From contig JAUQQM010000004.1 in the NCBI GenBank assembly GCA_030549895.1, positions 1 through 47,462 on the forward strand: a DNA stretch of 47,462 nt. Direction: 5' to 3'. This document shows positions 1 to 47,462 of this stretch, one piece after another. Position 1 is the first letter of the stretch; every line of letters starts with the position of its first letter. The position numbers and the translations under genes were made by a program. The notes beneath the pieces were generated by a model. The model was not told the DNA's origin. It saw only the letters and a program-made list of their open reading frames with translations, and made no database searches. This stretch comes from Patescibacteria group bacterium. Lineage in GTDB: Bacteria > Patescibacteriota > Minisyncoccia > UBA6257 > HR35.

Positions 1-1034
1 TGTGGTTTGTTGGTTTTTTAGAAGGAACTGCTGATGCTTTAGTCAATATTTTTAAAATTTTTTCAGGAAGGTTATCTGACTATTACAATAAAAGAAAAAT
101 TTTTGCTGTTTTAGGCTATACAATTTCCAATCTTACAAGATTTTTTCTTTATTTTGTAAATACTATTTGGCAAATATTTACCCTAAGAATTATTGATAGA
201 GTAGGGAAGGGATTAAGAGATGCACCTCGCGATGCCTTACTTTATCTTTCTTCAGACAAAGAAGAACTTAATAAATCATTTAATTTTCATAGAGCTTTTG
301 ATACTATTGGCGCTATTTTAGGCCCTCTTTTAGGTTTTTTTCTCTTAAATTATTTTTTGAACTTGAATTATAGAATTTTATTTTTACTTGGAGCCCTTGT
401 TGGTTTTTTAGCAATTTTAACTTTTATTTTTGTTGAAGATAAAAAAGAACCTCATAATAGAAACAAAAAATTTATCTTTGATTTTAAAATTTTTTCATCC
501 AAAATAAAGCTTTATCTTCTTTCATTTTTCATTTTTTCTTTAGGTTATTTTCCTTTAGCTTTAGTTCTTTTAAGGACTCAGGCAATTGATCCCTCGTTAA
601 AATTTTTCCCTTTGTTTTATTTTATTTTTAATTTATTTTTTGTAATTTTTGCTTTTATTTTAGGCAGAATTGCTGATAAATTTGGCGAGGCAAAAATTTT
701 AACTACTGGATTTATATTTGCAATTATTTCTTACTTTTTATTTTTACTTAACATTAATTTTTTTGTGATTTTAGGAATTATTGTTTTAGCATTTAGTTTA
801 GCTTCAATAGATGGAATAAAAATGGTTTATATAGGTAAAAATGTTTCTTCTGAATATTTAGCAACCTCCCAAGGCACTTTAAATGCTCTTTTTGGTATAG
901 GCCAACTTCTTGGTGGTTCATTTGCTGGTTATATTTGGACAAAATTTGGTTTTACTTATTCGTTTACAATCGGTATAATCTTAATGTTAATTTCTCTTTT
1001 AATCCTTCTAAAATCACTAAAAATCAATGCTTAA
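1..1034 (+). CDS. MFS transporter (5'-partial)
   Basis: Frame is open from nt 3 (WFVGFLEGTADALVNIFKIFSGRLSDYYNKRK...DRVGKGLRDAPRDAL...FHRAFDTIGAILGP) and continuous with the 357..1034 ORF; MFS motif A-like GRLSD and GRIADKFG; many TM helices. Confidence 0.9.
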   Translation, partial: WFVGFLEGTADALVNIFKIFSGRLSDYYNKRKIFAVLGYTISNLTRFFLYFVNTIWQIFTLRIIDRVGKGLRDAPRDALLYLSSDKEELNKSFNFHRAFDTIGAILGPLLGFFLLNYFLNLNYRILFLLGALVGFLAILTFIFVEDKKEPHNRNKKFIFDFKIFSSKIKLYLLSFFIFSLGYFPLALVLLRTQAIDPSLKFFPLFYFIFNLFFVIFAFILGRIADKFGEAKILTTGFIFAIISYFLFLLNINFFVILGIIVLAFSLASIDGIKMVYIGKNVSSEYLATSQGTLNALFGIGQLLGGSFAGYIWTKFGFTYSFTIGIILMLISLLILLKSLKINA

Positions 1035-2535
1035 GAAAATAATAATTTTTATAATAGCATCAGTAACTCTGTTAGTTTTATTATTTTTATCTCGCCCTTA
1101 TCTTGAAAAAATTTATTTTAAACCGCAAGAGAAAATAAAAGAGAAAATAGAGCAGGGAATTAGTGGTTTAGAAGATAAAGAAGTTTATGAAGTTGTTTTT
1201 GAAAATTTAGAGATACCTTGGAGTATTGTTTTTTTGAATGATAATGAGATTTTAGTTACCGAAAGAGTTGGAAAAGTTAAAATCTTAGATTTAAAAAATA
1301 AAAAGTTGCTTCAAGAATTTAAAATTGAAGAAGTAAAACATATTGGTGAAGGTGGTCTTTTGGGGGTAACCTTACATCCTAATTTTTCTCAAAATAATTT
1401 TGTCTATTTTTATTACACAACAGAAAAAGATGGAAATTTAATCAATAAAGTTGAAAGGTATATTTTAAAATTAACGCAAAACGGAAAATATGAACTTATA
1501 AAAGGAAAAACAATTGTTGATAATATACCAGCAGGAAATGTTCATAATGGTGGCCGAATAAAATTTGGTCCTGATGGCTATTTATATATCACTACTGGAG
1601 ATGCTGGTAATTCTCAAAACTCACAAGATATAAATTCTCTGGGAGGAAAAATTTTAAGAGTAAAAGATGATGGAAGCTTGCCAGAGGATAATCCCTTCAA
1701 GAATTTAACTTATGCTTACGGAATTAGAAATTCACAAGGTATTACTTGGGACAGTCAAGGAAATCTTTGGTCGATTGATCATGGAAGATCTGGAGTGAAA
1801 TCTGGTTTGGATGAAATTAATTTGATTGAAAAAGGTAAAAATTATGGCTGGCCTATTATTCAAGGAGATGAAACACAAGAGGGAATGGAAAAACCAATTA
1901 TTCATTCAGGCGAGGATATAACTTGGGCACCTGCTGATTTAATTTACTATAATGGTAATTTATTTTTTACTGGACTTCGTGGCCAAGGTTTGTATCAATA
2001 TAATATTAAAAATAAAAAGTTAACTCTTCATTTCTTTCAAAAATTTGGTAGATTAAGAGCAATAACTTTAGGTCCTGATGGTAATTTCTATATTTCAACT
2101 TCAAATAGAGATGGCAGAGGTTATCCTAAAGAAGGAGATGATAAAATAATCAAAGTTAATACAACAAAACTTTTTGAAAAAGAAATATCAAAAACAATAA
2201 TAATCGAATCTCCAAAAGCAAATGAAATCGTTGACTCTCCGCTTATTATTAAAGGTAAAGCAAAAGGTAATTGGTTTTTTGAAGCAACCTTTCCAGTTAC
2301 TTTAGTTGATTGGGATGGAAAAATTATTGCTGAAAGTTATGTTGAAGCAAAAGATAATTGGATGACAGAAGATTTTGTTCCTTTTGAAGGAAAATTAGAG
2401 TTTAAAAACCCATCCTTTCCAAATACTGACATTAACCATTTTTCTCATCGAGGAACATTAATTTTTAGAAATTCTAACCCATCAGGCCTTTTAGAAAATC
2501 AATATTATTTCGAACTACCAATCAGGTTTAAGTAA
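1027..2535 (+). CDS. PQQ-dependent sugar (glucose/sorbosone) dehydrogenase family beta-propeller fused to a C-terminal Gmad2-like Ig domain
   Basis: LEIPWSI, GEGGLLG, HNGGRIKFGPDGYLYITTGD, GIRNSQG, NYGWP; C-terminal SPLIIKGKAKGNWFFEATFPV...WMTEDFVPF...NPSG; N-terminal membrane anchor. Confidence 0.85.
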   Translation: MLKKIIIFIIASVTLLVLLFLSRPYLEKIYFKPQEKIKEKIEQGISGLEDKEVYEVVFENLEIPWSIVFLNDNEILVTERVGKVKILDLKNKKLLQEFKIEEVKHIGEGGLLGVTLHPNFSQNNFVYFYYTTEKDGNLINKVERYILKLTQNGKYELIKGKTIVDNIPAGNVHNGGRIKFGPDGYLYITTGDAGNSQNSQDINSLGGKILRVKDDGSLPEDNPFKNLTYAYGIRNSQGITWDSQGNLWSIDHGRSGVKSGLDEINLIEKGKNYGWPIIQGDETQEGMEKPIIHSGEDITWAPADLIYYNGNLFFTGLRGQGLYQYNIKNKKLTLHFFQKFGRLRAITLGPDGNFYISTSNRDGRGYPKEGDDKIIKVNTTKLFEKEISKTIIIESPKANEIVDSPLIIKGKAKGNWFFEATFPVTLVDWDGKIIAESYVEAKDNWMTEDFVPFEGKLEFKNPSFPNTDINHFSHRGTLIFRNSNPSGLLENQYYFELPIRFK

Positions 2536-2880
2536 TTTTATTTTAATTTATGATTAAATTAAAAGGAAAAATAGGTATAGGTTTTATATGCTCAACCTAT
2601 AATTCAACCCTTTCTACAAATCACACAATAATGCTAAAAAATTTAAATTAATTTTTTATTACGCAAAATAGAAGAGAATTTTGGAGATTAAAGTAAAAAG
2701 TATAAACGTCGGATTTAAGTTTTTTATGGTTTATATAAATAAAACATCTTTATGACTTTATCTTTGTGATTAACAGGTTTACCTTTCTTAACAGAAAAAA
2801 TTTTATAAATAAATTTATCAGCTAATTTTAAAACTTAGAACGATGTTGAAACATTATAAATTATGTTATAATAGTAGTTC

Positions 2881-3501
2881 ATGAGATTAGCTTATTTTAG
2901 AAAATCTAATTTTGATTTTGAAAAAACTTTATATAATTTAAAGGAAGAGTTAAATAAGGAAGGTTTAACTTTGATAGGAGAGTTTAATCTTGATGACTTT
3001 GGTAAAGTTTTAAATGTTTGTAATTCTGAGTGGATAACGAAAATTATTGAAAATGCTAAAGATTTTATTGGCTTACTACCTTGTTTAATTGTAATTTTTA
3101 AGAAAAATGATGATATTTTTGTTGGTATTGGAAATCCAAGTTTAATAGGGGAAATATCTGATAATTCTGAAATTATAGAATTAGCTCAGAAAGTTGATTT
3201 ATCTCTTAAAAAAATAGTAGATAATGCTTGTGGCGTTGGTCCTCTTAAAATTAAAAGTATTAAACTTTATGCAACCACTACTTGTCCTTATTGTAAAATG
3301 GAGGCTGCTTGGTTAGATGAAAATAAAATTAAGTACGAAATTGTTTATGTAGATATTAATCCAATAGCTGCGGAAGAAATGGTAAGAAAGACTGGCCAGA
3401 TGGGCGTACCAGTTACAGAAATTATTTTTGAAAATGGTGATGTCGAATATGTTATTGGGTTTGATAAATATACCCTTCAAAATTATCTTTTTAATAAATA
3501 A
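2881..3501 (+). CDS. DUF302-like domain fused to a glutaredoxin (NrdH/YruB-like) domain
   Basis: N-terminal LNVCN...GLLPC (DUF302-like); C-terminal YATTTCPYC...MVRKTGQMGVPV...IGFD. Confidence 0.75.
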   Translation: MRLAYFRKSNFDFEKTLYNLKEELNKEGLTLIGEFNLDDFGKVLNVCNSEWITKIIENAKDFIGLLPCLIVIFKKNDDIFVGIGNPSLIGEISDNSEIIELAQKVDLSLKKIVDNACGVGPLKIKSIKLYATTTCPYCKMEAAWLDENKIKYEIVYVDINPIAAEEMVRKTGQMGVPVTEIIFENGDVEYVIGFDKYTLQNYLFNK

Positions 3502-3604
3502 GATTAGTAAATAAAAAGTAAAAAGGAGGTGATAGTATGGTTATGTAGAAAATTTTTTTATATATTATTTTCTTTAAACTTTAAACTAAAAAAGGAGGTG
3601 AAAA

Positions 3605-3883
3605 ATGAAACTAACGGAAATAATTGAGTATATTGTTGATTTAGGGCTAAAAATAAAACAAATTTTAGGTGAAGGTAATCTATACGCTGTGGTTTGCTAT
3701 CAATCTGACGGCGTTCAGTTTTTATATATTATTTTTAAAGATAAACCGATAGTTGTAGATAGTGCAGAAGCAGATATTTATGTAACTGAAATTTTTCAAT
3801 TAAACAATGAAGTGAGTATAAAATACGCGTTGATAACCAAAGATGGCAAGAAAGTCGTAAAATACAAAAAAATAAAATTATAA
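3605..3883 (+). CDS. hypothetical protein (92 aa)
   Basis: Strong SD (AGGAGGTG) just upstream of ATG; followed by an intrinsic terminator. Confidence 0.65.
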   Translation: MKLTEIIEYIVDLGLKIKQILGEGNLYAVVCYQSDGVQFLYIIFKDKPIVVDSAEADIYVTEIFQLNNEVSIKYALITKDGKKVVKYKKIKL

Positions 3884-3890
3884 TGTTATC

Positions 3891-3920
3891 AGGGGGCAAC
3901 ATTTCGCCCCCTTTTATTTT
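3891..3920 (+). terminator. Rho-independent terminator
   Basis: AGGGGGC-aacatttc-GCCCCCT followed by TTTATTTT. Confidence 0.8.
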
Positions 3921-3983
3921 TGCTTTTTATAAAGAGTGTTTTATATTATAATTTAAATCATAATAGACTTTTAGTTTGTTAAC

Positions 3984-4967
3984 ATGATTGAATTGATATT
4001 TTGGGCAGTTATATTTATTATTTCCTTGCTTGTTTTATTAAAAGGAGCAGATTGGCTTGTTATAGGTGCAGAAAGAATTGGTTTAGCTATAGGTCTTTCA
4101 CCTTTTATTGTTGGAGTTGTTATTGTCGGTATAGGTACTTCATTTCCTGAACTATTTTCTTCTTTAGCTGCAGTTTTTAAAGGAGTTCCTGAAGTAGTCG
4201 CTGCTAATGTTATTGGTTCTAATATAGCTAATATTTTACTTATCGTAGGTATTTCTGCAATTTTTGGAAGAGGTTTAGTTGTTACAAAAAACTTAATTGA
4301 TTTAGATTTACCCCTTTTAGCAATTGGAACAGTTTTGTTTTTAGGTGTTGTTTGGGATAAACAAATAACTATTGGTGAATCAATTTTGATGCTTCTTACA
4401 TATTTTGTTTATTTTCTTTATACAATTTTGTATAAAGAAAAAGAAGAAGAGATAAGTGAAAATTCTGAAGTATTATTAAAAGGAGAAATAAATATAACTA
4501 AAGAAGTTAATGCCCATAAACTTAGATTTAAAGATTTCTTTATGGTAATTTTTGGAATTTTGGGTATTTTTTTAGGTGCAAAATATTTAATTGAGGCATT
4601 AGTTAACCTTTCGTTAATATTAAATGTTGCTACTGGACTAATAACTATTACAGCTGTTGCTGTTGGAACTTCTTTTCCAGAACTTTTGGTTTCAGTAAAA
4701 GCTGCTTATGATAAAAAACACGAAATTTCTTTGGGTAATATTTTTGGTTCAAATATTTTTAACGCTTTTGTAGTAACTGGTTTACCTGGAATATTTAGTA
4801 GACTACCTGTAGATGAAAAAACTTTTTATGTTGGAGTTCCAACGATGGCTATCGTTACTTTACTTTTTGTTATTTCTGGTATATCAAGAAAAATTCATAT
4901 CTGGGAAGGTGCTTTTTATGTTTCAGCTTATGTTTTATTTATAGCTAAACTTTTTAGTCTTTTTTAA
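3984..4967 (+). CDS. calcium/sodium (cation) antiporter, YrbG/CaCA family
   Basis: Two alpha repeats GTSFPEL...GSNIAN and GTSFPEL...GSNIFN; about 10 TM helices. Confidence 0.93.
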   Translation: MIELIFWAVIFIISLLVLLKGADWLVIGAERIGLAIGLSPFIVGVVIVGIGTSFPELFSSLAAVFKGVPEVVAANVIGSNIANILLIVGISAIFGRGLVVTKNLIDLDLPLLAIGTVLFLGVVWDKQITIGESILMLLTYFVYFLYTILYKEKEEEISENSEVLLKGEINITKEVNAHKLRFKDFFMVIFGILGIFLGAKYLIEALVNLSLILNVATGLITITAVAVGTSFPELLVSVKAAYDKKHEISLGNIFGSNIFNAFVVTGLPGIFSRLPVDEKTFYVGVPTMAIVTLLFVISGISRKIHIWEGAFYVSAYVLFIAKLFSLF

Positions 4968-5367
4968 GATTAAAATTTCAGATACTCTCAAAAAGGAATT
5001 TAGTATGCTGTTTTAATCTTTATTTAATCATATTTCAGGTCATTTTTTGTAACCTGATTACGAAAAACTGATCGTCTTTTTTGTTTTTCTATTGCTTTCA
5101 ATTACTTTAAATTATTTTCTTTTTAGAGTTAAAAATAGTAAATTAACAAATTAACCCCAAAATTCCTTTTTATCAAATTAAAAAAATCTCTAATTTGGCA
5201 TCTTTTATTTTGGTAAGTGTAATTACCTTTATCTCTCACTATCTGCCAATCCAAAACCTTCCCAACAAGTGATAAAATTAAATTAATGAGACAAGATTAC
5301 GAGCAAAAATTTTACAATCTTTTAACTAATATGTTTGTTGGTAATTTTAATGCGAAAATAAAAAATA

Positions 5368-6270
5368 ATGGCTTTATTTAAAATTCAAAAGGGTAAAAAA
5401 GTTAAGAAATTAGCTCCTAATAGAATAAATTTTGAAAAGGATCTTAATAAATTTTTCGAAAATAATCTGGAAGAATTACTTAATATAACCTTTCTAGCGT
5501 CTGAATATCCTACAAGTTTTGGCGGAAGAATTGATACCTTAGGAATTGACAAAAATGGTGCACCGGTTATCATAGAATATAAGAAAACCCAAAACGAGAA
5601 TATAATCAATCAAGGTTTATCTTATCTCCGTTGGTTATTAGACCATAAAGCAGATTTTGAAATTTTATGCAGAAGAAAATCAATTAACTTAAAAATTGAC
5701 TGGAATTCGCCTCGTGTTATCTGTGTTGCTGAAAGCTTTAATAAATTTGATTTAGATACAGTTGCAATTCTTCCTATAAAAATAGAACTTTTAAGATATA
5801 AATTTTACGAAGATAACATTTTACTTTTAGAACCAGAAACCTATCAAGAAATAAAAATTTCAAAAAGCTTTTTAAAATCTAAAAAAGAAAAGTTAAACTT
5901 GCCTAAACAATTTTCCATTAATGATCATTTAAAAAGAGCTAAAAAACCTATCCAAAAAATTTTTAATATTTTAAGAGAAAAAATTATATCTCTTGATAAA
6001 AATATCACTGAAGAACCAAAAGCAAAATATATTGCTTACAAACTTTCAACTAATTTTGCAGATGTTGTTATTTTAGTTAATAGTTTAAAAATATTTTTAA
6101 ATGTAAAAAGCGGGCAACTAAACGATCCTTACAATATTGCCCGAGATCTTACTAAACCAAAACCAATTGGTCATTGGGGTAACGGAGATTATGAAATTAG
6201 ATTAAACAAAGAAGAAGATATTAATAAAGTTTTTGAATTAATAAAGCAAAGTTATAATTTAAATAAATAA
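5368..6270 (+). CDS. NucS/DUF91-like PD-(D/E)xK endonuclease domain + DUF5655-like domain
   Basis: GGRIDTLGID...PVIIEYK...QGLSYL; C-terminal KYIAYK...GHWGNGDYE...IKQSY. Confidence 0.75.
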   Translation: MALFKIQKGKKVKKLAPNRINFEKDLNKFFENNLEELLNITFLASEYPTSFGGRIDTLGIDKNGAPVIIEYKKTQNENIINQGLSYLRWLLDHKADFEILCRRKSINLKIDWNSPRVICVAESFNKFDLDTVAILPIKIELLRYKFYEDNILLLEPETYQEIKISKSFLKSKKEKLNLPKQFSINDHLKRAKKPIQKIFNILREKIISLDKNITEEPKAKYIAYKLSTNFADVVILVNSLKIFLNVKSGQLNDPYNIARDLTKPKPIGHWGNGDYEIRLNKEEDINKVFELIKQSYNLNK

Positions 6271-6273
6271 ATT

Positions 6274-8301
6274 ATGCCAAAATTACCAGATCCATTTTTT
6301 AATAAACCAACAGAGAATCAAATTAAACTTACGAGATCAATTTTGGATTTAATTTTTAAAGATCCTCAAGCGAAATACGGCTTGAAAGAATTTAAAGATA
6401 TAAAATTGGAAGAAGTTTTAATTATTTTTGAGAAAGAAAAAGGAAAATTTTATCTAAATTGCTTAAAAAGAGAAAAAGAAATTTTAGTTTATGATAAAAA
6501 CAAAAATATTTCTCATCCAGAAGAAATCGTTCGCCAACTCTGGCTTTATAAACTTATTAAAGAGTATAAATATCCATTAGATCGAATAGAAGTAGAAAAA
6601 TCAGTTCATTTTGGAAGAGAAGTACATGCAAAAAAGGCAGACATTGTAATTTACAAAGAAGATAAAATCACCCCTTACATCATTTTTGAGGTGAAACAAC
6701 CTGAAGTAAAAAAAGCTGAAGAACAACTGAAATCTTATCTTTCAGCAGAAGGGGCAGAAGGTGGTGTTTGGTCAAATGGAAAAGAAAAATTTATTCTTTA
6801 CCGACCTTATCCAAAAGAATATGTTGCCACTTTATCTGATATTCCTCGAGCTGATCAAACTTGGGACGATCTTTTTGAGGAGAAAAAGACATATAATCAA
6901 TTAAAATCAGATTTTGATCTTCTTTATATTATTAAAAGGCTTGAAGAACTGGTTTTAGCTCAAGCTGGAGTGAATGTTTTTCAAGAAGTTTTTAAATTAA
7001 TTTATGCAAAACTTTATGATGAAGATCAAGCAAAAAATGTAAGAAAAGACAAAGAGGTTTTATTTAGAGCCTATAAAGATCCAAAGAAAACATATCAAAT
7101 TATAAATTATGAACTCTTTCAAAGGGCCATCGGCAAATGGTCGGATGTTTTTAATCCTCTTGAAAAAATTGAATTAACACCAGATCAGCTTCAAGTATGC
7201 GTACCTTTAATGGAAGATATAAAACTTTTTGAATCAGGAAGAGAAGAATTAGATATTATTGATAATGCTTTTGAATATTTAGTTACTGAAGTTTCGAAAG
7301 GAAAAAAAGGCCAATATTTCACCCCTAGAAATGTAATTAAAATGTGCGTTAAAATGTTAAATCCAAAAGAAAACGAATATGTTATTGACCCTGCTTGTGG
7401 TTCCGGAGGCTTTTTAATTCATACAATGTATTGGGTTTGGGACAACTATTTAAAAGATGCTTCAATCGATGCAAAAAGAGAATATGCCGGAAGATATTTA
7501 TTTGGAATAGATTTTGACGAAAATATGAGAAAAACTTCCCAGGCTTTAATGCTTATTGCAGGAGATGGCAAGCATCACATTTTCAAAAGAAACTCATTAG
7601 ACGCTAGAGATTGGGTAAGGGAAGAAGCAGAAGAAGCAAGAAGTGAAATTAAAAGAGCAAGACTTTTAGCAAGATTTGAAAATCCAGTAGAGGATGAAGA
7701 AAACAGAAAAACTTTTAGATATTTAAACTTTGATGTTTTAATAACCAATCCTCCATTTGCTGGCGAAATTACAGATTCAGGCCTTTTAAGACAATATGAG
7801 TTTGCCAAAAAAGATGGAAAATTAAAAAGAAAAATGGAAAGACATCTTTTATTTTTAGAAAGATGTTTAGATGCCATTAAACCAGGAGGGCGAATGGCAA
7901 TTGTTTTACCACAGGGTGTTTTGAATAACACAAATTTACAATGGGTAAGAGAGTGGTTATTGAAGAAGGCAAGAATTTTAGCAGTGGTTGGCCTTCATGT
8001 TAACACTTTTAAACCTCACACAGGTACAAAAACTTCGGTGTTATTTTTGCAAAAATGGAATGATGATCCAAAATCAGGGCCATTAAATCCATATCAAGAA
8101 GATTACCCAATTTTTATGGCAGTTTCTAAAAAAGCCGGTAAAGATAATTCAGGAGAATATGTTTACAAAAAAGACGAAAAAGGAAATTATATTTTAGATG
8201 AAAAAGGTCGACGCATTTTAGATCACGATTTAGACGAAATCGCCGAAGAATTTATTAAATTTGCGAAACAACAAGGATTTAGTTTTTGGGCTCATTCGTA
8301 A
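6274..8301 (+). CDS. fused restriction endonuclease (HsdR N-terminal-like)/N6-adenine DNA methyltransferase
   Basis: N-terminal PEEIVRQ...ADIVI...IIFEVK nuclease motif; GQYFTPR, DPACGSGGFL (SAM binding), TNPPF (catalytic). Confidence 0.9.
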   Translation: MPKLPDPFFNKPTENQIKLTRSILDLIFKDPQAKYGLKEFKDIKLEEVLIIFEKEKGKFYLNCLKREKEILVYDKNKNISHPEEIVRQLWLYKLIKEYKYPLDRIEVEKSVHFGREVHAKKADIVIYKEDKITPYIIFEVKQPEVKKAEEQLKSYLSAEGAEGGVWSNGKEKFILYRPYPKEYVATLSDIPRADQTWDDLFEEKKTYNQLKSDFDLLYIIKRLEELVLAQAGVNVFQEVFKLIYAKLYDEDQAKNVRKDKEVLFRAYKDPKKTYQIINYELFQRAIGKWSDVFNPLEKIELTPDQLQVCVPLMEDIKLFESGREELDIIDNAFEYLVTEVSKGKKGQYFTPRNVIKMCVKMLNPKENEYVIDPACGSGGFLIHTMYWVWDNYLKDASIDAKREYAGRYLFGIDFDENMRKTSQALMLIAGDGKHHIFKRNSLDARDWVREEAEEARSEIKRARLLARFENPVEDEENRKTFRYLNFDVLITNPPFAGEITDSGLLRQYEFAKKDGKLKRKMERHLLFLERCLDAIKPGGRMAIVLPQGVLNNTNLQWVREWLLKKARILAVVGLHVNTFKPHTGTKTSVLFLQKWNDDPKSGPLNPYQEDYPIFMAVSKKAGKDNSGEYVYKKDEKGNYILDEKGRRILDHDLDEIAEEFIKFAKQQGFSFWAHS

Positions 8302-9108
8302 ATGGTGAGCAATTTAAAAAAGAGAATTTTAGATGAATTTAAAAAAAGCGGTTTTCCAATAGAAATAGAAGCAGTTAGAATTTTAGAAAATATGGGATGG
8401 GAAGCCTCAAATCAGCTAGGTTATTTAGATGAAGATGAAAATAAATGGCGACGAGTAGACCTACGAGCCGTACGGGCAGAAAATATAGAGGAATCACAGG
8501 TTTATAAAAGATTAGTGCTACATCTTTATATTGAATGTAAACATTCAGATAATCCATGGGTATTTTATGTAAGAGAAAAAGAAAAAATGCCATTTCATCC
8601 ATTTGAAATACTTTCTATATTAAAAGAAGTAAGTTGCCCCCCTGTACTTCCTAAGAGTTTTTTAGATGAAAAACAATGGCAGATGATCTTTCACTTTTTA
8701 AAATTAAAAGACATTGGTATAATTTCTTTTGAACCGTTTACTCAAAAAGGAAAAGATAAGATTTTCGAAGCTTCAAGCCAAGTAGTTAAATCTTTAAAAT
8801 ATTCGTTAGAAAGGAATAAAACAAATTTATCTAATTTATCTACAGTAAAGCATTCAGTTTTTTGTTGGGCATATCCGATAATTTTAACTGATGCTAGAGT
8901 GTTCGCTTTTTATGGAAAGAATAGACCATTGGTAGAGGTTCAACACCTTCCCTATTTGTTTAATTATAAAGAAGAAGATTTTTTAATTGATATTGTGTAT
9001 TTAGATTATTTTAATAAATATTTACAACTTATAGGCGAAGAATTTGAAGCGTTAAAAAAGAATATTAATTTATTACAACCCCATCGTTTAAACAAGGATT
9101 ATTTATGA
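8302..9108 (+). CDS. uncharacterised putative PD-(D/E)xK nuclease-fold protein
   Basis: SGFPIE...RRVDLRA...LYIECK pattern (E...D...ExK); abuts the MTase stop and overlaps the S-subunit start. Confidence 0.55.
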   Translation: MVSNLKKRILDEFKKSGFPIEIEAVRILENMGWEASNQLGYLDEDENKWRRVDLRAVRAENIEESQVYKRLVLHLYIECKHSDNPWVFYVREKEKMPFHPFEILSILKEVSCPPVLPKSFLDEKQWQMIFHFLKLKDIGIISFEPFTQKGKDKIFEASSQVVKSLKYSLERNKTNLSNLSTVKHSVFCWAYPIILTDARVFAFYGKNRPLVEVQHLPYLFNYKEEDFLIDIVYLDYFNKYLQLIGEEFEALKKNINLLQPHRLNKDYL

Positions 9109-10442
9109 TTACTTACTCCATTATTAACAAAAATCACCTTGAAGGTGCTTTACGGCTGGATGCTGAATATTATCAGCCGGAGTATTTGGAGGTTGTAGAA
9201 AAATTAAAATCATACCAACCACTAAAAAAATTTGTTGAGAAAATTATTCATCCGCAAGAAATAAAAAGAGAATATAGTGAAAGCGGTTACTTATTTATAC
9301 TTTCTCAGAATCTACGAGAGAATTATTTAGATTTTTCTGAAATATTTTATATTTCGCCAAAAATTGCTGAACAGATTAATAAAAATTTATTGAAGGAGGG
9401 TGATGTAGTAACTGTTAGAACTGGAAATATAGGGTTATCTGCTCCAATTTCAAGATTTAAAGAAAAAATTTATGCTTCCGCTGATGTTATTGTTATTAAA
9501 AATCCAAAAATTTCACCTTTTTATATTTCTACATTTCTTAATTCCAAATTTGGCAGATTATATTTAAACCGGATAATTTATGGAGCATTACAACCCCATA
9601 TAACACCAAAACTTTTAGGAGAAATACCCCTTCCTGTTTTAGGCGATGAAAATATAAAAGAAATTCATAATATAGTAGAAACGGCTTTGGAACTGTTAAA
9701 ACAAAGCGAATCTCTTTACTCCCAAGCGGAAAATTTGCTTTTAGAAGAGCTGGGGTTGAAGGATTTTAAAGTTGAAGATGATTTATTTTATATTGTCAAT
9801 CTTTCTCAAATAAAATCTGCTCATCGCGCCGACGCCGAATATTTTCAGCCAAAGTACGAGAAGTTAATTAAGAGGATTAGAAAATTTTCTGAATCATTAT
9901 TAGAAGTGGTCGATAACATTCCTGCAAGGTTTAATCCATATCTTAGGCCTGAGGAAACTTTTAAATATGTAGAATTGGAACATATTAATACTTCGATTGG
10001 AATAATTGATGGGTATATAGAAATTTTAGGAAATGAAGCACCAAGTCGAGCAAAAAGGGTTTTGAAAGAAAAGGATGTAATATTCTCTAGCGTAGAAGGC
10101 TCGTTAAAAAAAGTCGCCCTGGTTAATAAAGAGCAAGAAGGTTATTTAGCTTCAACAGGTTTTTTTCAATTTCGATGTAAAAAAGTTTTGCCTGAGTATT
10201 TTTTAGTTTTAGCAAAAAGTATTGTTTTACAAATGCAGTTTGAGAAAGAAACAGCAGGAACTATTTTAACAGCAGTACCTAAAGAAGCACTTAAAAATAT
10301 TATTATTCCCATACTCCCCAAACATACCCAACAAAAAATTGCTGATTTAGTCCAAAAATCTCACGAAGCAAGAAAAAAAGCAAAAGAATTATTAGAAGAA
10401 GCAAAACGAAGAGTTGAAGAATTGATTGAAGAAAATAAATAA
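9105..10442 (+). CDS. restriction-modification specificity (S) subunit
   Basis: Two TRD halves, each starting with R(L/A)DAEY(Y/F)QP(E/K)Y; IPLP and IIIPILP...QQKIADLV helical spacers. Confidence 0.88.
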   Translation: MITYSIINKNHLEGALRLDAEYYQPEYLEVVEKLKSYQPLKKFVEKIIHPQEIKREYSESGYLFILSQNLRENYLDFSEIFYISPKIAEQINKNLLKEGDVVTVRTGNIGLSAPISRFKEKIYASADVIVIKNPKISPFYISTFLNSKFGRLYLNRIIYGALQPHITPKLLGEIPLPVLGDENIKEIHNIVETALELLKQSESLYSQAENLLLEELGLKDFKVEDDLFYIVNLSQIKSAHRADAEYFQPKYEKLIKRIRKFSESLLEVVDNIPARFNPYLRPEETFKYVELEHINTSIGIIDGYIEILGNEAPSRAKRVLKEKDVIFSSVEGSLKKVALVNKEQEGYLASTGFFQFRCKKVLPEYFLVLAKSIVLQMQFEKETAGTILTAVPKEALKNIIIPILPKHTQQKIADLVQKSHEARKKAKELLEEAKRRVEELIEENK

Positions 10443-10498
10443 TTCAACTTTTCGAAACTAAGCTATGCAAAATATTTTGCGATGTAGCCCACCTTCAA

Positions 10499-10516
10499 AA
10501 ATATGCTCACTAAAAC
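10499..10516 (+). repeat. 18-bp direct repeat copy 1 (AAATATGCTCACTAAAAC)
   Basis: Identical to 12412-12429 and 14000-14017. Confidence 0.9.
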
Positions 10517-10640
10517 ATAAGAATTTCCGCGATATAATGAAAAATAAATAAGAGTGGGGATTTAAAATTATATGTTAATTTTCAATATTACTAAACTTAA
10601 ATTAAAATTTTAAATATATATTTAATGAAAGAAATTCATT

Positions 10641-10700
10641 ATGAATGATTGTGTTTTTTGTAAAATTGTGAAAAGGGAAGAACCAGTAAGGATAATTTAA
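10641..10700 (+). pseudogene. HIT-family protein N-terminal relic
   Basis: Translates MNDCVFCKIVKREEPVRII*, the typical HIT N-terminus (DCxFCKI), then stops. Confidence 0.65.
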
Positions 10701-10917
10701 AAAATTCCAATACAAAAATCTAAATTGTTATATTTTTTGTTTTCTATACACAGAAGATGAAGATAGAGTTAAATCTTCAGGCTACAAAGATTATTGGTTT
10801 GAAAATTTTGATAAAGTTTTAGAGAGATTATAAATTTTTAAAAATTAAGACACTAGGTAATAAATTAGTTGACTAAATTTTTTAAAGATGATCTTGTTTT
10901 GGAGTACGTTCGAAAAG

Positions 10918-10968
10918 TTATTAGAAGAAGCAAAACGAAAAACTAAGGAGTCCATCGAAGAAGATTAA
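10918..10968 (+). pseudogene. relic 3' end of a second S-subunit gene
   Basis: 22 bp identical to 10389-10410; translates LLEEAKRKTKESIEED* versus LLEEAKRRVEELIEENK*. Confidence 0.6.
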
Positions 10969-11037
10969 AGACTGATTTTTGCTATAATTAAAGTATAAAT
11001 AAATAAAATTAGGTTATATCAACTTTCGGATTAAAAA

Positions 11038-12378
11038 ATGGATTTTATAAAAAATCAAAGAGAATCCAATCACAGAGATGAAAAATCTAGGTATGTAGAG
11101 ACAAAAGAAAGAATTGATTTATTAATTTCAGAATGTCTAAATTTTATGGATTTACTAGAGAGTATTCAACCTGATGAAACAAGTGAGAGTATTGAAAAAA
11201 AATTTAGTGAATTCAAGCAAAGATTGAAAACAAATGAATTCTTATATTCACTATACGAGAAATTATGCAGTGGCTTGTTAGAAAAAAATAAAGAAGTAAA
11301 AGAAAATGTAGGAAAGATTGATGAAATATTGGAAAATTTTAATATAAAAAGAAAAGAGATAGAAGAGATTATAATTCAACCATTTAGCATAAATATTATT
11401 CTTGCACCAACTGTTTTTGATAGAATTTTCCCTTCTGGAGTGGGAACATCTATTTTGGGAGTGCATCTTAGGCATTCCTCTTTAAACTTTATTAAAAAAA
11501 CAGAAAATTACATAGAAAGTATTTTTCATGAGAATTTACACAATGTTTTAGATTGTATTGATTATTTTTTTAGAAAAACTCTCGAAGGAAAGAGAATTGA
11601 GTTAGAGTTAGAATTGAAAAAGTTATTTCATGAAAGAATAGAAATTACCAAAAAAGAAATATCTAATTATTTAGATTCTTTACACGAAGAATTATTAGCA
11701 AATAGTGAACTTATTGAAAATTTTTCATTGTTGTTATCTCAATATCAATTACCTGATTGGTTAATGGCACGCATAGGGGAAGAAGAAATAGATCAACAGT
11801 TTGAAATAGCTGTTACTGCTACTGCAACAGCAGGAGCAAATATAAATGAATTTAAAGAAATTTTAGAGAGGTTAAATATACCACAAGAAAATATTAAGTA
11901 TCTAAAAAATGAATTTTTAAAAATAGTTAATACAGCTGAAAAAGGGTTGGGATTAGGAAAAAAACTAGGAAAAGATATTTATCGGCATATCTTAGCAATT
12001 ATGATAGTTTTACCACCTACTTCTTGGCCTATTTTTATTGACCACTATTTGCATAAAAATTTTGGAAAAGGGAGAATAGAGCAACTTTATGATAGATATT
12101 TGTTAATTCATAGGTGGAATGGTTCTTTAAACTCTTTAAGAAGAATTAAAGAAATACTTGATGATTTAGATGAGGAGGAAAAAAATACTTTAAAATCAAG
12201 AATGATGGGTCTACTAAATATAAAATTAGATATAGAAAGTGATAAAGAATTAAATGAATATAAAAAATTACTTCAAGAAACTGGCTCCAAAATATCTTTA
12301 GAAAATCAAGATATCGAAAATATTATCGAAAGAGTAACGGCACAATATTATTTCAGAAAGTTTTTCCCTGAGGTTTAA
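11038..12378 (+). CDS. hypothetical protein with HExxH motif (possible zinc metallopeptidase-like)
   Basis: 446-aa ORF; FHENLH followed by a downstream HEELLA. Confidence 0.6.
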   Translation: MDFIKNQRESNHRDEKSRYVETKERIDLLISECLNFMDLLESIQPDETSESIEKKFSEFKQRLKTNEFLYSLYEKLCSGLLEKNKEVKENVGKIDEILENFNIKRKEIEEIIIQPFSINIILAPTVFDRIFPSGVGTSILGVHLRHSSLNFIKKTENYIESIFHENLHNVLDCIDYFFRKTLEGKRIELELELKKLFHERIEITKKEISNYLDSLHEELLANSELIENFSLLLSQYQLPDWLMARIGEEEIDQQFEIAVTATATAGANINEFKEILERLNIPQENIKYLKNEFLKIVNTAEKGLGLGKKLGKDIYRHILAIMIVLPPTSWPIFIDHYLHKNFGKGRIEQLYDRYLLIHRWNGSLNSLRRIKEILDDLDEEEKNTLKSRMMGLLNIKLDIESDKELNEYKKLLQETGSKISLENQDIENIIERVTAQYYFRKFFPEV

Positions 12379-12411
12379 AAATATCGACGTAATTTTTATT
12401 TTCAACCTCAA

Positions 12412-12429
12412 AAATATGCTCACTAAAAC
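12412..12429 (+). repeat. 18-bp direct repeat copy 2
   Basis: AAATATGCTCACTAAAAC. Confidence 0.9.
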
Positions 12430-12577
12430 TTTTAATGTTTTTACTTTCTATCTGATCACAACGATTTAGACAAGGTTATAAATTTTTGTAATAAATATAA
12501 AAGGATCATAATATAATAAAAAATTTTTTGTTAGCATTATGTTTTTATAAATTATTATTCACCACGTAATTTTTAAT

Positions 12578-13816
12578 TTATAGAACCTTTTTTTTGCCTA
12601 CTCTTATAATATCGCCATCTTTTAAACTTACCTTATTTTGTTCCTCGAAACTAACAACTTGATTATTAATTTCAATAGCACCTTCTTTTAGTAATCTTTT
12701 TCCTTCAGATTTGCTTTTTACAACACCAAGATCGTGCAAGAGATCTAGTAGAGATAAATTAAGTTTTTCTTGTGTCACCTCTAATAATATAGCTTCAGAA
12801 GGTGTTTCTCTTTGTTGGAAAACTCTTTCAAATTCTTTTTTGGCCTTTTCAGCGGCTTCTTGTCCGTGATATGATTTAGTAATTTCATAAGCTAATATTT
12901 TCTTAGCTTCCATTGGGTGTTCTTCTTTTAGAATTCGATCTATTTCTTCCGCAGAAAGATCAGTACATAATATGAACCATTCTTTCATTAAGTCATCAGG
13001 AATACTCATTATTTTGTTAAACATTTCTTGTGGAGGTTCTGCTATCCCTATATAATTTCCATAACTTTTACTCATTTTTCTTCTATCTGGCCCTGTAAGT
13101 ATTGGCATTAAAATGATAGTTTGAGATTCTTCTCCTACATCTTTTTGTAAATCTCTACCCAGTAAACAATTAAATTTCTGATCCATACCTCCAATTTCAA
13201 TATCTGCTTTTACTTTTAAACTATCATAAGCTTGACAAAGTGGGTATAAAATTTCATGAATATGTAATGGGGATCCTGCCTTTATTCTGTTTTTAAAATC
13301 TTCTCTAGCTAGAATTTGCTGAAGCGTGAATTGAGAAGCTAAAGATATAATATCTGCTAGGGTAAGACTGTTAAGCCATTCTGAATTATATCTTATTTCA
13401 AGTTTGCTCACATCTAATATCTTAGATATTTGTTCTAAGTAAGTTTTCATATTTCTAGCTATTTCCTCATTAGTAAGTTGTGGTCTTGTTTTTTTTCTGC
13501 CACTTGGATCACCAATTTTAGCAGTAAAGTCTCCTATAATTAGTACAATTTGATGTCCCAGACCTTGAAAATCTTTTAATTTACGTAAAACAACAGCAAA
13601 CCCAAGATGAATATCAGGGGCTGTGGGGTCAATACCTAGCTTAATTCTTAATGGTCTTTCTTGTTCGAGAGATCTTCTAATTTTATCTTCTAATTCTTTT
13701 TCATTTATGATTTCTAAAACCCCCTTCTTTATTATTTCTAGTTGTTTTTTTACTTCTCTTTCTAGGTGTTCTTTAACATTACTTTCTTTTTTACTTCTCA
13801 TATCAAATGTTCCCAT
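12578..13816 (-). CDS. tyrS: tyrosyl-tRNA synthetase
   Basis: KLGIDPTAPDIHLGF, IGDFTAKIGDPSG, YPLCQAYDS, EIGGMDQKFN, KMSKS, C-terminal S4 domain. Removing one A from an A8 tract gives the end GKKRFYKLKITW*. Confidence 0.97.
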   Translation of the reverse strand: MGTFDMRSKKESNVKEHLEREVKKQLEIIKKGVLEIINEKELEDKIRRSLEQERPLRIKLGIDPTAPDIHLGFAVVLRKLKDFQGLGHQIVLIIGDFTAKIGDPSGRKKTRPQLTNEEIARNMKTYLEQISKILDVSKLEIRYNSEWLNSLTLADIISLASQFTLQQILAREDFKNRIKAGSPLHIHEILYPLCQAYDSLKVKADIEIGGMDQKFNCLLGRDLQKDVGEESQTIILMPILTGPDRRKMSKSYGNYIGIAEPPQEMFNKIMSIPDDLMKEWFILCTDLSAEEIDRILKEEHPMEAKKILAYEITKSYHGQEAAEKAKKEFERVFQQRETPSEAILLEVTQEKLNLSLLDLLHDLGVVKSKSEGKRLLKEGAIEINNQVVSFEEQNKVSLKDGDIIRVGKKKVL

Positions 13817-13999
13817 TATGACTTATTTTTTTAAATTTTAATTTTAACATGGATTTAAAATAATTTTAATGCAGTTAATGTAATGAGTTAAGTTTACAAT
13901 TTAATTCATATTTTTCGGCCATTTCTATCTTTAATTGTAAAAATTGTATAAGCGTGTTTAGTAAAAAGAAAATCTTAAACAAAGTCCATTTACCCTCAG

Positions 14000-14017
14000 A
14001 AATATGCTCACTAAAAC
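14000..14017 (+). repeat. 18-bp direct repeat copy 3
   Basis: AAATATGCTCACTAAAAC. Confidence 0.9.
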
Positions 14018-14079
14018 TAAAAACATAAATTTTATGGTAAAATTTATTCAAGGGGCGGAGATTAAAAAAATAATAAAAA

Positions 14080-15129
14080 ATGAACAAAAAATTTTTTCCT
14101 TTTGTTTTAGTAGGAATAGTAGTTTTAATTATAGTGGTCGGGTTTTTTGTTTTTAAAGGAAAATTACAAAAAGGAGGTTATCAAGTTTCAGGAACTAGTG
14201 GGTATAAAGTACCAGAAAGTTATGAAGCGCCAAAAGTAGAAGGAGATAATTTTAAAATAATTCCAGGAATTGGATTTAAAAAAGAAGCTTGGCTAGAATA
14301 TAAGCTTGAAGGTTATGGAGTAAGTTTAATGGGTGGTAAAGAGACACCAAGAAGTTTTAAGGTTTTAGTCAAACTTATTTCTCTTCCAATTGGTGGTAAA
14401 GAATATGTTGGAATAGAAATGGATAGTGAGGAATTAATGGGAGGAATGATATTTGCTATGGTATTTAATAAAGAAACAGGTGAATCTCTCTATTTAGCCA
14501 AAGGTAAGGGGATGCCTACTCAATGCTTGAAAGAAAAATTTATGAAGGGATTTGTTGGCGGTTTACCAGATGTAGCATTTTCAAAGGATAATTTAGAAAA
14601 AGAATATAAAGTTGATCTTTCTGAATGGAATTTTGTTGGCGAAGAAGAAATAACTTTGGAATCAGGTAAAAAAATTAAAGTTGCTAAATTTAAAAAAGAA
14701 GGAGGAATGGAAAATGAAAAAGTAATAAACGAACTTTGGCTTTCAGGAGAAGTACCAATTTATTTTGTAATGTTTAAAGAAAAAATAGGAACACAGCAAA
14801 AATCAGTTATGCTTACTAATTTTGGTATGGATGGGGGTTTGCCAAATTTCACTGATACTGATCTTAAAGCTTGTGAGGGGACTTCAGGACTTCCTGGTTT
14901 TCCGCCAGGATCACAATTTCCAGGTTTTCCTTCAGAAGTAGCTAAAATGTTTTGCCAAACTGATACTGATTGTGCCTGCGGAGTTGATAAAGAAACAGGA
15001 AAATGTGCTTATGGAAATAAAGAATTTATTGATACTTCAAGAGAGTGTCCTGATTTTTGCACTGGCTTTAGCGGTCAATTAAAAATAAAATGTGTTAATA
15101 ATTTTTGCACTGCAGTGCCAATAAGATAA
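14080..15129 (+). CDS. membrane-anchored exported protein with C-terminal eight-cysteine domain
   Basis: N-terminal TM; PGFP linker repeats; C-terminal CQTDTDCACG...C...CPDFC...CVNNFC. Confidence 0.75.
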   Translation: MNKKFFPFVLVGIVVLIIVVGFFVFKGKLQKGGYQVSGTSGYKVPESYEAPKVEGDNFKIIPGIGFKKEAWLEYKLEGYGVSLMGGKETPRSFKVLVKLISLPIGGKEYVGIEMDSEELMGGMIFAMVFNKETGESLYLAKGKGMPTQCLKEKFMKGFVGGLPDVAFSKDNLEKEYKVDLSEWNFVGEEEITLESGKKIKVAKFKKEGGMENEKVINELWLSGEVPIYFVMFKEKIGTQQKSVMLTNFGMDGGLPNFTDTDLKACEGTSGLPGFPPGSQFPGFPSEVAKMFCQTDTDCACGVDKETGKCAYGNKEFIDTSRECPDFCTGFSGQLKIKCVNNFCTAVPIR

Positions 15130-15130
15130 G

Positions 15131-15765
15131 ATGAGAAAATTTAAATTTTTTTTTTAATTCCTATTTTTGTTATTTTGATATTTATATTTTTAGCTGAAGA
15201 ATCTAAAAAACAAAATATAATTTTAGAGCCCTCGCTTTTGAGTAAAGAATATTCAATTGTTTTATTGAAAAGTTTGGAAGAATTAAAAGTTAAAGAAATA
15301 AAATTAAATCAAAAAATAAAAATAAACAAGGTCGGATCTTTTGCTGATGAAAATAGTCCTTATTATTTAATTTTAGAAGACTATCAAGTTGGCAAGAAAT
15401 TAGATTTGTCGATCGGTAATTTTGAAGCTAGAAGTAATAGTAAAATTATTTATCTTAAATTTAAAGTTTTTAAAGTCGATAAAGAAAGCAAAGATTGGTT
15501 AATTGTTGATGTAATTAACTATCGAATAATAGGTAGAGCTTGTAGTAAAAATGAAAAAATATGTTATGAATTTCAGGATAGGCAAGAACCCAAGGTTGGT
15601 TCTAAAAAAGATGTTCAAGAAAGAACTTATTATTTAATTACTGCTGTACCGGAGAGTGAAAAAATTGATACTATAGTTTTAAGTCATCTTTCATTTAGTG
15701 GAGGAGGAATTACTTTTGGGTCTATTCAGACAAACGATTTGCCTTTAGCTAAATTTACACCTTAA
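15131..15765 (+). CDS. membrane-anchored hypothetical protein (probable frameshift in T10 tract near start)
   Basis: ATG at 15131 lies just after the previous stop; adding one T gives MRKFKFFFLIPIFVILIFIFL..., in frame with the 15175..15765 ORF. Confidence 0.6.
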
Positions 15766-15766
15766 A

Positions 15767-16006
15767 ATGAAGAAAATTTTTAAAAAATTAAAATACATTA
15801 TTTTCTTACCATATCTTGTTTTTTTAGGATTCATTTTCTATATTCTTTTTATCTGGCAAGAAAAGTCATCAGGAAGTTTTCTAAGTGGTAAAGCTATGGG
15901 ACTTACAGGTATTTTGATGGTTGCTTTTTATTATACCCTTTTTCTTGTGGCAATTTTTATTATTTCTAAAGTTTTAAAATTTATAATCAAAATTATTAAA
16001 AAATAA
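15767..16006 (+). CDS. small two-TM membrane protein
   Basis: 79 aa, two hydrophobic helices, operon-like spacing. Confidence 0.65.
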   Translation: MKKIFKKLKYIIFLPYLVFLGFIFYILFIWQEKSSGSFLSGKAMGLTGILMVAFYYTLFLVAIFIISKVLKFIIKIIKK

Positions 16007-16049
16007 AATCTCTAATTCCACATTCTTAATTCTATATTCTTAAATTTTG

Positions 16050-16066
16050 ATACCCCTATTGGGTAT
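16050..16066. promoter_or_regulatory. putative CsoR operator upstream of the Cu-ATPase
   Basis: Inverted repeat ATACCC-CTATT-GGGTAT; the same TACC-N7-GGTA geometry occurs upstream of csoR. Confidence 0.7.
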
Positions 16067-16094
16067 TTTATTTTTTAGGTATAATTAAATTGAG

Positions 16095-18881
16095 ATGAAA
16101 AAATATATTTGTCCAATGGGGTGTATTGAGCCACAGGAAGAGCCTGGTAATTGTCATGTCTGTGGAATGAAACTTGTTGAAGTTGAGGATGTTTCTAGCG
16201 AAAGTAGTATTCACATCAGTTCGCGAGAAAGTTCGAAGAATTTCACGGCTCAAAACAAACATCACTGTCACCGTGCTGAAGATTTTTTAAATAAATTTTG
16301 GCTTTCTTTAATTTTGACTATACCTATAATTCTTTATTCTGATGTTTTTCAAAAATTTACTGGAATAAAATTGCCATCTTTCGAGGGGATTCAATATTTA
16401 ATTTTAATTCTTGGCTCAATTATTTTTTTCTATGGTGGCTTTGTTTTTCTTGTTGGTGCTTATCGAGAAATTAAGGCTAAAAATTCTGGTATGATGACTT
16501 TGATTGGTTTAGCCATATCTTGTGCATATGTTTATAGTGTTTTTGCTGTTTTATTTAAAATTGGGCGTGAATTTTTCTGGGAACTTACGAGTTTAATTAC
16601 GATTATGCTTTTAGGACATTATTTTGAAATGAGATCAGTTTCTTCGGCTCAAAGAGCACTGCAGGAAATTGAAAAATTATTACCAGATATCGCTGAGAGA
16701 ATTATTATGTCGCGAACAGTTACGAACCACTCGCGAACCTCTGCGAACAAAAATAAAGAAATTTTATATAAAGATCTTAGCTACAAAATTGTTGGTTTAT
16801 TATTCAAGATAAAGAGAGAATTGGGTCTAGGCCATAAAGAAAAAATATATGCTAATGCTTTCGAAATAGAACTTAAAAACAGTGGAATAAATTTTGAAAG
16901 AGAAAAAGAGATACAGTTAATTTACAACGATAATGTAGTTGGAAAATATAAACCAAATTTTATAATTGAAGATAAAGTAATAATAGAATTTAAAGCATTA
17001 CCTTTAGTCACAAAAAGAGATAAAAAACAAATATGGCATTATCTTAGAGGGACTAAATATACATTAGCACTTTTAGTAAATTTTGGTAAAAAAGATGTAG
17101 AGATATATAGGATAGTACATTCTAATAAAGGTACACATCCTTCAAATGATATTTACGTGAGTTCGCAGAATGGTTCGCATATTAGTTCGCAAGATCGTTC
17201 GCAAGAGTTCGCAACTGAAAATAATGTTCGCAATAGTTCGCGAGAAAGTTCGCAAGAGTTCGCGACTGAAATTATAAAACTCGAAGAACTTAAAGTAGGC
17301 GATATAGTTTTAGTAAGACCTGGAGGAAAAATTCCCACTGATGGAGTTGTTATTGAAGGGAAATCAGAAGTTAATGAAAGTATGATTACTGGTGAAAGTA
17401 AGCCAGTTTTGAAAGAAATAGGTTCAGAAGTTATTGCTGGAACAATTAATGGTGATGGAATGTTGAAAATTAAAGTAACAAAAATTGGTGAAGAGACATT
17501 TTTAGCGGGGATCAAAAGATTAATTAAAGAAGCTCAAGCCTCAAAATCAAAACTTCAGGTTTTAGCTGATGTTTTTGCTAAATATTTAACATTTATCGCT
17601 ATTTTTATTGGTCTTTTAAGTTTTACTCTTTGGCTTTTGGTTAAAAAAGATTTTGCTTTTGCTTTAGAAAGATTAGTTACTATTTTGATTATTGCTTGTC
17701 CTCATGCTTTAGGTTTAGCTATTCCTCTTGTTGTTGCTATTTCAACATCTTTAGCAATTCATAATGGATTTTTAATTAGAAATAGACTCCAACTTGAACT
17801 TGCAAGAAAAATAGATATTGTTTTATTTGATAAAACTGGAACCTTAACTTCAGGAAAATTTAAAGTGAAAAAGATATTAACACAAATCAGTTCGCGAGAG
17901 GGTTCGCATATTAGTTCGCGAGAAGGTTCGCAAGAATTAACGATCCTCCAACTTGCAGCTTCTTTAAGTCAATATTCTTCTCATTTTATCTCTCAAGGAA
18001 TTTTAGAAAAAGCAAAAGAAGTTAGTCGCGAACTTTCGCAAATTTTACCGCAAACAGATGCGAACATTAATGGATTGGAGTTTTTAAAAGTTGAAGATTT
18101 TGAAAATTTACCTGGAAGGGGAGTGAAAGGAAGAATTGGGGGTAAGCTTTATTATTTGGGTGGTGATAATTTATTAAAAGAATTAGGTATTGAAAAACCA
18201 CAAATTACAATAAATAATAATGTTCGCAATAGTTCGCAAGAAAGTTCGCAAGATCGTTCGCAGGAGTTCGCGACTGATATTGTCGGAACGATAGTTTATT
18301 TAATTGAAGAGAAAAATATTTTAGGAGCAATTATTTTGGAAGATGAAATTAGAAAAGAATCTTTTGAAGCAGTTAAGGGGCTTCATAAATTAGGTGTTAG
18401 AGTTTTGATGATAACTGGTGATAAAAAAGAGATTGCTGAGAAAGTTTCAAAAGAGCTTGAAATCGATGAATATTTTGCTGAAGTTTTACCAGAAGATAAA
18501 GTAAATAAAGTTAAAGAACTTCAAAAGCGTGGCTTTAAAGTAATGATGGTTGGAGATGGAATTAATGATGCGCCAGCACTTATGCAAGCTGATGTTGGAG
18601 TTGCTATTGGCGCTGGAACAAATGTTGCCATTGAATCAGCAGGAATAATTTTAGTAAAGAATGATCCGAGAGACATTATTAAGATAATTGAACTTTCAAG
18701 AAAAACTTATCAAAAAATGATAGAAAATTTATTTTGGGCAACTGGTTATAATATTGTTGCTCTTCCTCTTGCTGCTGGGATTTTAGCTTTTAAAGGGATT
18801 TTACTTTCTCCAGCCTTAGGTGCAATTTTTATGAGTTTATCTACAATTATTGTTGCCTTAAATGCTTTAAGGTTAAGTTAA
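16095..18881 (+). CDS. copper-translocating P1B-type ATPase (CPH/CopB-like) with in-frame GxxExxY domain and repeat insertions
   Basis: N-terminal YICPM...CHVCGMKL; TGES, IACPHALGLAIP, FDKTGTLT, TGD, GDGINDAP, YN, MSLST; 928 aa, lengthened by insertions. Confidence 0.95.
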   Translation: MKKYICPMGCIEPQEEPGNCHVCGMKLVEVEDVSSESSIHISSRESSKNFTAQNKHHCHRAEDFLNKFWLSLILTIPIILYSDVFQKFTGIKLPSFEGIQYLILILGSIIFFYGGFVFLVGAYREIKAKNSGMMTLIGLAISCAYVYSVFAVLFKIGREFFWELTSLITIMLLGHYFEMRSVSSAQRALQEIEKLLPDIAERIIMSRTVTNHSRTSANKNKEILYKDLSYKIVGLLFKIKRELGLGHKEKIYANAFEIELKNSGINFEREKEIQLIYNDNVVGKYKPNFIIEDKVIIEFKALPLVTKRDKKQIWHYLRGTKYTLALLVNFGKKDVEIYRIVHSNKGTHPSNDIYVSSQNGSHISSQDRSQEFATENNVRNSSRESSQEFATEIIKLEELKVGDIVLVRPGGKIPTDGVVIEGKSEVNESMITGESKPVLKEIGSEVIAGTINGDGMLKIKVTKIGEETFLAGIKRLIKEAQASKSKLQVLADVFAKYLTFIAIFIGLLSFTLWLLVKKDFAFALERLVTILIIACPHALGLAIPLVVAISTSLAIHNGFLIRNRLQLELARKIDIVLFDKTGTLTSGKFKVKKILTQISSREGSHISSREGSQELTILQLAASLSQYSSHFISQGILEKAKEVSRELSQILPQTDANINGLEFLKVEDFENLPGRGVKGRIGGKLYYLGGDNLLKELGIEKPQITINNNVRNSSQESSQDRSQEFATDIVGTIVYLIEEKNILGAIILEDEIRKESFEAVKGLHKLGVRVLMITGDKKEIAEKVSKELEIDEYFAEVLPEDKVNKVKELQKRGFKVMMVGDGINDAPALMQADVGVAIGAGTNVAIESAGIILVKNDPRDIIKIIELSRKTYQKMIENLFWATGYNIVALPLAAGILAFKGILLSPALGAIFMSLSTIIVALNALRLS
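16212..16247 (+). repeat. GTTCGC micro-repeat array, in frame (HISSRESSKNFT)
   Basis: cacatcaGTTCGCgagaaaGTTCGaagaatttcacg. Confidence 0.7.
16707..17267 (+). mobile_element. about 561-bp in-frame insertion: GxxExxY nuclease-like domain (~16761-17120) flanked by inverted GCGAAC/GTTCGC arrays
   Basis: LSYKIVG...ELGLGHKEKIY...VIIEFKA...QIWHYL...LLVNFG; terminal IR GTCGCGAAC (16709) / GTTCGCGAC (17258); nine GTTCGC copies in 17155-17267; interrupts PDIAERII / EIIKLEELKVGD. Confidence 0.8.
17886..17940 (+). repeat. GTTCGC array (4 copies), in frame (ISSREGSHISSREGSQEL)
   Basis: Read directly from the sequence. Confidence 0.9.
18024..18069 (-). repeat. reverse-orientation (GCGAAC) array, in frame (SRELSQILPQTDANI)
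   Basis: AGTCGCGAACT...TGCGAACATTA; both ends are perfect 11-bp reverse complements of the ends of 18218-18275. Confidence 0.85.
18218..18275 (+). repeat. GTTCGC array (5 copies), in frame (NVRNSSQESSQDRSQEFAT)
   Basis: Near copy of 17222-17267 with one extra unit. Confidence 0.9.
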
Positions 18882-19074
18882 GATGTAGCAAAATTTTTCT
18901 ATTACTTGGAAAGAATAATTAAGAAATTTGCTAATCACTAAAAATAGGATTTATAGCTTATTACTGACTTTCATTTTATATTATTTTTGAAACAGCAGGT
19001 AAAAAGGAAATTAAATGATTTTTGTGGTGTCAACCAATAAAGTTATTTAAATCGTGTTATAATTTTATACGATT

Positions 19075-20895
19075 ATGTTAAAGATTTTTAAAAATAAAAT
19101 TTTTTTATTAGGAGTTGTTATTTTAATTTTTGGATATTTCATCTATAGAAATTTTTTATCTAATAAAAATCAAAATCTTTATACTCTTATTCAAGTTGGA
19201 AGGGGTGACATTACTATTGTAACAAGTGGTACTGGTTATGTTATAGCTGATAAAGAAATAGATATTAAGTCTGAGGTCAGTGGCAATGTTGATTTTGTTG
19301 GTTTTAAGGAAGGTGATTTTGTTAAAAAAAATAATTTAATTGTAAAACTTGATGATCGAGAAGCTCAAAAATTAGTAAGAAATGCTGAAATCAATCTTGA
19401 ATCAGCCAAACTTTCACTTGAAAAACTAAAACAACCAGTAGATACTTATACTTTGGTTCAGGCAGAAAATGCTTTATTAGCTGCTCAGCAAGTAAAACAA
19501 AAAGCCGAAGATGAACTAAAAAAATCTTATGAAGATGGCGTGAATATAATTACAAATGTTTTTTTAGATGTTAATTATATAATTAACGGCTTAAAAGATA
19601 TATTTTTTAAAAATAATATTGCTCCGAATTTTTATTTATACAATATTACTTGGTATGCTAATCAAACTTTAGATCGCGAACGAGCCGCTCAGTATGCAAA
19701 CGAAATTATTAAAGGTTATAATTTAGCTTTTTCAATTTATCTTGATAATTTTAAAAATTATGAAGAACTTTCCAGGTTTTCTGATTTTCAGACTATTGAG
19801 AATTTAATTTTAAAAACTTATGAAATGGTTAAAGTTGTTGCGGATGTTGTTAAAACTTCAAAAAATTTTGTTGATTTTGTGGTTAATTATATGAAAGATA
19901 AAGACCTCGAAATTCCATCTCTTGTTTTAAATCATCAAATTAATCTTGAGTCTTTTACTTTGAAAATCAATAATAATCTTTCAAGTTTATTAAATATTAA
20001 AACAGCAATTCAAACAAATAAAGATAATGTAATCAGCGCTGAGAGATCTGTTATTGAAAAAAGCGAATATCTTCAAAAACTAAAAAAAGGACCAGACGAG
20101 CTTGATTTAAAATCAGCTGAACTTTTAGTAAAGCAAAGAGAAAATGAACTTATGGACGCTAGAGAAAAGATAAATGATTATTATATTAGAGCTCCATTTG
20201 ATGGAGTTATTACAAAGATTAACGTAAAAAGCGGAGACTCTATAGAAAGTGGAAAAGTAGTAGCTACTTTATCTACTAATAAAAAAATAGCTGAAATTGT
20301 TTTAAATGAGGTTGATGTTACTAAAGTTAATATTAATGATGAGGCTTTTTTAACTTTCGACGCTTTACCAGAAGTTAGGTTAAAAGGTAAGGTAGTTTCC
20401 ATAAATCCAGCTGGCGAAATTTCTCAGGGAGTAGTTAGTTATAAAATTAAAATTGCTTTTGAAAATAACCCTCAGGTAAAAATAGGAATGACTGTTAATG
20501 CTGAAATAATTAATGAAAAAAAAGAAAATGTTTTAGTTGTTCCTAATCAAGCCGTTAAAAAATTTCAAGATAAAATATTTGTTGAAGTACCCGACGAAAG
20601 AGATTTAAATATTTTAAATAAAAAAATTTATAATTTAGAAAATTTTGGAATAAATAGTAATAAAAGAATAATTAGCCTTAATTTAAATTATCAGCCTAAA
20701 ATGAAATTTATTAAAACAGGTTTAAGCGATGAAAAAAATATTGAAGTTTTAGAAGGTTTAAAAGAAGGAGAATGGGTGATTATTAAGTCATCAATAATTA
20801 ATCAAAAGTCATCAAATAATGAAGAACAAGGATTTTTTCAAAGATTTTTCCCTCAGCCAAGGAGATTTATTCGTTCTCCTGGAATTAAACAATGA
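19075..20895 (+). CDS. efflux periplasmic adaptor subunit (MacA/HlyD-like) with long coiled coil
   Basis: N-terminal TM, lipoyl halves (SEVSGNV...EGDFVKK; IRAPFDGVI...GD), NEVDV, GMTVNAEI, VPNQAV, TGLSD...EVLEGL. Confidence 0.88.
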   Translation: MLKIFKNKIFLLGVVILIFGYFIYRNFLSNKNQNLYTLIQVGRGDITIVTSGTGYVIADKEIDIKSEVSGNVDFVGFKEGDFVKKNNLIVKLDDREAQKLVRNAEINLESAKLSLEKLKQPVDTYTLVQAENALLAAQQVKQKAEDELKKSYEDGVNIITNVFLDVNYIINGLKDIFFKNNIAPNFYLYNITWYANQTLDRERAAQYANEIIKGYNLAFSIYLDNFKNYEELSRFSDFQTIENLILKTYEMVKVVADVVKTSKNFVDFVVNYMKDKDLEIPSLVLNHQINLESFTLKINNNLSSLLNIKTAIQTNKDNVISAERSVIEKSEYLQKLKKGPDELDLKSAELLVKQRENELMDAREKINDYYIRAPFDGVITKINVKSGDSIESGKVVATLSTNKKIAEIVLNEVDVTKVNINDEAFLTFDALPEVRLKGKVVSINPAGEISQGVVSYKIKIAFENNPQVKIGMTVNAEIINEKKENVLVVPNQAVKKFQDKIFVEVPDERDLNILNKKIYNLENFGINSNKRIISLNLNYQPKMKFIKTGLSDEKNIEVLEGLKEGEWVIIKSSIINQKSSNNEEQGFFQRFFPQPRRFIRSPGIKQ

Positions 20896-21608
20896 TTGAA
20901 CTTAAAAATATAACTAAAGTTTATAAAACTGGTGAAGTAGAAACTACTGCTCTTAAAAATATAAATTTAAAAATTGAAAGAAGTGAATTTGTGGCGATAA
21001 TGGGACCTTCAGGTTCAGGGAAATCAACTTTAATGCATATTATTGGACTATTAGATAGGCCCACATCAGGAGAATACTTTTTAGAAGGGATTAATGTCAA
21101 TAGGTTAAGCGATAATGAACTTGCTAATTTGAGAAATAAAAAAATTGGTTTTGTTTTTCAAGCATTTTATCTTTTACCAAGAAAGAATGTTTTAGAAAAT
21201 GTAATTTTACCAACAATTTATAGTGGATTAGATCAAGAATTAAGAGAAAAAAAGGCTAAAAAAGCTTTAAAAGATTCTGCTTTTCCAGAAAATTTTATTT
21301 ATCATTATCCTAATCAACTTTCTGGAGGAATGATGCAAAGGGTTGCTATTGCTCGAGCTTTAGTTAATGATCCAGAAATAATTTTAGCTGATGAACCAAC
21401 AGGTAATTTAGATACTAAAACTGGTGAAGTCATTATGCATACCTTGCAAAAACTTAATTTAGAGAAAGGTATAACTATTGTTTTAATTACTCATGAAGAA
21501 TATATTGCTCAACATGCTGAAAAAATTATTAAAATAAGAGATGGAGAAATTATTGCTGAAGAAAAAGTAAAAAATAGAAAAATTTTATATTACAATAATG
21601 AAATTTAA
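20892..21608 (+). CDS. ABC transporter ATP-binding protein (MacB/LolD-like)
   Basis: [37 protein letters not shown]. Confidence 0.95.
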
Positions 21609-22809
21609 TGATCTATTAAAAGAAAGCTTAAGTTCTTTAAAAGCAAACAAATTAAGGACAGGTCTTACAATGCTCGGTATTATAATTGGTGTTGCTTCTG
21701 TAATTTCTATGATTTCATTAGGTGAAGGTTCAAAAATTAGTATTCAAAGAAGTATTGAAAGTTTAGGATCAAATAATTTAATTGTTTTTCCAGGAATAGT
21801 TCAACCAGGGAGAGGTTTTATAGCTAGTGGTCGGGGTGGTGCCGAAGTTTTAAAAATAAAGGATGTTGAAGAACTTCGAAAAATTGAAAATATTATCGCG
21901 ATTTCACCAGAAATTCAAAGAAGATTTCAGATTGTTTCTGAAGTTGGAAATAATATAAATTCAACAGTTTTAGGAATTTCTTCTGATTTTTTTATTGTTA
22001 GGAATATTCAAATTGCTAATGGAGAAAAAATTTCTGAAGATAATGTAAAATCATTTTCTAGAGTAGCTGTTTTAGGAAGTAATATTACTAAAGATTTGTT
22101 TGGTGATATTAATCCTTTAGGAAAAAAAATTAGAATAAATAACTTAAGTTTTAGAGTAATTGGCGTAATGCAGCCTAAAGGATCGACTGGTTTTGTAAGT
22201 TATGATGATTTTATTTTAGTTCCCTACAGTGTAATGCAGAAACAATTAGCTGGTACTGAGTATTTTAATTCAATAGCAGTTAAGGTTGATAGCAAAGAAA
22301 ATATTGAAAAAGTTAGAGGAGAAATAGAAGAAAGATTGGTTAAACTTCATAATGTTTCTGAACCAGACTTTTCAATTTTTTCTCAAGAGGATATTCTAAG
22401 TACTCTAACTTCAGTTATTAATACTTTTACGATTTTTCTTTCTTTTATTGCCGGAATTTCGTTAGTTGTTGGTGGAATCGGAATTATGAATATGATGTTA
22501 ACTAGCGTGACCGAAAGGACAAGAGAAATTGGTTTAAGAAAAGCGATTGGAGCAAAAAGGAATGATATTTTAAAACAAATTCTTTTAGAATCTATTTTTA
22601 TAACATTAATTGGTGGTTTAGTTGGTATTATTTTAGGTTCAACTATAACTTTTGTAGTTGGTAAAATTGCTAATATTAATATTTTAATTTCCATTAAAGC
22701 TATTTTAATTTCTGTTTTTATTTCAACCTTAATAGGAATGATTTTTGGTTATTATCCTGCCAAGAAAGCAAGTAATTTAGATCCAATTGAGGCATTAAAG
22801 TATGAATAA
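21598..22809 (+). CDS. ABC transporter permease (MacB/FtsX-like)
   Basis: LTMLGIIIGV, GGIGIMNMML..V.ERTREIGLRKAIGA, YPA..A..LDPIEALKYE. Confidence 0.95.
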   Translation: MKFNDLLKESLSSLKANKLRTGLTMLGIIIGVASVISMISLGEGSKISIQRSIESLGSNNLIVFPGIVQPGRGFIASGRGGAEVLKIKDVEELRKIENIIAISPEIQRRFQIVSEVGNNINSTVLGISSDFFIVRNIQIANGEKISEDNVKSFSRVAVLGSNITKDLFGDINPLGKKIRINNLSFRVIGVMQPKGSTGFVSYDDFILVPYSVMQKQLAGTEYFNSIAVKVDSKENIEKVRGEIEERLVKLHNVSEPDFSIFSQEDILSTLTSVINTFTIFLSFIAGISLVVGGIGIMNMMLTSVTERTREIGLRKAIGAKRNDILKQILLESIFITLIGGLVGIILGSTITFVVGKIANINILISIKAILISVFISTLIGMIFGYYPAKKASNLDPIEALKYE

Positions 22810-22810
22810 A

Positions 22811-22905
22811 ATGATTTTAGTTTATATTACTAGTCTTAATTAAAGGACGGCCTTTAAGATTAGTTATTATCTATTAAAAAATTAATTGGTTGCGCAAATA
22901 TTTTT
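22811..22905 (+). pseudogene. cutA (divalent-cation tolerance) N-terminal relic
   Basis: MILVYITSLN*RTAFKISYYLLK / LIGCANIF, with one stop and one frameshift; matches the CutA pattern VYIT...A..I...LL...L..CANIF. Confidence 0.6.
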
Positions 22906-22947
22906 AATGAATACTTAAAATATCTTCTTCAAGATTTAGGATAATTT

Positions 22948-24459
22948 TTAGGTTAAATAATTTTCAATTTTTTGAATATAGTTATTGAGTTTTGTAATTG
23001 AAATTCTTTCAAACTTTTCAGTTAACATATCAAAAGCTGTCTTTGGAAAAACATTTTTATACTTTATATCTTCTCCATAAAGATTCTTTTCTTTAATATT
23101 TTGCCAGAAAATTGGTATTGAAAGTTTATTAAGATTATCTATTTCATATTGGATAATTTTTCTAAAATAACTTTTGTGATAATTATAGTGAAATCTTTTA
23201 CTGTTTTCTTTTAAGGCTTTTTTTAGTCTGAGATTAAATTTTTTAAGAGGAAAGTTAATTGGTTGAAGTATGTGTTGAATTAAAATAGAATAAAATGAAG
23301 TTTTTCTAAGAATAACTCTTGAAAATATCGGATCTTTTTGTTCGTCGATCATTTTTAAAATAAAATGCCTATTTTTTAAAATCCATAAGTAACTTTCTTT
23401 AAATCCTTTTATTATCTGCTTTTTAAAATTTTTTGGATTCCATAATGTTTTTTCATTTTTAAAGATTCTATTATGGGGTTGCATTTTACTAAATGTTCTA
23501 TATTTTAATCTCATTCTATCTGTAAACTTATAAAGAACTACTGGCTGAGTTAGACTAATTAATTTTTTATTGCCACCGTAGATAGCACTTGTTAAATTTT
23601 TAGATTTTGGCCTTTCAATAAAACCTGTTGAAAGTAAACTATTTGCTAAATTTTTGTTTCTATAAAGACTATAATTTGTAAAAATAGTTTCTGTGTCTAA
23701 GATAATTGGATTTGATCGAAAAGCAATAATATTTTCCATATGAAAATCAGAGCCATTTAAGGCGAAAACTAATCCAAAAAGATTACCAAGACTTTCATAA
23801 AATAATTTTGCTTCATTTTTGTTTATATTTTTATTTTTTAAAGGTATAAATTCACAAATCCATAAATCATCTATGTTTATGCTTTTAGGATTTTTTAAAT
23901 TTTTGTAGAGATCTTTATTAAATTTTTCTAAGATATAACTAAAAATAGGTTGATAACTAAAAACGTGAGGTTTAATTTTTAGATACTTTTTATTTTCAAA
24001 TTTTAGAAAAATTGTTCTTTTTCCTTTAGTGTGTCTATCACTTGCCTGAGGATAGATGAAAAATAGTAATTTAGAGCGTAATTTAAAAAATCTTTCGATT
24101 TTAGACCAATTTTCATCAAGTTTATTAAAAATGTCTAAGAAGAAATTTTTTTCTTCCTGTAGATATCCTTCGATTATTTTATCGATTTCTGGATAAAGAT
24201 GAAATAAATTATCTTTTCTTAAGTTAATAAAATTTTTAAATCTTTCATAAGAATTTTTACCTTTTATTAAACAATTACTTTTATCTAAATAAAGCTGCCA
24301 ACAAAAAGTAGGGAGAGTTATATTTTCTAAGTTTTTGGTTAGATTTTCTAAAAAATGGTTAATAAAAAAATTCGCATCTTTTATTATTTTCGATTTTATA
24401 GACCTTTTTAATTCGTTTTTTAAAGTTTCGAGACGATCCCTATAAAATACCTTAAGCAT
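22948..24459 (-). CDS. stand-alone LanM N-terminal dehydratase/kinase domain protein (DUF4135)
   Basis: SDRH..GK.T..LKF...KIKP, CEFI, FY..LG.L.G...ALNGSDFHMENIIA...PIILDTETIF, SLLSTG, RVILRKT..Y, E...L....IPIF. Ends at 503 aa with no LanC cyclase domain. Confidence 0.85.
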   Translation of the reverse strand: MLKVFYRDRLETLKNELKRSIKSKIIKDANFFINHFLENLTKNLENITLPTFCWQLYLDKSNCLIKGKNSYERFKNFINLRKDNLFHLYPEIDKIIEGYLQEEKNFFLDIFNKLDENWSKIERFFKLRSKLLFFIYPQASDRHTKGKRTIFLKFENKKYLKIKPHVFSYQPIFSYILEKFNKDLYKNLKNPKSINIDDLWICEFIPLKNKNINKNEAKLFYESLGNLFGLVFALNGSDFHMENIIAFRSNPIILDTETIFTNYSLYRNKNLANSLLSTGFIERPKSKNLTSAIYGGNKKLISLTQPVVLYKFTDRMRLKYRTFSKMQPHNRIFKNEKTLWNPKNFKKQIIKGFKESYLWILKNRHFILKMIDEQKDPIFSRVILRKTSFYSILIQHILQPINFPLKKFNLRLKKALKENSKRFHYNYHKSYFRKIIQYEIDNLNKLSIPIFWQNIKEKNLYGEDIKYKNVFPKTAFDMLTEKFERISITKLNNYIQKIENYLT

Positions 24460-24469
24460 CCTTATTCAG

Positions 24470-24649
24470 TTAGATAGTGCTTCTACAAGTACCTGTGGCG
24501 CAACACTTTGTTGAGTTAAATACTGCTAATTTCTCTAATTTTCTTACTGTTGTCCAATTTATTTCATTATAACCTGTAGGATGAAAACCGTTATACTTTT
24601 TTCCTTTAAGCCATTCTTTTATGGCTACTTTTAATTTTGTTTTCTTCAT
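24470..24649 (-). CDS. putative RiPP (class II lanthipeptide-like) precursor, 59 aa
   Basis: MKKTKLKVAIKEWLKGKKYNGFHPTGYNEINWTTVRKLEKLAVFNSTKCCATGTCRSTI*; leader W...HPxG..EI; Ser/Thr/Cys-rich C-terminus; 10 nt upstream of the DUF4135 gene; TGaTATAAT 9 nt before ATG. Confidence 0.8.
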   Translation of the reverse strand: MKKTKLKVAIKEWLKGKKYNGFHPTGYNEINWTTVRKLEKLAVFNSTKCCATGTCRSTI

Positions 24650-24691
24650 GTTTACTAAATTATATCATAAGATTATGCTACAATATATTTT

Positions 24692-25162
24692 ATGGAGCAA
24701 AAAGTAAGTAATTTGGTTTTAGTTGAAAAAATTACTTTAAAAAACTTTAAACAAGACAAGACTCTCTTAAGTAAATTTGTTAATTACATCTATGATTATT
24801 TCTATAAATTTGAAAAAATCAAACTTCAAAAAAATGATATAAAAAAACAAGTGTTAAAAAAGATTACCGACAAAAACAATGTTTACTTTGCTATTAGAGA
24901 AAATGAAAAAACAGTCGGCCTCGTTCATCTTTACCTTAGTAAAAAATATATTGATTTATGCCTTATTTATATTGAAAAACAATATAGAGGAAAAGGGATA
25001 GGTAAGCAAGTTATTAACTATTTAAGAAGATATTTTAAAAAGTTATCAAAAAAAATTAAATACTTTAGAATTGAAATTGATAGTAAAAATTATTACTCTC
25101 AAGAATTTTTCAAAAAGCTAGGAGCAAAGGAAAAAAGCGTTATTTATCTTTTAAAAATTTAA
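24692..25162 (+). CDS. GNAT family acetyltransferase
   Basis: IYIEKQYRGKGIGK acetyl-CoA motif A; N..SQEFFKKLG motif B. Confidence 0.88.
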   Translation: MEQKVSNLVLVEKITLKNFKQDKTLLSKFVNYIYDYFYKFEKIKLQKNDIKKQVLKKITDKNNVYFAIRENEKTVGLVHLYLSKKYIDLCLIYIEKQYRGKGIGKQVINYLRRYFKKLSKKIKYFRIEIDSKNYYSQEFFKKLGAKEKSVIYLLKI

Positions 25163-25953
25163 AATATAAATTTACGAACTAAAAGTAAAATTAAGAAAAT
25201 TAACCCAAAAATTATTCTATAATAACCAAATAAAGACAAGTCATTTTTTTGGAGATATTTTAAAAACCACTTAATAGTTATTAAGGCAAAAATAAATGAA
25301 CTAATTATCCCTACAAGAAGGGAAATAAAATTTTCGGGGCTAAATATTGGTGTTTGAAGACTTGTTTTATATAAATCATAGATTCCCGCGCTAACTATTG
25401 TAGGGATAGCCAAAAGAAAAGAATAAATGACAGAATCCTCTCTTTTGAAGCCTAAAAATAACATACCTAAAATAACAGCTCCAGATCTAGAGACTCCAGG
25501 GATAATTGAAATTGCTTGAATTAGTCCAATAAGAATTGCCTGGAGCCAGCTCATTTGATTTATTGTTTTATAAATTACTAGTTTTCCTTTTTTAATTAAA
25601 ATTTCAACTCCTAAAAATATTATTCCTCCTAAGATTAACATTAGGATTATTATTAACTCACTTTCGAAAAGAAGATTTTTTACAATTTTATAAAAAATAA
25701 GCGAAACTAGAGCTGTTGGAATAAAGGAAAGAATTAAATTTTTAATTATTTTTTTGTTTGAGGTTAAAATTTTAAAATAACTTAAAAGGACTGCTAAAAT
25801 TGCACCAGATTGAATAAAAACTTCAAAAAATTTATGAAATTCTGTTTGGGGAATATTTAAAATTTTTGAAAATAAAATTAAATGAGCTGTCGAAGAAATT
25901 GGTAAAAATTCTGTAATACCCTCAATTAAACCAAGAAAAAAAGCTTTAAGCAT
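25159..25953 (-). CDS. uppP: undecaprenyl-diphosphate phosphatase
   Basis: GLIEGITEFLPISSTAHL, IQSGAILAV, PGVSRSG, SFLLAIP, FGYYRI. Confidence 0.96.
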   Translation of the reverse strand: MLKAFFLGLIEGITEFLPISSTAHLILFSKILNIPQTEFHKFFEVFIQSGAILAVLLSYFKILTSNKKIIKNLILSFIPTALVSLIFYKIVKNLLFESELIIILMLILGGIIFLGVEILIKKGKLVIYKTINQMSWLQAILIGLIQAISIIPGVSRSGAVILGMLFLGFKREDSVIYSFLLAIPTIVSAGIYDLYKTSLQTPIFSPENFISLLVGIISSFIFALITIKWFLKYLQKNDLSLFGYYRIIFGLIFLILLLVRKFIF

Positions 25954-26042
25954 ATATAATTATAAGCATTTTTTAAGATAATTTAAAAATGAGCAATTTT
26001 ATAGTGTTGATTTTTCAAAAATTAGGATTTATAATTATATAT

Positions 26043-26058
26043 TACCCGGGTATGGTAT
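26043..26058. promoter_or_regulatory. putative CsoR auto-operator overlapping the -10 box
   Basis: TACCCGGGTATGGTAT (TACC-N7-GGTA) running into TATAAT at 26056-26061. Confidence 0.6.
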
Positions 26059-26067
26059 AATTAATTT

Positions 26068-26334
26068 ATGGACAAAGAATTGAAAAGAAAAATTTTAAAA
26101 AGATTAAATATAGTAAAGGGACAATTAGAAGGATTAGGAAAAATGGTAGAAAATGAAAAATATTGTATTGATATTTTGATTCAATCAATGGCAATAAAAA
26201 ATGCTCTATCGGGGATTGAGGATTTAATTTTAGAAAATCATTTTCGAACTCATGTTCCAAAACAATTTAAAAATAAAAAAGAAATTGCCATTAAAGAATT
26301 ATTAAAAATTTTCAAATTAGCAAAAAGAAAATGA
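26068..26334 (+). CDS. csoR: CsoR/RcnR family metal-sensing repressor
   Basis: RLNIVKGQLEGL.KMVE..KYCIDILIQS.A...AL......LENH..THV. Confidence 0.88.
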   Translation: MDKELKRKILKRLNIVKGQLEGLGKMVENEKYCIDILIQSMAIKNALSGIEDLILENHFRTHVPKQFKNKKEIAIKELLKIFKLAKRK

Positions 26335-26882
26335 AAAAGCTTTTAATTATTATTTTATTATTTTTTGCCGTTGTTTCTTTTGCTTTTGCTCACAGTGAAG
26401 ATGCTGAATTGAATGCTGAAATTCAAAAAGGAAGGGAACTCTTTGAAAAATTACAGCAAGGAAAAATTACCTGTCAAGATTTAACTAATGAAGATTTTCA
26501 TTCAATTGGTGAATATGCTATGGAACTTATGGTTGGTGGAAGTGATCATCTTTTAATGAATCAGATGATGGAAAGAATGCATGGTAAAGAAGCTGAAGAA
26601 CAGATGCATATAAATATGGGGAAAAGATTTAGTGGTTGTGAAACTGGTTATAATAAGTCGAATTGGATGATGGGACCAATGATGAATATGCCGATGATGG
26701 GTTATTGGGGATGGTGGAATTTTTCTAATTGGAAAGGTTGGAGTATTTTTGCTCCTATTTTTGCGATTGTTGGTGTTTTTTGGATGTTAATTGTTTTAAT
26801 TTTCCCAATACTTATTTTAGTTTTATTCATTTTGGGAATAATTTATTTAATCAAAAGATTAAAAGAAGGAATTAATAAATAA
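26331..26882 (+). CDS. exported/membrane Met- and His-rich protein
   Basis: Signal peptide ending AFA-H, HLLMNQMMERMHG...QMHINMG, MMGPMMNMPMMG, C-terminal TM. Confidence 0.75.
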   Translation: MKKLLIIILLFFAVVSFAFAHSEDAELNAEIQKGRELFEKLQQGKITCQDLTNEDFHSIGEYAMELMVGGSDHLLMNQMMERMHGKEAEEQMHINMGKRFSGCETGYNKSNWMMGPMMNMPMMGYWGWWNFSNWKGWSIFAPIFAIVGVFWMLIVLIFPILILVLFILGIIYLIKRLKEGINK

Positions 26883-26883
26883 A

Positions 26884-27972
26884 ATGGTAAAGAAAATTCA
26901 AAAGGAAAATAAAAATTATTATCAATGTGAAATTTGTGGCTATTATTATGAAAGTGAAGGATTAGCAAAAGAGTGTGAAAAGTGGTGTCAAGAGTGCAAA
27001 AGCTGTAATTTAGAGATTATAAAACAAAGCATTGGTAGGGAAGAGATTGAAAAACGAAAAGTATTTAATTTTGGTTCGTTGGTTTTGGGGGTTTTGCTTG
27101 GTGGTCTAATTGGTAGTTCAGCAGTTTTTTTGATGAATTATAAATTAGAAAGCAATAAGCAAACTTCGCTTTCTTTTGTTCAGCAAGTGGTGGCGAATGT
27201 TTTACCAAGAGAGGGATTTAAAACAAAATTAGTTTTGGGTGATGCTGTTAAAAAAATGGTTGATTGTGGGGTAATTGATTTAGAAAAAATGAAGAAAATT
27301 TATAATGGGCAAATTCCTGAATATTTTCAAAAATTAATTAATGGTTATTATGAGCCTTTAGTTATTGATCAAGAAACAGCTAATTACCTTTTAAATATTT
27401 TTTGGCCTTTGGGACTTTCAAACAAAACTGAATTTAATAAAAATATTCCTTTTACTGAGAAAGATTTACCTTATTTAGCTTCAACTGGTGGTTGGTGGTT
27501 AGGTAAGAAAGATAATGGAGCTGAATATTTTAATAAATGTGAAATTATAAAATTAACTCCTAAGCAAGAGGAAATTGTTTATGAAGTAGCTCAAAATACT
27601 TTTAGGCCTTGTTGTGATAATTCAACTTTTGCTCAAGATTGTAATCATGGTTCAGCTTTACTTGGAGCTTTAGAACTTGCAGCCAGTCAAGGATATTCAA
27701 AAGATGAACTTTATAAATTGGCTCTTCAGTTAAATTCTTTTTGGTTTCCTCAAAATTATGTTAAGATTGCTTTATATAAAAAGTTAGTTGAAAATACCGA
27801 CTGGCCAATTCATGCTGGTTCGCGAGAAAGTTCGCAAGAGTTAGCATTAATAAAAGAAATTATGTCAGTTAAATATTCTTCAATTTCGGGTTATCTTCAA
27901 AACGTCGAACAAAAATTAGCAAAATTAAATCTGCCAGAATTTCAGTCATCTGGCGGAAGTTGTGGATTATAA
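26884..27972 (+). CDS. uncharacterised Cys-rich membrane-anchored protein
   Basis: N-terminal CEICG...C..C..C..C, one TM, RPCC...DCNHG, C-terminal GGSCGL; carries an in-frame GTTCGC array. Confidence 0.75.
   Translation: MVKKIQKENKNYYQCEICGYYYESEGLAKECEKWCQECKSCNLEIIKQSIGREEIEKRKVFNFGSLVLGVLLGGLIGSSAVFLMNYKLESNKQTSLSFVQQVVANVLPREGFKTKLVLGDAVKKMVDCGVIDLEKMKKIYNGQIPEYFQKLINGYYEPLVIDQETANYLLNIFWPLGLSNKTEFNKNIPFTEKDLPYLASTGGWWLGKKDNGAEYFNKCEIIKLTPKQEEIVYEVAQNTFRPCCDNSTFAQDCNHGSALLGALELAASQGYSKDELYKLALQLNSFWFPQNYVKIALYKKLVENTDWPIHAGSRESSQELALIKEIMSVKYSSISGYLQNVEQKLAKLNLPEFQSSGGSCGL
27817..27846 (+). repeat. GTTCGC array, in frame (GSRESSQELA)
   Basis: gGTTCGCgagaaaGTTCGCaagagttagca; 24 nt identical to part of the 17237-17267 array. 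Confidence 0.85.
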
Positions 27973-27974
27973 AA

Positions 27975-28454
27975 ATGAAAAACAAAAGTATAATTTTAGG
28001 GTTAATAATAGGTTTTCTTTTAGTAGGGTCATTTGTTGTTTTAGTAAAAAATCAATCTTCAAAACAAACTAAATTTTCTGGTATGCTAGTAACTCTTTAT
28101 AAATCACCGACTTGTGATTGTTGTGCCCAATACGCAAATTATTTAAAAGCAAATGGCTTTAAAATTGAAGTTAGAAAAGTTTCTGATCAAGAACTTGAAA
28201 ATATTAAGAGGCAAAATAATATTCCTTATAATTTATGGTCTTGTCATACAGTTTTTTTAAATAATTATTTTGTTGAAGGTCATGTTCCAGTTGAGGCAAT
28301 TGAAAAACTTTTAACTGAAAAACCAGAAATTAATGGTATTGCTCTTCCAGGAATGCCTTCTGGCTCCCCTGGGATGCCAGGAATTAAATTTTATCCATTT
28401 AAAATTCATTCAGTCAAAGACGGTAAATATTTAGGAATTTTTATTCAAATCTAA
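27975..28454 (+). CDS. DUF411 (CopG-like) metal-binding protein
   Basis: YKSPTCDCC, SCHT, VEGHVP, ALPGMPSGSPGM. Confidence 0.9.
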   Translation: MKNKSIILGLIIGFLLVGSFVVLVKNQSSKQTKFSGMLVTLYKSPTCDCCAQYANYLKANGFKIEVRKVSDQELENIKRQNNIPYNLWSCHTVFLNNYFVEGHVPVEAIEKLLTEKPEINGIALPGMPSGSPGMPGIKFYPFKIHSVKDGKYLGIFIQI

Positions 28455-28464
28455 CTTAGAGAAA

Positions 28465-28986
28465 ATGAAATTATTTTTAATTTTAATATTTACTATAACT
28501 CTACCTTTCGAAGTTATTTTTGCTCATTGTCCTTTATGTACTGCAGGTGCAGGTATTGGAGCTCTTTTAGCTAAGCAAATTGGAATGAAACCTTCAGTGA
28601 TAGGAATTTGGATAGGGTCTTTTTCTGTTGCTCTTGGAATATGGATTTTTAATATTTTACGTGTTAGCACTTTAGCTAATTTTGTAAAAATTTTCCTTAT
28701 TTTAGTTTCATTTCTTTCAATCGTGCTCCCTTTAAAAACTTATTTTTATGAAATTGGCTCTTTCTATCTTTATCTTTTTGGAGATTATGGAAGTTTATTT
28801 AACAGGACATATGTATATGATAAATTTTTGGCTAGTTCAATATTGGGCGGAGTTGTAATTTTAACTTCTCCTTTAATTAGTAAGATAATTACTAAATTAA
28901 GAAAAGGAAAAACTTTTGCTTTTCAGGGCCTTATCTTAACATTTTTGATTCTTGTTTTATTTAGTATTTTCTTTCAGTTTTTATAA
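28465..28986 (+). CDS. membrane protein with HCPLC motif
   Basis: Signal/TM, then AHCPLCT; multiple TMs. Confidence 0.7.
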   Translation: MKLFLILIFTITLPFEVIFAHCPLCTAGAGIGALLAKQIGMKPSVIGIWIGSFSVALGIWIFNILRVSTLANFVKIFLILVSFLSIVLPLKTYFYEIGSFYLYLFGDYGSLFNRTYVYDKFLASSILGGVVILTSPLISKIITKLRKGKTFAFQGLILTFLILVLFSIFFQFL

Positions 28987-28988
28987 AA

Positions 28989-29414
28989 ATGGTAAAAGAA
29001 GTGTTTATACTTTTACTAGTGAATGTATTTTTTTACCTAATTTTTACATTTTTCAGTAATTTTAGAAATAAATATTTTTGTACAGTTTGTGCTTCGGTCT
29101 TTAGTACTTGGCTTTTATTTTTGATTTTAAATTACTTTGGATACTTTACTAATAAGGTAATTTTAGCTATCTTAATTGGAGCAAGCGCAAGTGGAGTTTT
29201 TAATCTTTTAAAGGAAAAATTAGGTCTTTTCAAATTTCCATTCATTTTAACTTTATTTTATTTTGGCTATTTTCTTTTAACAAGAGAGTTAGATTTTTAT
29301 AACGTAGCAATTTTAATTTTTCTTTGGCTAGTGTTTTTAATTTTATTTTTTGTCTATAAAAAACAAAATTTTAAATATTTTTTAAAAATATTAGATTGCT
29401 GTAAGAATTGGTAA
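28989..29414 (+). CDS. membrane protein with CxxC and C-terminal CC
   Basis: FCTVCASV; ILDCCKNW; multiple TMs. Confidence 0.7.
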   Translation: MVKEVFILLLVNVFFYLIFTFFSNFRNKYFCTVCASVFSTWLLFLILNYFGYFTNKVILAILIGASASGVFNLLKEKLGLFKFPFILTLFYFGYFLLTRELDFYNVAILIFLWLVFLILFFVYKKQNFKYFLKILDCCKNW

Positions 29415-29438
29415 GTTATTTGAGTTATAATTTTTAAT

Positions 29439-30707
29439 ATGGGAATTTTTGATAACACTCTTAAAAAACTAGAAAAAGCAAAGGAAATTTTAAAAAATCT
29501 CGAGGGACAGAAAGTTGAGGAGGTGTTTGAAATTTTAAAAAGTCCTCAAAGAGTTATAACGGTTACTCTTCCCTTAAAACGAGATGATGGTAAATTAGAA
29601 TTTTATAAAGGCTATAGAATTGAACATAATAATTTCTTGGGGCCATATAAAGGTGGAATCAGATATTCTCTCTATGTTGATGAAGATGAAATAAAAACTT
29701 TAGCTTTATTAATGACTCTTAAATGTGCTTTAATCGGCTTACCATTGGGAGGAGCTAAAGGTGGGGTAAATGTTGATCCAAAAAGTCTTTCAGAGGGAGA
29801 ACTAGAAAGACTTTCAAGAGAATATGTTAGAAAGATTTATGATTTTATTGGGCCAGAAAAAGATATTCCAGCACCTGATGTTGGGACAAATTCTAAAATA
29901 ATGGATTGGATGGTTGATGAGTATCTAAAAATTAGCAAAAAGAAAGATATATATTTGTTAGCTAGTTTTACAGGGAAATCAGTTCAAAATCACGGCCTTG
30001 AGGGTAGAGAAGAAGCAACTGGTAAGGGTGGGGAAATAATTTTAGAGTTTTTGACTAAAAAATTGAACTTTAAAGAACCTCTTAAAATTGCAGTTCAAGG
30101 TTTTGGGAATGTTGGTTATAACGTAGCTAAATTTTTATTTGAAAAAGGTCACAAAATTGTTGCTCTTTCTGATAGTAAGGGTGGAATATACTGCCAAGAT
30201 GGTTTTGATCCAACATTAGTGATGAAATGGAAAGAAGAAAGAGGATCAATTAGTGATTATTTAAAAGAAAATATTAATGATTCAAAATCAAAAATCAAGA
30301 TAACCAACGAAGAAATTTTAGAACTAGAAGTTGATGTCTTAATTCCTGCGGCTATTGAAAATGTAATTAATCAAGATAATGCTAATAAAATAAAAGCTAA
30401 GATAATTTTAGAAATGGCCAATAACCCAACAACAAATGAGGCTCAAAAAATTCTAGAATCAAGAAAAATAATTGTTATTCCTGATATCCTCGCTAATTCT
30501 GGTGGTGTGGTAGCTTCTTATTTTGAAATGCTTCAAAATATTAAAAATGAAAAATGGACAAAAGGAAGAGTATTTTCTGAATTGAAAGATTATTTATTTA
30601 AAGCATTTGAGGAAGTTTGGTACTATTTTGAAAAATTTAATCTTAGTCTTAGAGATAGTGCTTTTACGATTGCTCTAAAAAGAATCAGCCAAGCTTATCA
30701 ACTATGA
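29439..30707 (+). CDS. gdhA: Glu/Leu/Phe/Val dehydrogenase (glutamate dehydrogenase)
   Basis: GPYKGGIRY, GGAKGG, DIPAPDVGT, QGFGNVG, PDILANSGGV. Confidence 0.93.
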   Translation: MGIFDNTLKKLEKAKEILKNLEGQKVEEVFEILKSPQRVITVTLPLKRDDGKLEFYKGYRIEHNNFLGPYKGGIRYSLYVDEDEIKTLALLMTLKCALIGLPLGGAKGGVNVDPKSLSEGELERLSREYVRKIYDFIGPEKDIPAPDVGTNSKIMDWMVDEYLKISKKKDIYLLASFTGKSVQNHGLEGREEATGKGGEIILEFLTKKLNFKEPLKIAVQGFGNVGYNVAKFLFEKGHKIVALSDSKGGIYCQDGFDPTLVMKWKEERGSISDYLKENINDSKSKIKITNEEILELEVDVLIPAAIENVINQDNANKIKAKIILEMANNPTTNEAQKILESRKIIVIPDILANSGGVVASYFEMLQNIKNEKWTKGRVFSELKDYLFKAFEEVWYYFEKFNLSLRDSAFTIALKRISQAYQL

Positions 30708-31360
30708 AGCAAAGTAAAAAAATCTTAAGAAAGAAGATTTTTAAGCTTGTCAATAAAGAGCTAAAAAAGATTTATCCTCAAATAAAAATAGCTTTAAATT
30801 TTTCTAATCAATGGGAACTTTTGGTAGCAACAATTCTTTCAGCTCAGACTACTGATAAAAAAGTAAATGAAATTACCGAAAAGCTTTTCAAAAAATACAA
30901 AACTTTAGATGATTACTTAAAGGCTGATCTTAAAGAGTTTGAAAAAGATATTAAAGGAGTAAACTATCATAAAAATAAAGCTAGGTTTATTTTAGAGGAT
31001 GCTAAAATAATAAAAGAAAAATTTAATGGGAGGGTTCCTAACAAATTAGAAGAGCTTTTAGAGCTTAAAGGAGTTGCTAGGAAAACAGCAAACATAGTTC
31101 TTTCTGTTGGCTATAACATTTATGAAGGTATTCCAGTTGATACTCATGTTAGAAGATTAAGTCAAGTTTTAAAACTTACTGATGAAAAAAAGCCTGAAAA
31201 AATAGAAAAAGATCTAATGGAAATAATTCCTAAAGGGAAAGAGTGGATAGAATTTCCTTTAAGATTAATTCAATACGGAAGAGATTTTTGTCCAGCTAAA
31301 AAACATAATCATGAAAAATGCCCCCTTACAAAGCTCTTAAAGAAAATAGGCGTGAAATAA
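30704..31360 (+). CDS. nth: endonuclease III
   Basis: LLVATILSAQTTD, HhH LKGVARKTAN, VDTHV.RL; reduced Fe-S motif. Confidence 0.93.
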   Translation: MKQSKKILRKKIFKLVNKELKKIYPQIKIALNFSNQWELLVATILSAQTTDKKVNEITEKLFKKYKTLDDYLKADLKEFEKDIKGVNYHKNKARFILEDAKIIKEKFNGRVPNKLEELLELKGVARKTANIVLSVGYNIYEGIPVDTHVRRLSQVLKLTDEKKPEKIEKDLMEIIPKGKEWIEFPLRLIQYGRDFCPAKKHNHEKCPLTKLLKKIGVK

Positions 31361-31361
31361 T

Positions 31362-31553
31362 ATGAGTAATTTTCTTATTATTGCAGGAGTTTTTCTAATT
31401 TTAGTAGGCGTTCTTTTAAAATTTAAATTTCTCTTGCCAGGGGATATTTTAATTAAAAAAGAGGGGTTTATTTTTTACTTTCCAATTGCAAGTTCTCTAG
31501 TTGTAAGCATAATTCTTACTTTAATTTTTTGGATAATAAGCAAAATTAAATAG
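31362..31553 (+). CDS. DUF2905-like small membrane protein
   Basis: LPGDI.I....F.FYFPIASS..VSIILT. Confidence 0.85.
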   Translation: MSNFLIIAGVFLILVGVLLKFKFLLPGDILIKKEGFIFYFPIASSLVVSIILTLIFWIISKIK

Positions 31554-31573
31554 GGATGTGATATAATTTAAAA

Positions 31574-32131
31574 ATGTTAAATTATCCCGATTTTAACTTT
31601 TTAGATGAAAAAATTCTTTCTTTAATCAAAATATTAATAATTTTTTTAATAGCTTATTTTTTAATTCCTTTAGCAATTTCGTTAATTTTTAGAACAACAT
31701 ATAAACTAAATCAGAGATTGATGAAATTTCAAAAAGAAAGGCTTCATACAATTGAAAAAACTATAAAACTGATGGTAAAATTTATATTAATTTTTATTTT
31801 CATTTTTGCAATTCTTAACTATTTAAAAATTAAAATCACAGCAATCTTAACTGGTACTGGGATTGTTGGTGGTGCATTAATTTTAATTTTTCAAAATAGC
31901 TTAAGAGATTTATTTACTGGATGGATTTTTGTTTTCGAGGATGTTTTTAGAAAAGATGAAAACGTTCTTATAAATAATTCTTTTAAAGGGAAAGTTATAG
32001 ATTTAACTATACGCTACTTAATTTTGGAGACTGAAGATGGTTCAATTTTATACATACCATTTAGTAAGATAGATTTTATTCAAAATCTATCTAGAAAGAA
32101 AGAATCAAACAATGATAGAGGAACTTTATGA
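31574..32131 (+). CDS. MscS-family mechanosensitive channel (short)
   Basis: Three TMs, Q.SLRDLFTG.....ED.F, G.V..L.IR, IPFS.I..IQN.S. Confidence 0.8.
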   Translation: MLNYPDFNFLDEKILSLIKILIIFLIAYFLIPLAISLIFRTTYKLNQRLMKFQKERLHTIEKTIKLMVKFILIFIFIFAILNYLKIKITAILTGTGIVGGALILIFQNSLRDLFTGWIFVFEDVFRKDENVLINNSFKGKVIDLTIRYLILETEDGSILYIPFSKIDFIQNLSRKKESNNDRGTL

Positions 32132-32975
32132 TGAAAAATTGAAAATTTTAGAAGAAAAAGCAAACGAAATAAGAAGGTTAATTATAGAAATGTTATTTGA
32201 AGCTGGTTCAGGCCATTCAGCTGGACCACTTGGAATGGCTGATATTTTTTCTGCTTTATATTTTCATATTTTGCGTCATGATCCTAAAAATCCAAATTGG
32301 CAAGATCGAGATAGGCTAGTTTTGTCTAACGGTCATATTTGTCCTGTTCAATATGCAGCTATGGCTCTAGCTGGTTATTTTCCGAAAGAAGAACTTAAAA
32401 CTTTAAGAAAAATAAATAGTCGACTTCAAGGTCATCCTCACCGAACCAGTCTTCCTGGAATTGAAAATACTTCAGGCCCCTTAGGTGAAGGAATATCGCA
32501 AGCAATAGGAATGGCAATTGCCGCAAAACTTGATAAAAAAGGTTATCATATTTACTGCATAACTTCTGATGGTGAGCATCAAGAAGGGAATATTTGGGAA
32601 GCTTATATGTTTTTAGGTAAAAATCAACTTGAGAATTTAACTATTATTATCGACCGAAATTATATTCAAATTGATGGTTTTACTGAAGATGTAATGCCCC
32701 TTGAACCATTAAAGCAGAAATTAGAATCTTTTGGTCTTCATGTCTTAGAAGTTGACGGGCACAATATAAGAGCTTTTGTAGACGCTGTTAGAGAAGCAAG
32801 ATCAGAATGGAAAAGAACATCAGTAATTATTGCTTATACAATTCCAGGTAAGGGAGTTAGTTTTATGGAAAAAAAATTTGAATGGCATGGAAAGCCACCA
32901 AATAAAGAAGAAGCAAAAAAAGCAATTGACGAACTTAGAACTTTAGGTGGTAAAATTATTAGTGAGCATCAATAA
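32112..32975 (+). CDS. transketolase, N-terminal subunit
   Basis: AGSGH, RDRLVLSNGH, LQGHP, SDGEHQEG..WEA, GKGV...WHG. Confidence 0.95.
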   Translation: MIEELYDEKLKILEEKANEIRRLIIEMLFEAGSGHSAGPLGMADIFSALYFHILRHDPKNPNWQDRDRLVLSNGHICPVQYAAMALAGYFPKEELKTLRKINSRLQGHPHRTSLPGIENTSGPLGEGISQAIGMAIAAKLDKKGYHIYCITSDGEHQEGNIWEAYMFLGKNQLENLTIIIDRNYIQIDGFTEDVMPLEPLKQKLESFGLHVLEVDGHNIRAFVDAVREARSEWKRTSVIIAYTIPGKGVSFMEKKFEWHGKPPNKEEAKKAIDELRTLGGKIISEHQ

Positions 32976-33023
32976 ATTAAGTTTTGCTAATTGCAAACAA
33001 ATTTTTTTAAATATAATTTAAAT

Positions 33024-34385
33024 ATGGGGAAAGAATTTTTTAAAAAAGTATTAATCATAATTTTTATTTTCGCTATTTTTAATTCAACTCTTGCCCAGAC
33101 ACAACAAATTCAAATAGATTCTAAGCTTTTAATCAAGCTTATTGAATTGTTAAAAAATTTAATTCCAACAACATCTCCTTCGATAGCTACCCCATCACCT
33201 CAACAAGTTGAAGTAAAAATTACTCCCTCTAAAAGTGATTCTTTTTCAGTAGAAAAACAAGCTACTCAAGAAGTTATAAAATTATCCTTACCTGATGAAA
33301 ATAGAGAAGATGATATTATTGTTCAGCTAAATAATCTAAAAATAACAAAAATTATCTATCCAAATGAACTTTCAGTTTCAGACGCTCAAGCAATTTTCTT
33401 AGTGACTCCAGGTCATGATTGGAGTTGTATAAGGTATGAAAGTGAAAAAAGTAATAAAAAAATGAATTGTGACTCAAATTTAGATAAAACAATTCCTCAA
33501 AAAGAATTAGCGATAAAAATCAAAGATGATACTATTTTACTTAAAAAAAATAGGCAAAGAGCAAGACTAGAAAATTTTTGGGAAGAAGATAAGATAAATG
33601 TCTATGGCTTTATGGATATGGATAATTACGGAATAGAAGCTTTAATTGTAAGAAGAATTAATGAAGGTAAGTTTAAAGTTCTTTCACCTAATGGTGGCGA
33701 GGTATGGAAAGTTGGAAATGTATACACAATAAAATGGGATGGTTCAAAATTTCCTAAGGATGCTAAAATACAGATAGGTTTATATAATGTTAAATTTCCA
33801 ACTGAGGCTGGCTCATATTCTGAAGTAACTATTGCTGATAACATACTTAATACAGGAAGTTATCAATGGAAAGTTGCTACAAGCGGATTTGTTTGGGGAG
33901 GAACTATAAAACCTGATTTACCTAATAAATTCAGTTATAAAATTAAAATTTATGTTAAAAATGGACTAGGATTTGATGAATCTGACGCTCCTTTTAGTAT
34001 TATTGCTGATCAAATTGTTACTGGTCAAGATGAAAATCTTTTTCTTGGTTGGTATGAACATAAATTTGGTAAAATAAAATTTAAGTATCCACCAGATTGG
34101 AAGGTTGAAGAAGAATATTATACAACTCCTGCTCAAGAAGCTGAAGGTATACCTCCCCAAGTTATAGGTTTAAAAGTATATCCTAAAAATTTACCACCAG
34201 GTGCTAATGTTTTTGATTACACTATCTTTTTTGGTGGTAGACAAATTGATTGTCGAGTTCATTCTCAATATACAACTAAGTGTTTTACCATTTCCTCTTT
34301 TAATCCAGTATATACCTATAGTAAAGATCCTAAAGTTCTTGAAATATTTGATTTAATAGTTAAAAGTATAACTTATGAAGAATAA
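33024..34385 (+). CDS. exported multidomain protein (Ig-like SPNGGE domain + PsbP-like C-terminus)
   Basis: Signal peptide; VLSPNGGEVW..G..YTIKW...NTGSYQW...DESDAPFSI; FKYPPDW...IFDLIVKSI. ATG at 33024 preferred over TTG at 32991. Confidence 0.7.
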   Translation: MGKEFFKKVLIIIFIFAIFNSTLAQTQQIQIDSKLLIKLIELLKNLIPTTSPSIATPSPQQVEVKITPSKSDSFSVEKQATQEVIKLSLPDENREDDIIVQLNNLKITKIIYPNELSVSDAQAIFLVTPGHDWSCIRYESEKSNKKMNCDSNLDKTIPQKELAIKIKDDTILLKKNRQRARLENFWEEDKINVYGFMDMDNYGIEALIVRRINEGKFKVLSPNGGEVWKVGNVYTIKWDGSKFPKDAKIQIGLYNVKFPTEAGSYSEVTIADNILNTGSYQWKVATSGFVWGGTIKPDLPNKFSYKIKIYVKNGLGFDESDAPFSIIADQIVTGQDENLFLGWYEHKFGKIKFKYPPDWKVEEEYYTTPAQEAEGIPPQVIGLKVYPKNLPPGANVFDYTIFFGGRQIDCRVHSQYTTKCFTISSFNPVYTYSKDPKVLEIFDLIVKSITYEE

Positions 34386-34563
34386 TTCTCTTGTTTCTTT
34401 TTAAAGTTATTCCTCTAAAATAAAGATGTGCCAAATGCCAGTAATTATAAGTGAAAAGTACCTAAAAATGTAAGTTTTTATTAGCCTTTATTATTAATAT
34501 AGAATTTCTATAACCATTTTGTATCCTGAACGAACTTTTGGATGCTTTATGTTAAAATTAGTT

Positions 34564-34797
34564 ATGAAGAAAATAACTAAATTGAAGGATGCAAAAGAAA
34601 AAACATTAATTTCCTTTATTTTAATTATTTCTTTATTGTTTCTGTTTTACATTTTTCTAAACAATAAGAAAATAAGAGCTGAAATTATTTATTTTTATCC
34701 GCAATCTTGCTTAGGAAGTTTTATTAATCCGGAAAAGGCTCAAGGAGAACCTGAGATTGATAATCAAAGTTTAATTAACGAAACAAACTCAGCTTAG
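34564..34797 (+). CDS. short membrane-anchored hypothetical protein, possibly truncated
   Basis: TM, then FYPQSCLGSFINP; stops early. Confidence 0.4.
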   Translation: MKKITKLKDAKEKTLISFILIISLLFLFYIFLNNKKIRAEIIYFYPQSCLGSFINPEKAQGEPEIDNQSLINETNSA

Positions 34798-34851
34798 AAA
34801 ATTAGATAGTTTTATATTTGCTAATGTTAAAAATTAAAACTATAAAGCATA

Positions 34852-35838
34852 ATGCTTAATCCAGAATTAAAATTAAACCCAAAGATTTTTGAAGAGCCCG
34901 AAGAAAGACCAATAAGAGATGGTTTTGGTGATGCTCTTTTAGAGCTTGGCGAAAAAAATTCAAATGTTGTTGTTTTAACTGCTGATGTAGCTGAATCAAC
35001 AAGAGTTCATAAGTTTGCTGAAAAATGGCCTGAAAAATTTATCGAGTGTGGAATTGCTGAACAAAATATGGCTGGAATTGCTGCTGGATTAGCGGTTTCT
35101 GGAAAAATTGCTTTTATTTCTTCCTATGCTACTTTTTCTCCTGGTAAAAATTGGGAAACAATAAGAACAACAATTATTTATAATAATGCTAATGTTAAAA
35201 TTGCTGGGCATCATGCAGGAATTGCAACTGGTCCAGATGGGGCAACTCATCAGGCAACAGAAGATATTGCTATTATAAGGTGTTTGCCGAATATAAGAGT
35301 AATCTCACCCTGTGACTACTTTGAAGCAAAAAAAGCAACTTTGTATTCAGCTGATATTTATGGGCCTTTTTATTTAAGATTTGTAAGAGAAAAAACACCA
35401 GTTATTACAACTGAAGAGACGCCTTTTAGATTTGGAAAAATAGAATACTTTTGGAAACCAAAAACAGAAAAAGCTGAAATTGCTATTATGGCAACTGGAT
35501 ACTTACTTTACCAAGCACTCCTTGCTGCTAAAGAATTGCAAGAGGAAGGAATAGATGTTTGTGTTTTAAATGTTCATACTATAAAACCATTAGATGAAAA
35601 GACACTTTTAGAAGTTGCAAATAAAGTTAAAGGAATTGTCACGGTTGAAGATCATCAAATTCATGGGGGAATGGGAAGTGCTATTGCAGAGTTTTTAGCT
35701 AAAACAAAACCACTAAGAATTGAATTTATTGGTCTTCAAAACACTTTTGGGGAATCTGGAAATATTAAAGACTTAATTAAAAAATATGGCCTCGATAAAG
35801 AATCAATCAAAAGTGCAGTTAAAAAACTGTTATCTTAA
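34852..35838 (+). CDS. transketolase, C-terminal subunit
   Basis: GIAEQNM.G.AAGLA, GPDGATHQ, TIKPLD, EDHQ..GGMG. Confidence 0.95.
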   Translation: MLNPELKLNPKIFEEPEERPIRDGFGDALLELGEKNSNVVVLTADVAESTRVHKFAEKWPEKFIECGIAEQNMAGIAAGLAVSGKIAFISSYATFSPGKNWETIRTTIIYNNANVKIAGHHAGIATGPDGATHQATEDIAIIRCLPNIRVISPCDYFEAKKATLYSADIYGPFYLRFVREKTPVITTEETPFRFGKIEYFWKPKTEKAEIAIMATGYLLYQALLAAKELQEEGIDVCVLNVHTIKPLDEKTLLEVANKVKGIVTVEDHQIHGGMGSAIAEFLAKTKPLRIEFIGLQNTFGESGNIKDLIKKYGLDKESIKSAVKKLLS

Positions 35839-35867
35839 AATAAAATTTTCAAAAGTTATAACTTACC

Positions 35868-36837
35868 CTAACTTTTTGGCTGAATAACTAATCTATTTTT
35901 TTCTTTTCTGGCTTCGGTTCCTAATTTTTTACAAAGCAATCTCATTTTTTTATAATTATTTCCTTTTCTTTTCTAGCTAGTTTTGCTTGGAAATTTTCAA
36001 TTATTGTTGGGTAAAGCTCTAAATATTCCTTAGAGCTAATTTTATTATAGATAAAAATAAAACTTTCATCGTTTCTTTCAATTTCATCAACTGCGTAATC
36101 ATCGACAAAGTCGCCAGCACTATATAAAATAAACTTATTTTTGTAAATCTCAATCCCACGAAAAATATGGGGTGAATGTCCAAAAACAAAATCAGCACCA
36201 CAATCAATAAACTTGTGAGCAAAATAAATATGCTCTTTTAATGGTTCATAACCCCAATTTGGTCCCCAATGAGCTGAAACAATTAAAAAATCTACGACTT
36301 TTTTTGTTTTTTAATAAGCTTAAATAAATAGTCAATATTTTTCCCATTTTTTCTAAGTTCAACATAAAATATACCTGGCTTATCTTCTTCTGCTGACGAA
36401 GCTGATTCATTGTCTGTAAAAGCAATAAACCCTATCTTTTTACCTTTTAAATAAAAGACTGCTGGCTGAGAAGCTTCTTTTAAATTTAGACCAGCTCCAC
36501 TATATAAAATTTTATTCTTTTTTAAAATTTCAAGCATCTCTAACAGAGCTTTGTAGCCAAAATCTAAAGAATGATTATTTGCTAGAGAAACTAAATTAAT
36601 ATTTGCAACCTTTAAGACTTTTACATTTTTAGCATCTGAACGAAAATGAAAAACTTTTGGTGTTAGTGACCAAGGTTGACCTTTATCAGAGATAACACAT
36701 TCTAAATTACAAATTTTTAAATCAGCTTTTTTAAGTATTTCTAAAGTATTACCCCATATATATTCAGGCTTTTCTTTCTTTAAAATCTCATTTACTAGTC
36801 TTCCTAACATTACATCACCTAAAAAAACAATTCTCAT
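35868..36837 (-). pseudogene. CapA/poly-gamma-glutamate synthesis family metallophosphatase-fold protein with two homopolymer frameshifts
   Basis: GDVMLGR, NLEC, ANNH..DFG; after a shift near 36300 continues VVDFLIVSAHWGPNW...GHSPH...YSAGDFVDDY; after a second shift near 35948 MRLLCKKLGT...*. Pseudogene or assembly error. Confidence 0.8.
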
Positions 36838-36846
36838 AGTTAAAAT

Positions 36847-37578
36847 TTAACTCTTTAACAATTTTTTCATGTAAAGAGCATTTTGAACTGCGTAACCACT
36901 AAAATCATTGTTAAAGTAAATATAAAGTTCTTTAGGTTTTAATTTTTTAAGATTTTTAGACCATTCTTCTAGCTCGTTATCTTTGTAGAGTGAAGCAAAA
37001 ATTTTTGGTTTTCCATGAAATCTAACATAAACAAAGCTAGAAGTTTTAATAATCTTAGTTGGCCAACGAGGTGAATCAGAAATTACAAAACTAACCTTAT
37101 ATTTTTTTAAAATTCTATATACACTAGGTTTAAGCCAACTTTTATTTCTAAACTCAAGAGCAAATTTTAGATTAAACTTCTTTAAAATATCTAAAAATTT
37201 TTGAAGAGTTTTTAAATCAGCCTTCAAGCTTGGTGGAAGTTGAATTACTATTGGCCCAAGATTTTCTTTTAATTCTTTAAAAGAATTAACTGTTTCTTTT
37301 AAAATTTTTAGATCATCTTTTTTAAGTTTTAACCTTCTAAAGTGAGTGAAAAGTCTGTGAAGTTTTAAAGAAAATATAAAATTTTTATTTCTTACTATAT
37401 CTTTCCACTTTAAAAAAGTCTTTGTTTTTTGAAAATGATAAAATGTTGTATTTATTTCAACAGTATTAAAATTTTCTGCATAAAATTTAAGCATCTCATC
37501 TGATTTTATATTTTCAGGATAAAATATCCCTTTCCAATGCCAATATTGCCAACCAGAAGTACCAATAAAGACTTTCAT
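36847..37578 (-). CDS. DUF72 family protein
   Basis: IGTSGWQY.HW...FYP, VEINTTFY, QLPPS, EFRN.SW, YVRFHG, YFNND..G.A..NA. Confidence 0.92.
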   Translation of the reverse strand: MKVFIGTSGWQYWHWKGIFYPENIKSDEMLKFYAENFNTVEINTTFYHFQKTKTFLKWKDIVRNKNFIFSLKLHRLFTHFRRLKLKKDDLKILKETVNSFKELKENLGPIVIQLPPSLKADLKTLQKFLDILKKFNLKFALEFRNKSWLKPSVYRILKKYKVSFVISDSPRWPTKIIKTSSFVYVRFHGKPKIFASLYKDNELEEWSKNLKKLKPKELYIYFNNDFSGYAVQNALYMKKLLKS

Positions 37579-37608
37579 AAATTTATTATATGTGAGATAA
37601 TTAAAATT

Positions 37609-38544
37609 ATGAAGATTTTAGAAAATATTAAATTAGACCAATTCACTAGTTTTAAAATAGGTGGGGTGGCAAGATATTTTGTTGAGCTCTCAAGTAAAGA
37701 AGATTTGGAAAAATTTTTAGAGTGGAAGCAGAAAGTTAATTTACCTATATTTGTCTTAGGTGGTGGGACAAATATCCTCGCTGATGATTTTAGGGGAATA
37801 ATTTTAAAACCAAAATTTGAACACATAGAAAGAATTGAAGAGACAAAATTAGTTGTTGGTTCGGGAGTTTTAGTCAGCGACCTTTTAAATAAAGTAATTG
37901 AATTTTCGCTAAAAGGACTTGAATGGGCTGGAGGATTGCCAGGAACTGTTGGTGGAGCTATTGAAGGTGGTGTTGGTTGTTTCGGAGGTGAATTTAAAAA
38001 TTTAGTTTTTAAAGTAAAAACTTTAAATCTTGAAAATGGAAATATAGAAAATTTCAAAAAGGAAGAATGTATGTTTGAATATAGAAACTCTATTTTTAGA
38101 AAAGAAAGAAAATGGTTAATTATTGAGGCAACTTTAGAATTTGTTTCTTATCCCTTTAAAGATGAACTGAAAGAAATTGCTCAAGAAAAAATAAATTATA
38201 GAAAAGAAAAACATCCTTTAGAGTATCCTAATGCTGGAAGTATTTTTAAAAATATACCTTTTGAAAAAGCACCAAAAGTAGTTCAAAACTTAGCTTTAGA
38301 AAAAAATAAAGTAAAAAATGATCCATTTAAACTAATTCCAATTGGTTTTTTAATTGCTGAGGCTGGATTGGTAGGTAAAAGAATTGGGGATGCTCAAGTT
38401 TCTCAAAAACATGCAAATTTCATAGTCAATTTAGGAAAAGCAAGTTTTAGTGATGTTTATAATTTAATTGAATATATAAAAAAGACTATAGAAGATAAAT
38501 TTAGTATTAGTCCTGAGCTAGAAATTCAAATAATTAAATGTTAA
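37609..38544 (+). CDS. murB: UDP-N-acetylenolpyruvoylglucosamine reductase
   Basis: FKIGG.A, LGGGTN, GLE...GLPGTVGGA, YRNS, NAGSIFKN, HANFIVN. ATG at 37609 avoids overlap with DUF72. Confidence 0.95.
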   Translation: MKILENIKLDQFTSFKIGGVARYFVELSSKEDLEKFLEWKQKVNLPIFVLGGGTNILADDFRGIILKPKFEHIERIEETKLVVGSGVLVSDLLNKVIEFSLKGLEWAGGLPGTVGGAIEGGVGCFGGEFKNLVFKVKTLNLENGNIENFKKEECMFEYRNSIFRKERKWLIIEATLEFVSYPFKDELKEIAQEKINYRKEKHPLEYPNAGSIFKNIPFEKAPKVVQNLALEKNKVKNDPFKLIPIGFLIAEAGLVGKRIGDAQVSQKHANFIVNLGKASFSDVYNLIEYIKKTIEDKFSISPELEIQIIKC

Positions 38545-38553
38545 AATAAAAAA

Positions 38554-40140
38554 ATGGCTAGTCTTATAGATGAAATAAGAAATAGAATAGATTTAGTCGA
38601 ATTAATTTCAGAATATCTAAACCTCAAGAAAGTAGGAAGTTCCTATAGAGCTCTTTGTCCATTTCATGCAGAAAAAACACCATCTTTTTATGTTTCTCCT
38701 CAAAAGCAAATATGGAAATGTTTTGGTTGTAATAGAGGAGGTGAACATTTTAAATTTTTAATGGAGTACGAACATATTGACTTTAAAGAAGCCTTAAAAA
38801 TTTTAGCCCAAAAAGCAGGAATTGAGCTTAAAAAAATTCCAAAAGAAATAAAAACAAAAATAGATGAAATATTAGAAGTTCATAGAATTGCAGCGAAATT
38901 CTTTCAAGAAAAGCTCCAATTAAAAAAAGAAATTATAGAATATCTCAAAAAGAGAGGACTAAAAAATGAAACAATTGAAGAATTCCAAATAGGTTGGGCT
39001 GAAGGAAATCTTCCGGATTTTCTTTTAAATCTTGGATTTGAAAAATCAACTTTAATTGATAGTGGTATTTTTTATGAGAAAGATTTTGAGCTTTTCAATA
39101 GATTTGAAAAAAGAATAATTTTTCCTATAAAAAATTCAAAGGGATTAATTGTTGCTTTTTCTGGTAGAAGTCTTGATGAAGAACCAAAATATCTTAATAG
39201 CCCTGATACACTTATATTTAAGAAAGGTGAAAATTTTTATGGAATTAATTTAAGTTTGCCTTTTATAAAAGAAAGTAAAGAAGTTTTTTTAGTCGAAGGA
39301 TTTTTTGACTTAATTTTAGCTTGGCAAAGCGGAATAAAAAACATTTTAGCAATTTTAGGAACAGCTCTTACTCCTTATCAAGTTAAAATTCTTAAAAGAT
39401 ATATAAATAAAATAATATTTTCTTTTGATAACGATGAAGGTGGGGAAATGGCAACTTTGAGAAGTGCTATTTTAGTAGGGCAAACAAATATTAAAATGGA
39501 AAGAGCTGTTTATGAAAAAAAAGATTTAGGCGAATTTTTGCTTGACCATAAAGCTGAAGAAATTTTAAGGGAAGATCTTCTTGATTTTTGGTTAAAAAGA
39601 AAAGAGACTAAAACTTTAATGGAAATTTTACCAATCTTTTTGGCTAGTCTTTCAGATATTGCTTTAAGAGTAGAATATTTGAAAAAAATACAACAATATG
39701 ATATAATAAAGATTGAATGGCTTATAGAAGCTATAGAAAGAGTTAAAAAACAAATACCTAAAATTCAAGTAACTGAAGAATTACCAACCACCCAAAAAGC
39801 ACCAGAAAGAAGAAGATATGATCTTTTAGTAGAGTCAATTATAAGCATCTCTTATGGGTTAGGGAAAAAAGATTTAATCGAAGAGATTAAAGAATTCTTG
39901 CCTGAAAATCTTGAATCTTATGAAGATTTATGGGAAATGAGATTCGAATATGAAAAATCATTAAACAACAATCTTGAAGGTTATCTTGAACATCTTATAA
40001 GAGAACTTAAAAAAGAATTTTACAGAAATAAAATTAAGGAAATTTCTCAGCAACAGTTAGATGAAGGAAAAGTAAAATCAATAATGGAGCTAACTAAAAA
40101 ACTGCAAAAAATCTATGAAGAAGAAAAAAGAAAAAAATAA
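38554..40140 (+). CDS. dnaG: DNA primase
   Basis: CPFH.EKTPSF...CFGC zinc finger, PKYLNSP, VEGFFD, FDNDEGG TOPRIM. Confidence 0.96.
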
Positions 40141-41236
40141 AAAAACTAAAAGTAGAAAGAAAAACGAAAAAAAATATATTGTTTTGGATGAAAAAACTAA
40201 AGAAAAAATTTCTGAGTTAATAAACAAGGGTAAAGAAAGGGGATTTATCACTGATGATGATATTTTACACTTCTTTCCAGATATAGAACAGAATTTATAT
40301 ATCTTAGAAGAAATATACAATCAAGCTGAAACAAGTAACATAGAAGTAAAAAGTTCTCACCAATTTTTTGAAGAAGAACCGCCATTTTTAGATCTTGAAA
40401 TGGAAAAAGAATTAGGTGATGCTATTCAAAATTATCTTAAAGAAATAAACAGATATCCACTGTTAAGCTATGAAGAAGAACAAGAATTAGCTAAAAAAGC
40501 AGCTAAAGGAGATAAAGAAGCAAGAGAAAGACTAATAAAGTCTAACTTAAGATTAGTAGTAAGTATAGCAAAAAAATATTGGCATCAAAAAACTAATTTA
40601 AGCTTTATGGATCTTATTCAAGAAGGTAATATAGGACTGACAAAAGCAGTAGATAGATTCGACTGGAAAAAGGGTTATAAATTTTCTACTTATGCAACTT
40701 GGTGGATAAGACAAGCAATCTCAAGAGCTATAGCTGATCATGCAAGAACAGTAAGACTTCCAGTTCATGTTGTTGAGGTTCTTTATAAGCTTAATAAAAT
40801 AAAAAAAGAAATAGAACAAATTTTAGGTAGAGAGCCAACTCCAGAAGAATTAGCAAAAGAATCAGGTATACCTCTTTCCAAAGTAAGGAAATTGATAATC
40901 TATGCAAAAGAAACAGCCTCCTTGGACGCTCCTCTTACTGAAGGAAGTGAACTTAAAATAAAGGATATTGTTTATGATCCTAATATGAATCCAGAAATGT
41001 ATGCTCAATATCAAAAAATTAAAGAAGTTATTAATGAAGCACTTCAAGACCTTCCAGAAAGAGAAAGAAAAGTTTTAGAGTTAAGATTTGGGCTTAAAGA
41101 TGGAGAACCAAAAACTCTTGAAGAAGTTGGAAGAATATTTGGAGTTACTCGAGAAAGAATAAGACAAATAGAATTAAAAATTTTAGAGAAGCTTAAAAAT
41201 AATGAAAAAATTAAAAAATTAAAGTTTCCTTTATAA
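40115..41236 (+). CDS. rpoD: primary RNA polymerase sigma factor
   Basis: [53 protein letters not shown]; follows dnaG. Confidence 0.95.
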
Positions 41237-41683
41237 AATTTCTAAAATTTTATAAGAGAAATCTTTATCGCCTACAGCGTACTTAACAACATCTCCAATT
41301 TTTTTACCTATTAAAACTTTTCCCAAAGGAGAATTTTCTGAAATTTTACCATTAACAGGATCAACTTCTCCATAACCAACTATTTCTACTTCAAGAGTTT
41401 TATTTGTTTTAAGATCTAAAAGTTTGACTTTATTTCCAACATTAACATAATTGTTATCCTTAGTTGAAATTATCTGGGCATTTTCAATTATTTTTTTAAT
41501 TTCTAATATTCTCCGTTCAAGCTTCATTTGCTCTTCTTTTGAAATTGAATATTCTGCATTCTCGCTTAAATCTCCATGACTAGCAGCTGCTTTTAGCATT
41601 TCAGCTATTTTTTTTCTTCCTTCAGTCTCTAGATATTCAAGTTCTTCTTTCAATTTTTGGTATTGTTCTTTTGATATTTTCAT
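41231..41683 (-). CDS. greA: transcription elongation factor GreA
   Basis: [20 protein letters not shown]; ATG at 41683 preferred. Confidence 0.94.
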
Positions 41684-41795
41684 AATATTTTTCAAATGGT
41701 CTAATAAATTTAAAATAAAGCTCAAAAATTTTAAGTTTTTAGGTTATAATATTAAAATATTAACATAGATTTTTAAAATTTCAAGTCTTCTAACT

Positions 41796-42812
41796 ATGAC
41801 AAGAGTAATTGTTCTTCTTTCAGGCGGAGTTGATTCCTCGGTTAGTGCTCTTTTATTAAAAAGAGCTGGTTTTGATGTAGTCGGAGTTCATTTAAGAATG
41901 ACAAGCCTTAATAATTGTAGTTTTCAGGATTGGCTTGATGCAAAATCAGTTGCTCAACAATTAGAAATACCCCTTTACACCATAGATATTGAAGACGAGT
42001 ATAGAAAACTTATAATGGAAAAAACAATAAAAGACTATGAAAGAGGGATAACTCCTAACCCTGATGTTTTATGTAACTCTGAAATAAAGTTTGGGTATGT
42101 TTTTGAAAAACTTCTAAGAAATTCTGATGATTTTATCGCTACGGGACATTATGCAAAAAATATTGACGGTCTTATTAGACTGCCAAAAGATCTCCAAAAA
42201 GATCAAACATATTTTCTTTGGAAAATAAAAAAAGAAATTTTACCCAGGATAATTTTTCCTTTAGGAGATCTTTTAAAAAGTGAGGTAAGAAAAATAGCAA
42301 AAGAAAACAATCTTATTGTAGCTGATAAAAAAGATAGTCAAGGTCTTTGTTTTGTTGGCAAAATAAAATTTAGAGATTTCCTTAAAAGTTTTCTCCCTCC
42401 AAAAGAGGGTCCTGTTTATGACACCTATGGAAATCTTATAGGAAAACATTATGGTCATTTTTATTATACTCTTGGCCAAAGACATGGATTTTTAGCGCCT
42501 CAGGGTCCATGGTATGTTGCTAACAAAGATCCTGAAAAAAATGTTCTTGTGGTAGCAAAAGAAGGAGATGAAGCTTTAACTAAAAAAGAAATCTTTTATG
42601 AGGAAGAAAATTATTTTATTGAACTTAAAGAGAATCAAGATGTTTTAGTGAAAATAAGATATAGAAATGAATTTTTACCAGCAAAAATTTATCCTCGAGA
42701 AAAAAGAGTAATTCTTAAAAAAAAGGCTAAAGTTCCAACACCAGGACAATCAATAGTTTTTTATAAAGATTCAATTTTAGTTGGTGGGGGAATAATAAAA
42801 GAAGCTTTATAA
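41796..42812 (+). CDS. mnmA: tRNA 2-thiouridylase
   Basis: LSGGVDSSV, TPNPDVLCN..IKF, ATGHYA, KDQTYFL, KKDSQGLCF, TPGQ. Confidence 0.96.
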   Translation: MTRVIVLLSGGVDSSVSALLLKRAGFDVVGVHLRMTSLNNCSFQDWLDAKSVAQQLEIPLYTIDIEDEYRKLIMEKTIKDYERGITPNPDVLCNSEIKFGYVFEKLLRNSDDFIATGHYAKNIDGLIRLPKDLQKDQTYFLWKIKKEILPRIIFPLGDLLKSEVRKIAKENNLIVADKKDSQGLCFVGKIKFRDFLKSFLPPKEGPVYDTYGNLIGKHYGHFYYTLGQRHGFLAPQGPWYVANKDPEKNVLVVAKEGDEALTKKEIFYEEENYFIELKENQDVLVKIRYRNEFLPAKIYPREKRVILKKKAKVPTPGQSIVFYKDSILVGGGIIKEAL

Positions 42813-44152
42813 TGGAAAAGTTTAAAGAAATTACTGATTTTAAAAATAAAAAAGTTTTAATAATGGGTTTAGGAATAAATGGGGGAGGGGTTGGCTCGGC
42901 TGAATTTTTTGCTACAATTGGATCAAAAGTAACTGTTACCGACCTTAAAACAGAAAAAGAACTAAAAAAATCTATTAAAAAATTAGAAAAATTTCCTCAG
43001 ATAAAATATGTTCTTGGTAAACATAAAGAAGAAGACTTTAAAAATAACGACTTAATAATTAAAAATCCTGCTGTACCACAAAATTCACCATTTTTGAAAA
43101 TAGCAAAGAAATATAAAATACCCATTCATACTGAAGCTAGTCTTTATTTTCTTTTAACACCTAGCTATACCATAGGGGTAACGGGTACTAAAGGTAAAAG
43201 TACAACTTCAAATTTTATTTATAGAATTTTAAGGAAAAAATATAGCGCAAGATTAATCGGAAATATTGGAGTAAGTCTTCTTAAAAGTTTATTAACTTTA
43301 AAAGCAAAAGATATCGTTATAGCTGAACTTTCAAGTTGGCAAACAGAAAGTCTTATTTTCGCAAAAAAATCTCCTCAAATAGCAATAATTACTAACATTA
43401 AAAAAGATCATCTCAATACTTATAAAAGCTTTTTTGACTATAAAAAAGCAAAGTTTTTGATAGCTAAATGGCAAAATAAAGAAGATGAACTTCTTTTAAA
43501 TATATCTCTTAAAAAAGACTATCAAAAATTTGCTCGCCTGTTAAAAATCAAAAGTAAGGTAAGTTTTTATAGCTATAAAAAAAGCTTTGAAAGAAAATTA
43601 AAGAAGTTTGGTTTTAATTTTTATGGAAAGGGTATGGTGGAAAATGCTATTTGTGCCTATAAAATTGGAAAAATTTTTGGTTTAAAAGATGATGTCATAT
43701 TTAAAACTTTAAGTAAAATAAAGCCACTTTTTGGTAGACTCCAACTAATAAAAATAAAAAATGGAGTTAAATGGATAAATGATACTTGCAGTACAAATCC
43801 ATTTTCAACAAAAATTTCTCTTTCTTCCTTTAAAAATAAAATTATTCTTATTAGTGGAGGAACTGATAAAGAATTAGAATTTAGCGAATTAGCAAAAGTT
43901 ATAAGAAAAAAAGTAAAAAAACTAATTTTAATTCCTGGTTCAGCTACAGAAAAACTTAAAAAAGAGTTAAAAAAAGTAAACTATAAATTTGAAGAAGTCA
44001 AAAATTTAAAAGAAGCTATTTTAGTTGCTAAAAACTATGCCAGGGAAAACGATATTGTTCTTTTCTCACCAGCTTCAGCATCTTTTGAGCTTTTTAAAAA
44101 TGAATTTCATAGAGGAAGACAATTTGTAGCTCTAGTAAAAAAGCTAGTATGA
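42812..44152 (+). CDS. murD: UDP-N-acetylmuramoyl-L-alanine--D-glutamate ligase
   Basis: GVTGTKGKSTT, GNIG, ELSSWQ, DHLN, GG.DK, FSPA.ASF..F.N...RG..F. Confidence 0.93.
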   Translation: MEKFKEITDFKNKKVLIMGLGINGGGVGSAEFFATIGSKVTVTDLKTEKELKKSIKKLEKFPQIKYVLGKHKEEDFKNNDLIIKNPAVPQNSPFLKIAKKYKIPIHTEASLYFLLTPSYTIGVTGTKGKSTTSNFIYRILRKKYSARLIGNIGVSLLKSLLTLKAKDIVIAELSSWQTESLIFAKKSPQIAIITNIKKDHLNTYKSFFDYKKAKFLIAKWQNKEDELLLNISLKKDYQKFARLLKIKSKVSFYSYKKSFERKLKKFGFNFYGKGMVENAICAYKIGKIFGLKDDVIFKTLSKIKPLFGRLQLIKIKNGVKWINDTCSTNPFSTKISLSSFKNKIILISGGTDKELEFSELAKVIRKKVKKLILIPGSATEKLKKELKKVNYKFEEVKNLKEAILVAKNYARENDIVLFSPASASFELFKNEFHRGRQFVALVKKLV

Positions 44153-44808
44153 AACTTAAAAGAGACTTTTTTGTTAAAAATACTCTTTTGGTTGCTAAAA
44201 ATCTTCTTGGAAAAATAATAGTTAGAAAATTTAACAACCAGCTAATAAAAGGGAAAATAGTTGAAACTGAAGCTTATATTGGTCCATGGGACTTAGCTTC
44301 TCACGCAAGATTTTCCAAGCAAAGTGAAAAAGAAAAATTAAAAATTTTAGATAAATTATATCCAAAAATAAAAAATAAAATCGAAAATTGGAATCTCTTT
44401 AAGAAAAGAGTTTTATCTTTAGAAATAAAAATTACTGAAAGAAATATAGCTGAATTTTTAACTGGTGGTCATATCTACATTTATTTTATTTATGGGAAAT
44501 ATTTTCAATTAAATATCACAACTTACAAAGAAGGTTATCCTGAATGTGTCCTTTTAAGAGCACTTGAACCAATAACAAAATCAAAAATAATTCCAAATGG
44601 ACCAGGTAAACTTTGTCAATATCTTAAGCTAGATAAAAGTTTTCTTTTTGAGGATCTAACTTCAAGTAAAAGAATATGGATAGAAGACTCAAAAATCCCT
44701 TATAAGGTTGTTTGTGCTAAAAGGATAGGAATTGAGTATGCCAAAGGAGACAAACTTTTACCTTGGAGATTTTATATAAAAGACAATAAATTTGTCTCTA
44801 AACAATAA
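44149..44808 (+). CDS. DNA-3-methyladenine glycosylase (MPG/AAG family)
   Basis: IVETEAY.G..D.ASH, YIYFIYG, VLLRALEP, NGPGKLC, RIGI, PWRF. Confidence 0.92.
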   Translation: MKLKRDFFVKNTLLVAKNLLGKIIVRKFNNQLIKGKIVETEAYIGPWDLASHARFSKQSEKEKLKILDKLYPKIKNKIENWNLFKKRVLSLEIKITERNIAEFLTGGHIYIYFIYGKYFQLNITTYKEGYPECVLLRALEPITKSKIIPNGPGKLCQYLKLDKSFLFEDLTSSKRIWIEDSKIPYKVVCAKRIGIEYAKGDKLLPWRFYIKDNKFVSKQ

Positions 44809-46335
44809 TCAGTAATAATAAAAGTAGACTTTACAATAAGCTGGTAAATTTTTAAGAATGTAGATCATCTCTGGCATAATTATAAGGGACGTCTGAACTA
44901 GATTTTGATTTGAAAAATATTCTAATTGACTTAGATTAAGATAGAAAGCTTCTTTTTTAATTATTTCATTAATTTCTTTGTATTTTTTTTCTACTTCACT
45001 TTCTTTTGCTTTAAATAGAATCTTAACATAGACATAAAATGGGGGCAAATGTAAATTTTTTCTTTCTTCAAGTAATGAGCTGTAAAAATAATCTGGTTTA
45101 GTGAATTTTTTTAATTTTTGAGGCCAAAATGTAAGAAAGTAAACTTTTTTAGACTTAATTTTAGCAAAACTTATTATTCTAAAAAGTCTTTCACTCACAT
45201 TAAACTGAGGAATTTTCAAAATTTCTTCCGGCTCTATAATTATAGAAACATCGAATTTCCAATCAATAGGTTTTAAAATAACTTCAGTTGAAATTACTAC
45301 TTTTCTTTCTATTTTTTTGAATATATTTTCTAAAACAAGAAAATCTTTCTTATTTTCTTTAAAAAGATAGAAAATACTTCTTTCTAGTTTTTGATTTTTA
45401 AAGATTTTTAAAATTGGGTGATTTTTTCTGTTTACTATCACAAGAGAAGAATTAAAATTTTTAACTATAGAAAGAAGATTTTTTGCTAGTGGTTTTGCTA
45501 AAAGAAATTCATTTTCCCATTGAATAAACTCCTTTTTTTCAGAATAAAATCTTAAACTTGGATTCCAGTCAACATAAACTAAGGGAATATTAAAAGTTTT
45601 AGCGAATTCTTCTAAAAAAATTCTGAAGTCAATTTGAGGGTATCTGAAATTTTGTTGATAAGCTTGACTATTTTCAAAAACAATTATTATCTCTTCTAAT
45701 TCAGGAAAAGGATTTATAAGAGCATTTCCCACTGCTAAAATAGGCTGAGAAAGTTTTTTAGTAAATATCTTTTTTATATTTTCTTCATATTCTTTTTTAT
45801 TTTCTTTTAACAAAACTAAATGATCTATATTTTCTTCTTTTAATTTTTGACTGAAGATAGTCAAACTTAAAGAATCTGGAAAAGCTAAAAGGATATTTTT
45901 ATTTTTAAGATAACTTAAATTTCTGTAAAACTCTTCAAAATTTTCAAATCTCTTTTCAAAAATTCTTTCTCTTGCTCTCCAAAAAATTCCATCTTTAAGA
46001 AACTCTTTAGGAAGGAGGATATTTAAAAAAGCTCCAAGAGGTAGGGCAAATTTTCTACTTACACTTTCAGCTAAATTTAAAAATTTAAGATCTAAAACTT
46101 GGTGGGAATTAACAATTTTATGAATTTGCTTTAAAGGAAAATCAACGGTTTTTTTAAGAATAATCTTTTCTTTATCTAACTTTGAACTTTCTAAAACAAT
46201 ACCTAAAACTTGTTTTTTTCTTAACGGAATTTTAACTAAACTTAAATAGTTATTCTTTACTTTAGAGATATAAATTAAAGAATCTGGAGCTGGTCTTATA
46301 ATTTTTGCTAAGGGGACTACCTTTATAAGATACAT
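44809..46335 (-). CDS. degenerate primosomal protein N' (PriA)-like protein
   Basis: N-terminal 3'-DNA-binding-like LVKIPLRKKQVLGIV; ENSQAYQQ...P..D.R; C-terminal LEER..L.LPPF. No Walker A or Cys clusters visible. Confidence 0.65.
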   Translation of the reverse strand: MYLIKVVPLAKIIRPAPDSLIYISKVKNNYLSLVKIPLRKKQVLGIVLESSKLDKEKIILKKTVDFPLKQIHKIVNSHQVLDLKFLNLAESVSRKFALPLGAFLNILLPKEFLKDGIFWRARERIFEKRFENFEEFYRNLSYLKNKNILLAFPDSLSLTIFSQKLKEENIDHLVLLKENKKEYEENIKKIFTKKLSQPILAVGNALINPFPELEEIIIVFENSQAYQQNFRYPQIDFRIFLEEFAKTFNIPLVYVDWNPSLRFYSEKKEFIQWENEFLLAKPLAKNLLSIVKNFNSSLVIVNRKNHPILKIFKNQKLERSIFYLFKENKKDFLVLENIFKKIERKVVISTEVILKPIDWKFDVSIIIEPEEILKIPQFNVSERLFRIISFAKIKSKKVYFLTFWPQKLKKFTKPDYFYSSLLEERKNLHLPPFYVYVKILFKAKESEVEKKYKEINEIIKKEAFYLNLSQLEYFSNQNLVQTSLIIMPEMIYILKNLPAYCKVYFYYY

Positions 46336-46374
46336 AATTTTAAATTATACACAAGATATGATAAAATTTAATTT

Positions 46375-47178
46375 ATGGATCAATACTTAAAGGAAAAAAT
46401 AGAAAGATTTAAAAGAGAAAAAGGCCATATTATTGAAAATAAATGGTTTCCAAGAGTCACTTCTATTATTGAAGTAAAGGCAAAACCAGGACTTTATAAG
46501 TTTTATGCAGAATCTGTAAGTTTTGAAGAAGCAAACAGAAAAAAGGGTTTAGCGGGAAGCGAAGGAAGTAAAATTCATACAGCCATTGAAAAAATCCTTG
46601 TTGGTGAAGAAATAACTATTGAAAAAGAATTAGAACCATCAATAATAGCTTTTAAAGAGTTTATGAAACAAAATGAAATAATAGCTGATAAAACATATGT
46701 AGAAAAAAGAATTTTAAGTAATCAATTTAAATATACTGGCACATTTGATTTTATAGGATATGTTAATGGAAAGTTTTCTGTAGTTGACATAAAGACTTCC
46801 TCAAGTATTTATAAAGACTATGGTCTTCAAACTTCTGCTTATCTTTACGCTCTTAATGAAGAAGGAAATCTATATGATGAAGGTGGAAGATTTTTTAAAA
46901 AAATTCCAAAAGAAGTAGAAAGTAGATTTATCTTACTTATAAGAAGAAAAAGAATATGTCAAAAGTGTGGGGGAGAGTATATTGTAAGAGCAGGGAGAGA
47001 GCCAAAAATAGAAAATGGTGATCCTAATTGTGAACATCAATTCGGAGAAATTATTGGTGAGTTTGAATTAAAAGAATTCTCAAATCAAAGCTCTGATTTT
47101 AGAGCATTTTTAGCTTGTAAAGATTTATGGGAATGGGAAAATGAATTTTATCTTCGTCAAATTGGATATTTAGATTAA
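46375..47178 (+). CDS. PD-(D/E)xK exonuclease-like protein (phage-type/RecB-Cas4 superfamily)
   Basis: PRVTSII, G..IH..IE, E.......YTGTFD, DIKT, LQ..AY; late CxxC...CxH. Confidence 0.75.
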   Translation: MDQYLKEKIERFKREKGHIIENKWFPRVTSIIEVKAKPGLYKFYAESVSFEEANRKKGLAGSEGSKIHTAIEKILVGEEITIEKELEPSIIAFKEFMKQNEIIADKTYVEKRILSNQFKYTGTFDFIGYVNGKFSVVDIKTSSSIYKDYGLQTSAYLYALNEEGNLYDEGGRFFKKIPKEVESRFILLIRRKRICQKCGGEYIVRAGREPKIENGDPNCEHQFGEIIGEFELKEFSNQSSDFRAFLACKDLWEWENEFYLRQIGYLD

Positions 47179-47194
47179 TTTTATTTGTTTAACT

Positions 47195-47404
47195 TGATTT
47201 AATAATTTTCTAAGTTATAATTTAATTTATGAATTCGCGGAGATATAAGGGTTATAAAATAACACTTATATCTCTGAAAAATTATGAAAAATAAATCATG
47301 ATTTAATAATTTTCTAAGTTATAATTTAATTTATGAATTCGCGGAGATATAAGGGTTATAAAATAACACTTATATCTCTGAAAAATTATGAAAAATAAAT
47401 CATG
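47195..47404 (+). repeat. exact 104-bp tandem duplication containing promoter-like boxes and a hairpin
   Basis: 47195-47298 equals 47299-47402; each copy has TATAAT and GAGATATAAG-g-GTTAT-aaa-ATAAC-a-CTTATATCTC. Confidence 0.92.
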
Positions 47405-47462
47405 GGTGATAGCTATAGGTATTTTGATTCTTATAATTTTAATAGCTATAGCTCTTAAATCA
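47388..47462 (+). CDS. 3'-partial exported/membrane protein
   Basis: MKNKSWVIAIGILILIILIAIALKS runs off the window end. Confidence 0.6.
   Translation, partial: MKNKSWVIAIGILILIILIAIALKS

Follow-up and report, generated by a model that had tools for sequence, protein, structure and literature searches.

A 561-nt cassette interrupts the copper ATPase gene of a Patescibacteria genome (G000), and we read it, with a probability of about two in three, as a selfish nuclease-bearing element that is translated as a tolerated loop domain of its host protein and is here decaying. The cassette carries a nuclease-fold domain between two inverted arrays of short repeats, and its relatives occupy unrelated, often essential genes of the same phylum, alongside alleles that have kept only the arms or nothing at all. 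We refer to the whole 47,462-nt stretch of DNA analysed as the window; its relevant features are as follows.

16095..18881, plus strand: host gene, CopB-like copper P1B-type ATPase, 928 aa (TIGR01511, PF00122, PF00702, PDB alignment)
16203..16252, plus strand: solo array oriented like the right arm, in the linker that follows the N-terminal metal-binding domain
16707..17267, plus strand: inserted cassette, 561 nt, 187 codons, in frame (delimited by empty orthologues)
16709..16749, plus strand: left arm, four (C/T/A)CGAAC-type units, three exact GCGAAC, translated SRTVTNHSRTSAN
16770..17111, plus strand: GxxExxY / PDDEXK_3 nuclease-fold domain (profile matches)
16956..16958, plus strand: AAT (Asn) codon at the conserved catalytic-type Asp of the P-D-F motif
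17155..17267, plus strand: right arm, nine GTTCGC units at 10-12 nt spacing, translated SSQNGSHISSQDRSQEFATENNVRNSSRESSQEFAT
17883..17947, plus strand: solo array of four GTTCGC units where the nucleotide-binding domain begins (site B)
18024..18069, minus strand: solo array in left-arm orientation
18216..18277, plus strand: solo array, five GTTCGC units
27818..27835, plus strand: two-unit GTTCGC array, in frame in the ORF 26884..27972, read GSRESSQEL

A nuclease-fold domain between inverted arrays

The host protein is a heavy-metal P-type ATPase scoring 549 bits against the TIGR01511 cutoff of 397, with an N-terminal HMBD, a CPH motif in the membrane part and recognizable actuator, phosphorylation and nucleotide-binding domains (PF00122, E1-E2_ATPase, at aa 391-553; PF00702 at aa 573-833). 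Its PDB alignment to HMA4 breaks at query 206/394, and the cassette lies where the actuator domain’s first beta-hairpin turns, flanked by ...PDIAERII upstream and EIIKLEELKVGD downstream, with ATG as its first codon. At this site empty orthologues read AELE(N/D/S)G(K/R)xxxLNELK and G000 reads AERII[insert]EIIKLEELK, so that the roughly 187 extra in-frame codons that a sequence-only reading had noticed at the start of the actuator domain are fixed by orthologue comparison at 16707-17267.

That reading had also raised the concern of a chimeric assembly, and the window is indeed a metagenome-assembled contig whose arm repeats recur elsewhere in the genome. Contigs from three DNA runs nevertheless back the insert: a 648-nt contig of run X1, which may be the source sample of the window, spans 16603-17250 including the left junction with 0 differences, and contigs of X2 (16711-17190) and X3 (16710-17248) differ from the window at 2 positions each. 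A genome from another genus, assembled independently, has the same insert at the identical site (L002/L043), and the reading frame is perfect over both junctions. On this evidence, an assembly artefact or a chimera in a repeat-rich metagenome bin has a negligible probability.

GxxExxY proteins typically stand alone at about 125 aa, and we know of none with a known biochemical activity. Here the domain is instead internal to the 928-aa ORF, where residues 226-339 match PF13366 PDDEXK_3 over profile positions 1-116 of 117 (E 8e-30; 104 bits, cutoff 22) and TIGR04256 GxxExxY at 109.3 bits (cutoff 35); these full-length matches confirm the GxxExxY domain of about 120 aa noticed earlier from the sequence alone. 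The family comprises 17,403 protein clusters at 50% identity, and its entry in a review of the PD-(D/E)xK superfamily gives its function as ‘Unknown’. A profile search of PDB with the domain returned T7 endonuclease I (3cae) as its sole match, at a non-significant E of 0.59, with PDF...ExK aligned. Across 101 domains the catalytic-type residues are nearly invariant (E24 in 100, D63 in 99, E73 in 100 and K75 in 101). The window’s domain keeps E24, E73 and K75 and has Asn in place of D63, so its set is incomplete; contigs of X2 and X3 have 16956 A>G, giving GAT (Asp), and thus two of the three DNA runs keep the Asp.

PDDEXK_3 is the only domain in the insert, which contains no DDE, tyrosine, serine or HUH transposase or recombinase, and its junctions show no clear target-site duplication. 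Profile and junction inspection thereby upholds the earlier statement that intein splice residues, a transposase and a clear target duplication are all missing. Searches of PHROGs and PADLOC gave no family matching the element, and 2.9 million viral contigs contain no relative of the domain, leaving it with no known vector.

The arms stand out from the composition of the DNA. GTTCGC and its complement occur 29 times in the whole window against 2.9 expected (maximum of 100 shuffles, 8), and the spaced pair GTTCGC-N6-GTTCGC, absent from 100 shuffles, is present 10 times. The left side of the insert has three complementary copies (16712-16748) and the right side nine direct ones (17161-17263). 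Unit counts and positions agree with the left GCGAAC and right nine-unit GTTCGC arrays first described, and the right arm consists of a 51-nt higher-order unit in 1.9 copies. The outer ends of the insert are inverted (16709-16727 against 17248-17266), and the imperfect repeat of about 19 bp claimed for them holds at 84% complementarity over 19 nt. In a single strand, the left arm is predicted to pair with the outermost right-arm copy (17224-17266) through 35 pairs in the minimum free energy structure, with an arm duplex of -51.5 kcal/mol, where 300 shuffles give -23.7 +/- 3.9 and at best -34.9. The arms 16709-16749 and 17224-17266 are thus terminal inverted repeats of the kind that define transposons and MITEs.

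Loss and decay at the ATPase site

The ATPase insert is carried by G000 and by G018, which belongs to another genus, and is absent at the hairpin in eight orthologues read at this site (G016, G009, G010, G002, G008, G014, G005 and G013), so the fusion is not fixed. The insert-free genomes include G010, a congener of G018, and G013, whose ATPase is the closest orthologue at 89-95% identity and has an unrelated 30-aa filler at site A. We considered this filler as a cassette remnant and dropped the idea, since it contains no array. A further genome, G020, has only the arms at the ATPase insertion site. Metagenome contigs likewise hold full, arms-only and element-less alleles: the element-less allele joins 16689->17269 and reaches a depth of 412 in X1, and the arms-only allele joins 16739->17244 with CTG between, in frame.

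The four solo arrays of the ATPase gene are similarly polymorphic. Array-free alleles exist for 16203..16252 (joint 16186->16278) and for 18216..18277 (18201->18283), the latter having in addition an allele with an extra 12-nt unit behind 18250. The array at 18024..18069 is absent in some alleles of all three DNA runs (18021->18070, 18021->18082), and that at 17883..17947 has a copy-number variant (joint 17889->17926). In the orthologous ATPase P0061, a complete GxxExxY cassette sits exactly at site B, which in G000 holds only this solo array. The sequence-only reading had overlooked these nuclease-less arrays, four in the ATPase ORF and one in another ORF; intergenic GTTCGC-type arrays without a nuclease also lie on contig C6.

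Between G000 and G018, dS is 1.22 for the insert copies and 0.46-0.64 for the host flanks. This excess argues against recent transfer of the ATPase copy and fits an old presence followed by losses. At this site loss and decay are documented and gain is not. The change of the catalytic-type Asp to Asn, together with the four nuclease-less arrays in the same ATPase, indicates that the window’s copy is a decaying cassette.

Recurrence in unrelated genes and the weighing of alternatives

In a sample of the order, the domain is present in 54 of 151 genomes; among the matches listed, 25 of 98 sit in open frames of at least 250 aa, one of which (G103) is an N-run artefact. Among the best 80 of 353 relatives from 185,579 species genomes, the frame is open for at least 60 aa on both sides in 78, and the remaining two loci end at a contig edge. 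In-frame fusion to unrelated hosts, for which the sequence-only reading had suggested a survey, is thus usual in the closest domain clade. These 80 loci comprise 50 in LepA, 21 in RecG, 4 in class-I aaRS and one each in Cu-ATPase, NDH-2, SecA, GT4 and Wzy_C; additional hosts are RtcB, GatB, asparagine synthase, transketolase and a second ATPase site, and in all we saw 12 host protein families, chiefly LepA and RecG. A word-indexed search for longer forms, which lacked the sensitivity needed for a census, gave 7 proteins, 5 of them RecG fusions. Several interrupted essential genes are the only copy in their genome: the one SecA of G131 (98% complete) is the interrupted one, and the interrupted lepA is the only lepA above cutoff in four of five genomes, being in the fifth (G148) the best match, slightly below cutoff. 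On the domain tree the host label changes 14 times (minimum 9; shuffled mean 49.7), and the ATPase pair groups with the NDH-2 pair as its sister (96*) within a mostly LepA clade. As with homing endonuclease genes, presence and absence alternate at one conserved site and elements at the same site are related.

A domesticated functional domain, vertically inherited with the repeats as mere linkers, would account for this grouping of domains by host gene, for the conserved catalytic residues, for an ATPase-copy dS not below that of the flanks and for the strong purifying selection on the domain (omega 0.06 between G000 and G018, against 0.12-0.14 for the host parts). It would not account for 12 unrelated host families without a common function (GTPase, helicase, translocase, synthetases, ion pump, glycosyltransferases and others), for patchiness within families and genera, or for the co-occurrence of presence/absence and arms-only alleles within single communities. 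Protein linkers, moreover, do not require arms that are reverse complements at the DNA level, and stand-alone genes have matching arms. We consider domestication improbable.

An unconventional intein, with the insert removed from the protein by splicing or cleavage, is more improbable still. The host range (conserved sites in LepA, RecG, SecA, aaRS, RtcB and the ATPase) is intein-like, and the RtcB of G014 has a canonical intein end upstream besides the cassette. No Hint or intein family is detected in the insert, however, and the junction residues are not conserved nucleophiles: the ATPase insert has M as its first and T as its last residue, with E next in the host, and LepA inserts begin with H and end with E or V, followed by Y. 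The flanks are low-complexity stretches translated from DNA repeats, and these repeats vary from element to element.

Of 116 Patescibacteria elements, stand-alone genes included, 95 have inverted arrays, counted as a 6-mer that recurs four or more times, in direct orientation to the left and as its reverse complement to the right. Inverted short-repeat arrays also accompany three of the six plasmid-borne GxxExxY genes read in other phyla, in line with the proposal that such arrays flank GxxExxY genes elsewhere. The stand-alone G013 gene (L137), L014 and a Persicobacter gene have no arms, so the association is frequent and not universal. Unit spacing peaks at 10 nt (116 cases), 11 (52), 12 (28) and 21-22 (68); sharing of inverted 6-mers exceeds all 200 shuffles in 23 of 30 loci, and the units vary between elements of one genome. 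Stand-alone intergenic copies have the same kind of arms as fused copies, with 2.7 in-frame stops per 100 nt of arm against 0.01 in fused copies. A stronger version, in which the arms of fused copies would be free of stops in all three frames, was rejected, as the out-of-frame values are 1.1 and 2.7 per 100 nt. Within the arms, units pair and spacers do not. In LepA copies, junction hairpins covary with synonymous codons of the host: comparing cognate with non-cognate stems, at least 8 perfect pairs form at the right junction in 33 of 44 copies (non-cognate 15%, random positions 0.2%) and at the left in 18 of 44 (non-cognate 3.8%). The ATPase copy has 4-5 bp only at its junctions and no such hairpins.

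These structures invite a reading in which the insert is excised from RNA, the arms (in LepA, the junction hairpins) folding, an endonuclease cutting at the base and a ligase rejoining the exons to give an insert-free mature protein. The endonuclease might be the GxxExxY protein itself, from a superfamily that includes tRNA-splicing endonucleases, and the ligase one such as RtcB, whose genes occur in these genomes; the abstract of a review on the PD-(D/E)xK superfamily does count tRNA-intron splicing among its roles. The predicted stem in G000 closes exactly at the junctions, 16709 pairing with 17266 over the 35 pairs, and arm units covary between sides in the 95 of 116 elements. Excision would have no need of an open in-frame right arm, yet 78 of 80 loci are open and in-frame stops are almost lacking from fused arms. 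Pairing is limited to the units, the 10-11 nt phasing suggests duplex DNA over a designed RNA stem, and intergenic copies with the same arms have nothing to splice. Rfam covariance models gave 0 matches at E <= 1 on either strand of 15900-19100, and hence no group I or II intron or other known structured RNA. An RNA-library contig unspliced over the right junction weighs weakly in the same direction. The evidence leans toward a tolerated fusion over removal at the RNA level, without settling it, and we hold excision to be unlikely.

Fused translation is read here from open frames. The sole RNA run, X13, contained 0.08 of the sampled words, in 10 of 30 bins, with upstream of 17211 only 1.47 in 16095-16187; its contribution over the right junction is that one 85-nt contig, possibly carried-over DNA.

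A proposed selfish in-frame cassette and its relation to known systems

Recurrence, polymorphism and the arms together support the suggestion, made from the letters of the window, of a selfish or mobile element that preserves its host’s frame. We propose that the cassette consists of a PD-(D/E)xK-fold nuclease gene of about 115 aa (GxxExxY) between two arms, each with a 6-8 nt unit about once per turn of the DNA helix and the right the reverse complement of the left, and that one Patescibacteria clade has come to reside, in frame, within surface loops of proteins that are conserved and often essential. The cassette would be translated with the host protein, its arms becoming hydrophilic linkers, and the host protein would stay functional, making splicing unnecessary. 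Spread would be mainly into the same site of the same gene, in a homing-like manner, and only rarely into a new gene. Its motor is probably the nuclease; plain homing, which needs no terminal repeats, leaves the arms unexplained, and they probably serve in cis as the ends of the element, by offering phased binding sites or by forming a stem that unites both junctions in single-stranded nucleic acid. Decay would proceed by point mutation, by internal deletion to arms only and by array shrinkage.

More tentatively, and on balance doubtfully, GxxExxY genes overall may be the motor of an unrecognized class of prokaryotic mobile element with a lone nuclease of about 115 aa and helically phased inverted arrays, whose ends in some lineages reverse-complement the flanking target. 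The palindromic junctions suggest cutting and rejoining of a hairpin or cruciform, akin to junction or telomere resolution and not to homing or DDE transposition. The Patescibacteria sub-clade would then be one specialized for splicing-free in-frame life in essential genes, and short in-frame arrays across Patescibacteria proteins would be footprints of the element.

If the selfish-cassette reading holds, the large GxxExxY family gains a testable role, and selfish nuclease genes can persist in essential genes (SecA, LepA, RecG, aaRS, GatB) without RNA or protein splicing. The low-complexity SSRESS and TQINAD inserts of Patescibacteria proteins would be explained as cassette arms or remnants, which bears on how these proteins are annotated and how their structures are predicted. 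The helical phasing of the inverted arrays and the junction hairpins that complement the target point to an undescribed transaction on DNA (or RNA), and the nucleases could become new reagents if they prove sequence- or structure-specific.

The family of in-frame selfish cassettes in Patescibacteria is apparently undescribed: the open literature searched contained no description of it, and passages of a paper on Patescibacteria rRNA insertions do not mention the element.

Inteins with homing endonucleases pass through a cycle of invasion, decay and loss and are monophyletic by insertion site. The cassette resembles them in its in-frame position at conserved sites of conserved proteins, its sporadic distribution, site-wise monophyly and cyclical behaviour, but has no Hint domain or conserved splice residues, and inteins in turn are not known to have inverted arms at the DNA level. 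In REP/RAYT systems (REPINs), a small gene lies amid inverted copies of its own repeat and nuclease-less repeats are scattered in the genome, as here; RAYTs, however, are HUH/Y1 transposases and REPs are intergenic, whereas our element has a PD-(D/E)xK fold and places both cassette and repeats in frame within genes. The homing endonuclease I-Ssp6803I and the junction-resolving T7 endonuclease I are small PD-(D/E)xK enzymes like the domain described here, for which we claim no membership in either group.

In the literature searched, the only comparable splicing-free case comes from phage, where a ShiLan-type ‘homing insertion element’ sits in an actinophage DNA methylase and, by its published summary, leaves the host frame open, has no intein or intron features, is proposed to form a protein loop and encodes a homing-type endonuclease where our cassette has a nuclease-fold domain (PMC11855218). 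That endonuclease is an out-of-frame HNH in one phage gene family, and the abstract names no terminal arrays (PMC11855218); the window’s cassette differs in having an in-frame PD-(D/E)xK domain, phased inverted arrays, 12 host families and cellular genomes as its setting. Rickettsia palindromic elements (RPEs) and other in-frame MITEs, as outlined in PMC10969869, are short palindromic selfish DNAs translated within unrelated housekeeping genes, and the arms-only alleles and solo arrays of the window behave like them. RPEs are about 150 bp and enzyme-free, with no autonomous partner in that outline (PMC10969869), whereas the cassette described here supplies a nuclease-bearing parent form at the same sites.

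A nuclease cassette in a copper ATPase

The 0.47-Mb genome of G000 (28% G+C, 8 contigs), of which the window is the entire 47.5-kb contig C4, encodes a 928-aa copper-type P1B ATPase with an N-terminal HMBD, a TIGR01511 score of 549 bits (cutoff 397) and matches to PF00122 (aa 391-553) and PF00702 (aa 573-833). The alignment of this protein with solved Cu-ATPases breaks off at residue 206 and restarts at 394, and the 561 nt (187 codons) between the two aligned parts hold a GxxExxY domain, the only one in the genome, which matches positions 1-116 of the 117 of PF13366 over ORF residues 226-339 (E 8e-30) and scores 109 bits against TIGR04256 (cutoff 35). The window contains 29 occurrences of GTTCGC or its complement, where 2.9 are expected and 100 shuffles give a maximum of 8, and among them are the copies that form an inverted pair of arms around the domain. 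The outer 19 nt of the insert are inverted repeats. Everything the sequence-only reading had described here, namely insert, domain and inverted arrays, is present, and its inference of an unrecognised element holds: what interrupts the ATPase is a decaying copy belonging to a widespread family of in-frame nuclease cassettes. Solo arrays, which carry no nuclease and were absent from that description, also lie within the ATPase ORF as insertions relative to orthologues such as that of G016.

Features of the window (strand where recorded)
16095..18881, + strand: copper-type P1B ATPase ORF
16203-16252: solo array in the ATPase ORF
16707-17267, + strand: insert
16712-16748: three complementary GTTCGC copies of the left arm (hexamer count)
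17161-17263: nine direct GTTCGC copies of the right arm, itself 1.9 copies of a 51-nt higher-order unit
17883-17947: solo array in the ATPase ORF
18024-18069: solo array in the ATPase ORF, inverted
18216-18277: solo array in the ATPase ORF
27818-27835: two-unit in-frame GTTCGC array, translated GSRESSQEL, inside ORF 26884..27972

Among 40 relatives, G018, from a different genus of the same family, carries the same cassette in the same place (79% identity over residues 1-524, 84% within the domain), and it is missing from the eight orthologues in which the site was read (G016, G010, G002, G008, G014, G009, G005 and G013). The first five of these have an empty site of the form AELE(N/D/S)G(K/R)xxxL(N/D)ELK, G009 and G005 have similar short hairpins, and G013, the closest ATPase orthologue (89-95% identity), holds an unrelated 30-aa filler. 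By this comparison the insert occupies the turn in the actuator domain's first beta-hairpin, and its presence in G000 and G018 with absence from the orthologues, including G010, a congener of G018, requires at least two gain or loss events. At the same site in G020 (locus L005, contig C6), some nine GCGAAC-type units make up a left array (~130 nt) that abuts a GTTCGC right array (~190 nt, with one TAG) with no nuclease between them; this ATPase is truncated, its N-terminal membrane half missing at the locus, and the order runs from a CsoR-like repressor gene through an ATG, the left array and the right array to the actuator domain onwards. P0061, a metagenome fragment of an orthologous ATPase (core 79% identical), has only a short filler in its actuator hairpin and carries a complete GxxExxY cassette after DKTGTLTSGRFKVKSIFT, exactly at the position of the G000 solo array 17883-17947. 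In the N-terminal linker of the G018 ATPase (L002), the position of the G000 SSESS array is taken by an in-frame array of another kind, VVQTTADYTQTTADEMQTTADE, so two unit types occupy the same linker in two genera.

The site is also polymorphic in hot-spring metagenome runs, for which we used Logan contigs (not reads) with at least 85% likeness to the stretch. A 648-nt contig from run X1, possibly the source sample, matches 16603-17250 with 0 differences, and contigs from runs X2 and X3, which span the greater part of the insert, show 2 differences each; one of the two is A>G at 16956, turning the AAT (Asn) of the window into GAT (Asp). Summed depth within the insert is 186 (X1), 45 (X2) and 18 (X3), against roughly 360-1900, 180-1900 and 85-720 in the flanking ATPase; as these figures sum over related organisms, the contrast does no more than hint that the insert is missing from most related alleles. 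An element-less allele is seen in contigs joining 16689 to 17269 (X1 depth 412, side 51; also X3). A second set of contigs connects 16739 with 17244 through an intervening CTG (X2 and X3; side 30), and one of these, from X3, extends to 17519 with 21 differences. The joint represents an arms-only allele, still in frame, from a relative at roughly 92%. For each solo array, further joints either delete it or alter the number of its units, by 12 or 36 nt.

Outside the window, the sole other large arrays of the genome are two intergenic ones on contig C6, with nine GCGAAC units at 459-600 and fourteen at 1903-2105. Both consist of tandem ~51-55-nt higher-order units and lie immediately 3' of the stop codons of two gene ends, which read ...YNRA(L/F)SD.EIKALYEATK. 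Within the window, the ORF next after the array-bearing 26884-27972, at 27960-28454, encodes a CxCC motif. Separately, 47195-47404, ~60 nt from the contig end, is a perfect tandem duplication (2.0 copies of a 104-nt unit, 100% identical) whose unit holds an ATG-led start (ATGAAAAATAAATCATG...) and which could stem either from misassembly or from a duplication of recent date.

Hosts, insertion sites and selection

In an even selection of 151 genomes of the order, 54 contain the GxxExxY domain, and among the 98 matches listed, 25 lie in open frames of at least 250 aa, one of them (G103) an N-run artefact; the hosts are RecG, LepA, SecA, RtcB, an NDH-2-type oxidoreductase and GT4 glycosyltransferases. 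A scan of 185,579 species, one genome each, yielded 353 relatives of the fused-type domain, nearly all in MAGs titled as Patescibacteria/CPR. In 78 of the best 80 of these 353, the frame stays open for 60 aa or more to either side, and contig ends cut the remaining 2; the hosts of the 80 are LepA (50), RecG (21), class-I aaRS (4) and, once each, Cu-ATPase, NDH-2, SecA, GT4 and Wzy_C, with 8 of the 80 loci coming from the same genomes as order-sample loci (identical rows). A profile search of 1.84 billion representatives returned 17,403 proteins at E <= 1e-3. Of the best 150, 58 are at least 300 aa long, and a scan of 20 proteins found a host family in 16 and PDDEXK_3 only in 4, adding GatB, asparagine synthase, transketolase and a second ATPase site and bringing the host protein families to 12. 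The cassettes sit in loops adjoining catalytic cores. The LepA and RecG of G000 itself carry no cassette.

Cassette sites in other hosts
LepA: G domain, between the VRMxY and YILNLIDTPGH strands
RecG: between DEQHRFGV and SATPIPRT
SecA: DEAD domain, profile position 155/156

The RtcB gene of L030 (G014, contig C22) holds a canonical intein C-terminal end (HNFIANNFVVSNC; PF14890 25.9 bits, below cutoff) with a GxxExxY cassette further on, and a single host gene here carries in-frame selfish elements of two different kinds. P0022, a 703-aa metagenome protein, is a LeuRS-type synthetase fragment with a GxxExxY domain and a separate NUDIX domain, the latter inserted between the editing and catalytic parts. 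A further class, 250-275-aa proteins with two tandem GxxExxY domains (two matched stretches), comprises P0020, P0023, P0030, P0040 and some 30 others among the best 150 profile matches.

A comparison of 101 distinct domains shows E24 conserved in 100, D63 in 99, E73 in 100 and K75 in all 101; two domains have Asn63, and the window copy is one of them. For the domain, the comparison of G000 with G018 gives an omega of 0.06 (dN 0.074, dS 1.22), so it has been kept as a protein; two host segments give 0.12 and 0.14 (dS 0.64 and 0.46), and the higher dS of the domain argues against a recent transfer between the two lineages. Interrupted hosts can also be sole copies. In G131 (98% complete), the only SecA_DEAD match has both halves within the interrupted ORF, and since SecA is essential in bacteria, interrupted genes must yield working protein. 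The best lepA match is the interrupted ORF in five genomes (above cutoff in four, just under in G148), with no second lepA in any of these five.

We built a maximum-likelihood domain tree (109 rows, 114 columns, quick search), in which many forks are unresolved. The host label changes 14 times on it, against a minimum of 9 and a shuffled mean of 49.7, and none of the 200 shuffles came down to that number. The ATPase and NDH-2 pairs are sisters (96*) and nest in a mostly LepA clade with weak support, three aaRS copies fall within a LepA clade (98*), the Wzy copy falls within a RecG clade, and 10 of 13 stand-alone genes form a separate clade. This pattern is that of site-faithful spread with rare jumps, although kin share labels and the tree alone is thus no proof of horizontal movement.

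Arms and junction hairpins

In every fused cassette read, a left array (such as ACGCAGAT, ACGCGGAA or ACGCAGAC) is matched by a right array of its reverse complement, and most stand-alone genes of the order are armed too, as with TACGAAT/ATTCGTA and CGCTGAT/ATCAGCG. Inverted 6-mer sharing between the 130-nt flanks was above all 200 shuffles in 23/30 loci and above the 95th percentile of 266 random windows in 19/30, and 95/116 elements have a 6-mer in four or more copies, in direct form on the left side and as the complement on the right. Copy-to-copy spacing peaks at 10 nt (116 cases), 11 (52) and 12 (28), a period that equals a single turn of duplex DNA and is no multiple of three; another maximum lies at 21-22 (68). 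Units vary among cassettes within one genome (G065, G037, G155, G050), so they belong to the element and not the host. The arms of fused copies have 51% G+C and 0.01 in-frame stops per 100 nt, against 31% and 2.7 in stand-alone copies.

In the window, the left arm is predicted to pair in a single-strand fold with the outermost right-arm copy, setting 16709 opposite 17266 over 35 pairs (-51.5 kcal/mol vs -23.7 +/- 3.9 in 300 shuffles). Such an arm stem is what the main rival explanation invokes, in which the cassette is excised from RNA, as the sequence-only reading had offered beside a tolerated fusion. This rival is weakened by a right arm that is universally open and in frame, by the arms of stand-alone genes and by an arm design that is helical and not fully complementary.

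Outside Patescibacteria, we read six plasmid-borne GxxExxY genes, which lie between unrelated housekeeping genes. Three have inverted flanks (Bacteroides finegoldii, Bernardetia and Treponema), and the other three have a 50-nt direct repeat, a left array only, and nothing; in a Bacteroides carrier the arms are CACAGAGG arrays. At L144, on a plasmid of Fusobacteria bacterium ZRK30, the gene lies without inverted arrays between ~50-nt direct repeats that include the ribosome-binding region and look like a duplicated intergenic target. In L148 (Sphingomonas plasmid, fabD/fabG) and L147 (Bacteroides plasmid, radA/FAD-dependent protein), the genes are co-oriented inside one operon with 30-60 nt spacers.

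The ends of LepA cassettes are complementary to the host: the first 9-15 element nt are the reverse complement of the upstream codons V-R-M-x-Y, and the last 9-19 that of the downstream codons Y-I-L-N-L, which puts each junction in a hairpin loop or palindrome centre. This pairing tracks synonymous changes in the host (44 loci, 40-42 distinct host arms), with a perfect stem of at least 8 bp on the right in 33/44 loci, against 15% of non-cognate pairings and 0.2% of random coding positions, and on the left in 18/44 against 3.8%. In RecG, a left hairpin of at least 7 bp occurs in 7/19 cassettes, against 4.5% of controls. The ATPase cassette has no junction hairpins, only 4-5 bp, and its arms themselves extend to the junctions. 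The boldest reading takes the LepA palindromes, together with a non-significant PDB profile match (E 0.59) of the domain to T7 endonuclease I, a junction-resolving enzyme, as a sign of a step that passes through a hairpin or cruciform.

A probable selfish cassette and its known counterparts

We consider the insert a selfish cassette translated with its host, at a probability of about two in three. Its nuclease would be the motor of the cassette, and the arms would be its cis-acting ends, serving as binding sites in phase with the helix or, in single-stranded DNA, as a stem bringing the two junctions together. They may double as hydrophilic linkers, from which the 115-aa domain would hang off a loop. 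The data establish the anatomy of the cassettes, their distribution and polymorphism, the selection on them and the sole-copy state of hosts; that the domain cuts nucleic acid, that the cassette is copied, what the arms do and that the whole is translated as one protein are inferred. The putative copying step would mostly return the cassette to the same site and now and then to a new one, and entry would be followed by decay, of which Asp63Asn (Asp in sister strains), the arms-only allele, the solo arrays and the empty alleles may be the stages in the window. Intein, known intron and classical transposon are ruled out, because no Hint domain, Rfam family, transposase or target duplication was found for the cassette.

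A 2012 superfamily survey enters the function of GxxExxY/PDDEXK_3 as 'Unknown'. The literature searched, mostly outside subscription journals and excluding supplements, contains no description of these cassettes and no mention of the GxxExxY name that bears on them. As far as that search reached, the family is apparently undescribed. In its layout of a gene with its own repeats, the cassette is like REP/RAYT. The nearest described system is the ShiLan insertion in a phage methylase, which is likewise in frame, non-splicing and homing, but differs in that its HNH is out of frame and its abstract mentions no arms (PMC11855218). The solo arrays of the window are similar to Rickettsia palindromic elements as presented in PMC10969869.

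Follow-up and report, generated by a model that had tools for sequence, protein, structure and literature searches.

In-frame GTTCGC arrays in a patescibacterial copper ATPase gene as probable derivatives of a repeat-flanked GxxExxY nuclease element

What are the short, regularly spaced, CpG-rich arrays of the hexamer GTTCGC that lie inside the copper ATPase gene of a tiny hot-spring bacterium (Patescibacteria; genome G000, 470 kb), and how did they come to be there without closing its reading frame? To our knowledge, in-frame selfish repeats are textbook material only for Rickettsia, and we know of no partner enzyme for the Rickettsia palindromic elements (RPEs). We analyzed a stretch of 47,462 nucleotides (the window; G+C 24-31%) together with sister genomes, genomes of other families, and metagenome contigs. 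The answer that we consider probable, with real room for doubt, is that the arrays are copies of a lineage-specific repeat: RPE- or REPIN-like, nonautonomous or relic derivatives of an "iteron-armed" element whose gene encodes a GxxExxY nuclease.

Four Arrays and a Nuclease Element Share One Gene

The features on which the argument rests are the following:

16095-18881, forward strand: host gene for a P1B-type copper-translocating ATPase, 928 aa, no stop (TIGR01511, E 1.3e-164; open reading frame list)
16210-16250, forward strand: array A1, a decayed forward unit with 1 exact hexamer and 2 mutated ones (GTTCGA, TTTCAC), at aa 39-52 in the linker that follows the metal-binding domain (nhmmer E 1.5e-5; pLDDT <50 for aa 37-57)
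16704-16752, reverse strand: a single canonical unit, the left arm of the nuclease element (nhmmer E 8e-7)
16776-17117, forward strand: GxxExxY / PDDEXK_3 nuclease domain, in frame, 115 aa (PF13366, E 8e-30; TIGR04256, E 1e-31)
17153-17270, forward strand: the right arm of that element, composed of forward units R1 and R2, nine hexamers in all (nhmmer E 2e-9 and 2.7e-17)
17886-17937, forward strand: array A4, four exact hexamers at 12-nt spacing, after DKTGT, aa 598-615 (nhmmer profile match; pLDDT 54 for aa 601-610)
18022-18069, reverse strand: array A5, one 48-nt unit with 2 exact and 2 variant hexamers, in an N-domain loop, aa 643-659 (nhmmer E 9e-7)
About 18202-18282, forward strand: array A6, an A/T leader and five exact hexamers spaced 10/12/12/10, in an N-domain loop, aa about 703-730 (nhmmer profile match; pLDDT <50 for aa 711-727)
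27816-27845, forward strand: another in-frame remnant with 2 exact hexamers, read as GSRESSQELA, in the open reading frame at 26863-27969 (nhmmer E 2.4e-7)

The first-pass annotation had described four GTTCGC arrays that never break the frame of the ATPase gene, read mostly as SSRESSQEFAT-like peptides where they run forward, avoid the catalytic motifs, and occupy tolerant protein loops; our analysis agrees with it on these points. The window holds 29 copies of GTTCGC, a number that 0 of 100 shuffles reach (expected 2.9, sd 1.8, largest 8); 24 of them lie inside the open reading frame at 16095-18881, where a domain search matched the Pfam families E1-E2_ATPase, Hydrolase, and HMBD. Searching with an nhmmer profile of 16 canonical units recovers all four arrays (E 1.5e-5 to 7e-11), and in TRF A4 and A6 emerge as arrays with a period of 12. 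The frame is open through every array along its 928 aa, which meets the RPE-type criterion (translation being inferred from the frame only), and the forward arrays translate as SSRESSQEFA-like peptides. The motifs TGES (432-435), CPH (535-537), DKTGT (579-583), and GDGIND (820-825), which fill invariant alignment columns, are untouched, and in the predicted structure all four sites are coil of low pLDDT, with flanking blocks mostly at 80-96 (lowest 68, before A6).

The canonical unit is ~47-48 nt long, with the form (A)TAAT-GTTCGCA-n3-GTTCGCG-n5-GTTCGCA-n3-GTTCGCG-ACT(A/G)A: four GTTCGC(A/G) hexamers at 10/12/10, a phasing of one helical turn, between ends that are conserved beyond the hexamers. 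We found it in 24 sequence stretches, most of them Paceibacter, Pacebacteria, or Parcubacteria metagenome-assembled genomes (MAGs). A census of the source genome with the same profile gives 19 significant units, 10 in open reading frames (9 in the ATPase gene and 1 in the frame at 26863-27969, whose 369-aa product has only a sub-threshold Pfam match) and 9 intergenic, at three loci of contig C6, which carries tandem 58-nt units. With 6 of the 10 array loci of this genome in one gene, local gene conversion or slippage alone could be their source. A simple tandem repeat, confined to one locus and varying only in copy number, does not fit the ten loci, the presence of the pattern in 10 of 24 sister genomes, or the conserved unit ends.

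The nuclease is the only protein encoded by the presumed parent element, which holds no DDE or other recognized transposase. Its AF2 model (pLDDT 95) has the PD-(D/E)XK fold, and a fold search placed it only generically within that fold, the best match being Cas4 SSO0001 (TMq 0.57, E 2e-3), with no match at E <= 0.001. A PDB sequence search gave no true nuclease homologue; its top matches, carboxypeptidase G2 (E 0.006) and GAPDH, were judged to be chance. TRF finds periods of 22 and 51 in the right arm, and the left arm pairs with the right (cofold z -6.9). The near-invariant catalytic Asp, kept in 37 of 38 GxxExxY homologues, is Asn in the G000 copy, and nuclease activity has probably been lost through this change. 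Current mobilization in G000 is therefore doubtful, and the arrays of this genome would now be mainly decaying relics.

Close Alleles Differ by Whole Arrays

As a reference for insertion status we used the ATPase orthologue of genome G013, which is 94-95% identical. Relative to it, A5 is a clean 48-nt insertion (junction GAAG|unit|ATGG), also missing from 13 other aligned orthologues; A6 replaces other sequence and adds 69 nt net, the G013 allele being empty. The A1 unit is intact in the orthologue, with 3 hexamers, and A4 is decayed there. Comparison with the same orthologue reveals no target-site duplication at A5 or A6.

Metagenome contigs, which mix related strains and species and so display alleles and not events, reveal the same kinds of difference. 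All 4 runs have contigs that lack precisely 18022-18069 (A5), and contigs without the A6 region occur in 2 of the 4. Contig depth was not taken as allele frequency because the contigs sum several organisms. Beside the dispersal of arrays, changes in copy number, which the first-pass annotation had suggested checking among reads and strains, are seen as well: an A4 variant 36 nt shorter, with 6-nt microhomology, occurs in 3 runs, and an A6 variant with 12 extra nt in 1 run. In runs X2, X3, and X6, joints from 16739/16740 to 17244 fuse the two arms at the same site with the nuclease gone.

These last alleles bear on the alternative that comes closest to our own, in which no array ever moved alone and each solo array is a former full element, or an arms-only composite, that has lost its nuclease and one arm. 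Such joined arms at the element's own site are what it would leave behind, as is the state of the A6 site, where genome G018 has a reverse-plus-forward composite and G000 the forward half only; A1 and A5 contain decayed hexamers, and REP singlets have been described as REPIN remnants (PMC3337134, in the part of the article available to us). However, A5 consists of precisely one canonical unit, its two conserved ends included, and has a clean empty site in the 94%-identical orthologue, and relics alone would require four past nuclease insertions in one 2.8-kb gene. A4 and A6 also carry private variants of the present right arm: in a search of the 470-kb genome and 129 loci, one 18-mer was common to R1 and A4 only, another 18-mer to R1 and A6 only, and a 22-mer to R2 and A6 only. 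These shared words point to copying from the right arm and not to independent old elements. We consider it unlikely that loss from full elements explains everything, and part of the pattern fits a combination of relics and local copying rather than free transposition.

The claim that the arrays are nonautonomous, nuclease-free derivatives is supported by the insertions and the arm variants in A4 and A6, with the caveats that mobilization has not been demonstrated and that the nuclease of this genome has lost the catalytic Asp.

Hexamer Type Follows Nuclease Clade

Confinement to one locus would have undone the first-pass reading, and it is not what we find: besides the remnant at 27816-27845 and the three C6 loci, the GTTCGC array pattern occurs in 10 of 24 sister genomes and in 0 of 36 genomes of other families, with 0 hits for a reversed-pattern control. 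In three relatives, 25 of the 35 array clusters examined lie inside open frames of at least 200 aa; all 14 host frames tested belong to real Pfam families, so that at least 14 different real genes are hit in the sister genomes. The hosts include ATPase, enolase, PPDK, Mur ligases, TGT, and RNR.

GxxExxY genes of the family have a similar setting. Eleven of the 15 matches lie in frame in host genes, and inverted hexamer arms are evident at 13, the exceptions being L056, which is interrupted by stops, and L053, which has none; full elements occur in frame in genes for ATPase, transketolase, RtcB, an NADH dehydrogenase-like protein, and glycosyltransferase, and the transketolase and RtcB insertion sites are reused in several genera. 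Elsewhere in the phylum, a k-mer count finds inverted arms at 14 of 29 GxxExxY loci. Clear extra cognate arrays lie within about 1.5 kb at 6 of 11 nuclease loci (and, in G018, on the next contig), and arms-joined composites are present in G018, G020, and G010.

Is the nuclease more than a neighbor? It could be a passenger between minisatellite-like arrays that spread by template switching, microhomology-mediated repair, and gene conversion, in which case the unit-number variants (-36 nt with its 6-nt microhomology, and +12 nt), the tandem 58-nt units on C6, the strong local clustering, and the existence of arrays in genomes without a cognate nuclease would all be natural. The one-contig genome G010 (98% complete) indeed has GTTCGC arrays but no GxxExxY match, and arrays of a second hexamer, GTCTGC, reach their highest numbers in G018, G023, and G019, genomes in which no cognate nuclease turned up; arrays can evidently persist or spread without a partner, or else the assemblies miss it. 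Strict bookkeeping of one nuclease to one array type fails for GTCTGC. For a third hexamer, ATCCGC, G006 has a nuclease yet no regular triple match.

Such dynamics leave unexplained, however, that hexamer type tracks nuclease clade across at least 13 elements, even at one shared insertion site: the GTTCGC nuclease in the transketolase gene of G020 clusters with the ATPase nucleases and not with three ATCCGY nucleases at the same transketolase site. Nor do they account for arms that always run reverse then forward around the nuclease, a geometry that extends to free-standing genes elsewhere in the phylum, or for unit ends conserved outside the hexamers. Pattern hits number 17-29 in the three genomes whose nuclease is of the GTTCGC type, versus 1-7 in the other seven. 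We regard a spread wholly independent of the nuclease as improbable. That the nuclease recognizes its own hexamer array is inferred from the covariation, without binding or cleavage data, and its mobilization of the arrays is likewise an inference, no transposition, binding, or cleavage having been shown. The "different partner nuclease" proposed at the outset has correlative support, from the inverted arms of its own hexamer that every in-frame GxxExxY gene examined bears and from the clade covariation, but mobilization by the nuclease remains undemonstrated.

Arrays Change Faster than the Gene That Carries Them

The same arrays might instead be kept by the host, as useful flexible linkers or as iteron-like sites for a host DNA-binding protein with one motif per helical turn, and their 10-12 nt spacing, their location between domains, and their use of whichever open frame is most hydrophilic (seen for 31 of 36 arrays within long open reading frames) would suit such a role. 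Conservation of the peptides by orthologues, the second outcome that would have contradicted the first-pass reading, was not met. Differences from G013 affect 17 of 93 nt in the two shared arrays and 110 of 1881 nt outside them (odds ratio 3.6, p 5e-5), and in the arrays 9 of 31 codons change residue versus 32 of 627 elsewhere, so that these arrays diverge about three times faster than the remaining gene, mostly by amino acid changes; protein-level conservation of the array peptides is rejected, since residues change faster within the arrays than outside them. Arrays are moreover present or absent between near-identical alleles, other ATPase orthologues hold different repeat types in the same loops, and hexamers decay in one lineage or the other, all of which make host selection very improbable. 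Relative to close orthologues the arrays are inserted DNA, not protein features.

A last alternative, that the arms pair in mRNA, with excision of the insert and religation (e.g., by RtcB), so that the peptides are never made, is scarcely tenable: arms and arms-only composites do form strong hairpins (z -3.4 to -10.6), and RtcB occurs in the family, where it is itself host to an element, but the frame is kept on both sides by 11 of 11 nuclease inserts and by all arrays in real genes, which splicing would make unnecessary, the solo arrays A1, A4, A5, and A6 have no fold signal (z +0.77, -1.24, -0.40, and +0.86 versus 200 shuffles), and Rfam gives no match at E up to 1 within 15900-19000.

Comparison with Known Systems

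The reading of the arrays as repeat copies derived from a nuclease element invites comparison with several systems. RPEs are selfish repeats in frame in housekeeping genes, translated as extra segments that are judged compatible with the fold (PMC10969869, as far as the accessible text goes). Like them, the present arrays are short in-frame repeats in unrelated housekeeping genes of a reduced genome. An RPE, however, is a hairpin of ~100-150 bp, whereas here ~48 nt of direct hexamer repeats show no fold signal when solo; a gene for a candidate partner lies physically between copies of the repeat, and the host belongs to another phylum, Patescibacteria.

In REP/REPIN-RAYT systems, inverted doublets form hairpins, singlets look like remnants, and each enzyme lineage has its own repeat (PMC3337134, PMC3116915, 10.1101/2022.05.22.493013, each available only in part). 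The resemblance lies in a single-copy enzyme gene between inverted copies of a repeat that is dispersed through the genome, in reverse-plus-forward composites that fold, and in a separate hexamer for each nuclease clade. Yet the partner here is a PD-(D/E)XK nuclease (PF13366 / TIGR04256) and RAYT an IS200/IS605-like HUH Y1 transposase, the repeat is a hexamer array and not the imperfect palindrome of REP, and most copies are intragenic, in reading frames, whereas REP is extragenic. The first-pass comparison with RPE and REP/RAYT therefore holds for the in-frame lifestyle and not for structure, because the solo arrays are not palindromic.

Arms-only composites and the nuclease-deleted, arms-joined allele at the full element's own site recall MITEs. 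Unlike MITEs, the four ATPase arrays are single-arm forms and not both-end composites, the arms are iterated motifs in place of a single terminal inverted repeat, the parent has no recognized transposase, and no target-site duplication was seen. A nuclease open reading frame that keeps the frame of a conserved gene and occupies a fixed site in it also recalls inteins and homing-endonuclease inserts, but the ATPase has no Hint or intein domain (no intein family among its Pfam matches at E up to 0.01), and the insert is presumably retained in the protein. We rejected the intein reading of this insert for want of such a domain; the same scan detects Intein_splicing in the RNR of G020. Iterons and the subterminal repeat arrays of Tn7, Mu, and CACTA elements place direct protein-binding motifs at each end, inverted between the ends and helically phased. 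The element described here similarly has several direct short motifs per end, inverted and in helical phase (protein binding being inferred only), but it has no transposase, and comparable arrays also stand solo in coding frames.

Proposed Origin and Significance

In the mechanism that we propose, inverted canonical units form the arms of a compact selfish element with a 115-aa GxxExxY nuclease as its cargo. The nuclease may recognize its own hexamer array, and breaks or recombination that it provokes would be repaired by copying arm units from nearby donors, a repair that would give rise to units without a nuclease, mostly in cis. Unit number may later change through slippage and internal deletion. 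In a genome of roughly 0.5 Mb with little spacer DNA, the only surviving copies would be stop-free ones in surface loops, with a length that is a multiple of 3 and a hydrophilic reading frame (SSRESSQEFA or PRTDAN).

A wider proposal, to which we give somewhat less than an even chance, is that GxxExxY nucleases between inverted, helically phased hexamer arrays form a class of compact mobile element, present in Patescibacteria and not described before, in which each nuclease lineage recognizes its own motif. In the hot-spring family, whole elements would sit in frame in essential genes with their arms doubling as hydrophilic linkers, and the nuclease would place arm units of 48 nt, in cis, into loops close by; the four ATPase arrays would show this process within one gene. 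The function of the PDDEXK_3 nuclease family is given as "Unknown" in the portion of PMC3424549 available to us, and we found no published description of GTTCGC arrays or GxxExxY-linked repeats in a literature search that did not extend to subscription journals and supplementary files.

With this finding the lifestyle of in-frame selfish repeats reaches a free-standing branch of the candidate phyla radiation, where a candidate partner is physically linked to the repeats, and the covariation of motif and enzyme renders that partnership directly testable in vitro. It also explains odd low-complexity peptides (SSRESSQEFA, PRTDAN, NPRESA, TDQFG) that inflate and fragment MAG protein alignments, and array alleles can serve as markers of strain-level variation. 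The locus offers, finally, a bacterial case that shows how very small genomes fit junk DNA inside proteins.

Array Unit and Host Gene

We show that four nuclease-free GTTCGC arrays (A1, A4, A5, and A6) inside a copper ATPase gene each represent an inserted unit that is dispersed and lineage-specific, and that the arms of a nuclease element resident in the same gene consist of the identical unit. The host genome assembly (G000; 470,788 nt in 8 contigs, roughly 28% G+C, 88% complete) includes the window as contig C4, where GTTCGC occurs 29 times against 2.9 expected, a count reached by 0 of 100 dinucleotide shuffles, with 24 of the 29 copies in a single ORF. Hexamer counts and a unit profile search place all four arrays where the first-pass annotation had put them, and none overlaps TGES, CPH, DKTGT, or GDGIND, in line with its remark that catalytic motifs are avoided.

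Features of the ATPase gene (window coordinates, strand where noted)
16095-18881: host gene, 928 aa, stop-free; P1B copper ATPase (TIGR01511, E 1.3e-164) with HMBD, E1-E2_ATPase, and HAD domains
16210-16250: A1, one exact and two decayed hexamers
16704-16752, reverse: left arm of the nuclease insert, one canonical unit
aa 226-339 of the ORF, in frame: GxxExxY/PDDEXK_3 nuclease domain
17153-17270, forward: right arm of the nuclease insert, two canonical units (R1 and R2)
17886-17937: A4, four hexamers, spacing 12 nt
18022-18069, reverse: A5, two exact and two variant hexamers
About 18202-18282: A6, five hexamers, spacing 10/12/12/10

The canonical unit derived from copies in G000 and its relatives is a discrete module, (A)TAAT-GTTCGCA-n3-GTTCGCG-n5-GTTCGCA-n3-GTTCGCG-ACT(A/G)A, with a true period of a 22-nt dimer (10 + 12) and conservation at its ends that extends past the hexamers. 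A5 is precisely one such unit (48 nt), and in metagenome contigs homology to other contexts begins at 17221 and stops at 17264-17267, the unit boundaries. Solo arrays fold no better than shuffles (z +0.86 to -1.24); the arms of the nuclease element pair strongly (-66.6 vs. -42.7 ± 3.5 kcal/mol, z -6.9), and strong folding was found in all seven composites tested, i.e., arms-only reverse-plus-forward arrays (z -3.4 to -10.6). The array and element region has no match in Rfam.

Census of Units in the Genome and Its Relatives

Searched with an nhmmer profile of 16 units, G000 gave 19 significant matches (E ≤ 0.0032) and 7 noise matches (E of 1.1 or more). Nine of the 19 lie in the ATPase gene, one is in frame in a 369-aa ORF (27816-27845), and the other nine fall between genes on contig C6, at three loci (454-606, 1898-2110, and 3051-3112) within a region containing toxin-antitoxin-like ORFs and LamG-like gene ends. 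The ATPase gene, 0.6% of the assembly, has 6 of the 10 array loci (binomial p about 9e-12 under uniform placement); the family in G000 is thus small and strikingly concentrated. Confinement to this locus, named in the first-pass annotation as a possible refutation, does not hold: copies also lie at 27816-27845 and on C6. Downstream of the copper ATPase, at a distance of about 9 kb, the 369-aa ORF is Cys-rich and adjoins a small CDCC-motif ORF, and this region (26863-28451) may be a metal-handling neighborhood. At C6:1-2110, tandem reverse units come immediately after each of two LamG-like 3′ ends, one closing a full gene (1-447) and the other a stand-alone fragment (about 1790-1895, about 35 codons). 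The toxin-antitoxin-like ORFs lie in the interval, and the region may be duplicated or cassette-like, with arrays as junctions.

Of 24 other genomes in the family, 10 have the three-hexamer pattern, vs. 0 of 36 genomes of the order's other families, and the reversed pattern, used as a control, is absent everywhere. The canonical four-hexamer unit is found in 24 stretches of a 185,579-species collection, most of them titled Paceibacter, Pacebacteria, or Parcubacteria and a few otherwise. An exact triple match lies in or beside the ATPase gene in 7 of the 8 genomes having both arrays and ATPase. In three relatives (G018, G020, and G010), 25 of 35 array clusters are inside open frames at least 200 aa long, and all 14 host ORFs tested belong to genuine families: PGA_cap, pyruvate phosphate dikinase, TruB-acylphosphatase, enolase (two), Mur ligases (two), ROK kinase, TGT, ribonucleotide reductase, a second P-type ATPase, NUDIX, PCMT, and ribulose-phosphate epimerase. 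In long ORFs, 31 of 36 same-orientation arrays use the most hydrophilic stop-free frame (SSRESSQEFA forward, PRTDAN reverse); where the ORF is short or missing, the copies are read in other frames. The 1067-aa ribonucleotide reductase ORF of G020 (L072, contig C21) carries a LAGLIDADG intein together with forward and reverse GTTCGC arrays, all in one frame.

Rapid Variation and Placement in Predicted Loops

The arrays are polymorphic and fast-evolving. In relative G013, whose ATPase gene is 94.2% identical to that of G000 at the nucleotide level outside arrays and has no nuclease element, A5 is cleanly missing (GAAG|48 nt|ATGG) and TTTTATCTGAAA stands in place of A6; A1 is intact there and decayed in G000, and A4 is decayed there (1 of 4 hexamers) and intact in G000. 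The two shared arrays differ at 17 of 93 nt vs. 110 of 1881 elsewhere (odds ratio 3.6, p 5e-5), with residue-changing codons at 9 of 31 vs. 32 of 627. The insertion reading would have fallen had orthologues conserved these peptides; the pattern is the opposite of protein-level conservation. A host function for the arrays remains among the rival explanations.

Of 13 further ATPase orthologues, none has A5, two have arrays at the A6 site (decayed in G022, a reverse-plus-forward composite in G018), and one has a composite at the A4 site (G010). The same loops carry unlike repeat peptides in other orthologues (TDQFG/NPYKSV in some, RINTD/NPRESA in others), and the gene is a common insertion target for arrays of several types. 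These other peptide families, including TQINAD, were seen in orthologues P0020, P0025, P0028, P0007, and P0050; in the last, the post-DKTGT site holds a GxxExxY domain between RNNAE/IRVNPR-type peptides. The composite at the A6 site of G022 (L026) is mixed: its reverse array has a different motif type (peptide INADMTQINAD) and precedes the decayed GTTCGC forward array (VRKSSRK...YEFVTD).

Metagenome contigs (not reads) of four hot-spring runs, with strains mixed (four of 20 matching runs, from 9 studies), provide further alleles. Joints omit exactly 18022-18069 (A5) in all four runs, the A6 region is replaced by an empty allele in two, A4 is 36 nt shorter in three, A6 is 12 nt longer in one, and in three a joint from 16739/16740 to 17244 links the two arms with the nuclease missing.

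An AlphaFold2 model of the ATPase (96 sequences, mean pLDDT 76, pTM 0.71) puts A1 (aa 37-57) and A6 (aa 711-727) at pLDDT below 50, A4 in coil (block 601-610, pLDDT 54), and A5 at a helix end and the coil after it (block 651-660, pLDDT 61); blocks beside arrays are mostly at 80-96, with a minimum of 68 immediately before A6. The expected loop placement is thus borne out, as far as a predicted structure allows.

The GxxExxY Nuclease as Candidate Partner

TIGR04256 has 15 matches in 11 of 25 genomes of the family, 11 of them in frame within long host ORFs: transketolase (one site in four genera; L046, L047, L051, and L054), RtcB (one site in two genera; L049 and L050), a glycosyltransferase, an NADH-dehydrogenase-like protein, the ATPase (two genera), and one unidentified ORF. 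The shared transketolase and RtcB sites look like fixed-site homing with interchangeable element lineages. Arm hexamers at these sites vary by genome (GTTCGC, ATCCGT, ATCCGC). Reverse-then-forward arms flank 13 of the 15 nucleases on both sides; L056 is itself broken by stops, and L053 is without such arms. Arm hexamers in the family are GTTCGC, GTCTGC, ATCCGC/T, GTCCGT, ATCCGG, ATTCGT, and TTTCGT. Motif type tracks nuclease phylogeny, with 99-100% support for pairs or trios sharing a motif; the G020 transketolase nuclease (GTTCGC) clusters with the ATPase nucleases and not with the ATCCGY nucleases of its own site.

The numbers of arrays fit a partner nuclease only in part. GTTCGC pattern matches number 17, 29, and 23 in the three genomes with the cognate nuclease vs. 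1-7 in seven others, GTCCGT arrays peak in G006, which has its cognate, and ATCCGC arrays peak in G011, where a nuclease of ATCCGT type is present; GTCTGC arrays peak in three genomes where no cognate was found. Clear additional cognate arrays lie within about 1.5 kb of 6 of 11 nuclease loci and, additionally, on the neighboring contig in G018. The arrays are in part local copies: in G000, A4 and A6 each have one 18-mer in common with R1, and A6 has one 22-mer in common with R2, words without other occurrence in the G000 genome or in a set of 129 loci. Slippage or conversion independent of the nuclease is a rival account of the arrays.

In the rest of the phylum, GxxExxY is found in 38 of 300 sampled genomes, almost always free-standing (4 of 80 matches in frames of 200 aa or more), with inverted motif arrays beside the gene at no fewer than 14 of 29 inspected loci. 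Within this set (L101-L129), free-standing genes have lineage-specific motifs of 7-10 nt (ATCAGCG, ATTCGTA, TTCCGTA, ATCTGCG, TTTTGCG, AATCAAG, and others) on both sides, in 2-5 inverted copies, and L121 has near-perfect 45-nt inverted repeats.

The nuclease domain is modeled as a minimal PD-(D/E)XK fold (pLDDT 95), nearest, with weak E-values, to Cas4 SSO0001 and lambda-exonuclease-like folds; PDDEXK_3 appears in PMC3424549 as a family of unknown function. The resident copy has Asn (16959-16961, aa 289 of the ORF) where 37 of 38 homologues have Asp (KPNF vs. PDF, VDF, and similar) and is likely catalytically dead.

Comparison and Proposed Mechanism

We found no prior description of these arrays in the literature searched, which did not include supplementary files or subscription journals. 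The first-pass annotation had likened them to Rickettsia palindromic elements and REP/RAYT pairs with a different nuclease. The former are nearest in lifestyle (PMC10969869), although the GTTCGC unit is not palindromic, and REPIN-RAYT is nearest in organization, although the partner is not an HUH transposase and the copies are not extragenic. Unlike MITEs, the arrays have neither target-site duplication nor transposase. Identity as inteins was rejected, the defining features being absent.

The arrays might be relics only; excision at the RNA level is a further rival explanation. In the mechanism that we infer instead, the GxxExxY nuclease would recognize its own array and provoke its copying, and selection would then retain only copies that are in frame, stop-free, hydrophilic, and in loops; in G000 this system is probably no longer active.

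Follow-up and report, generated by a model that had tools for sequence, protein, structure and literature searches.

The gene considered here encodes a copper-type P-type ATPase and lies at 16095..18881 on the + strand of a 47,462-nt stretch of DNA (the window) from a Patescibacteria group bacterium. Besides an in-frame cassette in which inverted arms surround a GxxExxY nuclease-like gene, it carries a second pair of inverted arms, at 18024-18275, that encloses ATPase sequence. Are these arms the two ends of one element, or two separate insertions of a common repeat that happen to face each other?

Results

The host gene and its insertions

The gene encodes 928 aa in one frame that is open across all insertions. 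Its product scores 549 bits against TIGR01511 (cut-off 397) and 540 bits against TIGR01525 (cut-off 346), and also matches PF00122, PF00702 and HMBD. The translation contains DKTGT, ITGES, CPH and GDGIND, which we take to be the motifs of this class of pump. By its profile matches, the gene is a predicted CopA-type, copper-translocating P-type ATPase.

Several segments of the gene derive from a repeat of the heptamer GTTCGCR. The N-terminal linker contains a decayed (+) arm relic (SSESSIHISSRESSKN, 16195..16240, + strand) with one perfect heptamer at 16219, and the peptide of this relic is common to G013, P0004 and P0005. The GxxExxY cassette occupies the A-domain site and consists of a left (-) arm (16707..16749, - strand; - strand heptamers at 16711, 16732 and 16742; inverted repeats I5-I8), a GxxExxY/PDDEXK_3 nuclease-like domain in frame with the ATPase (16776..17117, + strand; PF13366, E 8.4e-30; TIGR04256, E 1.3e-31) and a right (+) arm of two modules with nine heptamers (17157..17269, + strand; repeat family D1). 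A solo (+) arm with four heptamers, placed by heptamer positions and orthologue alignment, fills the loop after DKTGT (17888..17935, + strand). Among relatives the loop is a hot spot for insertions, with a full (-,+) hairpin in G010 and a GxxExxY cassette in P0031, and it is polymorphic in length, the contig joint 17889->17926 omitting 36 nt. The two arms at issue follow. The left arm (18022..18069, - strand) is a single-module insertion delimited by DNA alignment with orthologues and by arm-skipping contigs, and the right arm (18202..18282, + strand) measures 81 nt, has five perfect heptamers and is delimited by alignment and a contig joint. Between them lies native N-domain coding sequence (NGLEFLKVEDFENLPGRGVKG...LGIEKP, 18070..18201, + strand), assigned by alignment to orthologues.

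A search of the window's own genome, which is 88% complete, found one GxxExxY copy. It has Asn at codon 16956-16958, where the other copies (G018, G020:C47 and P0031) have Asp; in runs X2, X3 and X6, however, the contigs have G at 16956 and hence an Asp codon. G018 also has a GxxExxY cassette at the A-domain site. No known RNA family was found in 15900-19000 (Rfam, 0 matches at E up to 1), and no Hint or intein domain was found in the ORF, for which Pfam gives only ATPase, HAD, HMBD and PDDEXK_3. In neither database did the 18024-18275 feature have the signature of an intein or a self-splicing intron.

The arms belong to the heptamer repeat family

The preliminary description had reported two perfect 11-nt inverted matches between the arms, and the repeat search returned both. 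AGTCGCGAACT (18024-18034) is 100% complementary to AGTTCGCGACT (18265-18275; repeat I18), and TGCGAACATTA (18059-18069) pairs perfectly with TAATGTTCGCA (18218-18228) within repeat I2, which is 32 nt long and 72% complementary, with 148 nt separating its arms. These perfect matches are composed of GTTCGCR heptamers, of which the window holds 27 against 1.18 expected, a count reached in 0 of 100 shuffles. The inverted matches far exceed chance. The whole 470-kb genome contains 64 heptamers, and heptamer arrays are confined to this ATPase ORF and to intergenic arrays on contig C6, apart from one two-heptamer relic inside another ORF (27818-27836).

The likeness in architecture to the GxxExxY element, which had also been pointed out, was confirmed. 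The arms at 18024-18275 are of the same repeat family as those of the element (62-86% identity within family D1; 78% complementarity over 46 nt in I1), and the pair has the polarity of the element (16707-17269), with the AGTCGCGAAC end outward and the TGCGAACATT end inward. Both arms have the composition of the module, i.e., four to five GTTCGCR heptamers spaced 10-12 nt apart and the ends ...GTTCGCGACT(A/G)A and TAATGTTCGCA..., and the module ends of the C6 arrays are identical to those of the arms. The spacing may correspond to roughly one helical turn. A six-frame check led us to reject the notion that the repeat is 'designed' to be open in any frame. Stops interrupt the modules in at least one frame, and the intergenic C6 arrays in every frame; the heptamer alone is stop-free whereas the spacers are not.

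Both arms are in-frame insertions with known boundaries

The left arm is a clean 48-nt (16-codon) module, TTAGT-CGCGAAC...TGCGAAC-ATTA, in which two of four heptamers are decayed. Its junction reads GAAG/48 nt/ATGG against GAAGATGG in G013, the difference is exactly 48 nt against all orthologues, and the alignment with them revealed no target-site duplication at these flanks. Contigs omitting exactly 18022-18069 were present in 4 of 4 hot-spring runs, and a contig variant, 18052 A>G, restores CGCGAAC within the arm. At the right arm, 81 nt (18202-18282) stand in place of 12 nt of the arm-less allele, a net gain of 69 nt or 23 codons; the arm-less joint 18201->18283, with TTTTATCTGAAA between, occurs in runs X1 and X3. 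Both length changes are multiples of three, and the 928-aa frame is intact. The limits and the frame of both insertions are thus established, and arm-bearing and arm-less alleles are polymorphic between co-occurring strains. Alignment with HMA4 (8q75, a solved copper ATPase) gave length differences at both arm sites. A further contig joint, 17933->18242, has a side of only 24 nt and was discarded as a probable repeat artefact. AlphaFold2 prediction of the whole 928-aa protein from a 13-row alignment had a mean pLDDT of 41.1 and a pTM of 0.32, too low to place the arms.

The sequence between the arms (18070-18201) had been described as ordinary N-domain sequence, in agreement with our alignment: it is ungapped against every orthologue and identical to the closest, G013, at 124 of 132 nt. 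As had been argued, arms that enclose native sequence cannot be a unit that is spliced or excised. The complete element consists of a (-) arm, a short loop or the GxxExxY gene, and a (+) arm, with no host DNA inside. Because 132 nt of native ATPase sequence lies between its arms, the 18024-18275 feature is two solo arms and not a complete element.

Distribution of the arms among relatives

The left arm was found in 0 of 15 other orthologues covering the site and in 0 of 12 in a second, overlapping set, and among the orthologues compared it is limited to the window's lineage. A scan of metagenomes for its junction gave 0 matches. The right-arm site is occupied in G022 (locus L019), P0006 and G018 and is empty in G013, P0004, P0005 and G010; the metagenome scan for the right-arm junction gave one locus, L040, which by eye is the same allele as that of G022 and adds no lineage. 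On the orthologue tree, the left arm requires one change and the right-arm site three. Arms do occur singly, as the preliminary description had allowed, since G022 and P0006 carry the right-site insertion without the left arm. An allele with only the left arm was not encountered among the orthologues and contigs compared. In G018, whose contig begins a few bases downstream of the left-arm site, a full (-,+,+) hairpin is present at the right-arm site. Because its (-) arm directly adjoins the (+) arms there, the right-site arm belongs to a local hairpin and not to a partner 148 nt upstream. The differing tree distributions of the two arms and this self-contained hairpin speak against both the deposition of the arms as a pair and the capture of host DNA by them, which had been suggested. 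The same protein loops have been hit repeatedly in different lineages.

It could still be that both arms came from one event, either a recombination or gene-conversion tract from a two-arm donor or a two-ended integration at breakpoints 132 nt apart, so that the arms are two ends of one element now 'containing' host sequence. In the closest comparison the arms are indeed coupled: the window strain has both, whereas neither is present in the three nearest orthologues (P0003 = G013, P0004 and P0005; 88% identity, up to 93% over the kept columns of the tree) or in the co-occurring hot-spring metagenome strain. The arm-less joints in run X1 have near-equal depth (353 and 340), and the pair has the canonical (-,+) polarity that is strongly favoured in relatives. 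All three observations speak against independent insertions, and the filling of one and the same site in lineages that are not sisters, seen at the right-arm site and, for the cassette, at the A-domain site of G018, points to lateral spread by recombination or homing. However, no two-arm donor allele was found among 30 loci, 51 proteins and two metagenome scans, two lineages have the right-arm site filled without the left arm, and the G018 hairpin at that site is self-contained. The native stretch is as near to G013 as its flanks are (94% vs 95%), with no sign of a foreign tract, and the left arm is decayed whereas all five heptamers of the pristine right arm are perfect. We consider a single acquisition unlikely. 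A further point against independent insertions is that the copy in G022 at the same junction as the pristine right arm is decayed, so that recent re-insertion or gene conversion must be assumed for the latter.

Arm orientation in relatives

Random array orientation had been named as the observation that would count against paired arms. The outcome was in favour of paired arms: orientation is not random in relatives, where adjacent opposite arms read (-,+) in 14 cases and (+,-) in 2. However, 13 of the 14 are compact hairpins or the cassette, without host sequence inside. The fourteenth, G018:C36, combines a tRNA-flank arm with an arm in a murC-like gene, the native DNA that separates the two being unrelated. 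The excess thus indicates that the complete element is a hairpin and does not make the pair spaced by 148 nt one. The (-,+) pairs in relatives with gaps of 90-139 nt, considered as further cases of enclosed sequence, proved to be continuous arrays with decayed heptamers. Across 13 relatives, for 52 of 85 blocks (27 on the - strand and 25 on the + strand) no partner was detected within 1.5 kb, a call for which the pattern needs two perfect heptamers, so that decayed partner arms are missed. Hairpins and solo arms occur in the relatives, some in unrelated genes, and G020:C47 has a GxxExxY cassette. A (+,+) arm is read through in the murC-like (Mur ligase) gene of G018, which is named from our reading of its motifs; this gene has 44% identity with the copy in the window's genome, too diverged for arm boundaries. 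The triple-heptamer pattern was found in 9 of 21 genomes of the family and in 1 of 279 from other families of the order; the GTTCGCR heptamer is specific to this bacterial family. A reversed control pattern gave 0 matches in 25 genomes.

The predicted stem between the arms

The preliminary description had also proposed a long mRNA or ssDNA stem. RNA folding of 18015-18285 does pair the arms (z -3.26, with 1 of 200 shuffles as good), but the signal weakens in a wider context (z -1.93) and as DNA (z -1.42), and a long stem between the arms is a modest prediction. In silico, the left arm forms a duplex of -50.5 kcal/mol with 17219-17269, in the right arm of the cassette, against -42.2 kcal/mol with the right arm at 18202-18282; by this calculation the arms are interchangeable. 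The narrow fold would suit arms that are kept for a functional structure, such as translation pausing in the N-domain or an inversion/deletion switch. Apart from the lower z scores, it speaks against such a role that the left arm has a better partner elsewhere in the same mRNA, that the nearest relatives lack both arms and that the arm sequences drift. Furthermore, no joint or strand change between the arms was among the contig joints listed, which were all but four, contigs being prone to drop rare variants. We regard a functional structure as very improbable. The arms might, lastly, be native low-complexity linker that resembles the repeat by chance, in sites that are naturally variable loops in copper ATPases, but this is refuted by the number of heptamers (27 vs 1.2 expected), the module-exact 48-nt presence/absence with identical flanks, the same module in the intergenic C6 arrays and in unrelated genes of relatives, and the empty reversed control.

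Discussion

The 'second pair' is probably two independent, in-frame, translated relic insertions of the arm repeat of the GxxExxY cassette in variable loops of the ATPase. The module would be four to five GTTCGCR heptamers with defined ends, which in the complete form make up the inverted arms of a hairpin, optionally with a GxxExxY (PD-(D/E)xK-like) gene. A (-) module of 48 nt would have entered the loop after the N-domain helix ...ILEKAKE, and a (+) module (net +69 nt) the loop before ...GTIVYLIE. Both loops appear length-variable among copper ATPases, and the insertions, which the open frame suggests are translated, would by read-through add residues to the loops (VSRELSQILPQTDANI and TINNNVRNSSQESSQDRSQEFATD...). 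Their inverted orientation would be incidental, one of four combinations for two solo arms, and the arms would have no joint function, with no excision, inversion or capture of the 132 native nt. GxxExxY nucleases may mobilise the repeat family, or may have done so in the past. Because the only GxxExxY copy in the 88%-complete genome has Asn at the conserved Asp, we infer that the arms in this ATPase are now immobile relics.

ORF-bearing 23S rRNA intervening sequences and homing-endonuclease elements are small selfish genes, bracketed by stems, at recurrent sites in conserved genes. The present repeat resembles them in that lineages which are not sisters share an occupied site. It differs from the intervening sequences in that RNA excision would here destroy the mRNA, and no intein or intron signature is present. 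Unlike in either group, the arms at 18022-18282 flank host sequence and not a gene.

Rickettsia palindromic elements (RPEs) are described, in the passages of PMC10969869 that deal with them, as short repeats that lie within unrelated housekeeping genes without breaking the frame and are read through there as a fold-compatible peptide. The arms may be likened to RPEs in that they are in frame (48 nt and net 69 nt) and leave the frame open, as read-through would require. The likeness is one of description. RPEs are single ~150 bp units with no linked gene, whereas the arms are arrays of 7-nt heptamers, and their complete form is a (-,+) hairpin able to carry a GxxExxY nuclease-like gene. The present repeat also differs from RPEs in its frequent solo arms and tandem arrays and in its host, which is not Rickettsia but, by the source names of homologues, a CPR/Parcubacteria-type lineage. 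According to the passages on them in PMC5896051 and PMC10969869, the Coxiella MITEs QMITE1 and QMITE2 are non-autonomous elements with inverted repeats; they overlap with ORFs and show polymorphism among strains. Direct repeats of the target site accompany these MITEs, whereas the 48-nt arm has none; it is a single non-palindromic module, without the terminal inverted repeats and target-site duplication of a MITE. The arms are, moreover, internally repetitive heptad arrays, and the linked gene encodes a small PD-(D/E)xK-like protein and no known transposase. Our literature search found neither this cassette and arm repeat system nor anything relevant on in-frame palindromic elements in Patescibacteria/CPR. 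In the parts of the papers that it covered, GxxExxY was met as a passing domain label, and PDDEXK_3/PF13366 in a classification table with the function 'Unknown'. The repeat family is apparently unpublished.

The locus is informative on a repeat family that has a nuclease-like gene linked to it and that has settled in essential genes of bacteria of the candidate phyla. It provides an exact presence/absence polymorphism of one 48-nt module, without target duplication, between strains about 95% identical (an estimate from contig differences and identities). Complete elements have fixed polarity, and in the window the conserved Asp is lost from the one nuclease copy that the genome was found to contain. 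The polymorphism, the repeated use of the same loops, the polarity and the lost Asp constrain any model of element movement. The insertions also mark P-type ATPase loops that tolerate 16-190 extra residues. A bolder proposal, which we hold to be quite unlikely, is that the arm module itself is the insertable unit, having exact ends and no target duplication and being written into hot loops time and again, perhaps through templated repair that a nuclease triggers or through one-ended events of the GxxExxY element. If this is true, an element's two ends can be placed at different breakpoints and bracket a gene segment, as here. Protein segments of ultra-small bacteria would then have taken a first step toward being moved or shuffled.

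Results

Two insertions in the copper ATPase gene

The gene at 16095-18881 (+) carries two in-frame insertions in length-variable loops, and these differ in their distribution among relatives. It encodes a 928-aa copper-type P-type ATPase (TIGR01511, 549 bits; cut-off 397), with further profile matches to the HMBD domain, PF00122 and PF00702. The window is one contig, C4, in a genome of 470 kb (8 contigs, 28% G+C); names attached to homologous proteins point to a bacterium of CPR/Parcubacteria type, and the runs containing its DNA are labelled hot-spring metagenomes. ATPase residues 226-341 form a complete in-frame GxxExxY/PDDEXK_3 domain (PF13366, E 8.4e-30; TIGR04256, E 1.3e-31), which lies within an armed cassette at 16707-17269. 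Profile and RNA-family searches of the ATPase region revealed no intein or intron signature.

Orthologues were gathered from 60 relatives and aligned as protein and as DNA. Compared with the orthologue of genome G013, the left arm adds exactly 48 nt at 18022-18069 (junctions GAAG/TTAGTCGCGAAC and GCGAACATTA/ATGG in the window, GAAGATGG in G013), and this DNA alignment showed no target duplication at its flanks. At the right site, 81 nt (18202-18282) stand against 12 nt in G013 (TTTTATCTGAAA), a net gain of 69 nt. Both changes preserve the reading frame. Between the arms, 124 of 132 nt are identical to G013, as are 81 of 85 in the upstream flank. When the protein is aligned with HMA4, a copper ATPase of solved structure (8q75), both sites fall at positions of differing length.

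Composition and folding of the arms

The two perfect 11-nt inverted pairs of the preliminary description (18024-18034 with 18265-18275, 18059-18069 with 18218-18228) were confirmed in the window. They are composed of the heptamer GTTCGCR, which occurs 27 times against 1.18 expected, a count reached in 0 of 100 shuffles. Arrays of it make up the left arm (16711-16748, -) and the two-module right arm (17161-17264, +) of the GxxExxY cassette, a solo arm after DKTGT (17890-17932, +), and the left (18027-18065, -) and right (18222-18272, +) arms studied here; a decayed relic at about 16195-16240 (+) keeps a single perfect heptamer at 16219. Outside the ATPase, the arrays occur genome-wide only as intergenic tandem arrays on contig C6, plus one two-heptamer relic (HAGSRESSQELA, 27815-27850) lying in frame within an unrelated 369-aa ORF of the window (26863-27969).

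The 58-nt units on C6 have the module AGT-CGCGAAC-n3/4-TGCGAAC-n5-CGCGAAC-n4-TGCGAAC-ATTGTTATT. Each arm is one such module, the two oppositely oriented with their AGTCGCGAAC ends pointing outward, the same polarity as in the GxxExxY cassette. On C6, which lies outside the window, region 380-3200 holds intergenic tandem module arrays at 458-585 and 1902-2105, each preceded by a duplicate of the 3' end of a LamG-like gene, and a relic at about 3040-3110. These arrays are interspersed with small PIN-like and DUF433-like ORFs (named by reading) and another repeat of about 40 nt, an arrangement that looks like a cassette array.

The arms paired in the RNA fold of 18015-18285 (MFE -65.2 kcal/mol, z -3.26); z was -1.93 for RNA over 17870-18285 and -1.42 for DNA over 18015-18285.

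Variation between co-occurring strains

Logan contigs from four hot-spring runs were mapped onto 16600-18400, and the arm insertions were polymorphic between co-occurring strains. Window-identical contigs (records 5, 6 and 8) spanned both arms in run X1 at depth 159-211. A related strain, with about 94-96% identity, was represented in all four runs by contigs from which precisely 18022-18069 is missing (depth 353, 106, 34 and 34). It has TTTTATCTGAAA in place of 18202-18282, at depth 340 in X1 and 25.6 in X3. Among the listed contig joints, which comprise all but four, none connected the two arms or changed strand between them; rare variants are lost from such contigs. One X2 contig had 18052 A>G, restoring a perfect CGCGAAC, so the left arm is a canonical module in decay.

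In runs X2, X3 and X6 the array after DKTGT (17888-17935, +) differed between strains by 36 nt, or three units of 12 nt. This loop also holds insertions from several different repeat families in the relatives G010, G022, G015, G011 and G014.

The GxxExxY copy in the window is the only one in this 88%-complete genome. Its codon 16956-16958 is Asn (AAT), and copies from G018, G020:C47 and the homologous protein P0031 have Asp, as do contigs of X2, X3 and X6 with G at 16956. We take this Asp to be the catalytic Asp of the PD-(D/E)xK superfamily; the window copy may be catalytically dead. In G018 the cassette occupies this A-domain site too, with about 79% identity across residues 1-524; in P0031 a GxxExxY cassette lies in the post-DKTGT loop instead, and the closest relatives of the window have a different, gene-less insertion at the A-domain site. 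A further allele there, a gene-less hairpin in a related strain, is suggested by one contig joint (16739->17244 plus CTG, side 30).

The arms are not a dedicated pair

The left arm was absent from all 15 other orthologues covering its site and from all 12 proteins of alignment A1, sets that overlap. The right-arm site is filled in G022, P0006 and G018, and by eye the metagenome locus L040 has the G022 allele. G018 carries its own complete (-,+,+) hairpin there; its contig begins just downstream of the left-arm site. A tree of non-insert columns places the window with P0004, G013 and P0005 (support 100), none of which has either arm. All filled right-arm sites fall within one 9-row clade (98) of this tree, on which the left arm requires one change and the right-arm site three. 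Of the duplexes computed for the left arm, the most stable is that with 17219-17269 (-50.5 kcal/mol), ahead of those with the right arm (-42.2) and 17886-17935 (-31.0), indicating that the arms are interchangeable family members rather than a dedicated pair. The proposal that they act as a unit capturing host DNA, or constraining its excision, was not supported.

GTTCGCR-n3-6-GTTCGCR was present in 14 of 25 family genomes, in which the reversed control pattern had no match; a triple-heptamer pattern occurred in 9 of 21 family genomes against 1 of 279 from other families of the order. Among 85 same-strand heptamer blocks in 13 relatives, adjacent opposite blocks at most 1.5 kb apart were (-,+) 14 times and (+,-) twice, both of the latter being neighbouring blocks of separate elements. 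Nine (-,+) pairs are compact hairpins (gaps at most 64 nt), three are continuous arrays with decayed heptamers and in-frame read-through (gaps 90-139 nt), and one is an in-frame GxxExxY cassette within a transketolase-like gene (named by reading). The last, G018:C36, combines a tRNA-adjacent arm with a solo (+,+) arm within a murC-like gene, the two separated by unrelated DNA. Because all 14 are thus accounted for, the complete element is a hairpin of fixed polarity, and the arrangement studied here has a single, chance-like parallel in relatives, G018:C36. Blocks without a detected partner numbered 52, of which 27 were (-) and 25 (+), an upper bound because the search pattern misses decayed arms.

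Same-family (-,+) hairpins also lie directly upstream of the ATPase start codon in G010 (L039 100-230) and G022 (L038 140-270); the window has none at that position. The G022 ATPase (L019/L040) carries a second heptamer family, CGCGGAT/ATCCGCG, in several loops, with peptides such as TQINAD and NPRESA. At its right-arm site this family adjoins a GTTCGCR arm; the same loops are thus used by more than one repeat family.

Discussion

A literature search found no description of GxxExxY cassettes or GTTCGCR arms. The 48-nt insertion, clean, exact to the module and lacking a target duplication, is unlike what a classical cut-and-paste MITE leaves. MITEs of bacteria, for example those of Coxiella, resemble the arms in overlapping ORFs (PMC5896051). 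Among published systems the Rickettsia palindromic elements come closest, being in-frame, read-through insertions in housekeeping genes (PMC10969869).

The frame is intact in every coding copy observed, and the intergenic arrays contain stops in all six frames; the arms are probably translated as loop extensions. They may descend from a hairpin element linked to GxxExxY, as singly inserted modules or as hairpin halves, and mobilisation would depend on the nuclease-like protein. The locus is a well-resolved example of this repeat system, with useful population-level detail.
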